Below are positions 1-64,000 of a DNA stretch of 64,000 nucleotides, in pieces. A program made the translations under genes and the position numbers. The stretch is from the UHGV virus genome UHGV-1363143, one strand, 5' to 3'. The notes under the pieces are model-generated. The model saw only the letters and a program-made list of their open reading frames with translations. It did not search any database and had not been told where the DNA came from. This DNA is from a virus. The stretch's first letter is position 1. Every line of letters starts with the position of its first letter.

Positions 1-414
1 TTTTTCATAAGCTTTTGTAAAATCAGTTGTGATTAAGTGAATATTACTACCAATTTCACATTGATTATTCATATATCTATAATCTTCTTTAACTACAAAT
101 ACACCAATATTATCAATTTCATCGGAAGTTAATTCGAAGATTTTTTCTTGTCCCTCTCCATAAACGTAATGTTTATAAATAGCGTCATTATTATCAATAT
201 CTTCTTCTAATGAATGAACTATCCATTCTTCAATTTGCTCATCTGTTACATCTGGTGAGTCTCCTATTAAACAATCTTCCTTATTGTATGCCCATTCCTT
301 TTCGCTATCTAGACAGAACTTTCTAGCTTCATCTAAATTTAAAAATATTCTTGTAGAATGCTCTGCTGCTTCCTCTAAATCTGTCCAAATTATATTGACT
401 GCATATGCTTTCAT
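1..414 (-). CDS. hypothetical protein, N-terminal part (gene continues beyond the window start)
   Basis: ATG at 412-414 (minus) preceded by a GGAGG RBS. It reads MKAYAVNIIWTDLEEAAEHS... with no stop before position 1. It is absent from the ORF track because it is incomplete. Confidence 0.4.
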   Translation of the reverse strand, partial: MKAYAVNIIWTDLEEAAEHSTRIFLNLDEARKFCLDSEKEWAYNKEDCLIGDSPDVTDEQIEEWIVHSLEEDIDNNDAIYKHYVYGEGQEKIFELTSDEIDNIGVFVVKEDYRYMNNQCEIGSNIHLITTDFTKAYEK

Positions 415-416
415 AG

Positions 417-716
417 TTACGCAACCTCCCCAGCAAATAATTCTTTTGTAACTTGATCAGCTAAGTTATAAGCCAAATCAGAAACAAGGTCTGTATTAAA
501 CAGTCTTTCTGCTAATGTTTTTATAAAGATTTTTCTTTCTTCATCTGATAATGTTCTGTCTATAGCTTCTTCACATTCACATACTCTTGACTCTGCTTCC
601 ATAAAGCAAAAAGCTTCTGATGCAGAATCATATATTTTTGACTCTATGTTATTTTCTTTTAAAAATTTTAATAAATTAACCTTCTCTTCCATGCTTATAT
701 CTAATTCTAAGTACAT
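417..716 (-). CDS. hypothetical protein (99 aa)
   Basis: ORF in the same orientation as its neighbours, tightly packed with them. Confidence 0.4.
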   Translation of the reverse strand: MYLELDISMEEKVNLLKFLKENNIESKIYDSASEAFCFMEAESRVCECEEAIDRTLSDEERKIFIKTLAERLFNTDLVSDLAYNLADQVTKELFAGEVA

Positions 717-744
717 TGTATCTACCTTCCTTTGTCAATAATAA

Positions 745-760
745 GAGGCCCTAAGGCCTC
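745..760 (-). terminator. putative intrinsic terminator after groEL
   Basis: Hairpin gaggcc-ctaa-ggcctc at 745-760, followed on the minus strand by a U-rich stretch (uuauuauu). Confidence 0.35.
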
Positions 761-766
761 ACAGTA

Positions 767-2585
<1,819 letters not shown>

Positions 2586-2596
2586 ATTTATACCTC

Positions 2597-3289
2597 CTAT
2601 AAATTGTCCAAAGTTCTATCTGGATTTTTAATCAATTTATATCTTATTTCATATAAATGTTCTTCAAACTCTTCTAAGTTTGTTATTTCTATACGATCAT
2701 AGTCACAGTATAGTTCAAAGCAACCACAGTTAAGTTCTTCATCTTCTTCATCAGTAGTTTCTTCTCCATTGGATAACTTTTTCCAATATGACTTAAGTTT
2801 TTCTACCTTTTCGCTTGTGAAAACTCTTTCTTGACAATCAAAGTTGTGATAATGACTGCATGATACAACATAATTCTTTTCAAGTATTTTCTTTTCTAAT
2901 AAAAAATTTATTACTTTTTCATCAAGACTATTTATTTCATTTCTTTTTATGTTTCTCTTAGAAAGTAATCTATCAAGTTTTATCTTTTCTTCTTCTGAAA
3001 TAAAATCAATCTCTTTTATCTCTTTAAAGTAATGAACACCTAAAATTTCAGGATATAATTCTGCTTTTTTAGCTTCCATTATTTCTTTTACGTTAGACGT
3101 AGTTTCATCATTGTTCATATATATTATCAACTTAAAAAACTCTTTAACTTCTTGATAAGACAATTTTTTTACATCTTCTAAGTCTATATTGCTGCTCATA
3201 TCTTTTAATTCTTGATATTTTTTTAAAGCAATATTATCAGCATTTTTATACTCTTTATTTTTTTCTAGAATTTCTTTTACGCTATACAT
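2597..3289 (-). CDS. hypothetical protein (230 aa)
   Basis: ORF, co-directional, Glu/Lys-rich. Confidence 0.4.
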   Translation of the reverse strand: MYSVKEILEKNKEYKNADNIALKKYQELKDMSSNIDLEDVKKLSYQEVKEFFKLIIYMNNDETTSNVKEIMEAKKAELYPEILGVHYFKEIKEIDFISEEEKIKLDRLLSKRNIKRNEINSLDEKVINFLLEKKILEKNYVVSCSHYHNFDCQERVFTSEKVEKLKSYWKKLSNGEETTDEEDEELNCGCFELYCDYDRIEITNLEEFEEHLYEIRYKLIKNPDRTLDNL

Positions 3290-3304
3290 AATTAAGTCTA
3301 CCTC

Positions 3305-3712
3305 CTACCAGTACCTTAATCCTTCTTTAGGTATTTCTATTTTTCTAGTAGTCATATAATAAGCTATTCTATTGACATATCTTGCTCCTTCTACTAGCCA
3401 AGCTTCTTCATCTTCACAATCAATAACAGTATAAACATGTACATCTGAGAAAGTATTTGCGACCTCATTAGCAGCTCTACAATCATCCCATCTGAATTTG
3501 TCTCTTAAAAATTCTACTTTTTCATTTCCCCCTGGCATAATAAAATATTTTTCATTATCTTTAAAGAAATTTTCTAGAGCCTCCTCCTGTGCATCTGTCA
3601 TTTCATCAACTTCTATGCAATAACCTCCACATTCAGGACATCCTTCATCATGTTCATCTGTTTCAACAATCTCTTCTCCTAAGTAATCACATTCTTGACA
3701 TCTCCAAGCCAT
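3305..3712 (-). CDS. hypothetical zinc-ribbon protein
   Basis: CxxC...CxxC pairs (CQECD / CPECGGYC) at the N-terminus. Confidence 0.4.
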   Translation of the reverse strand: MAWRCQECDYLGEEIVETDEHDEGCPECGGYCIEVDEMTDAQEEALENFFKDNEKYFIMPGGNEKVEFLRDKFRWDDCRAANEVANTFSDVHVYTVIDCEDEEAWLVEGARYVNRIAYYMTTRKIEIPKEGLRYW

Positions 3713-3739
3713 CTTTGTCTCCTCCTGTATATTTAATTT

Positions 3740-4324
3740 TTATATAATTGATACTTTCGTAGTTTTTATATTAAATGTCTTGCATAATAGATAGTCAATG
3801 TAACCATCTTGCAATACATTGTCCTTATTAACTCTTATAGGTTTTGCAAACTTACCGTTTTCCTTATAATAAGTTAATTTATTTATAACTTTATCAGGTG
3901 ATGGAGTGTGCTCTTTAAAAACTTCTTGTATTTCGATATCATCAACATTTACAAGCATTAAGTTTTCATTAAGCTCATCACATTTCTTTTGAGCTTCTTC
4001 TCTTGTTAAGAATAAGCTCTCTTCTGATCTATTTAACATTTGTGAGCCACAATAACCTTTATACTTTACGACAGATTCTCCATTGTTATTAACTTCAATC
4101 TTAGTTTGCTTAATTACAAAAGGGGTTTCATGTACTATGTTAGTAGTTTTCTTTGATGTAAATGAACCTGCTCCCATACATTCAGGGCATCTCATATTCT
4201 TATTGTTAAATTTAATAGTTCCTTCACCTTCACATATTTCACAAGGTATTTCAACTTTAACCTTTTTTATGGTATATAAACTTTCTCCATTTAGAAATTT
4301 AACTGGTATTTGCAATGTATTCAT
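3740..4324 (-). CDS. hypothetical zinc-ribbon protein
   Basis: CEICEGEG...CPECMGAG double CxxC motif. Confidence 0.4.
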   Translation of the reverse strand: MNTLQIPVKFLNGESLYTIKKVKVEIPCEICEGEGTIKFNNKNMRCPECMGAGSFTSKKTTNIVHETPFVIKQTKIEVNNNGESVVKYKGYCGSQMLNRSEESLFLTREEAQKKCDELNENLMLVNVDDIEIQEVFKEHTPSPDKVINKLTYYKENGKFAKPIRVNKDNVLQDGYIDYLLCKTFNIKTTKVSII

Positions 4325-4352
4325 AATAATTTCTCCTTTAGTTTTTTATTTT

Positions 4353-4682
4353 TTATACAGCAAAGAAGTTAAGTGACTTACACTTTGGACAACAAGGCTC
4401 TCCATTAAGTATTAGTTCCTCAGCTTTTTCTGCTGTAATTTTATATTTATCTATTAGTTTGTTAGCATCTATTGTATCCAAATCAAAATGTAGAGGATTT
4501 GGACCTGGTTCTGGTTTTACTATAAAAAATTCTTTAACATGAATTAATCCTTCATAACCTTCTACCTTCCAAAGACCTGTTTCTCCTATGTATTTACAAT
4601 CAATACATTCATTTGAAAATCTTTTTGACATTATTCTACCTCCAGTTATGTATAAACAATTACCTTGTTTAATATTATGCAA
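4353..4682 (-). CDS. hypothetical protein with C-terminal CxxC zinc ribbon
   Basis: CIDCKY... CCPKCKSLNF motifs. Confidence 0.35.
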   Translation of the reverse strand: MHNIKQGNCLYITGGRIMSKRFSNECIDCKYIGETGLWKVEGYEGLIHVKEFFIVKPEPGPNPLHFDLDTIDANKLIDKYKITAEKAEELILNGEPCCPKCKSLNFFAV

Positions 4683-4737
4683 ATAAAAAAAGATAGACTA
4701 TTATTTTTGCCTATCCTATCGAAATATAGTTATTAAA

Positions 4738-5151
4738 TTATTCGCCTCTTAATATTTCTAATTGATCCTTTTCATTTTTAAGTTTTCTGATTAATGCTGT
4801 AATGCAATCGTCAATAGTGTGATTTCTACCACAATAAAACTTAATATAAAAATATTTTCCTATAATTTTTATATCAATTCTTACAGTATTCTCTATAGTA
4901 AAACTTTTATTTATTCTATTATTTATAAGTTCTTTATTGTCTTTAAAATATGATGAACATTCATGAATAATATAATCTTGAACTACTCCACTTTCTAATA
5001 TTTGTTTTAAAATTGTATTATTTAAGTAAAGCTTTTTCTTATTAAAACTTGCTGAAAATCTAAGAGTTGCCATTAAGCATTGCTCCATAGATGTTTTTAT
5101 ATCATTGTCAGTATTGTTATTTATTATTAATTTTCCTGAGTAATATCCCAT
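4738..5151 (-). CDS. hypothetical protein (137 aa), immediately downstream of the mazF-like gene
   Basis: ORF 4 nt downstream of the toxin gene; no recognisable motif. Confidence 0.4.
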   Translation of the reverse strand: MGYYSGKLIINNNTDNDIKTSMEQCLMATLRFSASFNKKKLYLNNTILKQILESGVVQDYIIHECSSYFKDNKELINNRINKSFTIENTVRIDIKIIGKYFYIKFYCGRNHTIDDCITALIRKLKNEKDQLEILRGE

Positions 5152-5154
5152 ATT

Positions 5155-5532
5155 TTACACCGCCTTAAAAGGATCATCTTGTTTAATGTAAGATTTTCTT
5201 CCGAATTGTATGTCAGCAGCTTGATCTATTTTATTCATATATTCAACTGATAATGAGCCTATTTTTTCTCTTAACTGAGTCTTATTAATAGTAGTAATTT
5301 GTTCTAATAGAGCCATAGAAGGTTCTTTTAAACCAAAGCCTTCAATTAATACATGCACACATAACTCTTTAAGCTCACTACTCAATGGAATAGCTTGAAG
5401 AACTGGTGCGAATATGTTATTTGTGTTATTTGAATAAATTATTACTGGTCTAACGCCAATTTGCTGATTCCCTATTCCATACAATTCAGCATAGAAAATA
5501 TCTCCTCTTCTTATTTTTGGTCCTCTCCCCAT
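5155..5532 (-). CDS. mazF: MazF/PemK (NdoA)-family endoribonuclease toxin
   Basis: RGDIFYAELYGIGNQQIGVRPVIIYSNNTNN...LLEQITTINKTQL aligns along its length with Bacillus NdoA/MazF ([29 protein letters not shown]...). Confidence 0.7.
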   Translation of the reverse strand: MGRGPKIRRGDIFYAELYGIGNQQIGVRPVIIYSNNTNNIFAPVLQAIPLSSELKELCVHVLIEGFGLKEPSMALLEQITTINKTQLREKIGSLSVEYMNKIDQAADIQFGRKSYIKQDDPFKAV

Positions 5533-5550
5533 GTTTATCCTCCTGTATGT

Positions 5551-6045
5551 CTAAAAGTAAATCCTTTCTTTTTTCTTTAAATCAATAATCCTTTGATTAG
5601 CAGAGCCTGTATATAGCTGTGCACCTTCACGATTATCTATTTCGAACCTTCCATCAGCTAAGTAATCAGCTATTGAAAGTATTTCGTGTATATATGAATT
5701 ATTCATACCTATTAACTGCTCATAGGTTCTACCAGAATAAATCATTATATTAAGTGATGGGCATTCAGACTTTATTCTTTTACAAAGTTCTAATATTTCC
5801 TTTGGTTGCTCCATAGGATCTCCACCACTAAGAGTAACTCCTTCTATAAATGGACTAGATTCTATATGTTCCATTATTGTATCTATAGGCATACTTACTC
5901 CTAATTCTTTGTTCCATGTATGAGTGTTATGACACCCAGGGCACCCCATTGAGCACCCTTGAGTGAATAGAACATATCTCATACCAGGTCCATTGGCTAA
6001 ACTATCATATAGTTCACCTGCTGTTTGTATGTTCATATAATGCAT
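5551..6045 (-). CDS. nrdG: anaerobic ribonucleotide reductase activating protein NrdG (radical SAM)
   Basis: GCSMGCPGCHN cluster motif and SGGDP motif. The track ORF (5551..6156) overlaps nrdD; the likely real start is MHYMNIQ at 6045 or 6036. Confidence 0.8.
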   Translation of the reverse strand: MHYMNIQTAGELYDSLANGPGMRYVLFTQGCSMGCPGCHNTHTWNKELGVSMPIDTIMEHIESSPFIEGVTLSGGDPMEQPKEILELCKRIKSECPSLNIMIYSGRTYEQLIGMNNSYIHEILSIADYLADGRFEIDNREGAQLYTGSANQRIIDLKKKERIYF

Positions 6046-6049
6046 CTCC

Positions 6050-8218
6050 TTAAAGCTTTTCTTTTTGAGCGTTAGCATAGATTTTTGCGTCGCTATCATT
6101 ATTATGAGCAACTCTATCAGCTCTTTCAGCTTCCTTACCTGCACCAAATCTTTCATCTAAAGCTAAATATCCTGTTATTCTAGATACACCTTGTATTTTT
6201 CTAGAACCACAATTAGGGCATTCTTCTTCAGTTCTTAATAACTGTCCACATTCTTTACAGTATCTAACGTGGAAGTTAATTCCGATATATCCCATATTGG
6301 TATTAGTGAAAGTCCAAGTAATTATTTTTTCTATTTCTTCTGGTGTAGGATAATCATCTAATTCAATATAAGAAATTCTTCCACCATTACATAATTCGTG
6401 GAATGGAGCTTCCTTTTGGATTTTCTCCTTAACAGATATCTTAAATCCTGGATTAATATGATATCCATTAGTATAGTAAGCATGGTCTGTTACTCCTTTT
6501 ATTTCACCGTACTTAGCTTTGTCTATTGCAATAAATCTACCGCAAAGACCTTCTGATGGTGCAGCATAACAGCTCCAATTTAATTTATCTATTTCTTTAT
6601 ACTTATCACAGTATTCTCTAATCATTCTTACTACAGTATCAGCTATTTCTAAAGCTTTTTCATCTTCACCATGATGTTTACCGATAGCAGCCATTAACAT
6701 TTCATGTATTCCAATAAATCCTATTGCATAAGAACCTTGTTTTAAGATAGGTTCAATAGAATCATTTGGCCCAATTTCTTCTGCTCCCACATACATATTA
6801 TTTTCAGTTAAGAAAGGAATGTCTTTTCCTTTTAATTGCTTTAATACACTATATCTGTATAATAATGATTCTCTAGTTAAATCAAGCATTTTTAATAAGC
6901 TATCATATAAGAACTTAATCTTTTCTTCATCTGAACATCCAGTTTCTTTTTGGTGTAATGAAGCTTCTATACCTAATCTAGGTAAATTGATTGTTGTTGG
7001 TGCAATATTGCCCCTTCTCTTAGCTCCTTTAGGCCCATTGATATTATCAATAGTACTTGTTCTACATCCCATTGTGCTTATTCTTACTCCTTGCTCATGT
7101 AAAGGTAAGTTATAAGAAGCATCAATATTTAAGAATGTTGGGTTTAATCTTCTTGAAGCTACTTCACAAGCTATTTTGTATAAGTAGTAATATGGATCAC
7201 CAGGATTTCTATTAACTCCTGACTTAACTGCGAATACCATATTAGGGAATATTAATTGCTCACCAGCACCTAATCCTTTTCCATATTCTATTAATGCATG
7301 CTTACATACTAATGCAGCATCGTCATCCTTAGGTAAACCTATATTTAAAGAAGAGAATACTATTTGAGATCCACTTCTTGATTCCATAGTAGATAAATTG
7401 TACATTACTGATTGCATGGCTTGGCCTACAGCTTTATCAAGCTTAGCCTCAACTCTTGCTTTTATAACATCTTCAGGTTGACCAACCATTAATGCTGAAT
7501 ATTCTTCATATATTTCATCTCTTGTAGCTTTTACAAATACAGCCATATCATTATCGAAGTCATCTATACTTTGTCCTCCGAACATTTGATTTTGAGCACA
7601 TTGTAATAAGATACAAGCTAATTCAGCAGCAACATTAATTCTTTTAGCTGGTCTAATTGTTCCGTATGAAGTTTTAAAACCTGTCTTCAATGGTTCTAAG
7701 CTATGAGAGCAACAATTAAATGTTAAGTTAAAAGCATCTAAATCATGAAGATGATAATCTCCTTGCTCATGTGCTTTCGCAATATGTTTAGGCATGTTAG
7801 CTAAGTTTTGCCACTTATTTGATTCAGAAGCTATTCTTAATAGCTTTGCTCCAAAGTTATTACCAACATTACCATTATCTCTATCAGTATGAACACCAAT
7901 CTTTCTAATAGCTTTCATTATGTCAGATTTAGTTTCTCTTACTTCATTTCTTTCTTTTCTATAATCTAAATATGCATCTTTAGTTAATCTAAATCCATTT
8001 ACATATATAGCTGTTTGAATGAAATCTTGTAGTTTTTCAACTGTGATTTCTGTTTTATTTAACTCTGATATTTTAGCTTCAACTACATCTAAAATAACAT
8101 TAAGAACTTCAGCGTCTATTATTTGTTTTGCACTTTTAGCAGCATTAATAACTGATGCAGCTACCTTTGTTCTATCATAATTTGTTTTTCTACCATCTCT
8201 TTTTATAATTGTAATCAT
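6050..8218 (-). CDS. nrdD: anaerobic ribonucleoside-triphosphate reductase NrdD
   Basis: 722 aa with a C-terminal Zn ribbon (CKECG...CPNCG) and the glycyl-radical motif RITGYLA. Confidence 0.9.
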   Translation of the reverse strand: MITIIKRDGRKTNYDRTKVAASVINAAKSAKQIIDAEVLNVILDVVEAKISELNKTEITVEKLQDFIQTAIYVNGFRLTKDAYLDYRKERNEVRETKSDIMKAIRKIGVHTDRDNGNVGNNFGAKLLRIASESNKWQNLANMPKHIAKAHEQGDYHLHDLDAFNLTFNCCSHSLEPLKTGFKTSYGTIRPAKRINVAAELACILLQCAQNQMFGGQSIDDFDNDMAVFVKATRDEIYEEYSALMVGQPEDVIKARVEAKLDKAVGQAMQSVMYNLSTMESRSGSQIVFSSLNIGLPKDDDAALVCKHALIEYGKGLGAGEQLIFPNMVFAVKSGVNRNPGDPYYYLYKIACEVASRRLNPTFLNIDASYNLPLHEQGVRISTMGCRTSTIDNINGPKGAKRRGNIAPTTINLPRLGIEASLHQKETGCSDEEKIKFLYDSLLKMLDLTRESLLYRYSVLKQLKGKDIPFLTENNMYVGAEEIGPNDSIEPILKQGSYAIGFIGIHEMLMAAIGKHHGEDEKALEIADTVVRMIREYCDKYKEIDKLNWSCYAAPSEGLCGRFIAIDKAKYGEIKGVTDHAYYTNGYHINPGFKISVKEKIQKEAPFHELCNGGRISYIELDDYPTPEEIEKIITWTFTNTNMGYIGINFHVRYCKECGQLLRTEEECPNCGSRKIQGVSRITGYLALDERFGAGKEAERADRVAHNNDSDAKIYANAQKEKL

Positions 8219-8304
8219 CTTTAGTAACCTCTTTTCTTTGCTAATTTCTTCATACTCTATTATTACTAATAGCTAGCTCCTTATTGTGGGTGCTAGCTAT
8301 CAAA

Positions 8305-8919
8305 TTAATATATTTTCTTCTTCTCAGCAAAGTGGTCTACGATGTATTTACTCCAACCTTCTAATTTTTCATAATTAGCTATTAATTCATTTATGTCCAT
8401 CCATTGGCCAATTAAATTGTCCTTTTCTTTAACTATAACTTCACCAGTAGCATGTGCTAATATCACAACTCCTGTATGATCACTTGTACTTGAAGCTAAA
8501 TCTCTTACATAACCAATTATTTCTAATGGTTTTAATATATCAGCTTGAACTTCTTCAAATAATTCTCTTACAGCTGCTTTGAACAATACTTCTCTTCCTT
8601 CATCACATTTATCTATGTGACCTCCACAAGCTATGCTTACTTTATCGACAAGTCTTGAATCACCAGCAACTCTTTTTGTTGTAAATACTTTTTGACCGCT
8701 TTCATCTAATATTAGAATATACGGTATTATTTGTTGCATATAAGGTTGTCCTTCTGCATCATACCTATAAATAAATTCACCCATAGAATCAAACTGTCCC
8801 CAAATTCTAACATCATGTTTTAATGGCGTAAATCCGTCAGGTATAAACTCTACTTTTGAATATGGAACAGCAAAAACTTTTTCTTCACCATATTTGGCTA
8901 TCAATTGTTTTCTATTCAT
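8305..8919 (-). CDS. Nudix hydrolase
   Basis: Nudix box GGHIDKCDEGREVLFKAAVRELFEEVQADI (Gx5Ex7REUxEExGU). Confidence 0.7.
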   Translation of the reverse strand: MNRKQLIAKYGEEKVFAVPYSKVEFIPDGFTPLKHDVRIWGQFDSMGEFIYRYDAEGQPYMQQIIPYILILDESGQKVFTTKRVAGDSRLVDKVSIACGGHIDKCDEGREVLFKAAVRELFEEVQADILKPLEIIGYVRDLASSTSDHTGVVILAHATGEVIVKEKDNLIGQWMDINELIANYEKLEGWSKYIVDHFAEKKKIY

Positions 8920-9212
8920 TACACTAATTCTCTCCCATTTAAACCTTTCTTGATTTTAGTTGATAATCCTAATCTAATAGTTCTACTATCAGGAATAACA
9001 ATCTCCTCTTTAGTTGTAGGGTGTTTTGTTTTCTTTCCTGGCACTGTGCCATATTTAAAAACTGCGAAGTTTTTTATTCTAACTTCTTCTCCTTCTTCAA
9101 CAAGTATCTTTGAGATCTCATTAAATGTATCTTCTATAATGTTGTGCGCATCTTTTTGAGATATTTTTTGATTCTCTGATACTCTTTTAGATAAATCTTT
9201 AATATTCTTCAT
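8919..9212 (-). CDS. HU/IHF-family DNA-binding protein
   Basis: 97 aa; the KKDAHNIIEDTFNEISKIL...FAVFKYGTVPGKKTKHPTTKEEIVIPDSRTIRLGLSTKIKKGL pattern matches the HU fold. Confidence 0.7.
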   Translation of the reverse strand: MKNIKDLSKRVSENQKISQKDAHNIIEDTFNEISKILVEEGEEVRIKNFAVFKYGTVPGKKTKHPTTKEEIVIPDSRTIRLGLSTKIKKGLNGRELV

Positions 9213-9257
9213 TTGTGTTCTATCCTTTCGTAAGTCTATATTATAAATTATGTCAAA

Positions 9258-9300
9258 TAAAAAAAATAAGATACCGTAGGGAACTATTTAAGCTCCCTAC
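9258..9300 (-). terminator. rho-independent terminator
   Basis: Hairpin gtaggga-N11-tccctac (9276-9300) followed on the minus strand by U8 (the A-run at 9261-9268). Confidence 0.6.
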
Positions 9301-9306
9301 TTTTAA

Positions 9307-9639
9307 TTACCTTGGTTTAACTTGCTTATTACTTCTCATTCTTAACATAGTTCTATGACATTTAATACATTCATAAGGTCTACACCCTATATTATAGAAT
9401 TGTTGAACTGCCATACATGAGCTATGTGCTTTACCTCTTTTAGGAGTTTCGCCTGTTGATTTTGCGTAATAATTCTTAATACATTTTATTTTTGTCTCAT
9501 TAGTTAATAGGATAGAATCAAATACTATTGTATCTATTTCAGGTTGTCCATCTACTGAATTAAAATTAAGAATTTCTTCTAAATCTTTAATGTTAATGCC
9601 TTCTATCTGATTTCTTGTTTTTCTTTGAAATATGTTCAT
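9307..9639 (-). CDS. hypothetical protein with Cys/His cluster
   Basis: ORF; CMAVQQFYNIGCRPYECIKCH cluster. Confidence 0.4.
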   Translation of the reverse strand: MNIFQRKTRNQIEGINIKDLEEILNFNSVDGQPEIDTIVFDSILLTNETKIKCIKNYYAKSTGETPKRGKAHSSCMAVQQFYNIGCRPYECIKCHRTMLRMRSNKQVKPR

Positions 9640-9651
9640 AAATTCACCTCA

Positions 9652-10116
9652 TTATAATGCTTGCCAACACTCAGGGCATAGCAAATTTAAAGTATCACCA
9701 TCTACAGTGGCACAACAACTGCAAATGTCTTTTCCACAAGTGCTACATTTAGCAGCATCTTCTTTAAAGGTACTAGCTCCACATCCTTCACAAGTATGAT
9801 CTAATACAAGTGGTTCAGCTACAAATGTGGTTTTAGGCTCAGCTTTTTTTTGAGCTGCTTTTTCTTGTTTCATTTTTTCTTGCCTATTTTTATTAGATAG
9901 TTCATTTATTCTATCTCTATCAACCTTTGGCTTACCAGTAAAAGGATCTATTTCTACTTTAGGTTTTAGTTCCTTTTCTTTAGTACGTATCATGTGATTA
10001 TTATTAAAATCACAGCTGTCGATAGTGATACTTGCATGAACCATATGTTTTGCAATATCACTATAAATATTGCAAATTGGCTTTATATCACATTCTTTGC
10101 AAAGTGACATAAACAT
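9652..10116 (-). CDS. hypothetical Cys-rich protein
   Basis: Several CxxC pairs at both termini with a Lys-rich central region. Confidence 0.4.
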   Translation of the reverse strand: MFMSLCKECDIKPICNIYSDIAKHMVHASITIDSCDFNNNHMIRTKEKELKPKVEIDPFTGKPKVDRDRINELSNKNRQEKMKQEKAAQKKAEPKTTFVAEPLVLDHTCEGCGASTFKEDAAKCSTCGKDICSCCATVDGDTLNLLCPECWQAL

Positions 10117-10122
10117 TCCTCC

Positions 10123-11280
10123 TTAAAGTCGCATATTCATTCTCTTAAGAATATATTCTTTCATGACCATTCTTTCGGCTTCGTAAGGAATTTCTTCAAG
10201 TACCTTTTTGATATCTTTATATTGCTTTAACTTTAATTCATTAATCTGACTATCATATGAATTAACTATCTTTTGCATCTTATACTGTCCATAAGTAAGT
10301 GCATTGGTCTTTATATAATCTTCAATATCACATTTAAGCTCTATTGATAATTCACATAAATCTTTGTTGCCAGGTAGGATTAATATTTTAGAATAGATCC
10401 CCTCAGAAGCCAGTTTGTTAATAGCTTTTTCTGCAGCAGCTATTCCTGGTCCATCTCCATCCATTATGAATACAGGAGTCTTATTCCAATTCTTGATTAC
10501 TTTTACATGTTCATCTGTAAAAGCTGTTCCTAATGTTGCAACTATATTTAATGCATTATACTTATCTGCCATTATTACATCCATTGGTCCTTCAGTTATT
10601 CTTATTTCCTCGAAGCTCTCTATTATATTATGCGAACCATAAAAATAACTAGACTTGTTGAATATCTTACTTGTAGGACTGTTTTTATATTTATCATTTC
10701 TTCCTTCAGGAACTTCAAGCCATCTCTTAGTAAATCCTATTGGATACTTATATCTATTAAGTAATGGGAATACTATCTTTTCTCCTTCAAAACCAATCAT
10801 CCATTTTTTAATATCCTTATCACTTAAACCTCTATTATATAAATAGTTTAATGGTACAGAATATAAATTTTTTATATAACTTTCAGTTTGTATTCTTCTA
10901 AGTTTATATAATTTATCAAATTCTGAACTGGGAATAGGTATCTCATACTTTTCACAAAGATCATAAACTGCTTGTTTCCAATTAACTCCTTCTATCCATT
11001 GATAAAAAGCTATACAATCAGAACCATAATTTTTATGTTCTTTGCTAGATGTATTTTTATCTCCAGAATGACAGACCATACAAGCCCAACTATCAAACTG
11101 ACTGTTTCTATATCCTCTCTTCCAAATTCGGAAAGATGGGTTTTTATCATCATGATTAGGGTGAGGACACTTACCTTGATATATATTGGTGCCTGCTTTA
11201 TGGAGAGCTGTGTATTCTGAAACAAGTTCTACTAAATCTACCTTTTCTTTTATTTCATTAATAAACTCTTGCGGAAACAT
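10123..11280 (-). CDS. DnaG-like DNA primase (zinc finger + TOPRIM)
   Basis: CPHPNHDDKNPSFRIW CHC2-type zinc finger, and a TOPRIM motif EGPMDVIM...IMDGDGPG. Confidence 0.7.
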   Translation of the reverse strand: MFPQEFINEIKEKVDLVELVSEYTALHKAGTNIYQGKCPHPNHDDKNPSFRIWKRGYRNSQFDSWACMVCHSGDKNTSSKEHKNYGSDCIAFYQWIEGVNWKQAVYDLCEKYEIPIPSSEFDKLYKLRRIQTESYIKNLYSVPLNYLYNRGLSDKDIKKWMIGFEGEKIVFPLLNRYKYPIGFTKRWLEVPEGRNDKYKNSPTSKIFNKSSYFYGSHNIIESFEEIRITEGPMDVIMADKYNALNIVATLGTAFTDEHVKVIKNWNKTPVFIMDGDGPGIAAAEKAINKLASEGIYSKILILPGNKDLCELSIELKCDIEDYIKTNALTYGQYKMQKIVNSYDSQINELKLKQYKDIKKVLEEIPYEAERMVMKEYILKRMNMRL

Positions 11281-11315
11281 GTTAGAATTTACTCACCTCT
11301 TTCGATTTTGTGTAT

Positions 11316-11341
11316 GTAAAAAGACTCCCTTTAGGGAGTCC
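11316..11341 (-). terminator. rho-independent terminator
   Basis: Hairpin gactccc-ttta-gggagtc followed by UUUUU on the minus strand. Confidence 0.55.
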
Positions 11342-11346
11342 TTGGC

Positions 11347-12315
11347 TTAGTTTTTAGAACTATCTACTATTCTTACTGATCCATTTGCTTGTACAGTTTT
11401 AGTAGCAATTTCTTGTACCTTAGCATAAGCATCATCTAGTTTAGTTTTTGTTACTTCATGAGCAGCTCTTTCACTTGATAAAGCTTCTTCTAATGAAGCA
11501 ATTTTTTCTTCAAGTCTTTCTTTTGCCCATTTAGCTTCTTTTTCAATATAGCTCTTTTGAATATTGAACTCTTTAGAAGCCTTATCTCTACCTTCTTTGA
11601 ATGAAGATTCTTTAATTTCTTCAATCTTATCATTTAAATTAGCAATATGTTCATTTAATTCTGCATTTTTAGCCTCAATTTCTTCAACCTTAGATTCTCT
11701 TTCAGCTACAGCTAATTCCTTTTCTGCTAATACGGATTCTCTAGAAGCTTTTTCATCTTCCCAAGCATCATTATCCTTTTGTCTTTCTCTCTTTAGGTTA
11801 TATTCAAATTCTTCTTTTTCTCTAGCTCTTTCTTTTTGAAGTTTAACCTTTTCTTCTTGGAATTCAGCTCTTAAATCAGTTTTTAATTTATCATATTCTT
11901 CATTTAATTCCTTAACTGATTTAGCAACTTCTGCTCTCTTTTCAGCTAGATTTGCATTCATTTCCGCTACTTTAGCTTCATAATTAGCATCAAGCTCTCT
12001 ATCCTTATCCTTAGCAGCATTTATTAATGCTTCTAAAGAATCAGCTTCCTTCTTTATGCTATATAATTCTTCTATTTCTTCTTCTAATAAGTCTACAGTC
12101 TTTAATAGAGCAGTATACTTATCCTTCATATCATCATTTAATATTTCTAAATCAATTATTTCTTTTGCTTTAGCCTTTACTTCCTTTATTTCCTTAGCCT
12201 TTACAACTTCTGCAGTAGTAGTTCTTCCTTCTTTTAATCTCTTGATTTCTTCTTGCGCTGCATTGTATGCCTCTAATATTTGATCCTTTGTGTTTTTTGA
12301 TGTTACTTTTGCCAT
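11347..12315 (-). CDS. hypothetical coiled-coil protein (Lys/Glu-rich)
   Basis: 322 aa of highly charged heptad-like sequence. Confidence 0.4.
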   Translation of the reverse strand: MAKVTSKNTKDQILEAYNAAQEEIKRLKEGRTTTAEVVKAKEIKEVKAKAKEIIDLEILNDDMKDKYTALLKTVDLLEEEIEELYSIKKEADSLEALINAAKDKDRELDANYEAKVAEMNANLAEKRAEVAKSVKELNEEYDKLKTDLRAEFQEEKVKLQKERAREKEEFEYNLKRERQKDNDAWEDEKASRESVLAEKELAVAERESKVEEIEAKNAELNEHIANLNDKIEEIKESSFKEGRDKASKEFNIQKSYIEKEAKWAKERLEEKIASLEEALSSERAAHEVTKTKLDDAYAKVQEIATKTVQANGSVRIVDSSKN

Positions 12316-12630
12316 TTAAAATTCCTCCATCTCTCTTGTTAAAAATCATTTTAAATCTACATACTTTATATTATGTGAATAATAAAAAAAAGAGCATTAA
12401 AATGAAAAAGCTTCCACTCTAATATCTCTATTTTGATTCTATATCCCAAATTGTTATATTTTTATAATTTTTAGCATACCAATATCCAAAATCTTCGTAA
12501 TTATCAAAGTATCTGTATTGGTATCCATCTTGGCTAAATCGTTGATTATACTTCACTCTTATCATTAGTTCACCTTTAAATATATTGAATATCATAGAGG
12601 CTATTAAATAGCCCCTACATAATTAAAAAA

Positions 12631-13383
12631 TTACTTAATTTCAAATTTATCTTCCTGAGTTTGAATTGTTACAGAAGGGATAACAGTATCTCCTAAATAG
12701 AATTTACCATCTTCAATTCTTCCATTTTTCTTAAGCATACTCTTATCAAGCTTCTCAACTGTTTCTACTTTTATTAAGTCAGGATTCACTTCTTTAACTA
12801 ATGATTTAAGTTCATCCTCATCTCCATAAATATATTTAGGTTGCTGCTTTTTAAACGATAAGTTTCCATATGGAAGTTTTATAGTCCTAGTTTTTTTGCC
12901 TTCTAATTCTTGCATAGCAAAATCTTTTAATATACTAGAGAAATATGATTTCTTTCTATCTATTTCATCTTGTCTTTGCTTTCTAAATGCATTAACTGCC
13001 TTTGAAGTTCTTTCAATTTCTGAATCACATAACTCATTCATTTCTGTTTCTTCAAGTATTAATTGATTATAAAGCTTAATATAGAAATTAGCTTGAGCCT
13101 TAGTCATTGAACCTGGTTCTTCTATAGAATCCACATTTAAATCAGTCTCTGCAAATTCATTCATAAAATCTCTTAGTTCTCCTAAGAAATCTTTTGCAAA
13201 TGCATTTTGAGGCTCTGTAACAGGAGTCTCTACTTTTTCTTCTTTTGGAAGTAAAGTATCAACCATATCTCCAAAAGGCATAATATTATTAGGCTTTTGT
13301 GAGAACGGGTTATTTTTAATTGCTCCTGGTGGTGGAGCAGGAATTGGCATAGGTGGTACAAGTCTTGCATTTTCCATTAACAT
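12631..13383 (-). CDS. hypothetical protein
   Basis: ORF with a Pro-rich N-terminus. Confidence 0.4.
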   Translation of the reverse strand: MLMENARLVPPMPIPAPPPGAIKNNPFSQKPNNIMPFGDMVDTLLPKEEKVETPVTEPQNAFAKDFLGELRDFMNEFAETDLNVDSIEEPGSMTKAQANFYIKLYNQLILEETEMNELCDSEIERTSKAVNAFRKQRQDEIDRKKSYFSSILKDFAMQELEGKKTRTIKLPYGNLSFKKQQPKYIYGDEDELKSLVKEVNPDLIKVETVEKLDKSMLKKNGRIEDGKFYLGDTVIPSVTIQTQEDKFEIK

Positions 13384-13390
13384 ATCCTCC

Positions 13391-14452
13391 TTAAATAAGA
13401 TTTTTGTTTATATAATCCATTATTGTATTTAACCTTTGATTATAATTACCGCCAACTTCAACAATTTTATCTTCAAATCCTCTTTCGATATACATATGTT
13501 TAAGTCTTTGGTGTAATTTTTCTCTTTTTTCTTGGTCGCCGTTAAGTCTTTGGCCATCTGATACCCACTCAACGTCTGGCTTAAGTAAAAATACTACATC
13601 ATATTTATCAGGATCTACACAAGCTTCTACTTGTGCATTTCTCTCACCCATATATAAAATGCTATAATATTGGGTAATAGTTGCATCTGTATCAAAGAAA
13701 CATAATTTATTAGCACATCTTAAAGCTTCGTAATCTTGCTCAACTTGTTGATGAGCAATTCTAGAAAAGTCTTGAGTAGTAAATATCTCCTCATTTCCTC
13801 CAAGGAATCTTTGAGCATAATATCTACCTACTTCTTCACTCCAAGAGGTGTGATATAATTTAGCCAATGATTTAGTTAAAGTAGTTTTCCCACAACTTTC
13901 ACTTCCAGCTATTAATACTTTCTTAGTAAAGAAAGGTCTTGCAGGTCCTAATATATGATCCCAATGTTTGATAGGATTGCTTCTAATTTCAGTAGCACTA
14001 ATGTTATAAGTAGTTCTCATTGGATCAAATAGATCTACCTTAGCATTAGGGAAATACTCTTCTAGCTTTTCTACATATTCATGCTCTCCACAAAAGAAAA
14101 CATCTATATTGTCTCCTACTGCTCCTTTCATTAGTTCAGCCCACATTGGCCATCCATTAGGATACTCAGGTATATTAGATTCATCTAATTTAACTACTTT
14201 GATGTGAGGCATATCTATAAGCTCTTGAGATAACCATTGTATTCTAAGGTTAACATTAATTTCAGGAATGCCTGATTCTTTACAGATTCTTCTGCTTCTT
14301 TCTATATTGTCACTTACTACTACATAAAGTTTTTGAACCTTTGTGGCAGCATTTAATATAGCTGTTAAATGTCCTCTATGTGGAGGAAGGAATTTACCAA
14401 AGTAAACTCCAACCTTAGGCATATCATTTAAATTGAAAATTGAACCACTCAT
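13391..14452 (-). CDS. nadR: NadR-like bifunctional NMN adenylyltransferase / ribosylnicotinamide kinase (no HTH domain)
   Basis: GKFLPPHRGHL nucleotidyltransferase motif near the N-terminus, and a Walker A AGSESCGKTTL in the C-terminal kinase domain. Confidence 0.75.
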   Translation of the reverse strand: MSGSIFNLNDMPKVGVYFGKFLPPHRGHLTAILNAATKVQKLYVVVSDNIERSRRICKESGIPEINVNLRIQWLSQELIDMPHIKVVKLDESNIPEYPNGWPMWAELMKGAVGDNIDVFFCGEHEYVEKLEEYFPNAKVDLFDPMRTTYNISATEIRSNPIKHWDHILGPARPFFTKKVLIAGSESCGKTTLTKSLAKLYHTSWSEEVGRYYAQRFLGGNEEIFTTQDFSRIAHQQVEQDYEALRCANKLCFFDTDATITQYYSILYMGERNAQVEACVDPDKYDVVFLLKPDVEWVSDGQRLNGDQEKREKLHQRLKHMYIERGFEDKIVEVGGNYNQRLNTIMDYINKNLI

Positions 14453-15133
14453 TTATTTCACCTCTTTTATTTGAGCCTTTTTCCATGAATATAATCCAAA
14501 TATAGAATTGCATAGGTAAACTATCCACATAATTAATGTAGCCATCTCTCCTACACCATTTATTAAAGAGAATGCCCACATGATTATTGATACTACATTG
14601 ATAATAACCCATATCACCCATTGCTCCATAAATTGTTTAACCATTAATATCATTGCAATGATAGATAGAATTGTTGAAGTTGAATCTAAGAATGGTAGAT
14701 AATTACCTAAAGACTTTAAGAAGAATCCATAGAAAATAACTAAGGAAACTGATATTCCGACTAATCTAATTCTTCCTTCTGTGCTAAGACTTTTTGATTC
14801 TATTTCTCCATCATTCTCTTCCTTAGCTTTCTTCCACATATAAAGACCTATAAATTGCATAGGCAAGTAATATAACGCATTTAACATTACTTCTCCATAG
14901 AAGCTAGCTTGGTAAGATAAAATAGCATAAGTAGAAACATTAATAGCACCAAATAAATAATTTAATGACATTCTCTTAGCTACTAGGATTACAGATAAGA
15001 TACCTGTTAATGAAGATACAATCGCTAAGGGACTATCTCCCCAATAAAGGCTTAAACCTAGTGTAGATAATGTCGCAACTGTTACCCATAAAATTTCATA
15101 AAGCTTCCAGTTTTTAAATATTGTTTTGTTCAT
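14453..15133 (-). CDS. pnuC: PnuC nicotinamide riboside transporter
   Basis: 226 aa polytopic membrane protein; the LYEILWVTVATLS...GILSVILVAKR...YWGD pattern is PnuC-like. It abuts the nadR-like gene. Confidence 0.75.
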   Translation of the reverse strand: MNKTIFKNWKLYEILWVTVATLSTLGLSLYWGDSPLAIVSSLTGILSVILVAKRMSLNYLFGAINVSTYAILSYQASFYGEVMLNALYYLPMQFIGLYMWKKAKEENDGEIESKSLSTEGRIRLVGISVSLVIFYGFFLKSLGNYLPFLDSTSTILSIIAMILMVKQFMEQWVIWVIINVVSIIMWAFSLINGVGEMATLIMWIVYLCNSIFGLYSWKKAQIKEVK

Positions 15134-15239
15134 ATACTTTTCTCCTTCGATTTTTGTTTCAAAATTATGTTATGTCTTAAAAAATAAAAAGACTACTTTT
15201 ACGAAAAGCTTCGCAAAAATAGTCATATTTTATTTATAA

Positions 15240-15262
15240 AAATAGAGACTGCTATGCAGTCC
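15240..15262 (-). terminator. putative terminator overlapping the SNF2 gene stop
   Basis: Hairpin gactgc-tat-gcagtc followed by UUUUUAU on the minus strand. Confidence 0.4.
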
Positions 15263-17093
15263 CTTTAGCTAAACTCTTAATTAGCTCTAAATCATAATTT
15301 TCTTTTTTAGCAACAACTTTTAGTTGAATTTCATCCCAACTCTCTTGTGCTATTAGTTGATATACAAATACGTTATCATGAACGCTATCAGCTCTTTCTA
15401 GTCTACCATGTCTCTGTGTCTGAATAGCATAACTACCAGCTATATCATATTCAATTAGATATTTGCATTTAGATAAATTTAAACCTTCAGCTCCAGCATC
15501 AGATAACAATAATACCTTATAATCTGGATTATCTCTAAATTTATCATATACTTCAACACTTCTTTCTTGTGATGATAATGTTCCATTAACATATGCTATT
15601 TTAATGTTTTTATTGTATTTATGGATCCTCTCAGTTATAACGTGTTGCATTCTTTCAAATTTTGAAAATACAGCAACCTTTTCTCCTGATTCAACAATTT
15701 CTTCTATTAAATCCATAAATAAATCCATCTTAGGATTCTTCTTTGTTTTCACTACATACTTTTTAGCAAATTCAGAATCACTATCCTCTAAAAGCTTTGG
15801 TTCGTTTGCAATTTCTTGAGCAAATGTTTGTAGTGCTAATATTTGAGCTCCTATTTTTTGAAGCTCAGGATTTAATTTAGCTTCTAGCTCTGTTCTACAT
15901 TTAGATCTTATTGCGAAATCTTGTTCCTTCAATTCATCTAATTGTTGCATGATTGTATTATTCATATCATACTGTTCTTCTGTAAGTGTAACATACCTTT
16001 GAATGACCTGTAATTTAGGTAATTGATCACTTATTTCTTCTTTTGATTTAATCATAATATATGGTCCAATAGTTTTAGTAAGTTTATTGCCGTTACGCAC
16101 TCCTGCAATCCTGCCTCTCCCTGCCCATTTAATAAATTCAGATGAGAATTTACTCCATGAAGGAAATAAGTCTGGTTTAATAAATTTAAAAATTGAATAA
16201 ACGTTTTCAGGATTTTTTGTAATAGGAGTAGCTGTTGCTCCAACCTTTATTTTTGCTTGGAACTCTTGTAACGCTTTTGATCTTTTACTATCTTTTGAAC
16301 CTATCATGTGAATTTCATCAGCAAAGATAAAATCTAATTTCATTGAATGAAGTTGTTGACGAATAGTATCATCAAGTAAGGCTTCATAATTAACTACAAA
16401 CAAATCATGTCCTTCAAACTGTTCTTTAAACTTAGAGGATATCTTTTCTTCTAATCTTAAATTCTCAAGTTTAATATCACTGATTTTATCTTTGTCTTTT
16501 ATCTTGTCTAGTGTTTTAATTAACTTTTTATTCTTGTTAATTTTAGACTTTGTGTATGCTGAAATACTTGATGGCGATTCAACTGCTACAGCTTTTAAGT
16601 CACTAAACTTGCTAACTTCATTAACCCATTGAGTTTTTAATGAAGCTTTTACAACAATTAAGCCTTTTCCTGAAATCATTCCTCTTTCAGTGGCCTCGAT
16701 AAACATTCCTATTCCTGATGGAGTTTTACCAGCTCCACAAGGCAATACTAGTAAAGCATTATTATTATCAAGTACGAATTTAATAGCCTCTCTCTGATAT
16801 ATATATGGCTTTAATTTCATGGATAAGCCTATTTCATCAAGTGATTTATCGTATCTTCGTATTTTAGGTAAACTGTGTTCTACACTTATGTTTAAATAAC
16901 TATAAGCATTGATAAAAGATTGAAGATCTTCTTCATACAGTTCCCATTGTTTAGTGATAAAATTGAAGTGTACAAATGGATTGTACACAACAATATTTAA
17001 AAATTCACTAAGTTCAGTTTTTTTGCCCAAGAATTTCAACCTATATTTTCTAGAAATAACTCTTTCTATTTTTAATAGTTCCATAGGTTGCAT
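15252..17093 (-). CDS. SNF2/RAD54-family helicase
   Basis: LPCGAGKT Walker A, DEIHMIG (DEAH box), and a helicase C region SDAGAEGLNL...QTQRHGRLER. Confidence 0.8.
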   Translation of the reverse strand: MQPMELLKIERVISRKYRLKFLGKKTELSEFLNIVVYNPFVHFNFITKQWELYEEDLQSFINAYSYLNISVEHSLPKIRRYDKSLDEIGLSMKLKPYIYQREAIKFVLDNNNALLVLPCGAGKTPSGIGMFIEATERGMISGKGLIVVKASLKTQWVNEVSKFSDLKAVAVESPSSISAYTKSKINKNKKLIKTLDKIKDKDKISDIKLENLRLEEKISSKFKEQFEGHDLFVVNYEALLDDTIRQQLHSMKLDFIFADEIHMIGSKDSKRSKALQEFQAKIKVGATATPITKNPENVYSIFKFIKPDLFPSWSKFSSEFIKWAGRGRIAGVRNGNKLTKTIGPYIMIKSKEEISDQLPKLQVIQRYVTLTEEQYDMNNTIMQQLDELKEQDFAIRSKCRTELEAKLNPELQKIGAQILALQTFAQEIANEPKLLEDSDSEFAKKYVVKTKKNPKMDLFMDLIEEIVESGEKVAVFSKFERMQHVITERIHKYNKNIKIAYVNGTLSSQERSVEVYDKFRDNPDYKVLLLSDAGAEGLNLSKCKYLIEYDIAGSYAIQTQRHGRLERADSVHDNVFVYQLIAQESWDEIQLKVVAKKENYDLELIKSLAKGTA

Positions 17094-17101
17094 TCCTCCA
17101 T

Positions 17102-17941
17102 TTAGTCATGAACTCCAATTATATCTAGCATTTCTTTACAGATATTAACTGTTTCTAGCTCAAGATCGTATTTTTCGCAGATATAAATAGCTGATTTTCT
17201 GCTCAACAGGTCTTTAGCCAACGAATCTCTTTCTTCTTTATCTATATAGCATTGTTCATCTAAAGAATCATATAGTAATTTAAATTTCTTACCAAGTCTT
17301 TTGTATACCTTAGGAATATACGATTTTGATACCTCTGCTTCCTCGGCTATTTCCGCTTGGCTTTTCCCTTTTATTTTAAGAAGATAAACTCTTCTTTCTT
17401 TATCTGTGCAGGCATCTATTAGTTCTAATAAAAGGTAAATAAAGTCAAGCAAGAACTCTTGAAATACTACTACATCATCTATATCACAATTATCTCCCAC
17501 TAAATTCAAGAGTTCTATACTTTTCTTATCCGAAGAAGGATTAGGAATTATAGAATCTAGCGAATAATTCATCTCATTTCTTAATATGTTATTTTTTTGA
17601 GCCTCTAAAGAACGTTTAATCATTCCAAGCTTGGACTCACATACTATAAATATCCATGATGACAATCCAGATCTATCTAGATCACATTTATTTACATTTT
17701 TAAATATGTGCGCCCATAGCTCATTATGCATATCTTCTAGATCGTATTGACCTTTACTCAAAGTATTAATGGCTGGATACCACTTTTTAGATATATCCCA
17801 CACTAATCTATCATACTCTTCATAAAATATAGTTGTTTCCGGTTCTTTACCATCAATAACACACTTCAGAAATTCTTTATTGCTATTAATATTTTTTAAA
17901 TTCATAATTCTCCTCCCCATTTTACAGACACTATTCTGCAT
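17102..17941 (-). CDS. sigma-70 family RNA polymerase sigma factor (small, sporulation/ECF-like)
   Basis: A region 2-like segment, and a region 4 HTH LTDKERRVYLLKIKGKSQAEIAEEAEVSKSYIPKVYKRL. Confidence 0.5.
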   Translation of the reverse strand: MQNSVCKMGRRIMNLKNINSNKEFLKCVIDGKEPETTIFYEEYDRLVWDISKKWYPAINTLSKGQYDLEDMHNELWAHIFKNVNKCDLDRSGLSSWIFIVCESKLGMIKRSLEAQKNNILRNEMNYSLDSIIPNPSSDKKSIELLNLVGDNCDIDDVVVFQEFLLDFIYLLLELIDACTDKERRVYLLKIKGKSQAEIAEEAEVSKSYIPKVYKRLGKKFKLLYDSLDEQCYIDKEERDSLAKDLLSRKSAIYICEKYDLELETVNICKEMLDIIGVHD

Positions 17942-19181
17942 ATCTATACATATATTGCTTGTCTATTTCTGTAACAAATCTCGACTCTTGAGTCCTGATA
18001 TAGCTTCCTTGCTTAAGCGTATAAATAGGCCTTGTAATAAAAAGGAGTTTTTTTGCTCGTGTAACGGCAACATACATTAACCTTCGTTCTTCTTCGTAAT
18101 CTGCCTCTGTAGTTGCTCTATATGAAGGTATTACTCCCTCATTTGATCCTGCAATAATAACAATATTCCATTCCAATCCTTTACTGCTATGCATAGTTAA
18201 TAACTGTACGCAGTTCTCTTCATCCTGATTTTGTTCTGCAATAGTGCTATCTAAATTTATATTGTCGGATAATTCTTCCATACTTTCAAAGTGAGTGGCT
18301 AATTCTATTAGCTCTTGAATATTTTCTATTCTATCGTCAGCAATGTTTTTCTTTTCACTCTCTCTGATATAAGGAATATAACCTGTTATTCTTAGCATAG
18401 TCTCTATTGCAATGTCTGGAGTGTTAGTCTCCATTTCTACAGATAGTTCCCCTACTATATCAAGAAAATCTTTAGCACTTGACTTTGCTTTTCCTGTTAA
18501 ATTTATTTGCTCTAATGCTTCAATTAAATTACATGAATTTGTTTTTGCAAAGTCAATTATTTTCTCGACTGTTTTGTCTCCTAGTCCTCTTTTTGGTGTG
18601 TTTATTGCTCTTGAGAAAGCAATTGTATCATTAGGGTTTATTATTAACCTAAAATAAGAAATTATATCTTTAATTTCTTTTCTACTATAAAAGTTGGTTC
18701 CTCCTACAATTTTATAAGGAATTCTATATTTAAGAAGAGCATCTTCTATTTGTCTAGATAGATAGTTCATTCTATATAAAATAGCTATATCACTGTACTT
18801 GTAACCATATTTTTTAACTGATAATTCAATTAATTTAACTATTCTTGCTGATTCTGCCATAGGATCTTTTTCAGGAAAAAATATAATTGGATTACCTTTT
18901 TCATTATTAGATCTTAAGCTTTTTTCTACTAGCTGTTTATTATTACTTATTAAACTTTTAGAAGCGTCAACTATCATTGAAGTACTTCTATAATTAGTAT
19001 TTAATAGATGTACTCTCATGCCAGTAAATATGTTTCTCATATTCATTACAGCTTCTATCTTAGCACCTCTAAAAGCATAAATGCTCTGGTCATTATCAGC
19101 AATCATACAAATATTTTGGTTTTCTCCTGTAAGAAGATATATTAATCTTAAATCCATTACAGAAGAATCATGACTCTCATC
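17931..19181 (-). CDS. UvrD/PcrA-family helicase, 3' exon (motif II onward: DESHD...QSIYAFRGA...VTRA)
   Basis: The frame stays open upstream of the annotated Met through KKDESHDSSVMDL. Motifs III-VI of superfamily 1 helicases are present. Confidence 0.6.
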   Translation of the reverse strand, partial: DESHDSSVMDLRLIYLLTGENQNICMIADNDQSIYAFRGAKIEAVMNMRNIFTGMRVHLLNTNYRSTSMIVDASKSLISNNKQLVEKSLRSNNEKGNPIIFFPEKDPMAESARIVKLIELSVKKYGYKYSDIAILYRMNYLSRQIEDALLKYRIPYKIVGGTNFYSRKEIKDIISYFRLIINPNDTIAFSRAINTPKRGLGDKTVEKIIDFAKTNSCNLIEALEQINLTGKAKSSAKDFLDIVGELSVEMETNTPDIAIETMLRITGYIPYIRESEKKNIADDRIENIQELIELATHFESMEELSDNINLDSTIAEQNQDEENCVQLLTMHSSKGLEWNIVIIAGSNEGVIPSYRATTEADYEEERRLMYVAVTRAKKLLFITRPIYTLKQGSYIRTQESRFVTEIDKQYMYRYAE

Positions 19182-19761
19182 CTTTTTTGTAAATCTAATT
19201 AATAATATAATGTTTCATCTTTTTAGAATAATCTCCTTTCAACACGAACTTACGTTCTTATCATATTTTAGCATATTTCCAATATATACTCAATAATAAA
19301 TACATTTAACAAAAGTATTTATTATTCACAAAAAAAGCGTAACATTAACAATAATATTAGATTTTTCTTACTTTCGCAAGTGTGGACTATATCATCATCT
19401 CATAATTACTAATTTTAGCCCTATTGCTAGTTCTAGTTTTATGAGAATGCCTCTTGTTTCACGCAGAGTTACCTTTCGGCACTTTGCTAGTCTCTGAACC
19501 TTCTTCCACCCTGGCATATAATTATATGTTACATTGGAAGCTTGGCTGCTGATTCCCCATTATTAAGGTCCTTAGCACCATCATATTTAATGATAGCTTT
19601 TATTTCAGCTTAGACTATCCTTAGTTATTTTTTCTGCCTTTCGGCGACATTCACGCTTGTCCTTACGGACTACGTTGTAGTTAACTTAGGCTTTAGGGAT
19701 TGTTCCAGCAATTAAAGAGGTACGCACACTACGTCACCGTAATATGGGCCGATGAGTTCAG
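19182..19761 (-). ncRNA. candidate self-splicing group I intron (ORF-less) interrupting the UvrD-type helicase gene
   Basis: About 580 nt with no ORF and higher GC than its surroundings. It has two cGAAAg tetraloop hairpins on the minus strand. The 5' exon ends in U (gtt) and the insert ends in G. The exon join restores YQYIV|DESHD (motif II). Confidence 0.5.
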
Positions 19762-20407
19762 CAACGATATATTGGTATTGTCTATTGATTTCAGATTTGA
19801 CTTCAGGGAATTGTTCTAACAATCTAACCGTCTTATAAATTAAATCATCAAAATCTACACAGTTATCTTGCATCATTCTGGAATGATAGAGTTGATAGAG
19901 TTCTGCGAATTGTCTTTCTATTGTATTGGTTGATTCTCTCAACGCTTGACTTGGACTTATTAGCTGACATTTATAATCTGATATTTTCCATAATACCTTA
20001 TCAGCTTCAAAATTGTAACCAGATGTTTTAATGATTTCTTTCATTAATTTCTTGCAATCTTCAGTATCGCATATACTAAAAGATTTAGTAAGTCCAATAT
20101 AATTTGCATATTTTCTTAAAAATCTACTGCATACACTATGGTATGTACCGACCATTATACTATTTGCTTCAGGTCCTATAGTAGCAGTTACTCTTTCTTT
20201 GATTTCCATAGCTGCTTTCTTAGTAAATGTAAATAATATAATTTTATCAGCCGGTATTCCGCTTTTAATCATGTTAGCTGTTCGAACTACTAAGGTAAAA
20301 GTCTTACCAGCTCCTGGACCAGCTATAACCATTGAAGGTCCATGAATATCTATTGCGGCTTCCTTTTGTTCATCATTAAGTCTATTAAATAATTCTGATA
20401 GTTCCAT
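19762..20407 (-). CDS. UvrD/PcrA-family helicase, 5' exon (Walker A GPGAGKT to motif II start)
   Basis: AGPGAGKTFTLV Walker A. The ORF then runs into a nonsense tail (AELIGPYYGDVVCVPL) that is intron sequence. Confidence 0.6.
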
Positions 20408-20456
20408 TTTAAGCCTCCAAATAAAAAAGGGGAGTTGTTTAATACTCCCTCAATAC

Positions 20457-20660
20457 TTAATTCAATTTTATAGTAACTGGTGATGAGGGATCTGCTTCAT
20501 AAAATTCTTTTGTTTTTTCTTTTGATACAATTGTTCCACCTAATGCAAGCTCTAAATCTTTAGTTCTTTCTATACATGAAGTACCTGCAAATCCTTCCTT
20601 AGCTTGAAATGTATATCCACCTTTTTCATTTATTCTTATTTCAACTGTTTCTTTTCTCAT
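20457..20660 (-). CDS. hypothetical protein (67 aa)
   Basis: ORF, co-directional. Confidence 0.35.
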   Translation of the reverse strand: MRKETVEIRINEKGGYTFQAKEGFAGTSCIERTKDLELALGGTIVSKEKTKEFYEADPSSPVTIKLN

Positions 20661-20669
20661 GATTGCCTC

Positions 20670-21392
20670 CTAGTTTTCAATATCTTTTAATATTGCCTCA
20701 ACAGTTTCTTTTGCTATTGACGCAAGATTGATATCATAAGAAATAGTATTAAAATAATCATCATCATTTAATACATTTCTATTTGGATATCTTTTTAAAA
20801 CAAGTTTATTCTCTCCAATATTGTTTTCTATTTCTTCTAGTAAAATTATTGGAGCATTATCTAGCTTCACTACTACTCCATTTGGAAAATTATCATCATT
20901 TCTTTTGAAAGTTAATTCTCCTACTATAGTATTAATTACTAATTCTTTTACCTCTGCCATATTTTCAATATAATTTTCAAGATCTGTTTTAAATTTTTGC
21001 AACTGTTTTGTTCTATCTTCTGTATTTAGTTGCAAAAACATTAATAGGCTATCAAAATCATATTTATCAATATAACTCATAGTATTGCTCATAATATTGT
21101 ATGGCAATATTATCATTTTCACATTATCATAACCATCTTCTTTGTTTTTCGATTTAATTGCATCCTCTATATTATTTGTATATAAGAATTTAGATAAATC
21201 ACTATATTTATCATAATATATTAGTGCAGTTGCTTTTGGTAACTCATCTGATTTATTAACTAATTGTTTAACTATAAATTCAATACTATCGTTTAAATAT
21301 ACTGACAGAGTATGAACGTTATTAATTTTTTGTTTAAGTATAGTAACTGTTCCTATATCTGTATATAATTTCATCTCGATTTTATCTATCAT
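20670..21392 (-). CDS. hypothetical protein (240 aa)
   Basis: ORF. Confidence 0.4.
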   Translation of the reverse strand: MIDKIEMKLYTDIGTVTILKQKINNVHTLSVYLNDSIEFIVKQLVNKSDELPKATALIYYDKYSDLSKFLYTNNIEDAIKSKNKEDGYDNVKMIILPYNIMSNTMSYIDKYDFDSLLMFLQLNTEDRTKQLQKFKTDLENYIENMAEVKELVINTIVGELTFKRNDDNFPNGVVVKLDNAPIILLEEIENNIGENKLVLKRYPNRNVLNDDDYFNTISYDINLASIAKETVEAILKDIEN

Positions 21393-21445
21393 GTATTCGC
21401 TCCCCCAATATCTTTAAGGTTATCACTTCAGTCTTTTAAATTATA

Positions 21446-21856
21446 TTATACTACATAACGACTTGCTTGTATAACAATTTCCTTTGTCTTACTATCTATG
21501 GATATATCTTCCTTGTTTATTGTCCATCCTTGTTTTTCACATTGAAAAATTACATCATGCTTTTTATAAGCTTGTGATAATCTATCTATAAAAGTCTTTT
21601 CATCTATTCCTGTACAGAAGAAATCACCAGCTACTTCTAGGTTAGTGTTTTTTCCTTCTTTTATGAATTTTATTCCTATTGATAATGGCTTCCCATCTCT
21701 AACGAATCCAGCGTCAACTTTTTCTGTTATCCAAGTATTTTGAATTAACTTAATATCATGGTCTATAGTTAATCCTAAATCTTTTGCTGCTCTTGATAAT
21801 AATGTTTTTTTACAGTTTACTAATACTTTTGAATTATAAGTTGTTAAATGTGACAT
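21446..21856 (-). CDS. hypothetical protein (136 aa)
   Basis: ORF. Confidence 0.4.
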   Translation of the reverse strand: MSHLTTYNSKVLVNCKKTLLSRAAKDLGLTIDHDIKLIQNTWITEKVDAGFVRDGKPLSIGIKFIKEGKNTNLEVAGDFFCTGIDEKTFIDRLSQAYKKHDVIFQCEKQGWTINKEDISIDSKTKEIVIQASRYVV

Positions 21857-22182
21857 TGAGATCTCTCCTTTTGTTTTAAAAAATATTTATATTTCTTCCC
21901 ATTTAGGGATACATACATATTATTATGACTTGTTTTACTTAAGTGAAGTTTTAAAGCTGGTATATAATGTTTAGCAGCAAATACTTCTCTTAAACCATTT
22001 TTCGAATTATAGAATATTGGCATATATTCTATTTGATTACTTTCTAAATAATCTAAAATTATTACTTTTGTTAATGTGCTATGAGGTTTCCCATTCATAC
22101 TATATAATCCAAATGCTTCAGCTATTTCTTTTGGATATAACATATGCTCTTCAGTTTTTATTTCTAAATAAAACTTATACAT
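21844..22182 (-). CDS. hypothetical protein (112 aa)
   Basis: ORF. Confidence 0.35.
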   Translation of the reverse strand: MYKFYLEIKTEEHMLYPKEIAEAFGLYSMNGKPHSTLTKVIILDYLESNQIEYMPIFYNSKNGLREVFAAKHYIPALKLHLSKTSHNNMYVSLNGKKYKYFLKQKERSQCHI

Positions 22183-22559
22183 TAGAATGGATCATCTTTT
22201 TGATTAGATATATATTTATTGATTAAATCTTTATACATATCTTCTCTCATAGCTAAATAATCTTGTTCAGAAATAAATGGTGGTCTATTTCCTTCAAAAA
22301 TAGGTTTTACTAATGATTCTAATATTTCTTTTACAAGAAAAAATCTTACTTGTTCTCCCATAACATCATTAAATATTTTTTTAAATGCAGCTAAACTCGA
22401 TACCTTTTTCACAAATTCATTTGCAAGATTTTCATATTCTTTGATTTCTTTATATCCATTTGCTTGTACTATTTTTAACTTATTTAATGCTTCTGGATTA
22501 TCAGCATTAGCTACTGGCTCTGTTTTTTTTAAGCTTATGTTAATAACATTTGATGACAT
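22182..22559 (-). CDS. hypothetical protein (125 aa)
   Basis: ORF. Confidence 0.35.
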   Translation of the reverse strand: MSSNVINISLKKTEPVANADNPEALNKLKIVQANGYKEIKEYENLANEFVKKVSSLAAFKKIFNDVMGEQVRFFLVKEILESLVKPIFEGNRPPFISEQDYLAMREDMYKDLINKYISNQKDDPF

Positions 22560-22569
22560 ACATTACCTC

Positions 22570-24228
22570 CTAACCTCTTTTTAAATCATCTATTGAAAGA
22601 ATTCTTGATATTTCTTTATTATTGTTAATATTACAACCATATTCATTGATTAATTGATTACTAAATCTAGCTCTACTTTTTGCATATTCATTTAGTGCTG
22701 CAATTTTTTCTCTAGATGATTTGGCTACAGGAATAACTTCAACACAAGCTTTTTGAATATCTTCTTGTGTAATTTCTTTATTGCCATCTTTTCTGTATCT
22801 AGAAAAAGCTTTCTTTAATGTATTCTTAACAGCTTCTTTGATTTCTGCTCCAGTAAAATCATTTGTTATGTCAGCAGCATAAGTTAATAAAGAATCGTCT
22901 AAACTTTTTCCTAACTTATTAAAATGTATATTAAATATATCTTTTCTTTCATCCTTTTCAGGTAATCCAAAATACCATATAGCATCTAATCTACCAGCTC
23001 TAGTAAGTTCAGGTGGTAATTGTGACACATCATTTGATGTCATAACCACAAATACTCCATGATCTTCTGCTAAGAATTCTAATATAGCTCCTATTGATCT
23101 TGCCATAGTACCTGCATCACTTGAACCACTTGATTGCATACCTGATAAAGTTTTTTCTACTTCGTCAATCAATAATACACATGGAGCTGTAGCCTTTATC
23201 ATTCTAATAGCTTGAGCCATATTTTTTTCTGAACTACCCACTTTTGAATCTAAAATTTTTGACATATCTAATTTTAAAAATGGAAGGCTCATTGATGTAG
23301 CTAAAGCTTCAGCTAATAAAGTTTTTGCAGATCCTGGTACACCTAATGCTAAATATCCTTTTGGTTTTACACACCCAAATTCCATTGCCTCTGGTGTCAT
23401 AGCATCCATTACTTCATCAATCCAAGATTTAAAACCAGCATTTCCTCCAATTTCATCAAGACTTGAATTTGGGATTTTATAATCTAGCACATTTGATTTT
23501 TTTACCAGCTCTATCTTATAATTGCTAATTTCATCTACAGAGATTGTTTTATTTTTAACCAATGATATTCTAAAACTACACGCTATTTCTTCCAATGTCA
23601 ATCCTTTACAGGAATTTATTATCAATTCTTTATCCTCTTCACTGACTGGAATGAAGCCTGGTGTTCGTTGACCTGCCATTAAAGCTGCATTAAGAATGTT
23701 CCTAATTAAATTTTCGTCAGGTGTATTATAATCAACTACTGAGAAGATTTTTTCATGTTCTATTGGTATCTCTGTTACTGGAGAAATTATAATAATTGTA
23801 TTATAGTTTAGGTACTTTCCTTCAACTATATCTCTAAGCATTCTTTTTATATTTGGATTATCTATCATAAGATGAAAGTCTTTTAATATGAAGATATTAT
23901 TTTTATCTTCAATTACAGTTTGTCCATCCTCTTTCATCATTTCAATAGTTTCATCATCCATTTCTATACCTCTAGTAATGTCGTATATAGTTTTTAATAA
24001 TTTATCGACACCAATAGAAGGATCTAGTTTATTTTCTCTATTTGAAGTTAATTCTACCTTCTTTATACCAGTAGCAAATGAATGAACATATATTGGCATA
24101 GGTATTCTTAAAGCTGTAGAAACTTCTTTTATGTCATTAATAACTGCTTCTTCTTCATATGTATTTATCCAAATACATTTTGCCTTAGCGTTTATTAAAT
24201 TTAAAACTTCGTTCATACACTCTCTCAT
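22570..24228 (-). CDS. AAA+ ATPase (classical AAA domain at the C-terminus)
   Basis: LGVPGSAKT Walker A, LLIDEVEK Walker B, and a second region of homology SNDVSQLPPELTRAGRLD. Confidence 0.7.
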   Translation of the reverse strand: MRECMNEVLNLINAKAKCIWINTYEEEAVINDIKEVSTALRIPMPIYVHSFATGIKKVELTSNRENKLDPSIGVDKLLKTIYDITRGIEMDDETIEMMKEDGQTVIEDKNNIFILKDFHLMIDNPNIKRMLRDIVEGKYLNYNTIIIISPVTEIPIEHEKIFSVVDYNTPDENLIRNILNAALMAGQRTPGFIPVSEEDKELIINSCKGLTLEEIACSFRISLVKNKTISVDEISNYKIELVKKSNVLDYKIPNSSLDEIGGNAGFKSWIDEVMDAMTPEAMEFGCVKPKGYLALGVPGSAKTLLAEALATSMSLPFLKLDMSKILDSKVGSSEKNMAQAIRMIKATAPCVLLIDEVEKTLSGMQSSGSSDAGTMARSIGAILEFLAEDHGVFVVMTSNDVSQLPPELTRAGRLDAIWYFGLPEKDERKDIFNIHFNKLGKSLDDSLLTYAADITNDFTGAEIKEAVKNTLKKAFSRYRKDGNKEITQEDIQKACVEVIPVAKSSREKIAALNEYAKSRARFSNQLINEYGCNINNNKEISRILSIDDLKRG

Positions 24229-24255
24229 ATGTTTGTCTCCTTTCCTGTGTGTTAA

Positions 24256-25131
24256 CTAAAAATCAAAATCAGCAAATAAATTATTTACAATATCTTGATC
24301 TGCGTTATTGGTATTAAACATAGATTCTCTACTAGCAAGCAATTCTGCTCTTTCATCAAAATAGAAATCATAATCTAATATATTATTGTTTGTTTCTGCT
24401 ATTATTGGTTCATCACAAGGAACAGAATAGCAATTAGTTACTTTAAGTTTATACTGTCTTATTATTCCTTCTGTATTACTTATGATATCAAAATCATTAA
24501 TTACGAAATTATAATGACCAGTAAAAAATTCTATTTTTGATACATTTATATCTTTTAATGAGATATAAGATACTACATCATTTAAGTTAATTAGAAATTC
24601 ATTATCATCACTTAATGAAGTTTCAAAGCTATTAATAATTGCTACAACTTCATTATTTGTATTTATGATTCTTCCAACAAAATCATATTTTTTATCTGCA
24701 AGAATCTCTCCAGTGAATGCGAAGAAATCTCTCATTAATTCGTCTATTGCCTTTCTTTTAACTTCTAATATTAATTCATGTTCTTCAAAAGAACGATTTT
24801 GGTATATAGTTTCACATAATGCATCTGTAAAATCCTGAATTTCTATCTTTGCTGCAGTAGCTTTATGATCATTAATTATTGCAGATACATTAACATTAAT
24901 AGGATCTATATCTTTATTGAATTCACATACAAACGATATTTCTGTTTTACCATTTTTGCATGTAGCTTTATTAATAGTATCTACTTTTATAGGAACTATA
25001 ACTGCTTTAGACACTTCTTCTAGTAGCAAATAATCATATGTTCCATCATCTTCACATACAAAACTAGCATAAACACCTTCTTTACCAGTCAAATCTACTT
25101 GTTGTATACTATTTCTTTCATATAAAGCCAT
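24256..25131 (-). CDS. hypothetical protein (291 aa)
   Basis: ORF immediately downstream of the radical-SAM activase-like gene. Confidence 0.4.
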   Translation of the reverse strand: MALYERNSIQQVDLTGKEGVYASFVCEDDGTYDYLLLEEVSKAVIVPIKVDTINKATCKNGKTEISFVCEFNKDIDPINVNVSAIINDHKATAAKIEIQDFTDALCETIYQNRSFEEHELILEVKRKAIDELMRDFFAFTGEILADKKYDFVGRIINTNNEVVAIINSFETSLSDDNEFLINLNDVVSYISLKDINVSKIEFFTGHYNFVINDFDIISNTEGIIRQYKLKVTNCYSVPCDEPIIAETNNNILDYDFYFDERAELLASRESMFNTNNADQDIVNNLFADFDF

Positions 25132-25141
25132 ACTGTACCTC

Positions 25142-25822
25142 CTATCCTATAAAATAAGTCTTACATTCTAAATCTTTTAAGATATATTGCAAGTCATTGC
25201 TATTAGTTAAGAACATGCTATCTATATCTCTCATGGCAAATCCATACTTCTTTTTTGTATTCCATATAATTTGATTTCCTGAGCCTACTGAACTTAATAA
25301 TCCATCTTCTTTTTCTCCATCCCATAGTCTTTCATCTTGCTTATACTCCCCATCAACTATAATATCTACGATTTTAGCTAATCTTCCTAGCTTATCTCTG
25401 AATATACTTTCTGGAGTTAAAGCTGAATTAACTATAAGACCTTTACCTATATACTTCTTTAGTTCTAAATGAGTATAAATCATAATGTGAAATCCATATT
25501 TTTTAAGTTCTTCACACAAAATTAGTAGATTATCTATTTGATCAGTTGGTTCACCTCCACCAATAGTTATATATTTATTAGGAGCAAATTCATTTATATG
25601 TTTAGCCATATCTATTGGATTGTGACTAATTTCTGCTTTTGAAACATCCCATGTACTGCTGTTAAAACAACCTTTACATGGATTACCTAGCATAGCCTTT
25701 TTACATCCTAATAAAAATATCTCTGTTCTATTATTATCATCTGGACTAGGGCCTGCAGTTTTTACACTCCATCTTACATCCCTCAATAATAATCCATTTA
25801 AATCATTGTTAGCCTTGTACAT
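25142..25822 (-). CDS. NrdG/PflA-family radical SAM activase-like protein (second paralog, divergent cluster motif)
   Basis: GCKKAMLGNPCKGCFNSSTWD aligns with the NrdG GCSMGCPGCHNTHTW but carries a 4-residue insertion, and IGGGEPT matches SGGDP. Confidence 0.5.
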   Translation of the reverse strand: MYKANNDLNGLLLRDVRWSVKTAGPSPDDNNRTEIFLLGCKKAMLGNPCKGCFNSSTWDVSKAEISHNPIDMAKHINEFAPNKYITIGGGEPTDQIDNLLILCEELKKYGFHIMIYTHLELKKYIGKGLIVNSALTPESIFRDKLGRLAKIVDIIVDGEYKQDERLWDGEKEDGLLSSVGSGNQIIWNTKKKYGFAMRDIDSMFLTNSNDLQYILKDLECKTYFIG

Positions 25823-25835
25823 AGTTTGTTCCTCC

Positions 25836-26045
25836 TTATATTATTGAATATTTCACTATTTGATTTGTTACATCCGTTTCACATGCTGAACAAACATAGA
25901 TAGTTTTTTTATTACCCTTAGTTAATTTAATTCCTGATGGTGTATTAGTTCTTCTTAAAGTAAACACATCATTCTCTTTGAATACTACACCTTTACATTT
26001 AGGGCATTGTATATATTCATTTTCATTAAGCATATTGATTGCCAT
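25836..26045 (-). CDS. hypothetical zinc-ribbon protein (69 aa)
   Basis: CPKC...CSAC. Confidence 0.35.
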   Translation of the reverse strand: MAINMLNENEYIQCPKCKGVVFKENDVFTLRRTNTPSGIKLTKGNKKTIYVCSACETDVTNQIVKYSII

Positions 26046-26096
26046 TGAAACTACCTCTTTTCTCTAAATCTTGATAGCAAAAATAGGGAGGAGCTA

Positions 26097-26852
26097 TTAA
26101 GCTCCTTGTGCTTGCTCTTGAGCAGAAACTAACCCTTTTAAGTAATTTACAAACTCTGAAATGTTTTCAGGCATTAAATAGTTTGTTGTTGGTAAAGCAC
26201 CATTTGAGAAAGTATTTATATAATTATCCATATCTGCTTCAACTAATCCATATTTCTTTTTGAACTCATCTAAATAAGCAAAATCTTCTTTATGTTCATC
26301 TAATGCTTCTTCAGTCCATGGATCTTCATAATTCATTAAATTAAAGAAATAAGCTTCATTTTCATCTCTGTATAATTCTAAGCCTATACCAAACATAGTA
26401 GCAGCTTTTTTAAGAGCATCAGTATTGGCACCTTTAAAGATATTTTCTTGCTCAGATTGTCCTCCAACTAAACATTGTGCTCCAGGAGCTGTTTTTGAAA
26501 TTTGATAAAAGCGTCCAGAATCATCTTGTAGATGAACTGTTAATCTACCTATTACATGAGCAACTGGTTGTTGTGGTTCATATTCAGGTGAATCAAGATT
26601 TACTTTCTTTCCATTTACGTACTTTACTTTTATCATCTTAGGCTCACTTTGTTGGATAAATCTTTCGATTATATCCCATGACCATCCTGTATACCCAAAA
26701 GTAGCGTTTAATTTATCAATAACTGCTTGTCCACTTACATATGTTAAGCTAGTTTTTCCCGCAGGCTTTTGTTTGTGGATATACTCTGGTAATGGAGTTG
26801 CAAGAGCTACTTTTAATTCTTTAGGTGTGTTTATTACTTGTAATTCTGACAT
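26097..26852 (-). CDS. Rad52/Sak-type single-strand annealing protein
   Basis: The LTYVSGQAVIDKLNATFGYTGWSWDI...HVIGRLTV...TDALKKAATMFGIGLELY pattern matches the Rad52 N-terminal domain. Confidence 0.55.
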   Translation of the reverse strand: MSELQVINTPKELKVALATPLPEYIHKQKPAGKTSLTYVSGQAVIDKLNATFGYTGWSWDIIERFIQQSEPKMIKVKYVNGKKVNLDSPEYEPQQPVAHVIGRLTVHLQDDSGRFYQISKTAPGAQCLVGGQSEQENIFKGANTDALKKAATMFGIGLELYRDENEAYFFNLMNYEDPWTEEALDEHKEDFAYLDEFKKKYGLVEADMDNYINTFSNGALPTTNYLMPENISEFVNYLKGLVSAQEQAQGA

Positions 26853-26864
26853 AAATTTGCCTCC

Positions 26865-27320
26865 TTAAGTTTCAATAATTAAATTTGGATTATACTCAGT
26901 CAATGTCAAGCTGTCTATATCATCGTTTTCGATGTTGATTTTAAACATTTTTATATCATTTTCTATCATGAATTTAGTCATAGTTGGCTCAAACTTATCT
27001 GATATAACACATACAAATGCTAAATTACCTGCTACATCAACATAGAAATTTCTGAATTCTAGCTGCTTTTTTAATTCATAAACAAGATCTCTCATTTCTG
27101 AATTATATTTAACTTCGAAGAATACAGGGGCCACATGTTTAAATGGACTTGGTTTAAGTCCGTAGGCCTCCCTGTCTACTTCTAAGTTAGCAGCTATATC
27201 AACTCTAAAATTTCTAAAACTATATTCAGTTCGCCAAAAACGTAGTTGAGGGAAGTAATCTTCCCATGAATCAACTATTTTTTTTACTATGTCTTTTTCC
27301 TTTAATTTGGTTTTAGACAT
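26865..27320 (-). CDS. hypothetical protein (151 aa)
   Basis: ORF. Confidence 0.4.
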   Translation of the reverse strand: MSKTKLKEKDIVKKIVDSWEDYFPQLRFWRTEYSFRNFRVDIAANLEVDREAYGLKPSPFKHVAPVFFEVKYNSEMRDLVYELKKQLEFRNFYVDVAGNLAFVCVISDKFEPTMTKFMIENDIKMFKINIENDDIDSLTLTEYNPNLIIET

Positions 27321-28426
27321 TAATTATTAGAATGACTTTTCTCCATTTTTATTGCTGAAGACATTGTAATAAGTACATCTGATTTATATTTAATAGTGTC
27401 CATAACACTCTTTAAGAAATAGAATCTATTTTTAGTTTCATCATAAACTTCATATAGATTTACATTTTCTCCTTCTGGAGTAACATAATTCATTACTGCA
27501 AGAACTCCAGCTTTCTTTCTAATAGTTTCATTAGCACCTTCTAGGCTAGCAAATTTAACTCTTTCAATTAAACCTTCAGTATCCTTATTTGATAAGCTTT
27601 CGAATAAAGACTTAGTATCTACAAAGTTAACCCATATTTTTTCTCTTAAAGCATTTAATTTGGCTATAGTTTTTTTCATAGCTCCTTCTTGCATGTCTGA
27701 TTCAATAACTATCTTATCTGATTCTTCAATAACTTCTTTTCTGAAGTTTTCCCATTCTTCATCTACAAACTTACTTTTAATAGCTTGTATAGCTTCAGAA
27801 TACTTTATACTAGTAGTTGGCATCTTAAATAAAGTTTCTATTGTTTCAGTAACTTCTGGAGTATCAACTACTTCTTTTGTAGTAGCTTCTTCTGCTTTCT
27901 TTCTAGTTGAAGTTTTTCTACTCTTTGTTTTAGTCTCTTTTTTAGTTTCAGCTTTAGCTTTAGTAGCCTTCTTTTCTTCAACTGCTTCTTTTTTAGTTTC
28001 AGCTTGAGCTGCAGTTGGTTCTTCAACTTTAGTTTCTTTTATATCCTTAATCATTTCTTCAGTAGAAACTTCTTTAGCCTTTTCCTTAACTTCTTCCTTA
28101 GTGTCAGCTTTAGCTTCAACTGGTGCTGGAGTTGGAGAAGTCGCTGGCTTTACTGGTGCTGGTACTGCCCCTGGTTTTGGTACGGCCATTCCTGGTGCTT
28201 TAGGTACTCCTGGGAAACTTGGTTTACCTATAGGTGCAGCTGGTTTACTTGGTACTGCTCCTGGTGCTACAGCTATATTGAATGGTGCTGCTGGTGCAGG
28301 TGTTCCCTTAGGTGCAAATGGATTATTCGTGCTATTAGTCATCTTAGTTCCTCCTGATGTTGCGAATGGATTAACTCCTCCGCCGATTCCTGGTTTATTT
28401 GCTTTAACGTTATCTAAAAAACTCAT
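27320..28426 (-). CDS. hypothetical protein with low-complexity Pro/Ala/Lys-rich N-terminal half
   Basis: 368 aa; residues 1-200 are PAPV / KxEKK repeats and the C-terminal 170 aa look globular. Confidence 0.45.
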   Translation of the reverse strand: MSFLDNVKANKPGIGGGVNPFATSGGTKMTNSTNNPFAPKGTPAPAAPFNIAVAPGAVPSKPAAPIGKPSFPGVPKAPGMAVPKPGAVPAPVKPATSPTPAPVEAKADTKEEVKEKAKEVSTEEMIKDIKETKVEEPTAAQAETKKEAVEEKKATKAKAETKKETKTKSRKTSTRKKAEEATTKEVVDTPEVTETIETLFKMPTTSIKYSEAIQAIKSKFVDEEWENFRKEVIEESDKIVIESDMQEGAMKKTIAKLNALREKIWVNFVDTKSLFESLSNKDTEGLIERVKFASLEGANETIRKKAGVLAVMNYVTPEGENVNLYEVYDETKNRFYFLKSVMDTIKYKSDVLITMSSAIKMEKSHSNN

Positions 28427-28484
28427 AATTCTTGTCTCCTTTATCTTAATTTTTATATAATATTTCTTGTCTTAAATTTACTGT

Positions 28485-29099
28485 TTATATAATTATGTCA
28501 AGCATCTTACTAGCTGCTTCCTCGGCTGTTATGTTTGTAGTATCAATTATTTCTACCTTAGCCTTTCTAGGCTTATAAATATGAATCATATTTAAATAGT
28601 TTAGATTGGCTCCTAATAGATCAACTTTTTCAGAATCTTTGTCCAATCTATTCACTTCATTTCGAAGTTGCATTCTTCTCTTCTTTTCTTCTTCTGATAC
28701 CGTAAAGAAGAAAATAATATTTGGCTCAACTCCATTTAAAGCCTCTTTATTTAAATTGAAGACTTTTTTATGGCCAATACCTTTCATTACACCTTGGTAA
28801 TATAGTGAAGAATATATAAATCTATCACATATAACTGTTTTACCTTGGTCTAATAAATCTTTAATTTTTTTAGTATGCTCTGCTCTACTTGAAGCAAAAA
28901 GATAAGCTTCAGTTAGTGGATCCATATTGTTTTTAAATATTAGCTCTCTAATATCTTCTGCCACAACATTATCTAGTCCACCTGGTTCTCTTGTGAAAAC
29001 TACATTATCATCTGAACCATATAATTCTTTAAGCTTACTAAGTGCTAAAGTCTTACCAGCAAAGTCCATACCTTCGGCTATAATGAATTTCCCAGCCAT
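28485..29099 (-). CDS. tmk: thymidylate kinase
   Basis: P-loop GMDFAGKT, the TREPGG motif, and DRF/Y-type LID context. Confidence 0.8.
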   Translation of the reverse strand: MAGKFIIAEGMDFAGKTLALSKLKELYGSDDNVVFTREPGGLDNVVAEDIRELIFKNNMDPLTEAYLFASSRAEHTKKIKDLLDQGKTVICDRFIYSSLYYQGVMKGIGHKKVFNLNKEALNGVEPNIIFFFTVSEEEKKRRMQLRNEVNRLDKDSEKVDLLGANLNYLNMIHIYKPRKAKVEIIDTTNITAEEAASKMLDIII

Positions 29100-29132
29100 G
29101 CTATCTCACCTCTTCATATTTAAATTATGTTT

Positions 29133-29160
29133 AAAAATAAAAAAAAGCGAATTACTTCGC
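29133..29160 (-). terminator. rho-independent terminator
   Basis: Hairpin agcgaa-ttac-ttcgct followed by U8+ on the minus strand. Confidence 0.55.
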
Positions 29161-29275
29161 TAAAAATTTGAATATTTTAAATGTAAACCTTTTCTTGTAC
29201 TTTGTACCAAAGCAACTATTAGTGCATTTCGGTACATTTTTACATGTATTACAATCTTGAATCATATCTATCACC

Positions 29276-29656
29276 TTACTGAAATATTGAAACCCCTTCA
29301 TTAAATTCTTCTGCAATATCTCTGAAGAAGTCTTTAAATTCAATTTTTTCATTTGTTATTATTGTACAATCAGCTCCAAGGTAATTTAACTTTTCATGTC
29401 CTACTGATGATACAAAAGCTTTTTCTCCATCTTTGATATGCTTTTTAATTAAATTATAGTAATCATTTTCCGAAAATTCTTCGTCACCATCTTCGTCTAT
29501 TGTGCTAAATAATGGTCCATAAATAGCTACTGTCACTTTATTATTAGAAATGTTAAAGAATTCAGTGCCATTAACTCTTTCTAATTCATCCTTAAATGAA
29601 TCTATATCCTTAACTTCAAACCAATTTGATGTTGTATAACTATTATAATCTGCCAT
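29276..29656 (-). CDS. hypothetical protein (126 aa)
   Basis: ORF. Confidence 0.4.
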   Translation of the reverse strand: MADYNSYTTSNWFEVKDIDSFKDELERVNGTEFFNISNNKVTVAIYGPLFSTIDEDGDEEFSENDYYNLIKKHIKDGEKAFVSSVGHEKLNYLGADCTIITNEKIEFKDFFRDIAEEFNEGVSIFQ

Positions 29657-29670
29657 GTTAAATCTCTCCC

Positions 29671-29973
29671 TTAATCTAGATTTTCATTATTCTCTATTCT
29701 TAATCTCAACTCTTCTTTTAATAATCTATAAATCCTAAATTCTTCAGGCCATATGTAAGCTTCATATGCTTCCCTTTCAATTTTCTTTATAGTATTAATT
29801 AGATGAGTATAGTCAAATTCATTTGGAAAAAGCTTTCTTCCATTTTGTGAAACCCAATAACCTTTATTTTGGCGTATACTATACTCTATATCTCTTCCGT
29901 CTTTCATCCTTATTCTAGATCTCATATCAAAGCTATTTCTTAATGATTCATAGTAGCTATTCTCTCTACTCAT
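29671..29973 (-). CDS. hypothetical protein (100 aa)
   Basis: ORF. Confidence 0.4.
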   Translation of the reverse strand: MSRENSYYESLRNSFDMRSRIRMKDGRDIEYSIRQNKGYWVSQNGRKLFPNEFDYTHLINTIKKIEREAYEAYIWPEEFRIYRLLKEELRLRIENNENLD

Positions 29974-29982
29974 AGTTATCTC

Positions 29983-30720
29983 CTAAAAAGGTAACTGTAT
30001 ATTGCCTATCCCACAATTAGGATTTTTAGCTAAAGCAATATTAAAAGCATTATATAAATCAGTTAAGAAATTATCTTTATACATATTTAAGATTTCTTCA
30101 TCAAATTTCTCAGCCATTTGTCTAAAAAATCCTGGATGGAAAGTTGGGATTACAGGATATCCTCTATATTCAAATCCTTGTCCCCTACTTTCTAATATAG
30201 ATATCTTTGTTGTACTTAACGCATTTGATGAAACACTACCAAGAGTTATGATAACCGCTGGATTAAGTGCGTCAATAACTTTATCTATATGAGCTTTACA
30301 AGTAGTACGTTCTTTTACACTAGGAATTCTTTTATTTATAGATCCTTTAACTTCTCTAGCTGGATAACAATTAACACTATTCATCATATAAATAGCATTT
30401 CTATTTGCATTGATTACTCCAAGGGCCCTATTTAGAGTATCACCATCTGTATCCATTAGAGGTAATGTTACTGCATTTCTTTGAAGGTATTGTTCTTCAG
30501 AAACATCATCACTAATCATAAGAATAGATGAATTTATATCTCCATAAGTTATTGTTTTTACTCCGAAGTTACAAAGTTCACAATTATTACAAGATTTAAT
30601 GTCGTTATTAATTTTTTCTAATGCATAGCCTTTAACTATGTTTTGTGTATACTTTATAGGATCTTCAGGGTTAGTCATTTTAACTAAAGCCAAAATTTTA
30701 TCTTCTACTGTAATATTCAT
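29983..30720 (-). CDS. uracil-DNA glycosylase family 4-like protein
   Basis: The CNNCELC Cys motif, the LMISDDVSEEQ region and HPGFF (HPSxL-like) fit the UDG superfamily family 4 layout. Confidence 0.5.
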   Translation of the reverse strand: MNITVEDKILALVKMTNPEDPIKYTQNIVKGYALEKINNDIKSCNNCELCNFGVKTITYGDINSSILMISDDVSEEQYLQRNAVTLPLMDTDGDTLNRALGVINANRNAIYMMNSVNCYPAREVKGSINKRIPSVKERTTCKAHIDKVIDALNPAVIITLGSVSSNALSTTKISILESRGQGFEYRGYPVIPTFHPGFFRQMAEKFDEEILNMYKDNFLTDLYNAFNIALAKNPNCGIGNIQLPF

Positions 30721-31380
30721 CTATAGGCCTCCTTCAGCTAATTTAAATTCTAATTCTTTTATTTTTGCTTTTAATAATTCATTCTCCGCAAACAACTTAG
30801 CTGATTCTGCTTCTTTTAGCATTGCCTTTTTCTCTGCAATGTTTATCTTGTACTCTGCACCTTTTGCTACTCTTCTATCTTCAACCATTGTTTTAACCAT
30901 TGACATTATAGTGTCAGATTCTACTACAATATAGTGGTCACGATCTTCATCCTTAAATGCAAACTTTAAGTACCAAAATTCTTTATCAGCTTCTTTAGCT
31001 TCTTTGTTCAGTTTAATTAACCAACTTTTTTGAATAGTGAATGATTCCTTACCTGGTTGTCTACCTTCATTTTTCTTTTGGTGAGTTTTTAATTCTTCCA
31101 TTATGTTAATAATTCCTCGAATTTCTTCATCACCTTTGATATTACCAGCTCCACTGTTAGGAGTCATTCTTGAGGATACATCACTAAGTAGGTCATGGTT
31201 ATTTACATGATTCCTTGCTTCAAATAATGATCCTTGTCTTTTAGTAACCTTAGCCTTGGCCATAGTCTGTTTTTTCTTAAACTTCGGTTCATAATGATAG
31301 TCTGGTGCTGTACATAAATGGCACTTACTATCTTCATTCTTACAATCTGTTCTACCCCAATCGCAACTCATTTCTTGCAC
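30721..31380 (-). CDS. hypothetical protein (219 aa) with N-terminal CxxC and C-terminal coiled coil
   Basis: ORF; possibly a nuclease or resolvase, but no diagnostic motif was recognised. Confidence 0.35.
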   Translation of the reverse strand: MQEMSCDWGRTDCKNEDSKCHLCTAPDYHYEPKFKKKQTMAKAKVTKRQGSLFEARNHVNNHDLLSDVSSRMTPNSGAGNIKGDEEIRGIINIMEELKTHQKKNEGRQPGKESFTIQKSWLIKLNKEAKEADKEFWYLKFAFKDEDRDHYIVVESDTIMSMVKTMVEDRRVAKGAEYKINIAEKKAMLKEAESAKLFAENELLKAKIKELEFKLAEGGL

Positions 31381-32005
31381 CTCCTATTAAATTTGGTTGT
31401 AGCTTATGTGACAATAATTTAAAATCATTTTTTCCATAAAACCCTACTCTTACTGTACAATACATTTGAAACATATTATTCCATCTTGGTACTGTTTCCT
31501 CATTTTTATATATTAAGTGATTAACAGCTATTAAAGTTGCTTCTTCACCATACATAATTGTATTTAGATTTCTTAATAACTTTGGAACATTTTGATTTAC
31601 TTTCATATCAAAACCATTCTTCTCATTCTCAGTTAATATTTCTGGAATAGAATCTATAATAAAAAGATCTACTACATTAATAGTACTTTTTACAAAATTG
31701 ATAATCTCAGTTTCGTCATTAGTAACACAAAGTATTAGTTTTTCATCTTTTGTTAAGCCTCTTGCTTCTAAAAAACCTAATGATTTAGTAGAAGTAGCTA
31801 TATAAGCTACAACTACTTCTTCATTTTTTAAATTTTCTATAATATCAAATAAGAAGCTAGTTTTACCTATGTCTGGCTCACCAGTTATTTCTGTTATCTT
31901 TCCTATAGGTAATCCTCCTCCTATTAAATTGTCAAATGCATTTATATTTGTTTTTAAGCATTTAAAAGGTCTTTTATTAAGAGGCAATGGAAATCTTGTT
32001 AACAT
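31352..32005 (-). CDS. Sak4-like RecA-paralog ATPase (KaiC/RadA core)
   Basis: FDNLIGGGLPIGKITEITGEPDIGKTSF Walker A in a RecA-like context; about 217 aa, the same size as phage Sak4. Confidence 0.5.
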   Translation of the reverse strand: MLTRFPLPLNKRPFKCLKTNINAFDNLIGGGLPIGKITEITGEPDIGKTSFLFDIIENLKNEEVVVAYIATSTKSLGFLEARGLTKDEKLILCVTNDETEIINFVKSTINVVDLFIIDSIPEILTENEKNGFDMKVNQNVPKLLRNLNTIMYGEEATLIAVNHLIYKNEETVPRWNNMFQMYCTVRVGFYGKNDFKLLSHKLQPNLIGGARNELRLG

Positions 32006-32330
32006 TTAATTCACCCACTTGTCTTATAAAATTGTATATAATTTTTTGCTCTGACTTAAATTGATTTGGTTTTAATGTATTTAAGTTTATTGATATAGCT
32101 TTAGTGTTTTCATTTATAACGTCTTGAAGATCAATTGAACTCAATACGTTATTCTTTAATTTAGTTTCTGCAGATTTGAATACAAAGAAGTATATTTCTT
32201 GGCCTATGGCAAAATCAATTAATACAATATCATTTAGGAATAAGTCTTTAGATGTGAAAGGTCTATCAAGCATAGCTATATTTTTAATATTATTTCTTTT
32301 AAGAATTAACGCTCTATCAAAAATATTCAT
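31977..32330 (-). CDS. hypothetical protein (117 aa)
   Basis: ORF. Confidence 0.35.
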   Translation of the reverse strand: MNIFDRALILKRNNIKNIAMLDRPFTSKDLFLNDIVLIDFAIGQEIYFFVFKSAETKLKNNVLSSIDLQDVINENTKAISINLNTLKPNQFKSEQKIIYNFIRQVGELNVNKISIAS

Positions 32331-32364
32331 TAAGAGAAAAGGGAGATATTACTCCCTAAACCTC

Positions 32365-33561
32365 CTATTTTTTCTTTTTCTTAGCTTTGCTAGCTATTGC
32401 TATAACATCTTCTGGATCTAATACTTCTTCCATCTCTTTTTCTATATCTGCTTCCTCGATCTTAGCTTCTTCTACTTCTTCATCAGACATAGCTACTATG
32501 TCTCCTTTAATCATTGACTGTAAATTAGCAAAGAATTGAGGATTATTCATACAATATTGTCTGAACTTTGCAGCACCTTGCCATTGCATTTTTTCTCCAT
32601 TAATAATTCTTGCTTCGCCATTTTCATCAGGTAATCTTATAAATGCCCCAGCCTTAGCCAGTATTCCTTGGCTTACTGCTAAGTCCAATGCTTCAAGATA
32701 AATTTCGGTACCTTGTCCATAGATTGCATAATATTGAGTCTTAACGTAAGGGAATCTATCAGTAACAACGTGGTTCTTTCTAACAGTAACTCCTATTTTT
32801 ACTCCATCTTCTCTTTTGATAGGATCAGCTTCTTGTATTGATAACCTTCTTAAGTCAACAATTAGCATAGCTCCATATTTAATAGCTACTCCACCAGAAA
32901 GAGTAAGTGGATCACCCATAACCATTCCTCCAATTTGAGTTGTTAGATGTTGAACGATTACCATGGCAACTTCATTTTCTTCTACTATAGAAGTTATTTT
33001 TCTCATCATCTTAGCATTCATTCTTGATTGAGCACCTACTTGTAAAGAATTCATATCTTTCTTGAATTCTTCTGATGGTACTAAGCATTTTAATGAATTG
33101 ATTACTACCATATCTGCAACACCTGCAGCAAGATATGCTTCAATTCTATTTATTGCTTCTTCACCAGCACCATCTCTATCATGCTCAATTAAAATGAATC
33201 TTTCTCTATCTATGCCAAACATATCAAGAGTTTTTTCTTTTAATGATGCTTCTGATTCTAGCCATATTGCAACGAAGTCTGGATTCTCTCTATGATGTTT
33301 ACCAATAGTTTCAAGTAAGATTGCAGTCTTACCACTATCTTCTTTTCCTGTAACTATTGATATATTACCTACAGGCCATCCTCCACCTATAGCTTCATTA
33401 ACATTCATAGAAGGAGTTGCTATGAATTTAGCTTTTAACTTTTCTTGCATAGCTTCACTCTTACTAACTCTACCTACTATGTCCTTACCTGCCTTGTCAT
33501 TGATCTTCTTTGAAATATTGTCAACCATTTTTAATCTTTCTGCTAAGCTCTTTTTTGCCAT
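32365..33561 (-). CDS. recA: RecA recombinase
   Basis: GGGWPVGNISIVTGKEDSGKTAI Walker A, loop L1/L2 regions, the ...TQIGGMVMGDP...GGVAIKYGAMLIVDLRR motifs, and a polyK tail. Confidence 0.85.
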   Translation of the reverse strand: MAKKSLAERLKMVDNISKKINDKAGKDIVGRVSKSEAMQEKLKAKFIATPSMNVNEAIGGGWPVGNISIVTGKEDSGKTAILLETIGKHHRENPDFVAIWLESEASLKEKTLDMFGIDRERFILIEHDRDGAGEEAINRIEAYLAAGVADMVVINSLKCLVPSEEFKKDMNSLQVGAQSRMNAKMMRKITSIVEENEVAMVIVQHLTTQIGGMVMGDPLTLSGGVAIKYGAMLIVDLRRLSIQEADPIKREDGVKIGVTVRKNHVVTDRFPYVKTQYYAIYGQGTEIYLEALDLAVSQGILAKAGAFIRLPDENGEARIINGEKMQWQGAAKFRQYCMNNPQFFANLQSMIKGDIVAMSDEEVEEAKIEEADIEKEMEEVLDPEDVIAIASKAKKKKK

Positions 33562-33572
33562 ACTACACGCTC

Positions 33573-33920
33573 CTATAACTTTGTATTCTTTAGGATTTTT
33601 TCTAAACTCTCAGAAATAAACTTATAAGATTCTATTTGTCCTATTACATCTGGAGTCTTAGGTAATTCTGATAGTAGATTAATCCTTTGTTTTGCTATAC
33701 CTGAAACTAATCTTAAGATCGGTTTACAAGTATACATATCAAATAGCCCATCTTGATCTTTGCATAATGTAGCAGCTTCCTCTAAAAGGATTGCTACTAC
33801 ACTATGCTTTACTGCTTTTTCATTATCAAATTTGGAAGATGATAACATTGCCCCAATATAATTAACTAATCCAGCTCTAATTTGAGTTTGGTCATTTGAA
33901 TAAGCCATCTTATTCTTCAA
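33573..33920 (-). CDS. hypothetical protein (115 aa)
   Basis: ORF. Confidence 0.4.
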
Positions 33921-36384
33921 CCTCCTCTGAATTATAAGAACTTACCGAGATTCCTACTATTGCATCTCCTTCATTTAAAGTTAATAGCTTAACTCCTGAA
34001 GCAGATCTTCCAGTAATAGAAATATCTTCAGCCTTAACTCTAATCATTAAGCCTTGTTCAGTAACTATAAATATGTCATCTTCATTATTGACTGTATCGG
34101 CTGCTATGATATAACCTGTTCTTTCATTAATCTTATGAGAAACTATACCTTTTCCTCCACGACCTTGAATTGTATACTCATCTATAGCAGTTCTCTTACC
34201 TAATCCTGATGAAGTTAAAGTAAATAAGTAAGCCTTATTACATAAACTCATGCCTACAACATAATCATTTTCATTTTTGAACTTCATACCAGTAACTCCA
34301 GTAGCAGTTCTACCCATTGGTCTTATGCTCTTTTCATCAACTGTAGTTCTTAATGATAAACCTGTTGCAGTATTTAAAATAACAGTATCTCCTTCTGATA
34401 CAAGAAGTACTGCTGTTAAGCTATCTCCTTCTCTAAACTCAATTATCTTAGTAACAGATAATCTTGTTGATAGCTTATCAAGTGGTAATCTTTTAATAAC
34501 ACCTTTTTGTGTAGCTATTAATAAACTCTTAGAGGTATCATTTGTGTTTGCTGCTATTACATTTACAATATGTTCTCCATTTTCAGTATCTAAAGATAAG
34601 AAATTAAATATAGACTTACCTCTAGCGCCCTTATTGCTCTTTGGTATCTTATAAGCTTTTAATAGATGAACTTTACCTAAATTAGTAAAGAACATTATGT
34701 TATCCTTACTATTAGTAGTAAACATATACTTAATGATTTCATCTTCCTTAGTATTAGCCGCCTTAGTTCCCTTACCGCCTCTTCTTTGAGTGTTATATTC
34801 ATCTTCACTTACACTCTTAATTAAACCAGTATCAGTAATTGTTATAACTAAAGCTTCATCTTTTATAAGATCCTCTTCATTTATTGATGAAGAATCATTT
34901 GTAATGCTAGTTCTTCTTTCATCTGAGAACTTATTTCTTAAAGCATTAAATTCTATCTTCATGGTTTGAAGTAAAGCATTATTATCAGTAAGTATTTGGT
35001 ACCAAGCTGACATATTAGCTTCAATAGAAGCTTTTTCTGCATTTAACTTCTCCTCAGAAGCTTTGCTTAAAGTCTTAATCTTCATTTCAGCAATATATTC
35101 TGCTTGTTCTTGATTAAAACCTAATTCTACTAATGCTTGTACAGCATTATCTGAATGTCTAATAGCGTAAATAACTCTATCAAGCATATCTCCCTCAAAA
35201 CACATTAAGATACCATTGACAATGTTATATCTCTTTTCTGCTTTTGCATAATCATATTGTGTTCTTCTAATGATTACATTAGCAGCATGAGCTAAAAAGC
35301 TATTTAATATTTCATATATGTTTAAAACCTTAGGTTCACCATTTATAATTACAGTATTATTAATAGAGAAATTGCATTGTAGATCTGTATGTTTTAATAG
35401 CTTATTGATTGCTAATTGAGGATTAGCATCTTTTTTAAGTTCAACAACTATTCTTATACCTGTTTTATCAGATTCATCTCTAACTTCTTTAATTTCTCCT
35501 ATAATAGCAGGTTTATCTGGCTTACCTTTTTCTTTAGTTACTCTAGATAAGGCATCCATTCTTTCTACTAATTTAGCTTTATTAACCTTATAAGGAATTT
35601 CTGTGATGATAATATTATTTTTTTCATCAGCTTCAAAAACACCTCTTACAGTAACTCTGCCGTTACCTGTCTTATATGCTTCTTTAACTGTATCAATATT
35701 TACAATAGTTCCTCCTGTTGGAAAATCAGGAGCTTGTAATAATTCAATTATTCTATCTATTGATATTGATTCTTCAGTCATAGTGCAATCAATCATATAA
35801 TCTAATGCATTATAAACATCATTTACATTATGAGGTGCCATATTAGTAGCCATGCCGACTGCTATACCCATATTTCCGTTAAGTAACAAATTAGGTACAA
35901 GTGAAGGCAGTACAGCTGGTTCAACTTCTTCTCCATCAAAGTTTGGAACTAAATCTATGGTGTTTTTATTTATATCTTCCATCATAGTTTGACCATATAC
36001 AGATAACTTAGCTTCTGTATATCTCATTGCAGCTGCTCCATCACCATCAATAGATCCAAAGTTTCCATGTCCAGCTATCATTGGATATCTCATAGTAAAA
36101 TCTTGAGCCATTTTTACCATCGCTTCATATACTGATGAATCACCGTGAGGATGATATTTACCTAATACATCCCCTACGATTCTTGCACTCTTTTTATATG
36201 GCTTATCAAATGTTAATCCTAGTCCATTTGTTCCATATAATATTCTTCTTTGAACTGGCTTTAAACCATCATATACATCAGGTAAAGCTCTTTCGGTAAT
36301 TACACTCATAGCATAATCTACAAAATGTTTTTTCATAGAATCTGCTATACTTACCTTATCAATTCTTTCAATTACATCTGACAT
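33910..36384 (-). CDS. gyrA: type II topoisomerase subunit A (GyrA/ParC-like)
   Basis: The [27 protein letters not shown] start and the active-site Tyr region AAMRYTE. Confidence 0.9.
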
Positions 36385-36411
36385 GTTTATACCACCTTTT
36401 TCTTATAGTAT

Positions 36412-37035
36412 TTATTTGTTTACAGCTATCACTTGAGATGAACTTATTTCATAAGCTAACCTTTCTTGCTTATTGCCATCTGCATCTCTTTTGAAATATT
36501 TTCTTGATTGAAATCTTCCTGTAATTTCAAACTCTGTAGAGATATCTTTACCAAATACATACTTAGAATCCTTACCCCAAGCTAGTATTGCTAGATAGTC
36601 TGACTTATTGAAAGGTCTATTAACAGCTAATATAAAATCAATTACTTTTCTTCCTGAATAGGTAGTTCTATGCTTACCTTTCTTACATAAGTAACCTCTT
36701 AGCTTAACTTCATTCACAAACGTGCCTTCTTTTGACACTTCTGCGTCTTTTGCAAATAAATAAGTTTCTACGCTTCCGTCAGCTTTATTAAAAGTTCTTA
36801 TTTGACCTTCAAAACTAACGTAAGCCGCTGATTTTATTTCAGCGTCTAGTAATTTTTCTGAGACTACAACTGGAAGTATGTCTATTTCTCCACTTTTTCT
36901 CTCAACATCAACATCAACTATTAAGAAATCTTCTCCTAGTGTACTGTGATACTTTCTATAATCGCTTGATATTTTTCCAGATAATCTTGCTATATTATTG
37001 TTCATTAATTCCATTTCTTCTTCCTCCGTTAACAA
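36412..37035 (-). CDS. SSB-like OB-fold protein inserted between the topoisomerase subunit genes
   Basis: C-terminal 110 aa: the FILAVNRPF...LAILAWGKDSKYV...GRFQSRKYFKRDADGNKQERLAYEI pattern matches the SSB OB-fold (LAVNR / AWGK / GRLQTRSYEDKDGNKR). Confidence 0.5.
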   Translation of the reverse strand: MLTEEEEMELMNNNIARLSGKISSDYRKYHSTLGEDFLIVDVDVERKSGEIDILPVVVSEKLLDAEIKSAAYVSFEGQIRTFNKADGSVETYLFAKDAEVSKEGTFVNEVKLRGYLCKKGKHRTTYSGRKVIDFILAVNRPFNKSDYLAILAWGKDSKYVFGKDISTEFEITGRFQSRKYFKRDADGNKQERLAYEISSSQVIAVNK

Positions 37036-38969
37036 TCAATATTTGCTTCTAATGCATGTTGCATAATAAATTCTCTTCTTGGAATTACTTCTTCACCCAT
37101 GCATAAACTTAGCATATATTCATCTTTTTCTATGTCATCTATAGTTATTTGCTCTAATGTTCTAGTAGCAGGATTCATAGTTGTTTCCCATAATTCTTCA
37201 GGATTCATTTCTCCTAATCCCTTAAATCTTTGAACGTTAGTTACTTTATTTCCATATTGAGCTATAAGAGCGTCTCTTTCTTGTTCATCTTTAGCAAAAT
37301 AATTTTGCTTATTAATAACAAGCTTATATAATGGTGGGCAACTAAAATACATATAGCCATTTTCTATAAGTGGCTTCATATATCTGTAAATATAAGTTAA
37401 CCATAATGTTTTGATGTGAGATCCATCAACATCGGCATCACTCATAATTATGATTTTGTGATATTTTAATTTAGATATATCAAATTCTTCACCTAATCCA
37501 CATCCACAAGCTCTTACTAAATCCATAAGTCTTTCATTTTTAACTACATCATGCAATCTTTTCTTCTCAACATTTAGAGGTTTACCGAAGATTGGTAATA
37601 TAGCTTGAAAGTATCTATCTCTTGCTTGTTTTGCAGATCCACCCGCTGAATCACCTTCAACTATATAGATTTCACATTCTTCAGCTTTTCTGCTTGTACA
37701 GTTACTTAACTTTCCAGCTAAACCTGTAGGATTATCAGAATTCTCTTTTATCTTTCTTACAGCCTCTCTTGCTTTTTGAGCAGCTAGTCTAGCTTTAGAT
37801 GCGTTTGCAACTTTATCAACTAGAGCTTTTGCTATAGCTGGATTATGGTCAAATAGCTCGGCCAAGTTTTCTTCAACAATCTTTTTAACAGCTTGTCTTA
37901 CAGATGTCATTTTTATCTTTGCCTTACCTTGCCCATCAAAGAATGGATCTTGAACTCTAATGCTAACAATCGCTGTTAACCCTTCTAATGCATCTGATGA
38001 ATCAAATTTTATATTTAATTTTCTTTCATTAATGCAATCTGTAACTACTTTTGTAATTGCTGTTTTTAATCCTGTTACATGGTCCCCATGTTCTGTTGTA
38101 GCAGCATTATTACAGAAACTTAATATATGTTCAGTATCATAAGTATCTGTATATGTCATTCCTACATATACCTCTACGCCATTGTGTTCACCTTGAATAG
38201 TAAAGGTATCAACTATCTTTGTCTTACCATTAACCTTACTTTCAACCAGTTCTCTTATACCTTCATCAAATTGATATGTTTCTTCTAATTTAACTTCATC
38301 ACCTTCTGATACATATAGGTAATTCATTAATCCTGGATTTAAGTAAGCAAGAGTTTTTAATCTACTTGCAACATCATTAACATTAATAATGTCATCTTCT
38401 TTCCATATAGTTCTGTCTGGTTTAAAGATAACCTCTGTTCCTGTATCAGCTGGATCTAATCCTTCTTCTATTATTGTTAAATCTTGAGCTTTAATACCTT
38501 GTTGGAAAGCTATTTCATATTTCTTTCCTCCAGTTTTTACTCTTATAACTAACCATTCTGATAAAGCATTAACAACTGATAAACCAACTCCATGTAATCC
38601 TGTAGTTTTAATTCCATTTTCTTTAGATTTAAAACCACCCTTTCCATCATCTTCTACATTGAACTTACCACCACCATGTAGAGTAGCTGCAGCAATTTCA
38701 ACTTGTGATATATTTGGATTCTTTTTAGAAGGTGCGACAGGTATTCCTCTACCATTATCTAAAACAGTGATAATTTCATCTTGGATGTAAACTGCTATTC
38801 CAGTAGCATACCCTGATGTATATTCATCTAATGAGTTATCTGCTATTTCAGTTATCATATGAGTTATATGAGGTAAATACATTCCAGGTCTAATTCTGAC
38901 GCAATGCGGGAATTCTAGTTCAATTACTTCTGCTTGTTGTATTTCTGACATTCTTATCTTTCCTTTCAA
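37029..38969 (-). CDS. gyrB: type II topoisomerase subunit B (GyrB/ParE-like ATPase + TOPRIM)
   Basis: GHKL ATPase motifs (VLDNGRGIP, GLHGVG), the QTK loop, and the TOPRIM motif EGDSAGG. Confidence 0.9.
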   Translation of the reverse strand: MKGKIRMSEIQQAEVIELEFPHCVRIRPGMYLPHITHMITEIADNSLDEYTSGYATGIAVYIQDEIITVLDNGRGIPVAPSKKNPNISQVEIAAATLHGGGKFNVEDDGKGGFKSKENGIKTTGLHGVGLSVVNALSEWLVIRVKTGGKKYEIAFQQGIKAQDLTIIEEGLDPADTGTEVIFKPDRTIWKEDDIINVNDVASRLKTLAYLNPGLMNYLYVSEGDEVKLEETYQFDEGIRELVESKVNGKTKIVDTFTIQGEHNGVEVYVGMTYTDTYDTEHILSFCNNAATTEHGDHVTGLKTAITKVVTDCINERKLNIKFDSSDALEGLTAIVSIRVQDPFFDGQGKAKIKMTSVRQAVKKIVEENLAELFDHNPAIAKALVDKVANASKARLAAQKAREAVRKIKENSDNPTGLAGKLSNCTSRKAEECEIYIVEGDSAGGSAKQARDRYFQAILPIFGKPLNVEKKRLHDVVKNERLMDLVRACGCGLGEEFDISKLKYHKIIIMSDADVDGSHIKTLWLTYIYRYMKPLIENGYMYFSCPPLYKLVINKQNYFAKDEQERDALIAQYGNKVTNVQRFKGLGEMNPEELWETTMNPATRTLEQITIDDIEKDEYMLSLCMGEEVIPRREFIMQHALEANIDC

Positions 38970-38996
38970 TACTATTTTTTATCTTAAATGTATCTC

Positions 38997-39305
38997 CTAT
39001 TGCTCTTTGGCAATGTTTTTTTGAATTTTGTCTGCTATATTAATTAAATTATTAGGTAAATTAATAACAGTTATTAAAACTGTTCCCCTGAATAAATAAA
39101 TTTTTCTATTGTACACCCTTAAATTATTAGCATTCTTATGTGTGAGATACAATTTATCAAGATAGTGTCTAAGATTACCTTTTGCTTGTGCATGAGTAAT
39201 ACCATGTTCTAATGCTTTATTTGCAATCTTATCTGCTATCTTTTTACTTACACCAAGTCTATCTTTTGTTCTTTGCTTGGCGTGATTAGTAACTATAGCT
39301 TCCAA
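38997..39305 (-). CDS. hypothetical protein (102 aa)
   Basis: ORF. Confidence 0.35.
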   Translation of the reverse strand: MEAIVTNHAKQRTKDRLGVSKKIADKIANKALEHGITHAQAKGNLRHYLDKLYLTHKNANNLRVYNRKIYLFRGTVLITVINLPNNLINIADKIQKNIAKEQ

Positions 39306-39307
39306 AG

Positions 39308-39694
39308 TTACTCTAATACCTCTGGTTTAATACAACCTGTAATATGACCAAGAATAGCCTTTATCCCTGCGATCAAATTCTCTTCTTTGGTAAAGTTTGT
39401 ATCTATAGTTAAATCTGCTTTAATAATTTTTGCTTCAGGTGTTACTATAGCTAGTTTCTCTCTAGCAACTAATTGAATCTTTGGTTCTCCTTTAGGCCCT
39501 TTATGAGTAGCAGCTACTATTATAAAATCACGATTTTGTATAGTGAATGGAGCCATAGGATTGTTAGCTAATGATTTAGCTGTATATAAAGCAACTTCTT
39601 GAATTTCTTCTTCTAAAGCAACTTCATCATCTATTTGCTTTGTTAAAGCTTTCTCTGCTTCATCAAATTTCTTTAATTCTTCATTAATATTCAT
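39308..39694 (-). CDS. hypothetical protein (128 aa)
   Basis: ORF. Confidence 0.4.
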   Translation of the reverse strand: MNINEELKKFDEAEKALTKQIDDEVALEEEIQEVALYTAKSLANNPMAPFTIQNRDFIIVAATHKGPKGEPKIQLVAREKLAIVTPEAKIIKADLTIDTNFTKEENLIAGIKAILGHITGCIKPEVLE

Positions 39695-39738
39695 TTGCTA
39701 TACCTCCAGTTGACATAAATAAGGCTAACAGCCCTAGA

Positions 39739-40287
39739 TTAAAATCTAGGGTTGCTAGCACCTGTTGGTACTCCTGGCATTGCTGGAGCTCCTGGTCTAC
39801 CTGCTGGCATTCCTCCTGGTACTCCTGGCATTGCTGGAGCTCCAGGTCTACCTGTTGGAGAACCTGGTACCCCTGGTCTACCCATTGGACTTGCTGGTGT
39901 TGCTGGTGCAAATGCTTGATCTCCTGCATTGTTTTGAGGTAATCTCTTAGTAAATGTAAATTCTGATACATCTAAGCTAACATTGTTTTGTATGTTACCA
40001 TCTTTATCTTTATATCCAGCATTGAATCTTGCTGTAACTTCAATACTTGAGAATTCTTTTCTCATAGGATCATTCTTATCTAATTGACTAATTTGTTGTA
40101 ATTGATCTGCATAGTATCCCCATGCTGTGAAGTTAATTAAAGCTTCATCATAATATCCTTGGTCATTCTTTGTATTTAATTGAACATTCATTGCCCAGTT
40201 CATTCTTGATTTTTTATCTCCATTTGCTGGAGTATATTTCCCTTCAAACATTGGTAATCTTCCTGCTAAAATTACTAAATTCTTCAT
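39739..40287 (-). CDS. ssb: single-stranded DNA-binding protein with Pro/Gly-repeat tail
   Basis: MKNLVILAGRL...FTAWG OB-fold, and a C-terminal (GRPGAPAMPGVP)n repeat ending NPRF (an acidic/aromatic tip analog). Confidence 0.8.
   Translation of the reverse strand: MKNLVILAGRLPMFEGKYTPANGDKKSRMNWAMNVQLNTKNDQGYYDEALINFTAWGYYADQLQQISQLDKNDPMRKEFSSIEVTARFNAGYKDKDGNIQNNVSLDVSEFTFTKRLPQNNAGDQAFAPATPASPMGRPGVPGSPTGRPGAPAMPGVPGGMPAGRPGAPAMPGVPTGASNPRF
39745..39900. repeat. 36-bp tandem repeat encoding the PG-rich SSB tail
   Basis: cctggcattgctggagctcctggtctacctgctggc... is repeated about four times with variation. Confidence 0.7.
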
Positions 40288-40409
40288 AATTAATTTCTCC
40301 TTCGATTTATATATTTTTTGTTATTCATTTTCTTAATAATAAAAAAATGATTCGCATGCCTTTATATTATGCGAACCATTTAAAAAAACCTATTTGTATC
40401 GTAAATTTT

Positions 40410-41468
40410 TTATGCTGTTTGAGCCATTGATTGTTGTATGAAGTAAATTAATCCTACAACATTAGTGTCATCAATATTGTCTATAGTTAATGTAGCATTA
40501 TCAAAGTATTGTCTTACATATCCATTTAATTGATCAGCTGACATTTCTGCTTTATAAGAATTTAACCAAGCATTAGCATTGTATAACTCAACGCAATCTA
40601 AGAACCAGAATATGTTTCCATCACTAACATACGTATCAATAGTTGCTCCTGGAGTTTGATATGCTTCAGCTATTAAATTATTTAAACCTTCTTTTGTTAA
40701 CCAGCTATTTTCCCATTCTTGTAATCTCACTCTAGCTTTAGCCAATTCATCTTGAATAAAGTATAAGAATGCTTCTATTGTAGATGGATTAATTTCAGCT
40801 AATGTTGCAGAAGTTCCATCTGTAAAGTTATGATATAAAGTATCTAATTGGGCTGGATTGTTTGCGTAATCAAATGAAACCTTATAAGCCTCTAATTGAT
40901 CTAAATGTTCTTGCTTGTATTCTGCAACTGGAGCAGTAGCTTGTGGAGCTGGAGCAGGTGCAGTAGCTTGTGGAGCTTCAGCTACAGGTGCAACTGGTGC
41001 TTCGTTCATTATAGCTTGTCCTTGTGCATTAGCAATTTCTTGCTTCTTAGCTTCTAATTCTGGAGTCATTGCATTATTATATGCCAAAACTCTTTCTGGA
41101 ATAGCGAAATCCTCATCATTTAAATATGGTATACCATGTTGATCATACGGTAATGTCCATTGATCTCCTGCAATAGCATTATCTATAGCAGCAGCTACCT
41201 TTTGATTATTAGCTTGTAATTGTTCAATTCCTTCATTTAATGTAGATTCTCCTACTTTTTCTGGAGTACCTAAATCAATTCCTGTAGCATTAACAGCTTC
41301 ATGTTCTTGAGGTAGATTAATTACTGAAGTATTTCCTTGTAAATATACAGCTAATGCATGTGCAATAGAAGCATATGCCATTGGTTTTGCATTAATATCA
41401 CTCATTACATCTGCTGCTGTAATTGCCTTGTTTATATTATTCACAAATAATTCATTTAATTTACTCAT
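40410..41468 (-). CDS. hypothetical protein with Ala/Pro/Gln-rich internal repeat
   Basis: APVAPVAEAPQATAPAPAPQATAPVAE repeat. Confidence 0.4.
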   Translation of the reverse strand: MSKLNELFVNNINKAITAADVMSDINAKPMAYASIAHALAVYLQGNTSVINLPQEHEAVNATGIDLGTPEKVGESTLNEGIEQLQANNQKVAAAIDNAIAGDQWTLPYDQHGIPYLNDEDFAIPERVLAYNNAMTPELEAKKQEIANAQGQAIMNEAPVAPVAEAPQATAPAPAPQATAPVAEYKQEHLDQLEAYKVSFDYANNPAQLDTLYHNFTDGTSATLAEINPSTIEAFLYFIQDELAKARVRLQEWENSWLTKEGLNNLIAEAYQTPGATIDTYVSDGNIFWFLDCVELYNANAWLNSYKAEMSADQLNGYVRQYFDNATLTIDNIDDTNVVGLIYFIQQSMAQTA

Positions 41469-41493
41469 GTTTTTTATCTCCTTTATAATCCTT

Positions 41494-42264
41494 TTATTTT
41501 AATTCAGATTCTATTTTTATAAATTTATCGTTTATTTCATCGAACAATTTTTGCTCGAATTGTTTGTCTGTAAATTCAAATTCAGAACTCTCCATGTAAT
41601 CCATATTATTTAAATATAATTTAGGTCTACCTGGGTTTTCATCATCATTTGGTAGTACATATGGTTTTATGCCAATTTTAATCTTGTTTAAAAGATTGCT
41701 GATATGCAAATTAGTCAACCAATTACTATCTTCATAGTTAAGTGGATATACTTTTTGATCATCTAAATATTCTATGGCCATATGTTTGCTATCTAAATTC
41801 TCTAGTTCTAAAATATTTGAATCTTCTATGCCCTTTTCTGAAACTGTTAAGTCTGCTTCTTGAGATAAGTCTTTATGTTGTATCACAAAAACTACCTCTC
41901 CTTTTTCATTAACTGTTAATTTTCTTACATAATCATATGTGTCAATGTATAGGTTATTTAACTTCACAACGTCATATTTTCTTTGTCCCGCAAGAATATT
42001 ATTTCTTTTTAGAACAGTAACTGTTAGCTTAACATCTGGAGTTATTATATTGCACTGATAAAACCTATCAGGCTCAACAGGAGGTATGACTCCAAAGTTT
42101 TGAAGCCACATTTCCTTTGCCTTATTTTCTTCTATTCCTTGAGCTTTCATATTGTTTAAGAAATCATCAAGTATTTCTCTTGTTTCCACATGCTCATTTC
42201 TCCATTCAACCAAGCTTGGATTATTAATTGGTCTTGTAATAGGCTGAATGTAATTCACTGTCAT
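41494..42264 (-). CDS. hypothetical protein (256 aa)
   Basis: ORF. Confidence 0.4.
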   Translation of the reverse strand: MTVNYIQPITRPINNPSLVEWRNEHVETREILDDFLNNMKAQGIEENKAKEMWLQNFGVIPPVEPDRFYQCNIITPDVKLTVTVLKRNNILAGQRKYDVVKLNNLYIDTYDYVRKLTVNEKGEVVFVIQHKDLSQEADLTVSEKGIEDSNILELENLDSKHMAIEYLDDQKVYPLNYEDSNWLTNLHISNLLNKIKIGIKPYVLPNDDENPGRPKLYLNNMDYMESSEFEFTDKQFEQKLFDEINDKFIKIESELK

Positions 42265-42272
42265 CTCCTCCT

Positions 42273-43520
42273 TTAACTAGCTTCATCTACATATTCTAAT
42301 TGAGGATCTCCTTCTTTAGTTAAACACTCTTTAGTCAATGTAATCTTAGATACTTTTGTATCAGGTAAATCAAACATGTAATCTGTCATGAATTCTTCCA
42401 TAACTGATCTTAATGCTCTAGCCCCTGTACCTGATTCTATTGCCTTATCAGCTATAGCTTCTAAGCATTCTTTTTCAAATTCTAACTCTATACCATCAAC
42501 TTCAAATAGAGTTTTGTATTGTCTTACTATAGAATCTACAGGTTCAGTAAGAATACTTACTAATGCATCTCTATCAAGTTCTTCTAAAGTACATATAACT
42601 GGTAATCTACCAAGTATTTCAGGCATCATACCAAACTGTCTTAAATCTTTTGGAGTTATTTTGTGAATTAACTCATTATAAGAATGTTCTTTAGAAGCTA
42701 CTTCTTTATTTTGAGTAAGACCTATTTTAGATTTCTTATAAATTCTTCTTTGAATGATTTTTTCTATATTCTCAAATGCGCCCCCACAAATGAATAATAT
42801 ATTAGAAGTATCTATTTGATAACATTCTTGATTTGGATGTTTTCTATTCCCTGACATAGGTACAGATACAACATTTCCTTCAAGCATTTTTAATAGTGCT
42901 TGTTGCACACCTTCACCAGAAACGTCTCTAGTAATAGATACATTTTCTCCTTTACGACCAATCTTATCTATTTCATCTAAAAAGACGATTCCATTTTCAG
43001 CTGCTTTGATATCACCATTAGCATTATCTATTAACTTCTTTAGAACTGTTTCTACATCATCACCTACATAGCCTGATTGAGTTAAACTAGTTGCATCTTG
43101 TATTGCATAAGGTACGCCCATTTTCTTTGCCATAGTTTCAACAAATAGTGTCTTACCACTACCAGATGGTCCTACCATAAGTACATTAGACTTTTTCAAC
43201 TTCATATCTGTAGCTACATTATTATTGTAGAAAGTTCTCTTATAGTGATTATAAACTGCTACTGCTATAACTTTCTTAGCTCTTTCTTGATTAATAATAT
43301 AATCATCAAAGTGCTTTTTCATATCTGATGGTTTTAATCCAACTTCTAATTCTCTGCTATTAACTTTATAGTTAGCCATAGCAGTTTCTATTGCATCGTT
43401 ACATATTTTCACGCAATGTTCACATATAAGTAATTCAGAATTTATATCTGATCTTAGTAATAATGTACTTCCATCAATGTCGTATGAACTCCCGCAATAT
43501 CCGCATGTTAATTTATCCAT
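42273..43520 (-). CDS. clpX: ClpX ATP-dependent protease ATPase subunit
   Basis: N-terminal C4 zinc-binding domain (CGYCG...CEHC), and the [44 protein letters not shown] motif. Confidence 0.85.
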
Positions 43521-43541
43521 AAGTCATTCCTCCATTTTTGT

Positions 43542-44510
43542 CTATCTGTATTCAATATTGAGTTTATCTAGCACATGTGCCATTCCTAGTCCCTTTTCAG
43601 GAACCCATATTCCTTCATCATTATATGTTCCGCCTCTCATACAGTAATCGTACATTTCAGGATGTGATTCTTTCATTCTCTGAAATCTATTTTTACCTTT
43701 TTCCATATGACAGCCGAAAATACACCCAACACAGCCTGTACGCTTTTCTCCTGTTGTTTTGAATTTCTTTTCATTATTATCATAAACAACTTCACCATAC
43801 ACTTCTGCTATGTCAAGTTTATATTCATAAATGTATTGAAGAATGTCTTGTTCTGTCCAAAAACCTAATGGATTGGACTTAGGCTCACTGCAATTAAATG
43901 CATTACAGCCACCATTATTTAAATATCTTATTTGCCTGTTTTGACTTTCATCGGCCATAACTCCAGTTATAGGAATTCGGCCAGTTTTTTTATTATATTT
44001 TTTGAAAGGTCTTTTTTTCATAACATCGCAACACTTCTCACTTATTTTGAAGTCAGCTGAATTTAATAAGTAATGCCACTTATCACTCAGTTTACCTGCT
44101 CTGCCTTTTTCATCTCCATGCAATAACTTATTTCTATAAGCTGAGCTTAAATTTTGGGTAGTAAGTTTTCTAAATGCCATAGCTTGAGATTTAGAAATGC
44201 AAGGATACCCATAATGAGTTATTGTTTGAGCATAATTCATATCAGGTCTTATAACTTCATCAGCAATTTCTTTCGCTTTGTCAATTACTTCTCTATATTC
44301 CAAAGTAGTATTACAAAATACACTAGGTATATCTGGATATCTATTTTTTACTATATGATGTAAAACTGAACTATCTTTACCTCCACTTATAGATGTATAT
44401 AATCCATTAGTAGTAAATTGATATACAGCTTCATCAAGTCGCCTTTCAGTTTTTGCAATCTTAAGCTCTAATGGCAATGCTTGTGCCATCTTTAGTTCTC
44501 CTATATTCAT
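43542..44510 (-). CDS. PAPS reductase-family PP-loop protein
   Basis: SGGKDS PP-loop about 40 residues from the N-terminus, and a Cys cluster at the C-terminus. Confidence 0.55.
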   Translation of the reverse strand: MNIGELKMAQALPLELKIAKTERRLDEAVYQFTTNGLYTSISGGKDSSVLHHIVKNRYPDIPSVFCNTTLEYREVIDKAKEIADEVIRPDMNYAQTITHYGYPCISKSQAMAFRKLTTQNLSSAYRNKLLHGDEKGRAGKLSDKWHYLLNSADFKISEKCCDVMKKRPFKKYNKKTGRIPITGVMADESQNRQIRYLNNGGCNAFNCSEPKSNPLGFWTEQDILQYIYEYKLDIAEVYGEVVYDNNEKKFKTTGEKRTGCVGCIFGCHMEKGKNRFQRMKESHPEMYDYCMRGGTYNDEGIWVPEKGLGMAHVLDKLNIEYR

Positions 44511-44726
44511 TCCCGCTTCACCTATTAATTACGTATTGCCGTATGTTAATAGGAAAATCGTGATTTCAGTTATATAACTATAACCTTCAGCTCATTAGCT
44601 TAGGAGGGGATTTTTTAACGTCTTTACCTCATCGCTTTTTTCGCAACTATTCAAATGGCTAATCGGAATAATTACTATGACAACCTTGGTTAGCCAAGGA
44701 CTTGAAGCGTTTTGGGAATGTATATT

Positions 44727-45014
44727 TTAAGCAACTATTTTAAGATCTGCATATCCCTCATGCTTTGAACTTAGAATTTCAACATTAAGCAAAGCTCTAT
44801 GAGGGTATTGTTCATTATATTCATTGATAGCTAAAAGCATTTTTCTTTCTGCTTCCTCTTTACTAGATGCAACAATGTATCTATAATCTTTCTTTTCATT
44901 ATTTCTTCTAGTAAAATACTTAAGTTTAACCTTATAAACTGGTTCACTTAAGTTCGAGGACATTAATCTTCTGTTAACTTCATCTAAATAATTAATATCT
45001 ATAACAGCTTTCAT
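44727..45014 (-). CDS. hypothetical protein (95 aa)
   Basis: ORF. Confidence 0.4.
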   Translation of the reverse strand: MKAVIDINYLDEVNRRLMSSNLSEPVYKVKLKYFTRRNNEKKDYRYIVASSKEEAERKMLLAINEYNEQYPHRALLNVEILSSKHEGYADLKIVA

Positions 45015-45409
45015 AAAGTACCTCCTATATTCTTTTATTTTCTTTTGATGTATCTATATTAGAACTATTGCATTTTGGACACTTTGAGCCTTTGCTACCA
45101 CCATAAACGCAATATATACATCCACAATTTAAACATCTCGCCATAGTTATTACCTCTCATCATTTAAGCAATCTTGGCATATTCCATTTGGAGTAGAATG
45201 ATGAAAGTCCCCATAGCTATCCTTATAACAAAAATCAAAAGACTTACATTCAATGCAAGTTTCTAAAGCTATTAAAACTTTACCTGTAGGTGAATCAATA
45301 TAAAAATTTTGCTTCATATATATTCTCCTTACTTTCTACTTGGTTTTGGATAAGTAGCTGGTTTACACCTAACTACTCCACCTCCACCATTGTATGTTTT
45401 TTATTTGAG

Positions 45410-46024
45410 CTAGATAATCTCATCAATCAATCCCATTTCTAATGCCCTTTCAGGTGAAAGAAAGTTATCTCTCTCACATTCATTCCACATTGTAGCAGGA
45501 TCTGTCTTTCCATTAGTCGAATTGGCCATCATCTCAGTAAGCTTTTTCTTCATTTCCATAATTCTAGCAGCATGAATTTGAATATCTGTAGCTTGTCCTT
45601 GATAGCCACCTAATGGTTGATGAATCATAACTTCTGAATTAGAAGTACAATATCTATGTCCTGGTTCTCCTTGAGATAATAAAAATGCACCCATAGATGC
45701 TGCCATTCCCATACACACTGTATGAACTGGTGATTTAACTTTATTCATTGCATCAAGTATTGCCATTCCATCTGTAATAGATCCTCCTGGACTATTAATA
45801 TACATAGTTATTGGATCATTACTTTCTGAATCTAGGAATAAAAGCTGTGCTTGAATTAACACAGCCATTCTAGATTCTACTTGTCCAGTAAGCATAATTA
45901 CCCTATCCTTTAATAGCCTAGAGAATATGTCCATTGATCTTTCTACTCTTCCATCTTGTTCTATAACCATTGGAACTGTTAATGATCCTATTGGTTGTAA
46001 TGTTGTACCATAAAAATTATTCAT
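45410..46024 (-). CDS. clpP: ClpP protease proteolytic subunit
   Basis: [16 protein letters not shown], the catalytic Ser in GMAASMGA, and the MIHQP motif. Confidence 0.9.
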
Positions 46025-46056
46025 AATCTTGTCTCCTTTGTATATAAAATTGTTTA

Positions 46057-46911
46057 TTATTCTGCTGAGTTTCCTCTCATATCTATGATTGCATCAGAAC
46101 CTGAAACAGTAGGTAACTTTCCGTCCCACTTTTCAATCTTCTTGTATTCAACCATTTCACTTGTTATAGATTTTTGTAATTCTTCATTTGCTCTAGCTTC
46201 ACCTTGAGCTTTAATTAATTGAGCATCAGCTTCACCTTGAGCTTCTACTTTTTTTCTTTCAGCTTCAACGATTGCTTTTTCCTTTTTTTGTTTCTCAGCT
46301 TCTAACTCTTGAGCTGCCTTACTTCTTTCTGTTATAGCAGCTTCAATAGTTGAATCAACTCTAGTTTGAGTTAAGTTAGCACTTTCAACTACAACTCCAA
46401 ATTCAGCTAATGATTTCTTTAAATGTTCAGTAATGGCTCTATTAAGCTCACCCTTCTTTTCCATATGAGCTTCAAGAACACTATATTGAGAAGTCACTTC
46501 ATTAACTAATGTCTTTATTTTTCCTATAACAATGTTATTGATTATATCTTCTCCACTCATTCCTCTGTATCTGCTATATAAATCTGGAACTTTATCAGCA
46601 TCAAATGAATATGACATTTCAAAATCAACATTCATTTTTCCATCTCTAGCGATTACATCAAATGAGTTATCTTTTTTTTCATCTCTTTGCATATATAGTT
46701 GTTCTGTAGCTACACTGTATTCAGTTACTTTTTTTGTTGGAGATATCAAATGCCACCCTTGAGGCAAGATTTCATCTTGGACTCCACCATTCATAGAATA
46801 CTGTACTCCAACATATCCAGCAGGTATTCTTTCTATACATATAAATGTACCTGCTGCTCCACCCAATACTAATACTCCTGCAATAATTGCACCTATCATA
46901 CTTTTTTTCAT
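46057..46911 (-). CDS. SPFH/band-7 (prohibitin/stomatin-like) membrane protein
   Basis: N-terminal TM helix, an SPFH domain, and a C-terminal coiled coil ([38 protein letters not shown]). Confidence 0.75.
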
Positions 46912-47092
46912 TTTGTTACTCCTATCTATTCATATTATTTTTGAATTTATTTGATATTTTTATTGCCAGCAATCCTATCCAATAAAATAAATTTGATAAC
47001 AAGAAGAATAAAATTGCTAGTACACATAAAACTAGCACATAAAATACTATATTCATTTAGTCCTCCTACCTTAGTTATCTATACTGCTATAT

Positions 47093-47314
47093 TTAAAACC
47101 CTGTATTAAATTTTGCTGTTATTTTAGCTTTCTTAAATCCATATTTGTCAGTTAAATGTTTAATTATTAACTCATCAGTTGTATAAAAGTATTCCGAATC
47201 CTCTTGTAATGATGGAGCTTCATCACACATGTTTTTGAATTCTTCTTTTGTATATTCTTTTTCATTGGATAAAATGCAATGACACTCATATCCATATACA
47301 TCATATAAAAACAT
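47093..47314 (-). CDS. hypothetical protein (73 aa)
   Basis: ORF. Confidence 0.35.
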   Translation of the reverse strand: MFLYDVYGYECHCILSNEKEYTKEEFKNMCDEAPSLQEDSEYFYTTDELIIKHLTDKYGFKKAKITAKFNTGF

Positions 47315-47345
47315 ATTTTATGTCTCCTTTTTTAGTAGTTCCTCT

Positions 47346-47621
47346 TTACAGTCCTAAAGATAGTTTTATAATTTCAATAGCTTCAGCTGTAATAGTAACT
47401 ATCATCCAATCATTTTTACGTTCACAGTAAATCTCATTAGGATTTTTTAATATTGCTCCACCTTTTAAAAGAATGTAGTAATCATCTTTATACATAAAAT
47501 GTACTCCATCCCATTCTGGTCTTGTTATAAAACTTTTAGCATCTCCATCTAATAAATGTGATTCCTTTACTGCTTTGTCGTATGTTAATTCTCCTAATAA
47601 AATTTCCTCCCAGTATTTCAT
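47346..47621 (-). CDS. hypothetical protein (91 aa)
   Basis: ORF. Confidence 0.35.
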   Translation of the reverse strand: MKYWEEILLGELTYDKAVKESHLLDGDAKSFITRPEWDGVHFMYKDDYYILLKGGAILKNPNEIYCERKNDWMIVTITAEAIEIIKLSLGL

Positions 47622-47641
47622 TAGTTTATCCTCCTAATATA

Positions 47642-47854
47642 TTAATTTTGTAAATCCCAATCTATATAGTTAAAGCATGTATAGCCAATCCATATAGATA
47701 TATCTAAACACTTGTCTCCGTTTTTTTTCTTAGCTCCATTGGAGTGAATAGTAAACATAGGTTTACCTCCCCATTCTTTATGAGCTTTTTTGTAGTTATT
47801 TATTTGAAATACTTTTGTTTCATTATCCCACCATTTTTCAAAAATACGTTTCAT
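47642..47854 (-). CDS. hypothetical protein (70 aa)
   Basis: ORF. Confidence 0.35.
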   Translation of the reverse strand: MKRIFEKWWDNETKVFQINNYKKAHKEWGGKPMFTIHSNGAKKKNGDKCLDISIWIGYTCFNYIDWDLQN

Positions 47855-47902
47855 ATATGTCTCCTTATCTTAATAGCCCATACTAAGATGGGCAAAGTAT
47901 AA

Positions 47903-48568
47903 CTATTCTAAAGTCCAAGTACCTTTAAATAATGCCATAATAACAATGATTTCTGGTCTTATTCCTGGTGACGCTTCAGTTATAGCGAATCCTGGTACAC
48001 CATCTTTAGAAGTAATGTAACCTGTTGCTTCTGTACCAAACATATCTACTGTAAAGAAAACCTTATTACCTGCGATCGCCATTTCTAATGCTTTTGGACC
48101 ATTTATTGTTTCAGATTTCTTTTTCTTAAACTCTAAATTTACAAAATGAGAATCTATTGAAGCTGGGAATACAGCATTTTCTGTTACTATAAGTAAAGTC
48201 TTACTGTCGATGTCATATCTAATTACATCTCCTTCTTCACTGATAAAAGTTCCTCTATAACCATTATCAAATTCATCTACCATTTCAATAAAATTATAAG
48301 TTAACTCTGATTCATCTACTTTTTCTTTTATATCCTTTAAAATCATTTTCATGAACTCTGGGAATGAAGATTCTCTGTTTGATTCAACTTCTTCTTTCAT
48401 TGATTCACTTATTCCATCACAGAATTCTTTCTTATCACAGTTATCACAATCACATTCATGTTCTTCTCTATTTGTTTCCTCAGCTGTAATAGCTCCTAGT
48501 ATCATTTTTATTGCATCTTCCCCTGATATCTCTCTCATTCTTACTTCACTCATTTTATATTTCCTCAC
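47903..48568 (-). CDS. hypothetical protein (221 aa)
   Basis: ORF with a Cys/Asp-rich N-terminal segment. Confidence 0.4.
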   Translation of the reverse strand: MRKYKMSEVRMREISGEDAIKMILGAITAEETNREEHECDCDNCDKKEFCDGISESMKEEVESNRESSFPEFMKMILKDIKEKVDESELTYNFIEMVDEFDNGYRGTFISEEGDVIRYDIDSKTLLIVTENAVFPASIDSHFVNLEFKKKKSETINGPKALEMAIAGNKVFFTVDMFGTEATGYITSKDGVPGFAITEASPGIRPEIIVIMALFKGTWTLE

Positions 48569-49043
48569 TTTCGCTTTTTCTCTTTATATCCTTGTCTATC
48601 ATCAAACATCCAAATAAATGATCTAATTCATGTTGAAATACTACTGCTTCTAGGTCTTTAAGTAGTTTCTTTACTTTTTGTCCATTTTCATTAATGTACG
48701 CTACTTTTAACATCTTGTATCTTCTTGTAAGACTTTTAGTCTCTGGTATGGATAAACAAGATTCACTAAAGAAACCTATTTTATTTGGATACATCTTAAT
48801 GATTTCTGGATTTATGCAAACAGTAATCTCTTCTATATTTCTTGGATTAACCATTGCAAAAGCCATCTTATTTACTCCAATTTGTGGAGCTGCTATTCCA
48901 AGACTTGTATTTCCTTCACCGAAATGAGCTTTTAATGAAGTAATCAATTCTTGTTCTTTTTCTACAGATTCAATAGGTTCAGAAATTTTTCTTAACACCT
49001 TTAAATCTTCTTCTGATTCAATAGTTAGTATTCTATTATTCAT
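48555..49043 (-). CDS. def: peptide deformylase
   Basis: The GIAAPQIG, ESCLSIPE and QHELDHLFG motifs. Confidence 0.8.
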   Translation of the reverse strand: MNNRILTIESEEDLKVLRKISEPIESVEKEQELITSLKAHFGEGNTSLGIAAPQIGVNKMAFAMVNPRNIEEITVCINPEIIKMYPNKIGFFSESCLSIPETKSLTRRYKMLKVAYINENGQKVKKLLKDLEAVVFQHELDHLFGCLMIDKDIKRKSESEEI

Positions 49044-49151
49044 CCTTCCTCCTTATACTGACCAAAACTTTTTTCGTTTCGGTTCGATATTTTATATTAT
49101 GTTTTTATAAAAAAAGAGCCTACTAATGTAGACTCAAAATTATAAACTTTT

Positions 49152-49520
49152 TTATGCAGCTCTTTTTACAACTAATAAATCCCTTGCTCCTCCTAGAGGA
49201 TCGTTGCCTTGGTACTCTATACCAAAAGCTAAGTATTTAGTATTTGAGCTTTCTTTTAATTTATTAAGATTATGAACTATTCTTTCTAGTCCTTCACTAT
49301 TTATAGGCTCTTTTATTGTAGATGACTTCTTACCACAGATAGGTTTATCATAAGAAGCATATATGTATAAACTTTCTATTTTAGTATGAGGACACTTTAA
49401 TTCTTTTTTAATTTCATTTATTTCTTTTTCTAAATTTCCTAATGTTAAATCACTAATATTTTTTATCATAGCGAAACCTCCAATACGAAACATAAAAAAG
49501 CACAAAAGGACACCAACCAT
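49152..49520 (-). CDS. hypothetical protein
   Basis: ORF. Confidence 0.35.
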   Translation of the reverse strand: MVGVLLCFFMFRIGGFAMIKNISDLTLGNLEKEINEIKKELKCPHTKIESLYIYASYDKPICGKKSSTIKEPINSEGLERIVHNLNKLKESSNTKYLAFGIEYQGNDPLGGARDLLVVKRAA

Positions 49521-50039
49521 ACGAAGATATCCTGTTATGCTTTAATTTGCTTATAGTTTAAAATTAATTATTCTTTATTTCTCTTTGAGTAATTCTTTTA
49601 ATTCTTGACCTAGATATCTTATGTAACATTCTTTTATCTTTTGATCTGAGCTTTGTATTTTGAACTACTATCTTTTCATAAAAATCTAAAGCAGTTGCTT
49701 CTTTCGAATTATTCTGTTTAAATAAATCCATAATGCTATCAATCCTTTCTTTATTCAGAAATTAATTTTGCATTTACATATTTATTATCTAACTTTTTCG
49801 TCATTTACCTCATAAATATAGTTAAACTTCTTTTACAAATATTTTTCCATTGGGAGCAGTATAAAATATATCTCTTTTAAATGACATAAGATAAGAAACT
49901 CCTGGAATAACTAATACATTCATATCTGTAATAATAGTATTTAATTCAAAAGTTGCAATCACTTCTCTTGTATCTTTTTTAAAAATAACTAAAATTTGCA
50001 TTATTCAACCTCAATTTATAATTATTCTCTTTTATATAA

Positions 50040-50068
50040 AAAACCCAGGGCCTTTCGGACACCTGGGT
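50040..50068 (-). terminator. rho-independent terminator downstream of the tRNA operon
   Basis: Hairpin cccagg...cctggg followed on the minus strand by UUUUUU. Confidence 0.5.
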
Positions 50069-50074
50069 ATGATC

Positions 50075-50149
50075 TGGCGGAACTAGTAGGATTCGAACCT
50101 ACAACCTATCGGTTAACAGCCGAGTGCTCCACCTTTGAGCTGTAGTTCC
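50075..50149 (-). tRNA. tRNA-Asn (GUU)
   Basis: Manual cloverleaf with acceptor ggaacta/tagttcc, T-loop GGTTCGAATCC, anticodon loop cuGUUaa, and CCA encoded. Confidence 0.7.
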
Positions 50150-50934
50150 ATAATTCCAGCGTCCGTATGGACCTGGAGATCTCCTTCTATCTTAGATAGA
50201 TGAGCTAATGTAAGCACCACATTTTATAATCCCTTGCATGGATTGGGCAGGCACCATTATTTTTACATGCATGGTTGCATTGACCTAGCTTACTTTTTGT
50301 TCTTTCGGTCTTATTGATTATTACTATCCCACTCGTGAATAGCATATTTGTTTGAAACAATCGCCTGCACAATGCAAGCCCCAGAAAGAGTTTATCTTTC
50401 AAAATTAATGCAAGGTGGGGTGGCGTATCCCACATCTCTAACCATAACAATATATGTAGTATAGACTGCCTGTTTCTACTTCTTGCATTTTTATATCTAA
50501 TTGCTTACTTGAAAAACACGAGCTAATTACATTAGCTACTAAAACTCATAAGCATAAATATACCTTCTTATAAGAGTTCCTAATCTATGTCTAAATAAGA
50601 AGTATATTAGTTTCATAAGGATATAGATTAGGTTTCACCTTACTTTTTATTATTGCTTGAAAAAACCCTAAAAATTACTAAGCAATATATATATTCTTCT
50701 CACTTCCGAAACCAGCACTCCATGTCCTTCGAATATATAGTTTTTTTGTTTCGCTGATCTGGTCCTCTATGCAAAACTTTAAAGGGAAATTTGCTTACCG
50801 CCACAGTTCCTTCCTGCTCGTCCATAAGCTATTAAGTAGATAAATTACTCCTACTTAACTAGTGCGTCTCCAGTGAGCATAGTAAATCAGGCCAATCAAA
50901 TCAGCTAAATACCAGAGGCTTGAGAGGTTCTATT

Positions 50935-51008
50935 TGGAGCTCCTACTCAGAATCGAACTGAGAACAGAAGATTACAAGTCTACCGTTTTACCTTTAAACT
51001 ATAGGAGC
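50935..51008 (-). tRNA. tRNA-Thr (UGU)
   Basis: Cloverleaf with acceptor gctccta/taggagc, anticodon loop cuUGUaa, and CCA encoded. Confidence 0.6.
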
Positions 51009-51164
51009 ATATAATACTTTCGGTGTGCTACAGAAATCTAAGTTTCTGTTAATAGGCAAGGCTGTCTATATCAGGTATTCAGTAATTATGTACACTTTTA
51101 ACTGAACCATACTATATATCCCTACACGCTACTCTTAACTATAAGAACACCGAAAATATTATAA

Positions 51165-51239
51165 TGGTACTCCATGGGGGACTCGAACCCCCGATACACG
51201 ATAGAAAGTCGTGTGGCTTAACCACTTGCCGAATGGAGC
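51165..51239 (-). tRNA. tRNA-Glu (UUC), probable
   Basis: Cloverleaf with T-arm ggggg/ccccc and anticodon stem cacga/tcgtg; the loop cuUUCua has an unusual U37. Confidence 0.5.
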
Positions 51240-51318
51240 ATAATTTGTGCTATCTCTTTTAGCTTGTACTTCGCCAAGGATGATAGCTATCCTTATCTGT
51301 ACAAATTACAGATTTCTC

Positions 51319-51390
51319 TGGTGCAGATTGCTGGAATCGAACCAACCCTTATAATCTTATAGAAAACGCTCTACCTTGAGCTAATCTGCA
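51319..51390 (-). tRNA. tRNA-like element with intact acceptor, D and T arms but no foldable anticodon stem (possible pseudo-tRNA)
   Basis: gcagatt...ggttcgattccagcaatctgcacca carries the right length between the D and T arms, but the segment UUUUCUAUAAGAUUAUA cannot form a 5-bp stem. Confidence 0.3.
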
Positions 51391-52418
51391 TATTATATTT
51401 CCAGAGCTTTCAGATCCTATCTCTGGTACTCAACTTTTGCAGCATTATTGATTCTCTGCTTATCCACATTCTCTTGAATGTATTGAGTTATGCCTGCCTT
51501 GTTTAATGAGTGGCTTATCTCATCTAATAGTACACTACTCTACACCATTGATTATATCAACCTTGCGGGCTGTTCAGGCTGCTACCCCTTATACGCTCTC
51601 CGATATAGAACAATCAAGCTTTTGCGAAGCTATCATGCGCTTCATTCACTTTTCAGTGTGAAGCATTAAGACACTTTCATGCACTACGAGGATGAACTTT
51701 CGCTTTTATATAGAATTAATATCTGTAAATTCTTAAATATTGTTTTATTTCCCAAAACATATAGCTTAAATTCATCATTCATTAAATTTTCAAACTGTAG
51801 ATGTGTCATCCTATCAGCTCGCTTCCCTTTTGAGGAAGTAAATACTGGACACCTACATAGCTTTCACTCAACTAAGTTACTAACTGGTAATAAATCATAC
51901 TCTAGGATACCTCCGTCTCTCAACTTCTAAGGTCCTATTTCATTTTTATTACTGGCCAATGCTCTTGCCTGTTAAACTCGAACTACTAACCTTCTGCTAT
52001 AAATAGTTTATTTCATTAGTTTTGGTGTGTGCTATCTGATTACCAGTCAGAAACTCCTTCAGAGAGTATATCCCCTACTTTCTTACCAGCGTTGCCCATA
52101 AGCGAGCTTTCGCACCTAACTTATAAAACCTTATCCAATAATCGTCTTTATCTCTTCCGCCTACTGAATAACATTTAAATTTATGCAGATTGCTTGAATT
52201 AACCTAATATTTCAAGGCGAGAATTTGTTAAATTCCCTTTACGCACATCACTGTACGCTATTCATGTCAAGCCATGTTTACTTATTTTTTTTATAGAACC
52301 TAGTACAGATTCTTGTATGTAATTCCTACCTCTATTACATACTAGGCTCTTGCCTACCGATGTTTTCCTTATTTAAAACTAAGTACTGAAAAGAAAACTC
52401 ATAACCAAAAATCGTACT

Positions 52419-52494
52419 TGGTGAAGGTAGAAGGGTTTGAACCTTCGGCCCCAGCATTAAAAGTGCTATGCTCTACCAACTGAGCTATACCTTC
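52419..52494 (-). tRNA. tRNA-Lys (UUU)
   Basis: Cloverleaf with D-arm gctcagttggtagagc, anticodon loop cuUUUaa, and CCA encoded. Confidence 0.75.
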
Positions 52495-52501
52495 ATATTA
52501 T

Positions 52502-52578
52502 TGGTAGTGGATATAAGAGTCGAACTTATCACCTTCTGCGTATCAGGCAGATGCTCTAACCAAATGAGCTAATCCACT
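52502..52578 (-). tRNA. tRNA-Ile (GAU)
   Basis: Cloverleaf with anticodon stem tctgc/gcaga and loop cuGAUac. Confidence 0.75.
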
Positions 52579-52584
52579 ATATTA

Positions 52585-52669
52585 TGGTGGGAACTGATGG
52601 AGTCGAACCACCCGAGCTAAAGCAACAGATTTACAGTCTGCCCCGCTACCATCTACGGTATAAATTCCC
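52585..52669 (-). tRNA. tRNA-Tyr (GUA), type II (long variable arm)
   Basis: 85 nt, anticodon loop cuGUAaa, long variable arm. Confidence 0.65.
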
Positions 52670-52763
52670 GTATTGACATTGTTAATTGGCTAAATTATTA
52701 TAATTGTAAATGTACTATACTTACAAAGAACTAGATCAATCTTCGGATTGGTCTTTTTCTTAT

Positions 52764-52850
52764 TGGCAGGGGCTGTAGGATTCGAACCTACGTGGTGTTG
52801 TGCACAATGGTTTTGGAGACCACCGCCCTCGACCTCTAGGCAAAACCCCT
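52764..52850 (-). tRNA. tRNA with Trp anticodon (CCA) and an atypical 15-nt variable arm
   Basis: Acceptor and anticodon arm (gguggu-CUCCAaa-accau) resemble bacterial tRNA-Trp, but the gene is 87 nt with the insert ugugcacaacaccac before the T-arm. Confidence 0.5.
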
Positions 52851-52985
52851 GTAAATCTCCCGATTAGTTTAAAGACATTTATGGGACTGGTCATTAGAGA
52901 GGTCTTATGTATAAATTAAAACGTTATGCATAAATATATTATGTTAACATCTATAAAAAGACTACTGATTTGAAAAACTTTTTTA

Positions 52986-53072
52986 TGGCGGAGAGTCTGG
53001 GACTCGAACCCAGAAGCCATTACTGACCAACAGTTTTCAAGACTGTCTGACTACCAATTATCACAACTCTCC
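52986..53072 (-). tRNA. tRNA-Ser (UGA)
   Basis: 87 nt with acceptor ggagagt/actctcc, anticodon stem acagt/actgt, loop cuUGAaa and a long variable arm. Confidence 0.7.
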
Positions 53073-53090
53073 ATGTTTATAGGAGAAAAC

Positions 53091-53170
53091 GAAATAGGTG
53101 ATAGGAATTGAACCTACACTTACTGCCATCCCTATCTCTAGCTGGCCTTGCTTCATTCTCCTGTTGCAAC
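53091..53170 (-). tRNA. tRNA-like remnant (T-arm-like gtagg-ttcaatt-cctat only)
   Basis: An 80-nt spacer between tRNA-Gln and tRNA-Ser contains a T-arm-like hairpin and a 7-bp aggagaa/ttctcct pairing, but no canonical cloverleaf. Confidence 0.25.
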
Positions 53171-53245
53171 TGGCGGAGGTGGAAGGGATTGAACCTTCGA
53201 ATGATGGAATCAAAATCCATTGCCTTACCACTTGGCGACACCTCT
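53171..53245 (-). tRNA. tRNA-Gln (UUG)
   Basis: D-arm gccaagtggtaaggc (Gln-like), anticodon loop uuUUGau, weak 1-72 pair, and G73. Confidence 0.65.
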
Positions 53246-53446
53246 ATATAAAATGGCAATTTTACCGTTTGCCAAACGTTCTATGGTTTATACAAAAACT
53301 CATATCGTAAAATTTAAACGGGCTTAAGTGCCCTAAATTCTGGCATTTCACCACGGGTATTTAGCAACCCAGGATTTTTATTATTGAATCTAATAAATTA
53401 AGATCCGTTCTAAGCACTGCAAAAAAATCTTAAAAAAATTTCGCTT

Positions 53447-53522
53447 TGGTCGGAGTTACAGGACTCGAACCTGTGATCTCATGGTCCCAAACCATGCACC
53501 TTACCATCTAGGCCAAACTCCG
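53447..53522 (-). tRNA. tRNA-Pro (UGG)
   Basis: cggagtt acceptor, anticodon stem catgg/ccatg, loop uuUGGga. Confidence 0.75.
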
Positions 53523-53531
53523 ATATATAAA

Positions 53532-53623
53532 TGGCGGAGGACACAGGATTCGAACCTGCGGAGGAACTTTCGTCCCTCGAATGCTTAGCAAGCACCTGCC
53601 TTAAACCTCTCGGCCAATCCTCC
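53532..53623 (-). tRNA. tRNA-Ser (GCU)
   Basis: 92 nt with ggaggat acceptor, loop uuGCUaa and a long variable arm. Confidence 0.7.
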
Positions 53624-53713
53624 ATATTAATAGCTCATTTTGGTCAGTTGAGCTAAACTGTAGTCTATAAGACTAAAAAATGAACATTGGAATTTAATAT
53701 TGAATTGAATTAG

Positions 53714-53790
53714 TGGCGACTCACAAGGGGATCGAACCCTCGACCTCTGGCGTGACAGGCCAGCACTCTAACCATCTGAGCTAGTGAGCC
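53714..53790 (-). tRNA. tRNA-Asp (GUC)
   Basis: Anticodon stem ctggc/gccag with loop cuGUCac. Confidence 0.75.
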
Positions 53791-53796
53791 ATATTA

Positions 53797-53885
53797 TGGT
53801 GTCGTGAGAAGGATTCGAACCTCCAACCACCTGAGTCTTGTTAATGGAGCTCCCTCAGTGCGTATACCAATTCCGCCACCACGAC
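53797..53885 (-). tRNA. tRNA-Leu-like gene with an expanded 18-nt anticodon loop
   Basis: Leu-type D-arm gcggaattggtatacgc and good acceptor/T arms, but ctgag-[ggagctccattaacaaga]-ctcag replaces the 7-nt loop. Confidence 0.4.
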
Positions 53886-54000
53886 ATATCTATGTTTCTA
53901 TATTATGTGCCTTCTAAAAAAAAGACTACTCCTGAAAAATGTTTTTTAGATTTTTCGTCGTACTTCATTATTACAAGCTATATTTTTCTTATACACATTT

Positions 54001-54034
54001 GAAAATAAAAAAGCTGGGAATTTTTTATCCCAGC
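54001..54034 (-). terminator. rho-independent terminator after the endolysin gene
   Basis: Hairpin gctggga-N8-tcccagc followed by UUUUUUAUUUU on the minus strand. Confidence 0.6.
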
Positions 54035-54040
54035 CTTATA

Positions 54041-55018
54041 TTACAGCTTTGCTAATAAATCATTAGCTATTGCATTAATGTTTCTTGACCATGTGGTACC
54101 TTCGCAATATTTTGTATTTACATTCCATATGCTAGGTCCATTATAATGAGCTCCTCCTTCAGTAAGGTAAGCAGTATTAATAAGATTAGCTATATAATTT
54201 AAGCTCTCTCCCCAATTATCAAATCTTCTCCATGAGTTACCTTTTTTAACTCCACCAATATTATTATATGTTCTAGCTAAATAAGATCTTCCATGTCCTG
54301 ATTCTTCCGAGTTAAGTGCTATTAAGAATATTGCATTTACATTGTATTTCTTTTCTGCATAATAATATGCTTTTGATAATGATTGTAATGCACTGCCCTC
54401 TAACATTTTATGAATTTGAGACTCTGATAAATTACTTAATTCTCTCAAGTTATAAGGATTATAATGAGGAATTCCATCTACTTGTTTTTGTACTTTTGGT
54501 TCCTTATATACTTCATATGGTGGGTTTTCTTGATATTGTTCAACTAATGACATATCAATAAAACCTTCTTTGCCATTATAATTAATTTTTAACCAGTTCC
54601 ATTGTCTTTCAATTATCTCAAAAGTCATACCTTTTCTAAATAAAAGAATTACTTCTGAATCATAATTAGGTTCTGTTCTAAAACGAGAATAGTCAGCGAT
54701 AACTTGTCCATATTTTTGATGTTCAGTTTTTAATCTTTGCTCTTCTTCTAACCTTTCTTGCTCTAGTCTTTTTTGTTCAACCATTTCTAAATGTTTCTCA
54801 TAAATGTTTTTGGGACTCATAAAAATAGGATTTGTAAGAGATTGGTCTTCTATTGATAGCTCTATTGCTGCAGGTTCTAATTTATTATTAATACGCATGT
54901 TATTACTTGCAGTATCAAAACAATGTACTGGCAAAAATGTAGATGTATATGCATATAAACCAGCTAAGCATTTAGCTAAATGTGTCATAAAAACACTCCT
55001 TTCTGATTTCTCCCTCAT
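54041..55018 (-). CDS. endolysin: N-terminal SH3-like domain + GH73 N-acetylglucosaminidase
   Basis: C-terminal LNSEESGHGRS...YNNIGGVKKG...WRRFDNWGESLNYIANLI matches the GH73 (FlgJ/LytD-type) catalytic region. A central SH3-like segment reads FRKGMTFEIIERQWNWLKINYNGKEGFID. Confidence 0.6.
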   Translation of the reverse strand: MREKSERSVFMTHLAKCLAGLYAYTSTFLPVHCFDTASNNMRINNKLEPAAIELSIEDQSLTNPIFMSPKNIYEKHLEMVEQKRLEQERLEEEQRLKTEHQKYGQVIADYSRFRTEPNYDSEVILLFRKGMTFEIIERQWNWLKINYNGKEGFIDMSLVEQYQENPPYEVYKEPKVQKQVDGIPHYNPYNLRELSNLSESQIHKMLEGSALQSLSKAYYYAEKKYNVNAIFLIALNSEESGHGRSYLARTYNNIGGVKKGNSWRRFDNWGESLNYIANLINTAYLTEGGAHYNGPSIWNVNTKYCEGTTWSRNINAIANDLLAKL

Positions 55019-55043
55019 ATCCTGTATTACTATTTAGGATAAT

Positions 55044-55664
55044 TTATTTAATATTCTTTCTTCTTTTGTAATCTGCTAGGCTAATTACATTATTTTTATT
55101 CTGTTTAAATCCAGACACTATAAAGGCTAGTGTATATAAAATTGCATCTGTTTCGTCATCTGAATAAGTGTTATCCATGATTATATCTTCGTACAAATCC
55201 AATATCAGAATTCTTTCTTGATCTTGAATAATGATAAGAGACAATTCATTGTCGAATAGCACTTCGTATTCAAATGTTTTATTTTTTATATCAAAATTGA
55301 CTTCCCCATATACTCTTATAATGTTGAAATCAGGTAAGTAAATGTTAGGCATATAATCAGTTCTTAAATAAGAGCAATTTTCTGTTTCAATTACTTCTGC
55401 ACTTAAACAAGTAAGAAGTTTATTAAATTCTTTTGCTTTGTTTAATGAAATGATTGCTTTGCCTTTTTCTAATAATCCTGTATATGTATCATGAAAATAA
55501 TTAGATATTTCTTTTAATACTTTAGCTACAGCATTATCTTTTGCTAGCATAATTTCATAGTCATATTCATCGAATACATCATCAAATATGCTTTCATTTG
55601 CATTTACTTTAAATACACAGTTATTTTTCATTTGCATCCCTCCTATATATACATAAAGCGGCAA
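55044..55664 (-). CDS. hypothetical protein (206 aa)
   Basis: ORF. Confidence 0.4.
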   Translation of the reverse strand: MPLYVYIGGMQMKNNCVFKVNANESIFDDVFDEYDYEIMLAKDNAVAKVLKEISNYFHDTYTGLLEKGKAIISLNKAKEFNKLLTCLSAEVIETENCSYLRTDYMPNIYLPDFNIIRVYGEVNFDIKNKTFEYEVLFDNELSLIIIQDQERILILDLYEDIIMDNTYSDDETDAILYTLAFIVSGFKQNKNNVISLADYKRRKNIK

Positions 55665-55724
55665 TTAAGCCGCTATTTTTTAACTCAACAATATATTTTA
55701 TGTTGAGCTATGTAGAAATGAATA

Positions 55725-55988
55725 CTATTTAAGGTATTCAAGTATATCTTTATGGGATTGGATAGTATTTTTTGATTTAAAGTATTTGATATAATTCTCT
55801 CCATATGATTTGAATATGGACTGTAATCTTATGTGTCTTGAACTTATATATTTTTCTTTTCCTGTTCCTTTACATCTAGGACAATCTTCTTGAACATAGT
55901 AATCAGTTCCTCCAATAAATGGATTGAATTCATTGCCTTTTTTAAATACTAAAAAACTCTTCCTCCCCTTACATAATGAACATTTCAT
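55725..55988 (-). CDS. hypothetical zinc-ribbon protein (87 aa)
   Basis: CSLCKG...CPRCKGTG. Confidence 0.35.
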   Translation of the reverse strand: MKCSLCKGRKSFLVFKKGNEFNPFIGGTDYYVQEDCPRCKGTGKEKYISSRHIRLQSIFKSYGENYIKYFKSKNTIQSHKDILEYLK

Positions 55989-56748
55989 GTTAGGTCCTTT
56001 CTTTTATAGAGATTAGGAGTTGCTAGATGATAAAACTGTTTAAAGCTAATACATAAAACAATGACGAAACAGTTTATGCTATTTTATTACATAAAAAAAA
56101 GATTATAAAAAATATAATCTTAGTAATTCTGTGCTTTTCCCTTGTATTTCGAAAGAATCTTTTATTTTTTTTTATTCACAAGTAGTCTATTATTTTTTAG
56201 CAACATAATATAAAAACGTTAAGCGATTAACAGTACATATTATGGAGCATACACCAAAGATGAATGCAGTTGCCCTATTACTTAAACATGGGAACCTTGC
56301 AAAAGGAGTCTTGCGAAGACTATAAAGATTTCCTACCGAAAGGTAAGGATACAGAAAGCACAGCTGATGCAAAATAGTGCCTCTGGACAGTAAATGGCCA
56401 TTCCCCTAGCACATGGTCGTTCAGGTTGAGACGTGATGACGACGTAATGGTCAGGAGGGAGTTCTGGGTGCATAGATGCACGGGAACTATAAGCAATTAC
56501 ATGGACAGAACCAATGTAGCAAAAGCTTATAGGTGTTTAACACATAACTGCTAGGGTGTAAGATAGTGATACGATTGACATATACGAAGCACAGATTATA
56601 GTTATTCTTTATTGATTGTAAAATTATATAGTATTTTGTATTTTTTTACAATTGGTAAGGAAATAACTATATCCGTTCCACTCCGAGCATGCCGAAGTAC
56701 AGGTGCTTTTCGCTTCTCTATACAAAACGTTCATAATTTTAAACGCTC

Positions 56749-56943
56749 CTACTCATCGACTGTATCATACGCCTTGGTTCTCTCCCAACCGTACTCTTTC
56801 CCACTAACGACTTCTAGTTTTTCTGTTTCAGCTATCTCAAGTATAGAGTTGCTGATCCTTCTCATAATATCTTCTCTCTGAGATTCTGTCTTATCAGCAA
56901 AATCAATCTCAACAAGAAGCTGGTATATTGGTTGTTTTGCCAT
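56749..56943 (-). CDS. hypothetical protein (64 aa)
   Basis: ORF with an RBS. Confidence 0.35.
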   Translation of the reverse strand: MAKQPIYQLLVEIDFADKTESQREDIMRRISNSILEIAETEKLEVVSGKEYGWERTKAYDTVDE

Positions 56944-57073
56944 TTAAAAGCCTCCTACTTTTTTATTTTTAAAGTAGTCTTCTTCTTTAGCTTCTTAAAT
57001 AACTTATCTAATTCTTTATCCTTATTATTCATTATTGCTTGTACCTCTCTTTTTAAAATATTTATTTAGATTG

Positions 57074-57108
57074 TTGACATAATAATAAATTCTTATACAT
57101 ATAATTTT
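57074..57108 (+). promoter_or_regulatory. putative sigma-A-type promoter for the 57137 gene
   Basis: TTGACA at 57074-57079 with TATAAT-like hexamers 17-20 nt downstream. RBS gaaagggg sits before the ATG at 57137. Confidence 0.35.
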
Positions 57109-57136
57109 ACATAACACTATTGAAAGGGGTACGCTT

Positions 57137-57700
57137 ATGTTAAATACAGTTAAAAAGCCATCATTATTATGTAGAGTAGCAATCGGAATTGATAATTTCA
57201 TAGAGAGACTATTTGCAGTAGAAAGTGATCCTGAATTCGAATTATGCATACCAGATAGTATTCTTCATAGAACTGAACTTATATGTGAATACATTAAAAC
57301 TGAAAAAGGATATGATTTCGAAGTTGAAGGATTTCTTATGCTTTTATATTTAGACTTCATAAAGAATTGTATTAAAAGCTACAATCCACGCAAAGTATTT
57401 AAGCAATTAACTAAGGAACACTATCAAGATCAATATTTGACTGCTGTTAACTGTGGTGTCCCTGAGATAATACCTATTATTAAATACAGCAAAACTAATC
57501 TAGTTATCAGTATGGCCGAAGAAGACGTTAGGAAGGGCCAACTAATACTAGATGAATTATATGACTTATATGGATATAGAATTCCTTTCTCCAAACTTCT
57601 TGAAAACCTATGGATAGGATTCATTGAAGATTACAAAACTGGAGAAAATAAAAGAGCTTATTACTCAATAGTAAAAATTCTTAAAGAATGCATTGATTAA
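57137..57700 (+). CDS. hypothetical protein (187 aa)
   Basis: ORF; first gene of the plus-strand module. Confidence 0.4.
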   Translation: MLNTVKKPSLLCRVAIGIDNFIERLFAVESDPEFELCIPDSILHRTELICEYIKTEKGYDFEVEGFLMLLYLDFIKNCIKSYNPRKVFKQLTKEHYQDQYLTAVNCGVPEIIPIIKYSKTNLVISMAEEDVRKGQLILDELYDLYGYRIPFSKLLENLWIGFIEDYKTGENKRAYYSIVKILKECID

Positions 57701-57814
57701 GCTCCCTTGAATATGCGTTGTATTTTTCGATTCTTTTCGAAAAAACATTGCTTTTATAATAATTTATAGGTACAATGTAGATACAACGTATATGCAAAAA
57801 AGCTTAGGGAGGTA

Positions 57815-58819
57815 ATGTTAATGTCAAAGAATTCTAAGAAGTATGTTTTAGTACTTGACTTGGGTAAAGGTGTAGCGAAAGGTTTAGGCTGTGAAATCAC
57901 AGATAGTATACCTAATCCAGAATCATTAAAAAAATCTATGTTTGAAACAAAGAGTTATGATTTAAATAAAGGTTATACTGAATTACAAGGAAATTCTCAT
58001 AAAGTAGATTTCAATGGTAGCTCAGTAATTTTAGGTGAACAAGGCGTAGATCGTAGCTTTGAAACTAGTAAAACTACTCCACTTCATCAAATGTGTGCTT
58101 ACACATTAATTAGCCAATATCTTGAACCTGATACTAAGGATAATGAAATATATCTTGTTCTTGCTTGTCCTATAACAGTATTAAAGAGTGATAAAGCTAA
58201 GCAAGAATATAAAAACCTTATTAAGGGTGATGGACCTATATCAATAACTGTTAATGATAAATATTATGAATTTGAAATTAAAGATATCTTAATTAAGGCT
58301 GAAAGTTCAGGAGTATTATATTTAATGCCTGAAGAATTTAAAGATAAAAAAATTCTAGTGGTAGACTTTGGTGGTCTTAATATGACTAATACTATCTTTA
58401 CTAATGGAGTATGTGTTAATCCTGAAAATGATAGATTTGCTGAAGAATGGGGATCTGTTGAATTAATCAATAAAGTAAGTAAACACTTAACAGATTATTC
58501 TAAAGGTAATATTGTAGATTTCCAAACTTCTGAAGAAGCTTTAAATAGAGGTCACTTATTAGAATATGGAAAACCTGATTTAGCTTCTACTGAATATATA
58601 GAAAGAGCTAAACAAGAGTTTATAGATGACTCTCTTAAAAAATTAGCTAGACATAATGTAAGAACAAAGAACTTAGATAAAATAATCTATATTGGAGGAA
58701 CTAGTTCTTACTTAAAAGACCAAATAAAAGCGTTACCTAATGGTCAAATCACAGATAATCCTCAATGGTCTTCCGTAGAAGGCTTATTAAAAATCGCTAT
58801 TAAAAAATATATTAAATAA
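57815..58819 (+). CDS. actin-like segregation ATPase (ParM/StbA/Alp family)
   Basis: Three actin-fold phosphate/adenosine motifs spaced as in ParM: LVLDLGKG, ILVVDFGGLNMTNT and IIYIGGTSSYL. Confidence 0.55.
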   Translation: MLMSKNSKKYVLVLDLGKGVAKGLGCEITDSIPNPESLKKSMFETKSYDLNKGYTELQGNSHKVDFNGSSVILGEQGVDRSFETSKTTPLHQMCAYTLISQYLEPDTKDNEIYLVLACPITVLKSDKAKQEYKNLIKGDGPISITVNDKYYEFEIKDILIKAESSGVLYLMPEEFKDKKILVVDFGGLNMTNTIFTNGVCVNPENDRFAEEWGSVELINKVSKHLTDYSKGNIVDFQTSEEALNRGHLLEYGKPDLASTEYIERAKQEFIDDSLKKLARHNVRTKNLDKIIYIGGTSSYLKDQIKALPNGQITDNPQWSSVEGLLKIAIKKYIK

Positions 58820-58821
58820 CC

Positions 58822-59139
58822 ATGTCTAAAAGACCAGGCTCATTTGTTTTCACATTTAGTAAAAAGAACGAAGATGTGAAAAATATCATTGACAATAAAA
58901 AGAAATCCGATAAAAATTTTGTAAAAACTGACTACATGTGTGCTGCAGTTAGATTTTATGAAAAATATAAGGATAACTTTAATGATAACTCTTCTCTTAG
59001 CGAGAATGATGTAATAAGAATAGTCAATGAAATATTAAAAAACAATCAAATTAGTGTTGATAGTGATGTGAATGTAATTAATACTTCACTTAATTTAAAC
59101 ACAGATCACATATCAGATAGCGATTTAGAGGAAGATTAA
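58822..59139 (+). CDS. hypothetical protein (105 aa), possible ParR-like adaptor
   Basis: Small ORF 3 nt after the parM-like gene; no motif recognised. Confidence 0.3.
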   Translation: MSKRPGSFVFTFSKKNEDVKNIIDNKKKSDKNFVKTDYMCAAVRFYEKYKDNFNDNSSLSENDVIRIVNEILKNNQISVDSDVNVINTSLNLNTDHISDSDLEED

Positions 59140-59174
59140 AGCACTGTATAATTCAGTGCTTTTTTGATATAATT

Positions 59175-60500
59175 ATGAATAATAGAGAGGTGATAAATGT
59201 GGACGAATACTTATTTAGTTTTATTATAGAAAATATAAATAAAGATAAGGAACTTAAAGAATTTTATGATAAATATTATTATGAATATTCTGAGATACCT
59301 TATGAGGATTACATAAAAGAATTATGCATTGATAATCCTGAATTCTTTAAATCTGAATTTGATGAGCATAGAAAAAAGATTTTAAAAGCCTATATAAACA
59401 CTCGCTCAAGATTAAATAAAAAAGCGGTAGTTATAGGTAGACTTATAAACTTTCCTTTAGCATCTGAATCTAAAAAAACTACCTTGAAATCAATTGTTGA
59501 CAACGAATTGAAGTTATTACTAATTGAAAATATAAAAGAATTTTTTGAAGTAAATTCTAAAATCACTGAAAGACCTTTATCTTTAGATGGAATGTACACT
59601 ACTAAAGAAAAAATGACTTTATATGATGCTGATTCTACATTAGATATTAACGATAGAAAAGCCTATATGAGTGAAGAGAAATATAAACGTCAGATAGGCA
59701 TTGTTCAACCTCTATTCTTTGCAAACCCTACTACTGAAGTAATATTTGTAAAAAAAGGTGAAAAGTCATATCTTAAGTCAAAATCAATGGATACTAAAGA
59801 CCAAAAGATAATGGACTTTTTAATAGAAGAATATAAACAAGTAATGTACTATCCAGATCAAGTTTTAATTTATCCTATTCATCAAATATCAAAGCTGATA
59901 TATAACAGAAAGGGTAAACAATATTTAGACTTAACTAGGGATAGATTAGCTAAAATAGGTAACTTAGGTCAGATAGTTTTTAATGATTCTATAATTAATA
60001 AAAAAGATGCACAAGGTAAGTTAATAGATCCTAAAGATAATTACGAAATAGTAAGTTTTTTCGATATTCAATTCTTCACTAATGAATTAGGTGTACGTTT
60101 TTGTAAAATACTTATGTCTAGATCTATTGAATATGATTTAAAAACTAGCAATACAATAAAGCTATACAAACATAAGATTGAGCAAATAAAAAATGACTTT
60201 ACAGCTATCTTTGTAAACTTTATTCAGTCTCAGCGTATTAACTCTTTAATTTCTGATGAAGATGAGGCTATAGTACCATATAAAGTAATTAAAACTGGAA
60301 TAAGACTTCCTAATGCAAGAAGTAAAGTTAAGAATTTAAAAGTAATTGAAGAATCTTTAGAAGAACTAGTTAATATGAACTTCTTAATTGATTCTTATGA
60401 AGTTAAAAATACTTATATTAAATTGCATTTCATACCATTTGGATATATAGAGCTAAAAGAACTTAAACTTGATTCTAAGGCTAAAGAGTTAGAAATCTAA
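59175..60500 (+). CDS. hypothetical protein (441 aa), candidate replication initiator
   Basis: Large ORF ending 5 bp upstream of the iteron array. Confidence 0.3.
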   Translation: MNNREVINVDEYLFSFIIENINKDKELKEFYDKYYYEYSEIPYEDYIKELCIDNPEFFKSEFDEHRKKILKAYINTRSRLNKKAVVIGRLINFPLASESKKTTLKSIVDNELKLLLIENIKEFFEVNSKITERPLSLDGMYTTKEKMTLYDADSTLDINDRKAYMSEEKYKRQIGIVQPLFFANPTTEVIFVKKGEKSYLKSKSMDTKDQKIMDFLIEEYKQVMYYPDQVLIYPIHQISKLIYNRKGKQYLDLTRDRLAKIGNLGQIVFNDSIINKKDAQGKLIDPKDNYEIVSFFDIQFFTNELGVRFCKILMSRSIEYDLKTSNTIKLYKHKIEQIKNDFTAIFVNFIQSQRINSLISDEDEAIVPYKVIKTGIRLPNARSKVKNLKVIEESLEELVNMNFLIDSYEVKNTYIKLHFIPFGYIELKELKLDSKAKELEI

Positions 60501-60519
60501 TTTTCTAGCTCTTTTATTT

Positions 60520-60855
60520 TTTAAATTACAGATGCATTTTTTAGGTACTATATTTAAATTACAGATGCATTTTTTAGGTACTATATAAAAAAGAGATGCA
60601 CTTTTTTGGTGCTATATCGACACAGAAGTGCATTTTTTAAGTGCTATATTGATACTTTTTTTATAAGTGCATTTTTATCAATTATTTAACCTTTAAAAAG
60701 TTTTTTAAAATTTATGATTTTAAAACTAGAGATGCATTTTTTAGGTACTATATTAATATAGAAGTGCATTTTTTTGGTGCTATATTAAAACTAGAGATGT
60801 ATTTTTTAGGTACTATATCAACATAGAAGTGCATTTTTTTGGTGCTATATTAATA
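60520..60855. repeat. iteron array (candidate replication origin or partition centromere)
   Basis: About nine direct copies of a ~24-bp unit (agatgcattttttaggtactatat / gaagtgcatttttttggtgctatat variants) at about 31-34 bp spacing. Confidence 0.7.
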
Positions 60856-60918
60856 CTTTTCACAAATTAGACATAATAATTTTTTTAATATAAACTATGT
60901 TTATAATTAGAATATTAT

Positions 60919-61935
60919 GTGAAAGGAGTGAAAACTATGGTAACAAAACAGATGATTAAATTAAGTAAGCAACTACTTTTAGACTTATCTTCTCTTAAAT
61001 ATACTCAAGATGACAGTGTAAACCTTCAACCAGAGTATAGAGATTATAAGAAATGTAGTGCTAATTGTCCGTTTTATAAAAATAAGGATGTTTCATTGTT
61101 TTGTCAAAAAGAGTGTGTATTTGTTTTATCTACTAGCTCATTAATAAAGCCTAGAGAAAACATACTTACTTATACTCAAATAAAACAGTTATTATATTAT
61201 AACTCAACTGTATTTGAAAACAATGGAATAACCATAGAGCTTTCACATAAGGATGTAGCTAAAGCTATTAACTGTTCGGAAAGAACAGCTAGAGATAATA
61301 TTAATGCTTTAGTTAAAGCTGGTTACATTGTAATATCTTCATATAATGATAATAAATACAAGGTGTTTATCAGGGATTATCATAAGTATCATGAAAATGG
61401 TAATCGTGGACATCTTTATTTGAGCAATAAATGTTTTAAAGCTTTAATAAAAATAGATAACATAAATACATTAAGATTAGCTTTAGTTGGATTAGTGCGT
61501 CTTGATGATATGCGTGCATCTAAAGATAAAAATCCTTCTAAAGAATTATCTTATAAAGCTCTAATTAACTTATTGCCTTCAAATATAACTTGCCCTAAGC
61601 AAATAGTTAAAATATTTACTAAGGCTAAAGAATTATTTAAAATGACATTCAAAGACGAATCTATATCTATATCTTTTAATAAGGACATAGATTCATTGGC
61701 ATACGCAAAAAGCCTTAATAAAAATAATAAGAAGGCATTATCTAAATTCCTTAAAAGATTTGAATTAACTGTAACTAATAAGGATAAAGAAGATCTTCTT
61801 CAAATGTCTATCCAATATAATATTCATATTGTAACAAAGGCGTTTAATTATATAAAGGATAAAAATCCTGATGAGTTAGGATCATATTTAAGAACAGTTA
61901 TAAGAAATAACTTCAATTCTTTAATTTCTTGTTAA
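60919..61935 (+). CDS. HTH-containing protein, candidate replication or regulatory protein
   Basis: HTH-like segment VAKAINCSERTARDNINALVKAGYIVI. Starts 60 bp after the iterons. Confidence 0.35.
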   Translation: MKGVKTMVTKQMIKLSKQLLLDLSSLKYTQDDSVNLQPEYRDYKKCSANCPFYKNKDVSLFCQKECVFVLSTSSLIKPRENILTYTQIKQLLYYNSTVFENNGITIELSHKDVAKAINCSERTARDNINALVKAGYIVISSYNDNKYKVFIRDYHKYHENGNRGHLYLSNKCFKALIKIDNINTLRLALVGLVRLDDMRASKDKNPSKELSYKALINLLPSNITCPKQIVKIFTKAKELFKMTFKDESISISFNKDIDSLAYAKSLNKNNKKALSKFLKRFELTVTNKDKEDLLQMSIQYNIHIVTKAFNYIKDKNPDELGSYLRTVIRNNFNSLISC

Positions 61936-62744
61936 ATTAGGGCTTTTTTGTTGTGCCCTTTTTTATTATTTTTACCTATTTGGGATATAAAACTAATGAT
62001 AGCTATTACATTTTATATTATTTTTGTTGATAACCTGTTGATAATATGTGAGTAATAGCTTTTTTATTCACAAGTCAAGGAAAAAAAGATTGTTAGTAAT
62101 TAAAAATAAACTGTTTATAAGTAAAAAAAATTTGTTACTAAAATTTTTTAATATCTTAATAACAAAAAAATATATGTATATAGTTTTAAAAAGATGTGTT
62201 GATAAGAATTTATTAAATCGAAGTTAATTCCATGAGTCAAGTATTTATCCTATCTAACACATCCTTGAAGCATAAATTTATTAACACTAACTTCTCTCCT
62301 ATAACTTCTGTTTTATAACCTCTGCTCTATTAACGACTGGAGAGATAACTACTAATATATATATGTCATAATTTTTTAAGTATGCTTCTATTTATTTTAT
62401 TTAAAGTATTCCCTACTGTTTTTCTTTTAGCTCTTTTGATAATCTTTTTGGGATTACCAGTAAGTACAGTTTCTATATCATTAATTGTAGAAGCTATTTT
62501 ATTAATAGTTCTAGATGTATCGTAAAAAACTTTAGATATTTTTTTCACTTAATACTCTCCTTTCATATTAAGGTTTTAATATTCAAAATTCAAGATATTT
62601 TATAATATATTTTCAATTTTAAATATTATTAAATTTCCTATTAGTAAATCTAATATACTCTATATTATAGAATAAAATAGATTTTCGTTGTATATCGAAA
62701 AAAATGTGCTATAATTTTCTTATAACTATAAAAAAGGGAGATGA

Positions 62745-63560
62745 ATGTTTATGCCTAAAACTATAGCTATAGGTACCTTTAAAGGTGGAGTTGGAAAAAC
62801 AATGACTACTTTTAATTTAGCAGGTATATTAGCTGAGAGAAATTACAAAGTATTGTGTATAGATGTAGATCCTCAAGGAAATCTAACAAGTAATCTTGGA
62901 ATTAATAGAGCTAATAATGGCTTAGTTGGTGTTGAAGCTATATTTAGTGAAAACTCTACAGTTAATCTTAACGATATAATAATAAAAAGTCCAATAGAGC
63001 AACTACCAACATTAGATCTTTTACCTAGCACAGTTTTGCTTCATAAATCTGAATTATTTATGGCATTAGCTCCTGCTAGAGAACTAAAGTTAAAGTATTT
63101 CATGATGGATAATAAAGAGGTTCTTGATAACTACGATTATATTTTAATAGATACTAATCCTAGTATGGGATATCTTAATCAAAATGCATTTGTAGTTGCA
63201 GATAAAATTATTATGCCAGCAACTGCAGATTTATCAGATTTAGATGGAATACATCTATTCTGTGCATTATGGGATGATTTAAGAGAAAAATTACGTATAG
63301 ACGATAATATAGCTGCTGTAGTTACTACTAAGAATGACAAAAGAGTTTCTCTTGATAGAAGTTTTATTGAACATATTAAAACTACAGAAGATAATGAAGA
63401 TATAGCAGAATTATTAGTAGATACAATAATTCCTGTCAATGTTACTCTTAAGGAAGCAGCAATGAGCTGTCAACCTATTAATCTTTATAATAAGAATTGT
63501 ATTGGTTATCAAGCTTATAAAAAATTGGTAGATGAGCTATTCGAAAGAGGTGTATTCTAA
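62745..63560 (+). CDS. parA: ParA/Soj-family partition ATPase
   Basis: Deviant Walker A KGGVGKT (IAIGTFKGGVGKTMTT) and the typical ParA length and downstream motifs. Confidence 0.85.
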   Translation: MFMPKTIAIGTFKGGVGKTMTTFNLAGILAERNYKVLCIDVDPQGNLTSNLGINRANNGLVGVEAIFSENSTVNLNDIIIKSPIEQLPTLDLLPSTVLLHKSELFMALAPARELKLKYFMMDNKEVLDNYDYILIDTNPSMGYLNQNAFVVADKIIMPATADLSDLDGIHLFCALWDDLREKLRIDDNIAAVVTTKNDKRVSLDRSFIEHIKTTEDNEDIAELLVDTIIPVNVTLKEAAMSCQPINLYNKNCIGYQAYKKLVDELFERGVF

Positions 63561-64000
63561 TGGCCAGAAAGTCTACAGGTAATAAATTCAGTTCCATTGC
63601 TAATTCAACTCCTCGTAATTTACCATTTAGAGAAACTCTTACCATAGAAGATAGAATTGCATATGATAAGCTTAGTCCTGAGGAACAAAGTGGATATGAG
63701 CAGTTTTGTATTGATAATGTAAATAATAATAGTATTGAAGATTATCTTCACTATAGTAAATCAAAGTCTACTCCTAAAATAGTAACTAAAGCTACTAAAA
63801 ATACAACTAAACCTATTGAACAGCCAGTAGAAATAAATATATCAGAAACTAATATAAAAACTGATATAACTGATTATAATCCAGTTCAAAGTGTTCAAAG
63901 TATGATAAATAAAAACTTATCTATTGAAGAAGAAGCTGGTAAAAATATATCTGTTTATTTAAGTGCTGAAGCATTAAACGTAGTTTCTGTATATATGAAA
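63560..64000 (+). CDS. hypothetical protein, 5' part (possible partition partner of ParA), continues beyond the window
   Basis: ATG overlaps the parA stop (taATGg). The frame stays open to the window end and the protein is Lys/Asn-rich. Confidence 0.35.
   Translation, partial: MARKSTGNKFSSIANSTPRNLPFRETLTIEDRIAYDKLSPEEQSGYEQFCIDNVNNNSIEDYLHYSKSKSTPKIVTKATKNTTKPIEQPVEINISETNIKTDITDYNPVQSVQSMINKNLSIEEEAGKNISVYLSAEALNVVSVYMK

Follow-up and report, generated by a model that had tools for sequence, protein, structure and literature searches.

The plus-strand island that ends the window (the whole 64,000-nucleotide stretch of viral DNA that was analysed) is probably the plasmid-type maintenance region of a temperate jumbo phage of ~240 kb, which would persist as a low-copy extrachromosomal prophage, i.e., as a phage-plasmid. 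Since the island appeared to combine a plasmid-type replication origin with two DNA-segregation systems, it is probable that the phage is maintained in its host as a plasmid. This reading was supported by homologies, folds, repeats, co-variation, synteny and the terminase on the same molecule. The phage-plasmid lifestyle is already known from the related Bacillus element pBtic235.

Phage genome and layout of the island

The element was a human-gut phage of roughly 240 kb. It is known from metagenomes alone, with a Clostridium-like gut bacterium as its probable host. Three independent contigs measured 238-241 kb. The module recurred at 91% identity on a 241,249-bp IMG/VR contig classified as viral, which also carried an amidase endolysin and a large terminase split by an endonuclease gene; two endolysins were counted in all. 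The terminase shared 44-47% identity with the terminases of circular Bacillus and Paenibacillus 'plasmids' of 200-260 kb, including pBtic235. These terminase relatives, the three contigs of similar length and the lack of the initiator from all GTDB genomes lend indirect support to extrachromosomal maintenance. Genes for primase, helicases, recombinase and a gyrase-like topoisomerase II were found in the window together with an endolysin and 14 tRNAs, and the further jumbo-phage repertoire of the genome comprised Pol III alpha, NrdD and GroEL. A PemK/MazF-type toxin gene at 5155-5532 was counted in favour of the phage and plasmid lifestyle. No integrase or repressor was seen in the ~130 kb inspected of ~241 kb, so either could lie elsewhere.

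In the ORF list of the window, every ORF of 120 aa or more within 1-55664 was on the minus strand, and the next five (57137-63560) were on the plus strand (Table 1). The initial annotation had placed a switch to the plus strand in the last ~7 kb and had listed phage replication, lysis and tRNA content; both statements were borne out. It had also proposed two partition systems, namely type II with a ParM-family ATPase and a small downstream ORF, and type I with a ParA ATPase and an overlapping downstream partner, and both were present. The proteins it gave as 441 and 338 aa (here Rep441 and p338) were likewise present, but their lengths are more likely 433 and 332 aa, with gene starts revised after the gene-caller starts on identical contigs. 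The first protein of the island, p187, had no match in Pfam, PHROG or NCBIfam. A conserved structured RNA of ~450 nt, with no match in Rfam, was observed just upstream.

Table 1. Coordinates of the island and of the features discussed in the text.
Feature	Position	Strand	Remarks
Endolysin	54041-55018		
Plus-strand island	~57.1-64 kb	+	extends ~0.1 kb past the window end
p187, 187 aa	57137..57700	+	opens the island; upstream of the initiator in 8/8 relatives, 34-100% identity
Promoter-like region of ALP operon	57701..57820	+	read from sequence
ALP, Alp12-family actin-like ATPase, 332 aa	57821..58819	+	candidate type II partition motor
p105, 105 aa	58822..59139	+	ParR-like adaptor candidate, directly after ALP gene
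Intrinsic-terminator-like hairpin	59138..59162	+	closes ALP cassette; followed by promoter-like box TGATATAAT of initiator gene
Rep441, 433 aa from GTG 59199	59199..60500	+	plasmid-type replication initiator candidate
Terminator-like hairpin	60483..60514	+	after initiator gene
Distal iteron block, 4 copies	60532..60649	+	31-33 bp spacing
Spacer, 82 bp, 84% A+T	60650..60731	.	degenerate iteron (~60664) and conserved AAATTYRTGAWTTT box
Proximal iteron block, 4 copies	60732..60850	+	found in every relative
Promoter-like segment CAAATTAGACATAA...TATAAACT and ribosome-binding site of p338	60851..60936	+	directly after last iteron in all relatives
p338, 332 aa	60937..61935	+	second initiator-like protein (AF2, Foldseek, PHROG)
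DnaA-box cluster	62020..62215	.	DNA 83-87% A+T
Three 14-nt direct repeats TAACTTCTNNNNTA	62288..62330	+	
60-aa basic ORF	62366..62548	-	called on L005 (60 aa), L006 (44 aa), L013 (74 aa)
parA promoter region	62549..62750	+	conserved palindrome CTATTAG-N5-CTAATA and box ATCGAAAAAARTGTGCTATAAT; compared across L011, L014, L015
ParA, 269 aa, small Walker-type partition ATPase	62751..63560	+	type Ib-like, without N-terminal DNA-binding domain
ParB-like partner	63560..64000	+	cut by window end; TAATG overlap with ParA; 168 aa on identical contig L005

Iterons and the initiator candidate Rep441

The iteron RTGCAYTTTTTWDGTRCTATAT was present in eight full copies, all on the plus strand, with starts at 60532, 60565, 60596, 60628, 60732, 60764, 60797 and 60829 and a spacing of 31-33 bp. 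No copies were found elsewhere in the 64 kb. The chance expectation in the window was 0.14, and none of 100 shuffles reached eight copies. A ninth, degenerate copy was located in the AT-rich spacer. The earlier description of about nine ~24-bp iterons at ~32 bp was essentially right, and the two candidate Rep/HTH proteins said to flank them both proved initiator-like. The spacer is a candidate DNA-unwinding element, and the array of the Alkalihalophilus plasmid homolog is likewise split by a comparable A/T-rich spacer. The distal block was missing from L005, a contig with 100% identical proteins, and judging from the sequence this looks like a deletion between iterons.

Among relatives, the 5' half of the iteron differed (ATGCAT, ATACGC, GGTGCC, CCGACG, GTGAAT) and the 3' half GGNTATAWA was conserved. 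A natural cassette swap was found in L015. Its identity to the window was 87% for p187, 85% for p338, 92% for ParA, 68% for the ParB-like partner and only 48% for Rep441; its iterons differed from those of the window, and DNA identity collapsed exactly over 59160-60837. ATACGC iterons were common to L015 and L010, whose Rep441 proteins were 76% identical and whose p338 proteins were only 47% identical. On these alignments, the iteron sequence follows Rep441 and not the 332-aa p338, and Rep441 and the iterons were swapped as one cassette. This co-variation could partly reflect physical linkage inside one recombined segment. Because relatives without ALP and/or ParAB keep the iterons, these were assigned to the replicon and not to either partition system.

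Rep441 was aligned by hhalign with 40 Bacillales plasmid proteins of ~480 aa (probability 99.94%, E 5.9e-37, 393 columns), eight of which matched Pfam RPA and one Rep3_N. Rep441 is homologous to a plasmid initiator family that shares the layout of gene, iteron block, AT-rich spacer and iteron block. Its AF2 model, of moderate quality (pLDDT 66), contained two alpha/beta units resembling winged helices in the C-terminal half, and the best PDB match, a weak one, was RctB domains 2-3 (E 3e-3, TM 0.18-0.27). Neither Rep441 nor p338 attained any Pfam threshold, and the Rep441 initiator was found in none of the GTDB genomes. Pairs of Rep441-family and p338-family genes recurred in other Clostridial contigs. 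In L044, the one such contig examined, 31-bp repeats were located between the two genes.

p338 and the downstream DnaA boxes

p338 was found to have four conserved Cys and two winged-helix domains in tandem, and its C-terminal tail is helical and resembles DnaD. Foldseek matched its AF2 model (pLDDT 81.6, pTM 0.76) to the Rep-DUE complex 8ac8 (E 9.9e-5), RepE54 1rep (4e-4) and pi 2nra (5.6e-3) with probability 1.0, and p338 is predicted to have a RepE/pi-like double winged-helix fold. Its PHROG matches were a DnaD-like loader and replication initiators (1e-3 to 1e-5), and a 90% homolog bears the name 'replication protein O [Caudoviricetes sp.]' in nr. The helix residues R116, T117, D120 and N121 were invariant across seven aligned loci, of which T117 and N121 alone were invariant in a wider alignment of 17 sequences.

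Downstream of the p338 gene, five DnaA boxes TGTNNATAA/TTATNNACA were found within 196 bp (Poisson P 1.8e-7). The cluster occupied the same position in every relative whose contig reaches there (L016 ends within the p338 gene), and perfect boxes TGTGGATAA/TTATCCACA were present in L015, L013 and L010. The 14-nt repeats may bind the conserved p338. They were ruled out as a parS site because they are conserved in L010, which is without ParAB. Both the box cluster and these repeats, 3' of the p338 gene, were absent from the initial annotation.

Two segregation cassettes

ALP matched PDB 4APW (ALP12 of Clostridium tetani pE88) across residues 7-332 in phmmer (E 9.6e-86). It also matched Pfam ALP_N (E 3.2e-11, exceeding the Pfam cut-off) and PHROG 691 'partition protein' (E 4.3e-39), and it contained the motifs LDLGKG, VDFGGLN and IGGTS. 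Its homologs were almost exclusively in Clostridium plasmids, and the ParM/StbA genes of 27 of them, pE88 among them, showed 45-51% identity. The gene for p105 always came next after the ALP gene, and p105 was 42% identical to the post-ParM/StbA ORF of Clostridium phage CWou-2020a. Its N-terminus RPGSFVFTFSKKN... looks like a beta-strand followed by helices, and its C-terminal tail was acidic (DSDLEED). Since p105 had no sequence match in Pfam or PDB, its fold is one that we infer.

The 11-nt motif TACAAYGYAKA was found in three copies before the ALP gene, one inverted (57711-57723) and two direct (57771-57781 and 57782-57792), and the ALP-carrying contigs L014 and L016 had motifs AATGTATGT at equivalent positions. 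These copies are a candidate, putatively bound, operator or centromere of the type II system. The promoter-like box of the initiator gene recurred as TTTTTTGATATAAT before that gene in two relatives without ALP (L015, L010) and two with it (L011, L016); ALP-less L013 had only GATATAAT, and L014 was without the box.

ParA contained the Walker A motif KGGVGKT and matched Pfam AAA_31 (E 1.7e-40), CbiA (3.8e-19) and ParA (5e-9) as well as PHROG 164 'ParA-like partition protein' (E 3.1e-56). The ParB-like partner had a basic N-terminal peptide MARKSTGNKFSSIA, and its C-terminus looks ribbon-helix-helix. The segment AGKNISVYLS...NRS..LI was invariant in five aligned homologs, one of which reached Pfam RHH_1 with only E 0.13, and the partner had no sequence match in PDB. 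The palindrome and box region upstream of parA is a candidate operator or centromere of the type I system. Both cassettes are accessory within the phage family, with some relatives without ALP and some without ParAB.

Proposed mechanism

Origin firing, DNA binding, filament formation and the plasmid lifestyle are what we infer here. Rep441 would bind the directly repeated iterons that begin 32 bp after its stop codon, with four core copies and four extra in this lineage, three helical turns apart. Jointly with host DnaA on the downstream box cluster and with p338, whose putative DNA-reading residues are largely conserved, it would open the adjacent AT-rich DNA. Phage-encoded helicase and primase would be recruited by Rep441, DnaA and p338. 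Expression of p338 is probably also repressed by initiator binding, since its promoter lies directly next to the proximal iterons. Two self-contained segregation cassettes would then distribute the copies. In the first, an Alp12-type actin-like filament would act with the ParR-like adaptor of 105 aa, which would occupy short repeats at its own promoter. The second would consist of the type Ib-like ParA and its small partner with the ribbon-helix-helix-looking C-terminus.

Alternative readings

The replicon core (p187, Rep441, iterons, p338 and DnaA boxes) was kept in L010 with neither ALP nor ParAB at this locus, so the replicon may simply be the general origin of the phage. The island might then be the lytic-cycle origin of a virulent jumbo phage, with actin-like and ParA ATPases that position or move replicating phage DNA, which we consider unlikely. 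There are cytoskeletal precedents in the tubulin PhuZ of nucleus-forming jumbo phages and in the prophage actin AlpC, which is required for efficient viral DNA replication. The self-sufficient repertoire (Pol III alpha, primase, helicases, topoisomerase II, NrdD, GroEL, 14 tRNAs) and the lack of a repressor or integrase in the roughly 130 kb examined also speak for such an origin. However, ALP is 45-51% identical to partition ATPases from small Clostridium plasmids and has retained a ParR-like partner, and the pairing of ParA with a small partner is a classic feature of low-copy plasmids. The relatives of the initiator with the same iteron layout sit on bona fide plasmids, and isolates with the nearest terminase relatives have them on plasmids of 200-260 kb. 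Lytic growth of pBtic235 does not depend on its repA region, which is linked to quiescence (PMC9700832).

A reading of the element as a megaplasmid, or as a defective plasmid prophage, which acquired phage genes and no longer makes virions, is improbable; the island would then be its plasmid backbone. In favour of this reading, the rep and par modules resemble those of plasmids, an endonuclease ORF interrupts the terminase gene, and among the inspected parts no gene for a capsid, portal or tail was recognised. However, the ~110 kb of the contig outside these parts give ample room for a structural module, and the functional, virion-producing relative pBtic235 also has an interrupted terminase (LAGLIDADG endonuclease). 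The two endolysins, the viral classification by IMG/VR and the Caudoviricetes label of the nr homolog also argue against it.

That the repeat array is an adaptor-bound partition centromere (parC/parS-like) and not a replication origin is very improbable: type II and type Ib centromeres are also short direct-repeat arrays in two blocks, e.g., R1 parC, but the array was kept in L013 and L015 without the ALP pair and in L010 without ALP and ParAB, it tracked Rep441 (48% in L015, with different iterons) and not the ParB-like partner (68%; ParA 92%), and the same array accompanies the initiator homolog of a plasmid.

Comparison with known systems

Read as the maintenance region of a temperate phage that persists as a plasmid, the island was compared with known systems. 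Phased direct repeats beside an AT-rich stretch, DnaA boxes and an initiator gene are shared with the iteron-controlled theta replicons of mini-F RepE, R6K pi, RK2 TrfA and P1 RepA/oriR, as is the tandem winged-helix Rep fold of p338. The order here also resembles the P1 plasmid-maintenance region, in which the replicon is followed by parA-parB. In contrast to these replicons, the island has two initiator-like proteins instead of one, a spacing of 31-33 bp and a bipartite unit whose 5' half varies and whose 3' half is conserved. Rep441 and p338 are both without a Pfam Rep_3 score, and p338 has an extra Cys cluster and the DnaD-resembling tail.

Rep441 is homologous over 393 columns to the ~480-aa 'replication initiator protein A' family of large Bacillales plasmids (e.g., WP_289237070, on a 158-kb plasmid of Alkalihalophilus pseudofirmus), for which no experimental work was found in the literature. 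That plasmid has the order gene, terminator, five iterons, AT-rich spacer and four iterons, with a period of 31-32 bp. However, the identity of the Bacillales family to Rep441 was only 21-26%, and no p338 homolog adjoins the plasmid's initiator gene.

pBtic235 of B. thuringiensis serovar israelensis is a 235,424-bp circular, proven inducible jumbo phage-plasmid with infectious virions, and its clear-plaque mutant lost ~10 kb, repA included (PMC9700832). The two elements are alike in size (235 kb and ~240 kb), and their large terminases are 44-47% identical and split by a homing-endonuclease gene in both. Both have tRNAs, RecA-like, ligase and topoisomerase genes of their own and a separate rep-containing plasmid module. 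However, the maintenance modules are not detectably related. Rep441 had no match in B. thuringiensis at E <= 1e-3, and the Alp12-type ATPase had none in Bacillus plasmids at E <= 1e-20. The element described here also differs in its probable gut Clostridium-like host, its origin from metagenomes only and its presumed plasmid state.

ALP shares full-length homology at ~45% identity, and a small gene directly downstream, with Alp12 of pE88 (CtParM, PDB 4APW), which segregates pE88 and makes four-stranded filaments (PMC5193048). That system belongs to a 74-kb toxin plasmid, whereas the one here is an accessory cassette of a jumbo phage, missing from some sister phages and with a candidate centromere.

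Actin-type and Walker-type systems on one replicon are also reported for the double par locus of pB171 and for Shigella pINV (ParAB and StbAB) (PMC6519299, PMC9178275). Those are enterobacterial plasmids, whereas the two cassettes here flank a phage replicon and vary independently among relatives.

Layout of the plus-strand island

The initial annotation had described a switch to the plus strand in the last part of the window, with an actin-like ParM-family ATPase followed by a small ORF and a ParA ATPase followed by an overlapping partner. Our analysis agreed with this layout. ORFs of at least 120 aa were all on the minus strand in 1-55664, and the next five, in 57137-63560, were all on the plus strand. 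The ORF of p105, a ParR-like candidate of 105 aa, lay 2 nt 3' of the gene for ALP, the actin-like ATPase, and the ParA partner started in a TAATG overlap. The sign of the GC skew flipped across the stretch where the strand switched. The skew was rejected as an origin marker and was taken to track the coding strand, because the flip was confined to the island and the skew was negative again to its right. For the initiator candidate Rep441 and the second initiator-like protein p338, the gene callers placed the starts on identical contigs slightly later than in the ORF list, and ribosome-binding sites were consistent with these later starts. Pfam and NCBIfam gave no match for Rep441, p105 or p187, the protein that opens the island. 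PDB sequence searches with Rep441, p105, p338 and the ParB-like partner of ParA found nothing significant.

Coordinates of the island genes and of other features in the window
Feature	Position	Strand	Description
PemK/MazF-type toxin gene	5155-5532	-	125-aa product
tRNA array	50075-53885		
Skipping-rope RNA	50407-50489	-	RF02924, 58.2 bits
tRNA-Tyr	51319-51389		anticodon ATA
GOLLD RNA	51412-51857	-	RF02032, 171.8 bits
Structured-RNA candidate	56285-56720	+	about 450 nt
p187	57137-57700	+	187 aa
11-nt motifs	57711-57792		three copies
TTTCG-N8-CGAAA, first site	57725-57742		
ALP	57821-58819	+	actin-like ATPase
p105	58822-59139	+	ParR-like candidate
Rep441	59199-60500	+	433 aa
Iterons	60526-60837	+	
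p338	60937-61935	+	332 aa
14-nt direct repeats	62288-62330		three copies
Small basic ORF	62366-62548	-	60 aa
TTTCG-N8-CGAAA, second site	62683-62700		
ParA partner	63560 to past window end	+	168 aa on contig with identical proteins

The iteron array and the Rep441 family

A replication region with about nine iterons at ~32 bp, flanked by two candidate Rep/HTH proteins, had been proposed initially. In the array, a 22-nt core, RTGCAYTTTTTWDGTRCTATAT, was repeated as eight full copies and one degenerate copy. The full copies were all plus-strand and formed two four-copy blocks, with a spacing of 31-33 bp inside the blocks. The degenerate copy lay in the 82-bp spacer between the blocks, which was 84% A+T. 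No copies were found elsewhere in the 64-kb window (0.14 expected by chance). Phased, locus-specific repeats, an AT-rich spacer as a candidate unwinding region and adjacent DnaA boxes, which mark an iteron replicon, were all present here. The flanking proteins held up as candidates, Rep441 through profile-profile placement in a plasmid initiator family and p338 through a predicted Rep fold. The DnaA-box cluster had gone unremarked in that proposal.

Iteron number varied between strains with 100% identical proteins, from four in locus L005 to eight in L006 and L007. When L005 (11280-11560) was compared with the window (60515-60936), the distal block and the spacer were absent, apparently via inter-repeat recombination.

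Rep441 gave no PHROG match either, and its nine close homologs had no Pfam match. Neither Rep441 nor p338 belonged by sequence to Pfam Rep_3 (PF01051) or RPA (PF10134). An exhaustive profile search with Rep441 led to a family of proteins of roughly 470-500 aa, and profile-profile comparison with 40 members gave 99.94% probability (E 5.9e-37, 393 columns). The named members were from Exiguobacterium, Gracilibacillus and Alkalihalophilus. Complete plasmid records held the Exiguobacterium and Alkalihalophilus matches, further matches came from Priestia plasmids, and one family member was annotated 'replication initiator protein A'. Pfam RPA was matched by eight of the 40 plasmid homologs (best 1.6e-6), and Rep3_N by one. 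These matches suggested a transitive tie of Rep441 to RPA and Rep3_N, running through its plasmid homologs. The AlphaFold model of Rep441 was only moderate (pLDDT 66), and its C-terminal half formed two winged-helix-looking alpha/beta units. The best PDB match of the model was weak, to RctB domains 2-3 (E 3e-3), and gave weaker support than that obtained for p338.

The Alkalihalophilus plasmid was arranged like the window, with the gene followed by a terminator, five repeats of 31-32-bp period, an AT-rich spacer and four repeats. A p338 homolog beside these iterons was looked for and rejected, as the neighbouring protein there was unrelated to p338.

Iteron type across a natural cassette swap

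In every relative, four iterons with ~32-bp spacing came directly before a promoter-like sequence, itself conserved, and the p338 gene. The 3' half of the iteron was conserved across these loci as GGNTATAWA. The 5' half was ATGCAT in the window, ATGTAT in L011, ATACGC in L010 and L015, GGTGCC in L013, CCGACG in L014 and GTGAAT in L016.

L015 was 87% identical to the window in p187, 85% in p338, 92% in ParA and 48% in Rep441. L015 and L010 shared their iterons and had Rep441 proteins that were 76% identical, with p338 only 47% identical. The DNA of L015 aligned with that of the window at 82-89% on both flanks and patchily at ~69% over 59160-60525, and the iterons did not align at all. Because of the L015/L010 identities and the break in the DNA alignment, the iterons appeared to travel and diverge with Rep441. 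This association of iteron type with Rep441 across the swap is correlative only, and physical linkage contributes to it. However, on its right the swapped segment stops exactly where the array ends. Binding of the iterons by p338 alone is unlikely, because p338 identity was 85% for the window and L015 despite different iterons and only 47% for L015 and L010 despite shared iterons. The natural cassette swap leads to a prediction of which protein reads the iterons.

p338, the DnaA boxes and the 14-nt repeats

The model of p338 (pLDDT 81.6, pTM 0.76) was good and showed two winged-helix domains in tandem, with a bundle of helices at the C-terminus. The top PDB matches of this model in Foldseek were all initiators of iteron plasmids, each with probability 1.0, including a Rep-DUE complex (8ac8, E 9.9e-5), RepE54 (4e-4) and pi (5.6e-3). 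The predicted structure was that of a tandem winged-helix initiator. In Pfam only sub-threshold HTH matches were obtained, and PHROG matches were weak but consistent, to a DnaD-like helicase loader and replication initiators. A 90% homolog was labelled 'replication protein O [Caudoviricetes sp.]', and distant homologs were found on plasmids of Clostridium botulinum, C. tagluense and C. difficile.

In the putative recognition helix of p338, R116, T117, D120 and N121 were invariant over seven aligned loci with any iteron type. In a wider alignment of 17 sequences, the invariant residues shrank to T117 and N121. If p338 binds DNA, it probably reads a conserved target, which may be the 14-nt repeats, the promoter region or the half of the iteron that does not vary.

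Five DnaA-type boxes were found within 196 bp 3' of p338 (P 1.8e-7), in DNA that was 83-87% A+T. The cluster was at an equal position in every relative reaching there; the L016 contig stops inside the p338 gene. Perfect boxes, TGTGGATAA/TTATCCACA, were present in L015, L013 and L010. The three 14-nt direct repeats (TAACTTCTNNNNTA) were kept in all relatives, including L010, which has no ParAB. A small basic ORF of 60 aa adjoined these repeats.

Pairs of Rep441-family and p338-family genes were also found in other Clostridial contigs, and those in L044 and L047 (a 134-kb contig) were divergently oriented. L044, the only one of these that was examined for repeats, is a contig of a Hadza gut metagenome with the protein label 'uncultured Clostridium sp.'. 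It carried 31-bp repeats between both genes and TGTTAATAA runs after the p338 homolog, as well as ParA and a 106-aa partner. The pairing was therefore taken for a replicon design that recurs, rather than a chance feature of this phage, and the L044 and L047 pairs point to a wider replicon family built from Rep441- and p338-type proteins. We tentatively propose, as a possibility well short of an expectation, an uncharacterised two-initiator replicon class common to Clostridial plasmids and jumbo phages. The Rep441-family protein and the variable iteron half would form a fast-evolving, swappable specificity cassette that sets incompatibility. p338, with its RepE fold and DnaD-resembling tail, would recognise the 14-nt repeats, the constant half of the iteron, or both, and would fire the origin with host DnaA at the adjacent box cluster, and the upstream ~450-nt RNA may join the control.

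Two partition cassettes

ALP, the ATPase of the type II cassette, matched Pfam ALP_N with 44.1 bits (cut-off 26.3 bits, E 3.2e-11) and PHROG 691, 'partition protein', from end to end (4.3e-39). With phmmer, residues 7-332 matched ALP12 (PDB 4APW) at E 9.6e-86. The motifs LDLGKG, VDFGGLN and IGGTS were present, and the protein was ~45% identical to the pE88 gene product. By these matches ALP is a member of the Alp12 family, and ATP-dependent filament formation and plasmid stabilisation by ALP are predicted. Alp12 drives the segregation of the tetanus-toxin plasmid, and its filaments are four-stranded (PMC5193048). Among the plasmid records with an ALP homolog, 27 of 30 were from Clostridium. 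This was also the best clue to the host.

p105 was conserved together with the ALP gene and was 42% identical to the ORF after the ParM gene of Clostridium phage CWou-2020a. It had no family or structure match. This candidate ParR-like adaptor had an N-terminus with the look of a beta-strand and helices and an acidic C-terminal tail. The three 11-nt motifs, candidate centromere repeats, lay around the promoter-like region of ALP and were too few and too short for statistics; analogous motifs were seen in L014 and L016. A terminator-like hairpin closed the cassette.

ParA, of 269 aa, the ATPase of the type I cassette, was identified unambiguously; it matched AAA_31 (1.7e-40), CbiA (3.8e-19) and PHROG 164 (3.1e-56) and had a deviant Walker A motif, KGGVGKT, at residues 11-17. 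The AAA_31 match began at residue 5, and the protein was without an N-terminal DNA-binding domain, as expected for type Ib. Its partner had a conserved basic N-terminal peptide, and the C-terminus (KNISVYLS-AEALNLV-NRSKLIE) fitted a strand-helix-helix pattern. Support for ribbon-helix-helix was faint, with Pfam RHH_1 at E 0.13 in one homolog only and no PDB match. A conserved palindrome, CTATTAG-N5-CTAATA, was found 5' of parA and was the sole centromere candidate there, with the DNA 3' of parB cut off.

The ALP pair was absent from L013 and L015, and both ALP and ParAB were absent from L010. All three loci retained p187, Rep441, the iterons, p338 and the DnaA boxes. From this gene content, both partition cassettes are accessory.

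The palindrome TTTCG-N8-CGAAA occurred exactly twice in 64 kb, once 5' of each partition operon (0.03 expected). Its role as a shared par operator was dropped, since it was not conserved in L014, L015 and L016, and one of the two sites was left in L006 and L011.

A conserved structured-RNA candidate and other RNAs

A conserved structured-RNA candidate was found just 5' of the island. Homologous stretches were present in L011, L013, L014, L015 and L016, and the stretch was better conserved than the neighbouring genes. Alifold gave -82.8 kcal/mol with covariation of -4.1 for the plus strand, and -56.2 with +0.8 for the minus strand. Compensatory changes were seen in 23 of the 109 predicted pairs, compared with 6.4 +/- 2.1 in shuffled and 2-6 in slid controls, and the single-sequence z-score was -4.5. 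With E relaxed to <= 10, Rfam still matched no family to this non-coding stretch, and an RNase P-like identity found no support. A conserved motif from the stretch was found only in the IMG/VR contig IMGVR_UViG_3300014583_000001. The tRNA array contained a GOLLD RNA and a skipping-rope RNA, and one of the 14 tRNA genes, a tRNA-Tyr, was odd and low-scoring.

Source, phage genes and lifestyle

Contigs from human-gut metagenomes, up to 238,262 bp long, carried Rep441 at 100% identity, and a 91%-identical copy was on IMGVR_UViG_3300014583_000001 (241,249 bp) and OBZL01000003.1 (241,204 bp). Gut samples ERZ1755708 and ERZ914104 contained the element. Rep441 was in no genome of the scanned GTDB species collection, so the host was not identified by that route. 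The 7-kb island had no near-identical DNA in the phage and plasmid collections.

The window encoded GroEL, NrdD, a primase, a NadR-like enzyme, two helicases, a UvsX/RecA-like recombinase, both topoisomerase II subunits, ClpX/ClpP-like proteins, an endolysin, 14 tRNAs and a PemK/MazF-type toxin. The toxin gene matched Pfam PemK_toxin and was followed by an ORF of 137 aa on the same strand. The pair may be an addiction module; that would be in line with plasmid-like maintenance.

None of the genes in the window proves a virus, and the IMG/VR contig was therefore walked for hallmark genes. Only replication and metabolism genes were met until a large terminase, ~40 kb from the module (locus L041, 16333-19513; about 64.2-67.4 kb of the contig), with an adjoining amidase endolysin. 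The terminase matched phrog_2 in its N-terminal ATPase part (E 9.6e-25) and its C-terminal nuclease part (9.5e-5) and was split by an endonuclease ORF (phrog_4645, E 3.9e-59). Phage hallmark genes and plasmid replication and partition genes shared one molecule on this 91%-identical contig. The best matches of the terminase in the plasmid collection were circular 'plasmids' of 200-260 kb from Bacillus and Paenibacillus, with 44-47% identity. They included a 235,424-bp element of B. thuringiensis israelensis (pBtic235), where the gene is interrupted by a LAGLIDADG homing endonuclease. In the phage collection the best matches of the terminase were jumbo phages, among them 0305phi8-36, vB_BceM_WH1 and Moorella MTATph1.

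The most economical reading of these data is the initial one, in which the element is a phage-plasmid that has two partition systems and a replicon of plasmid type. It is supported by the plasmid ancestry of each module, a terminase lineage whose cultured members, pBtic235 included, are carried as plasmids, and the addiction-type toxin gene. Extrachromosomal maintenance in lysogeny is predicted indirectly, from the terminase relatives on circular plasmid records, the contigs of 238-241 kb and the absence of Rep441 from GTDB genomes. L010, which manages without local partition genes, is a point of uncertainty for the phage-plasmid reading.

The main rival is a virulent jumbo phage that uses the module as its general origin, with the cytomotive ATPases acting during infection. 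No integrase was seen in the ~130 kb inspected of ~241 kb, nor was a lysogeny regulator found. We regard this rival as unlikely. A defective megaplasmid is more doubtful still. No gene for a capsid, portal or tail protein turned up in the inspected parts of the IMG/VR contig. That the repeats are the centromere of either par system is very improbable and was rejected, because L013 and L015, without the ALP pair, and L010, without both systems, keep the array.

Comparison with known systems

It is already known that a single plasmid can combine type I with type II partition loci. The observation that bears on lifestyle switching is the gain and loss of the partition cassettes among sister jumbo phages. 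The region offers a concrete testable replicon, with an initiator, iterons, a second Rep-fold protein and DnaA boxes, and it could seed shuttle vectors for gut Clostridia. These replicon protein families recur on plasmids of Clostridium botulinum and C. difficile, and no experimental characterisation of them was found.

Phage-plasmids, jumbo ones included, are also known (PMC9700832). The concept is not new, because the 235-kb pBtic235 has already been characterised in Bacillus. It was experimentally established as an inducible, low-copy jumbo phage-plasmid, and its clear-plaque mutant had lost ~10 kb, repA included (PMC9700832). The present data add a two-initiator design with DnaA boxes, and an initiator family that is uncharacterised and has a clearly predicted iteron specificity. 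They would also extend the pBtic235-type lineage, under another kind of maintenance module, to Clostridia-like hosts of the human gut that are uncultured.
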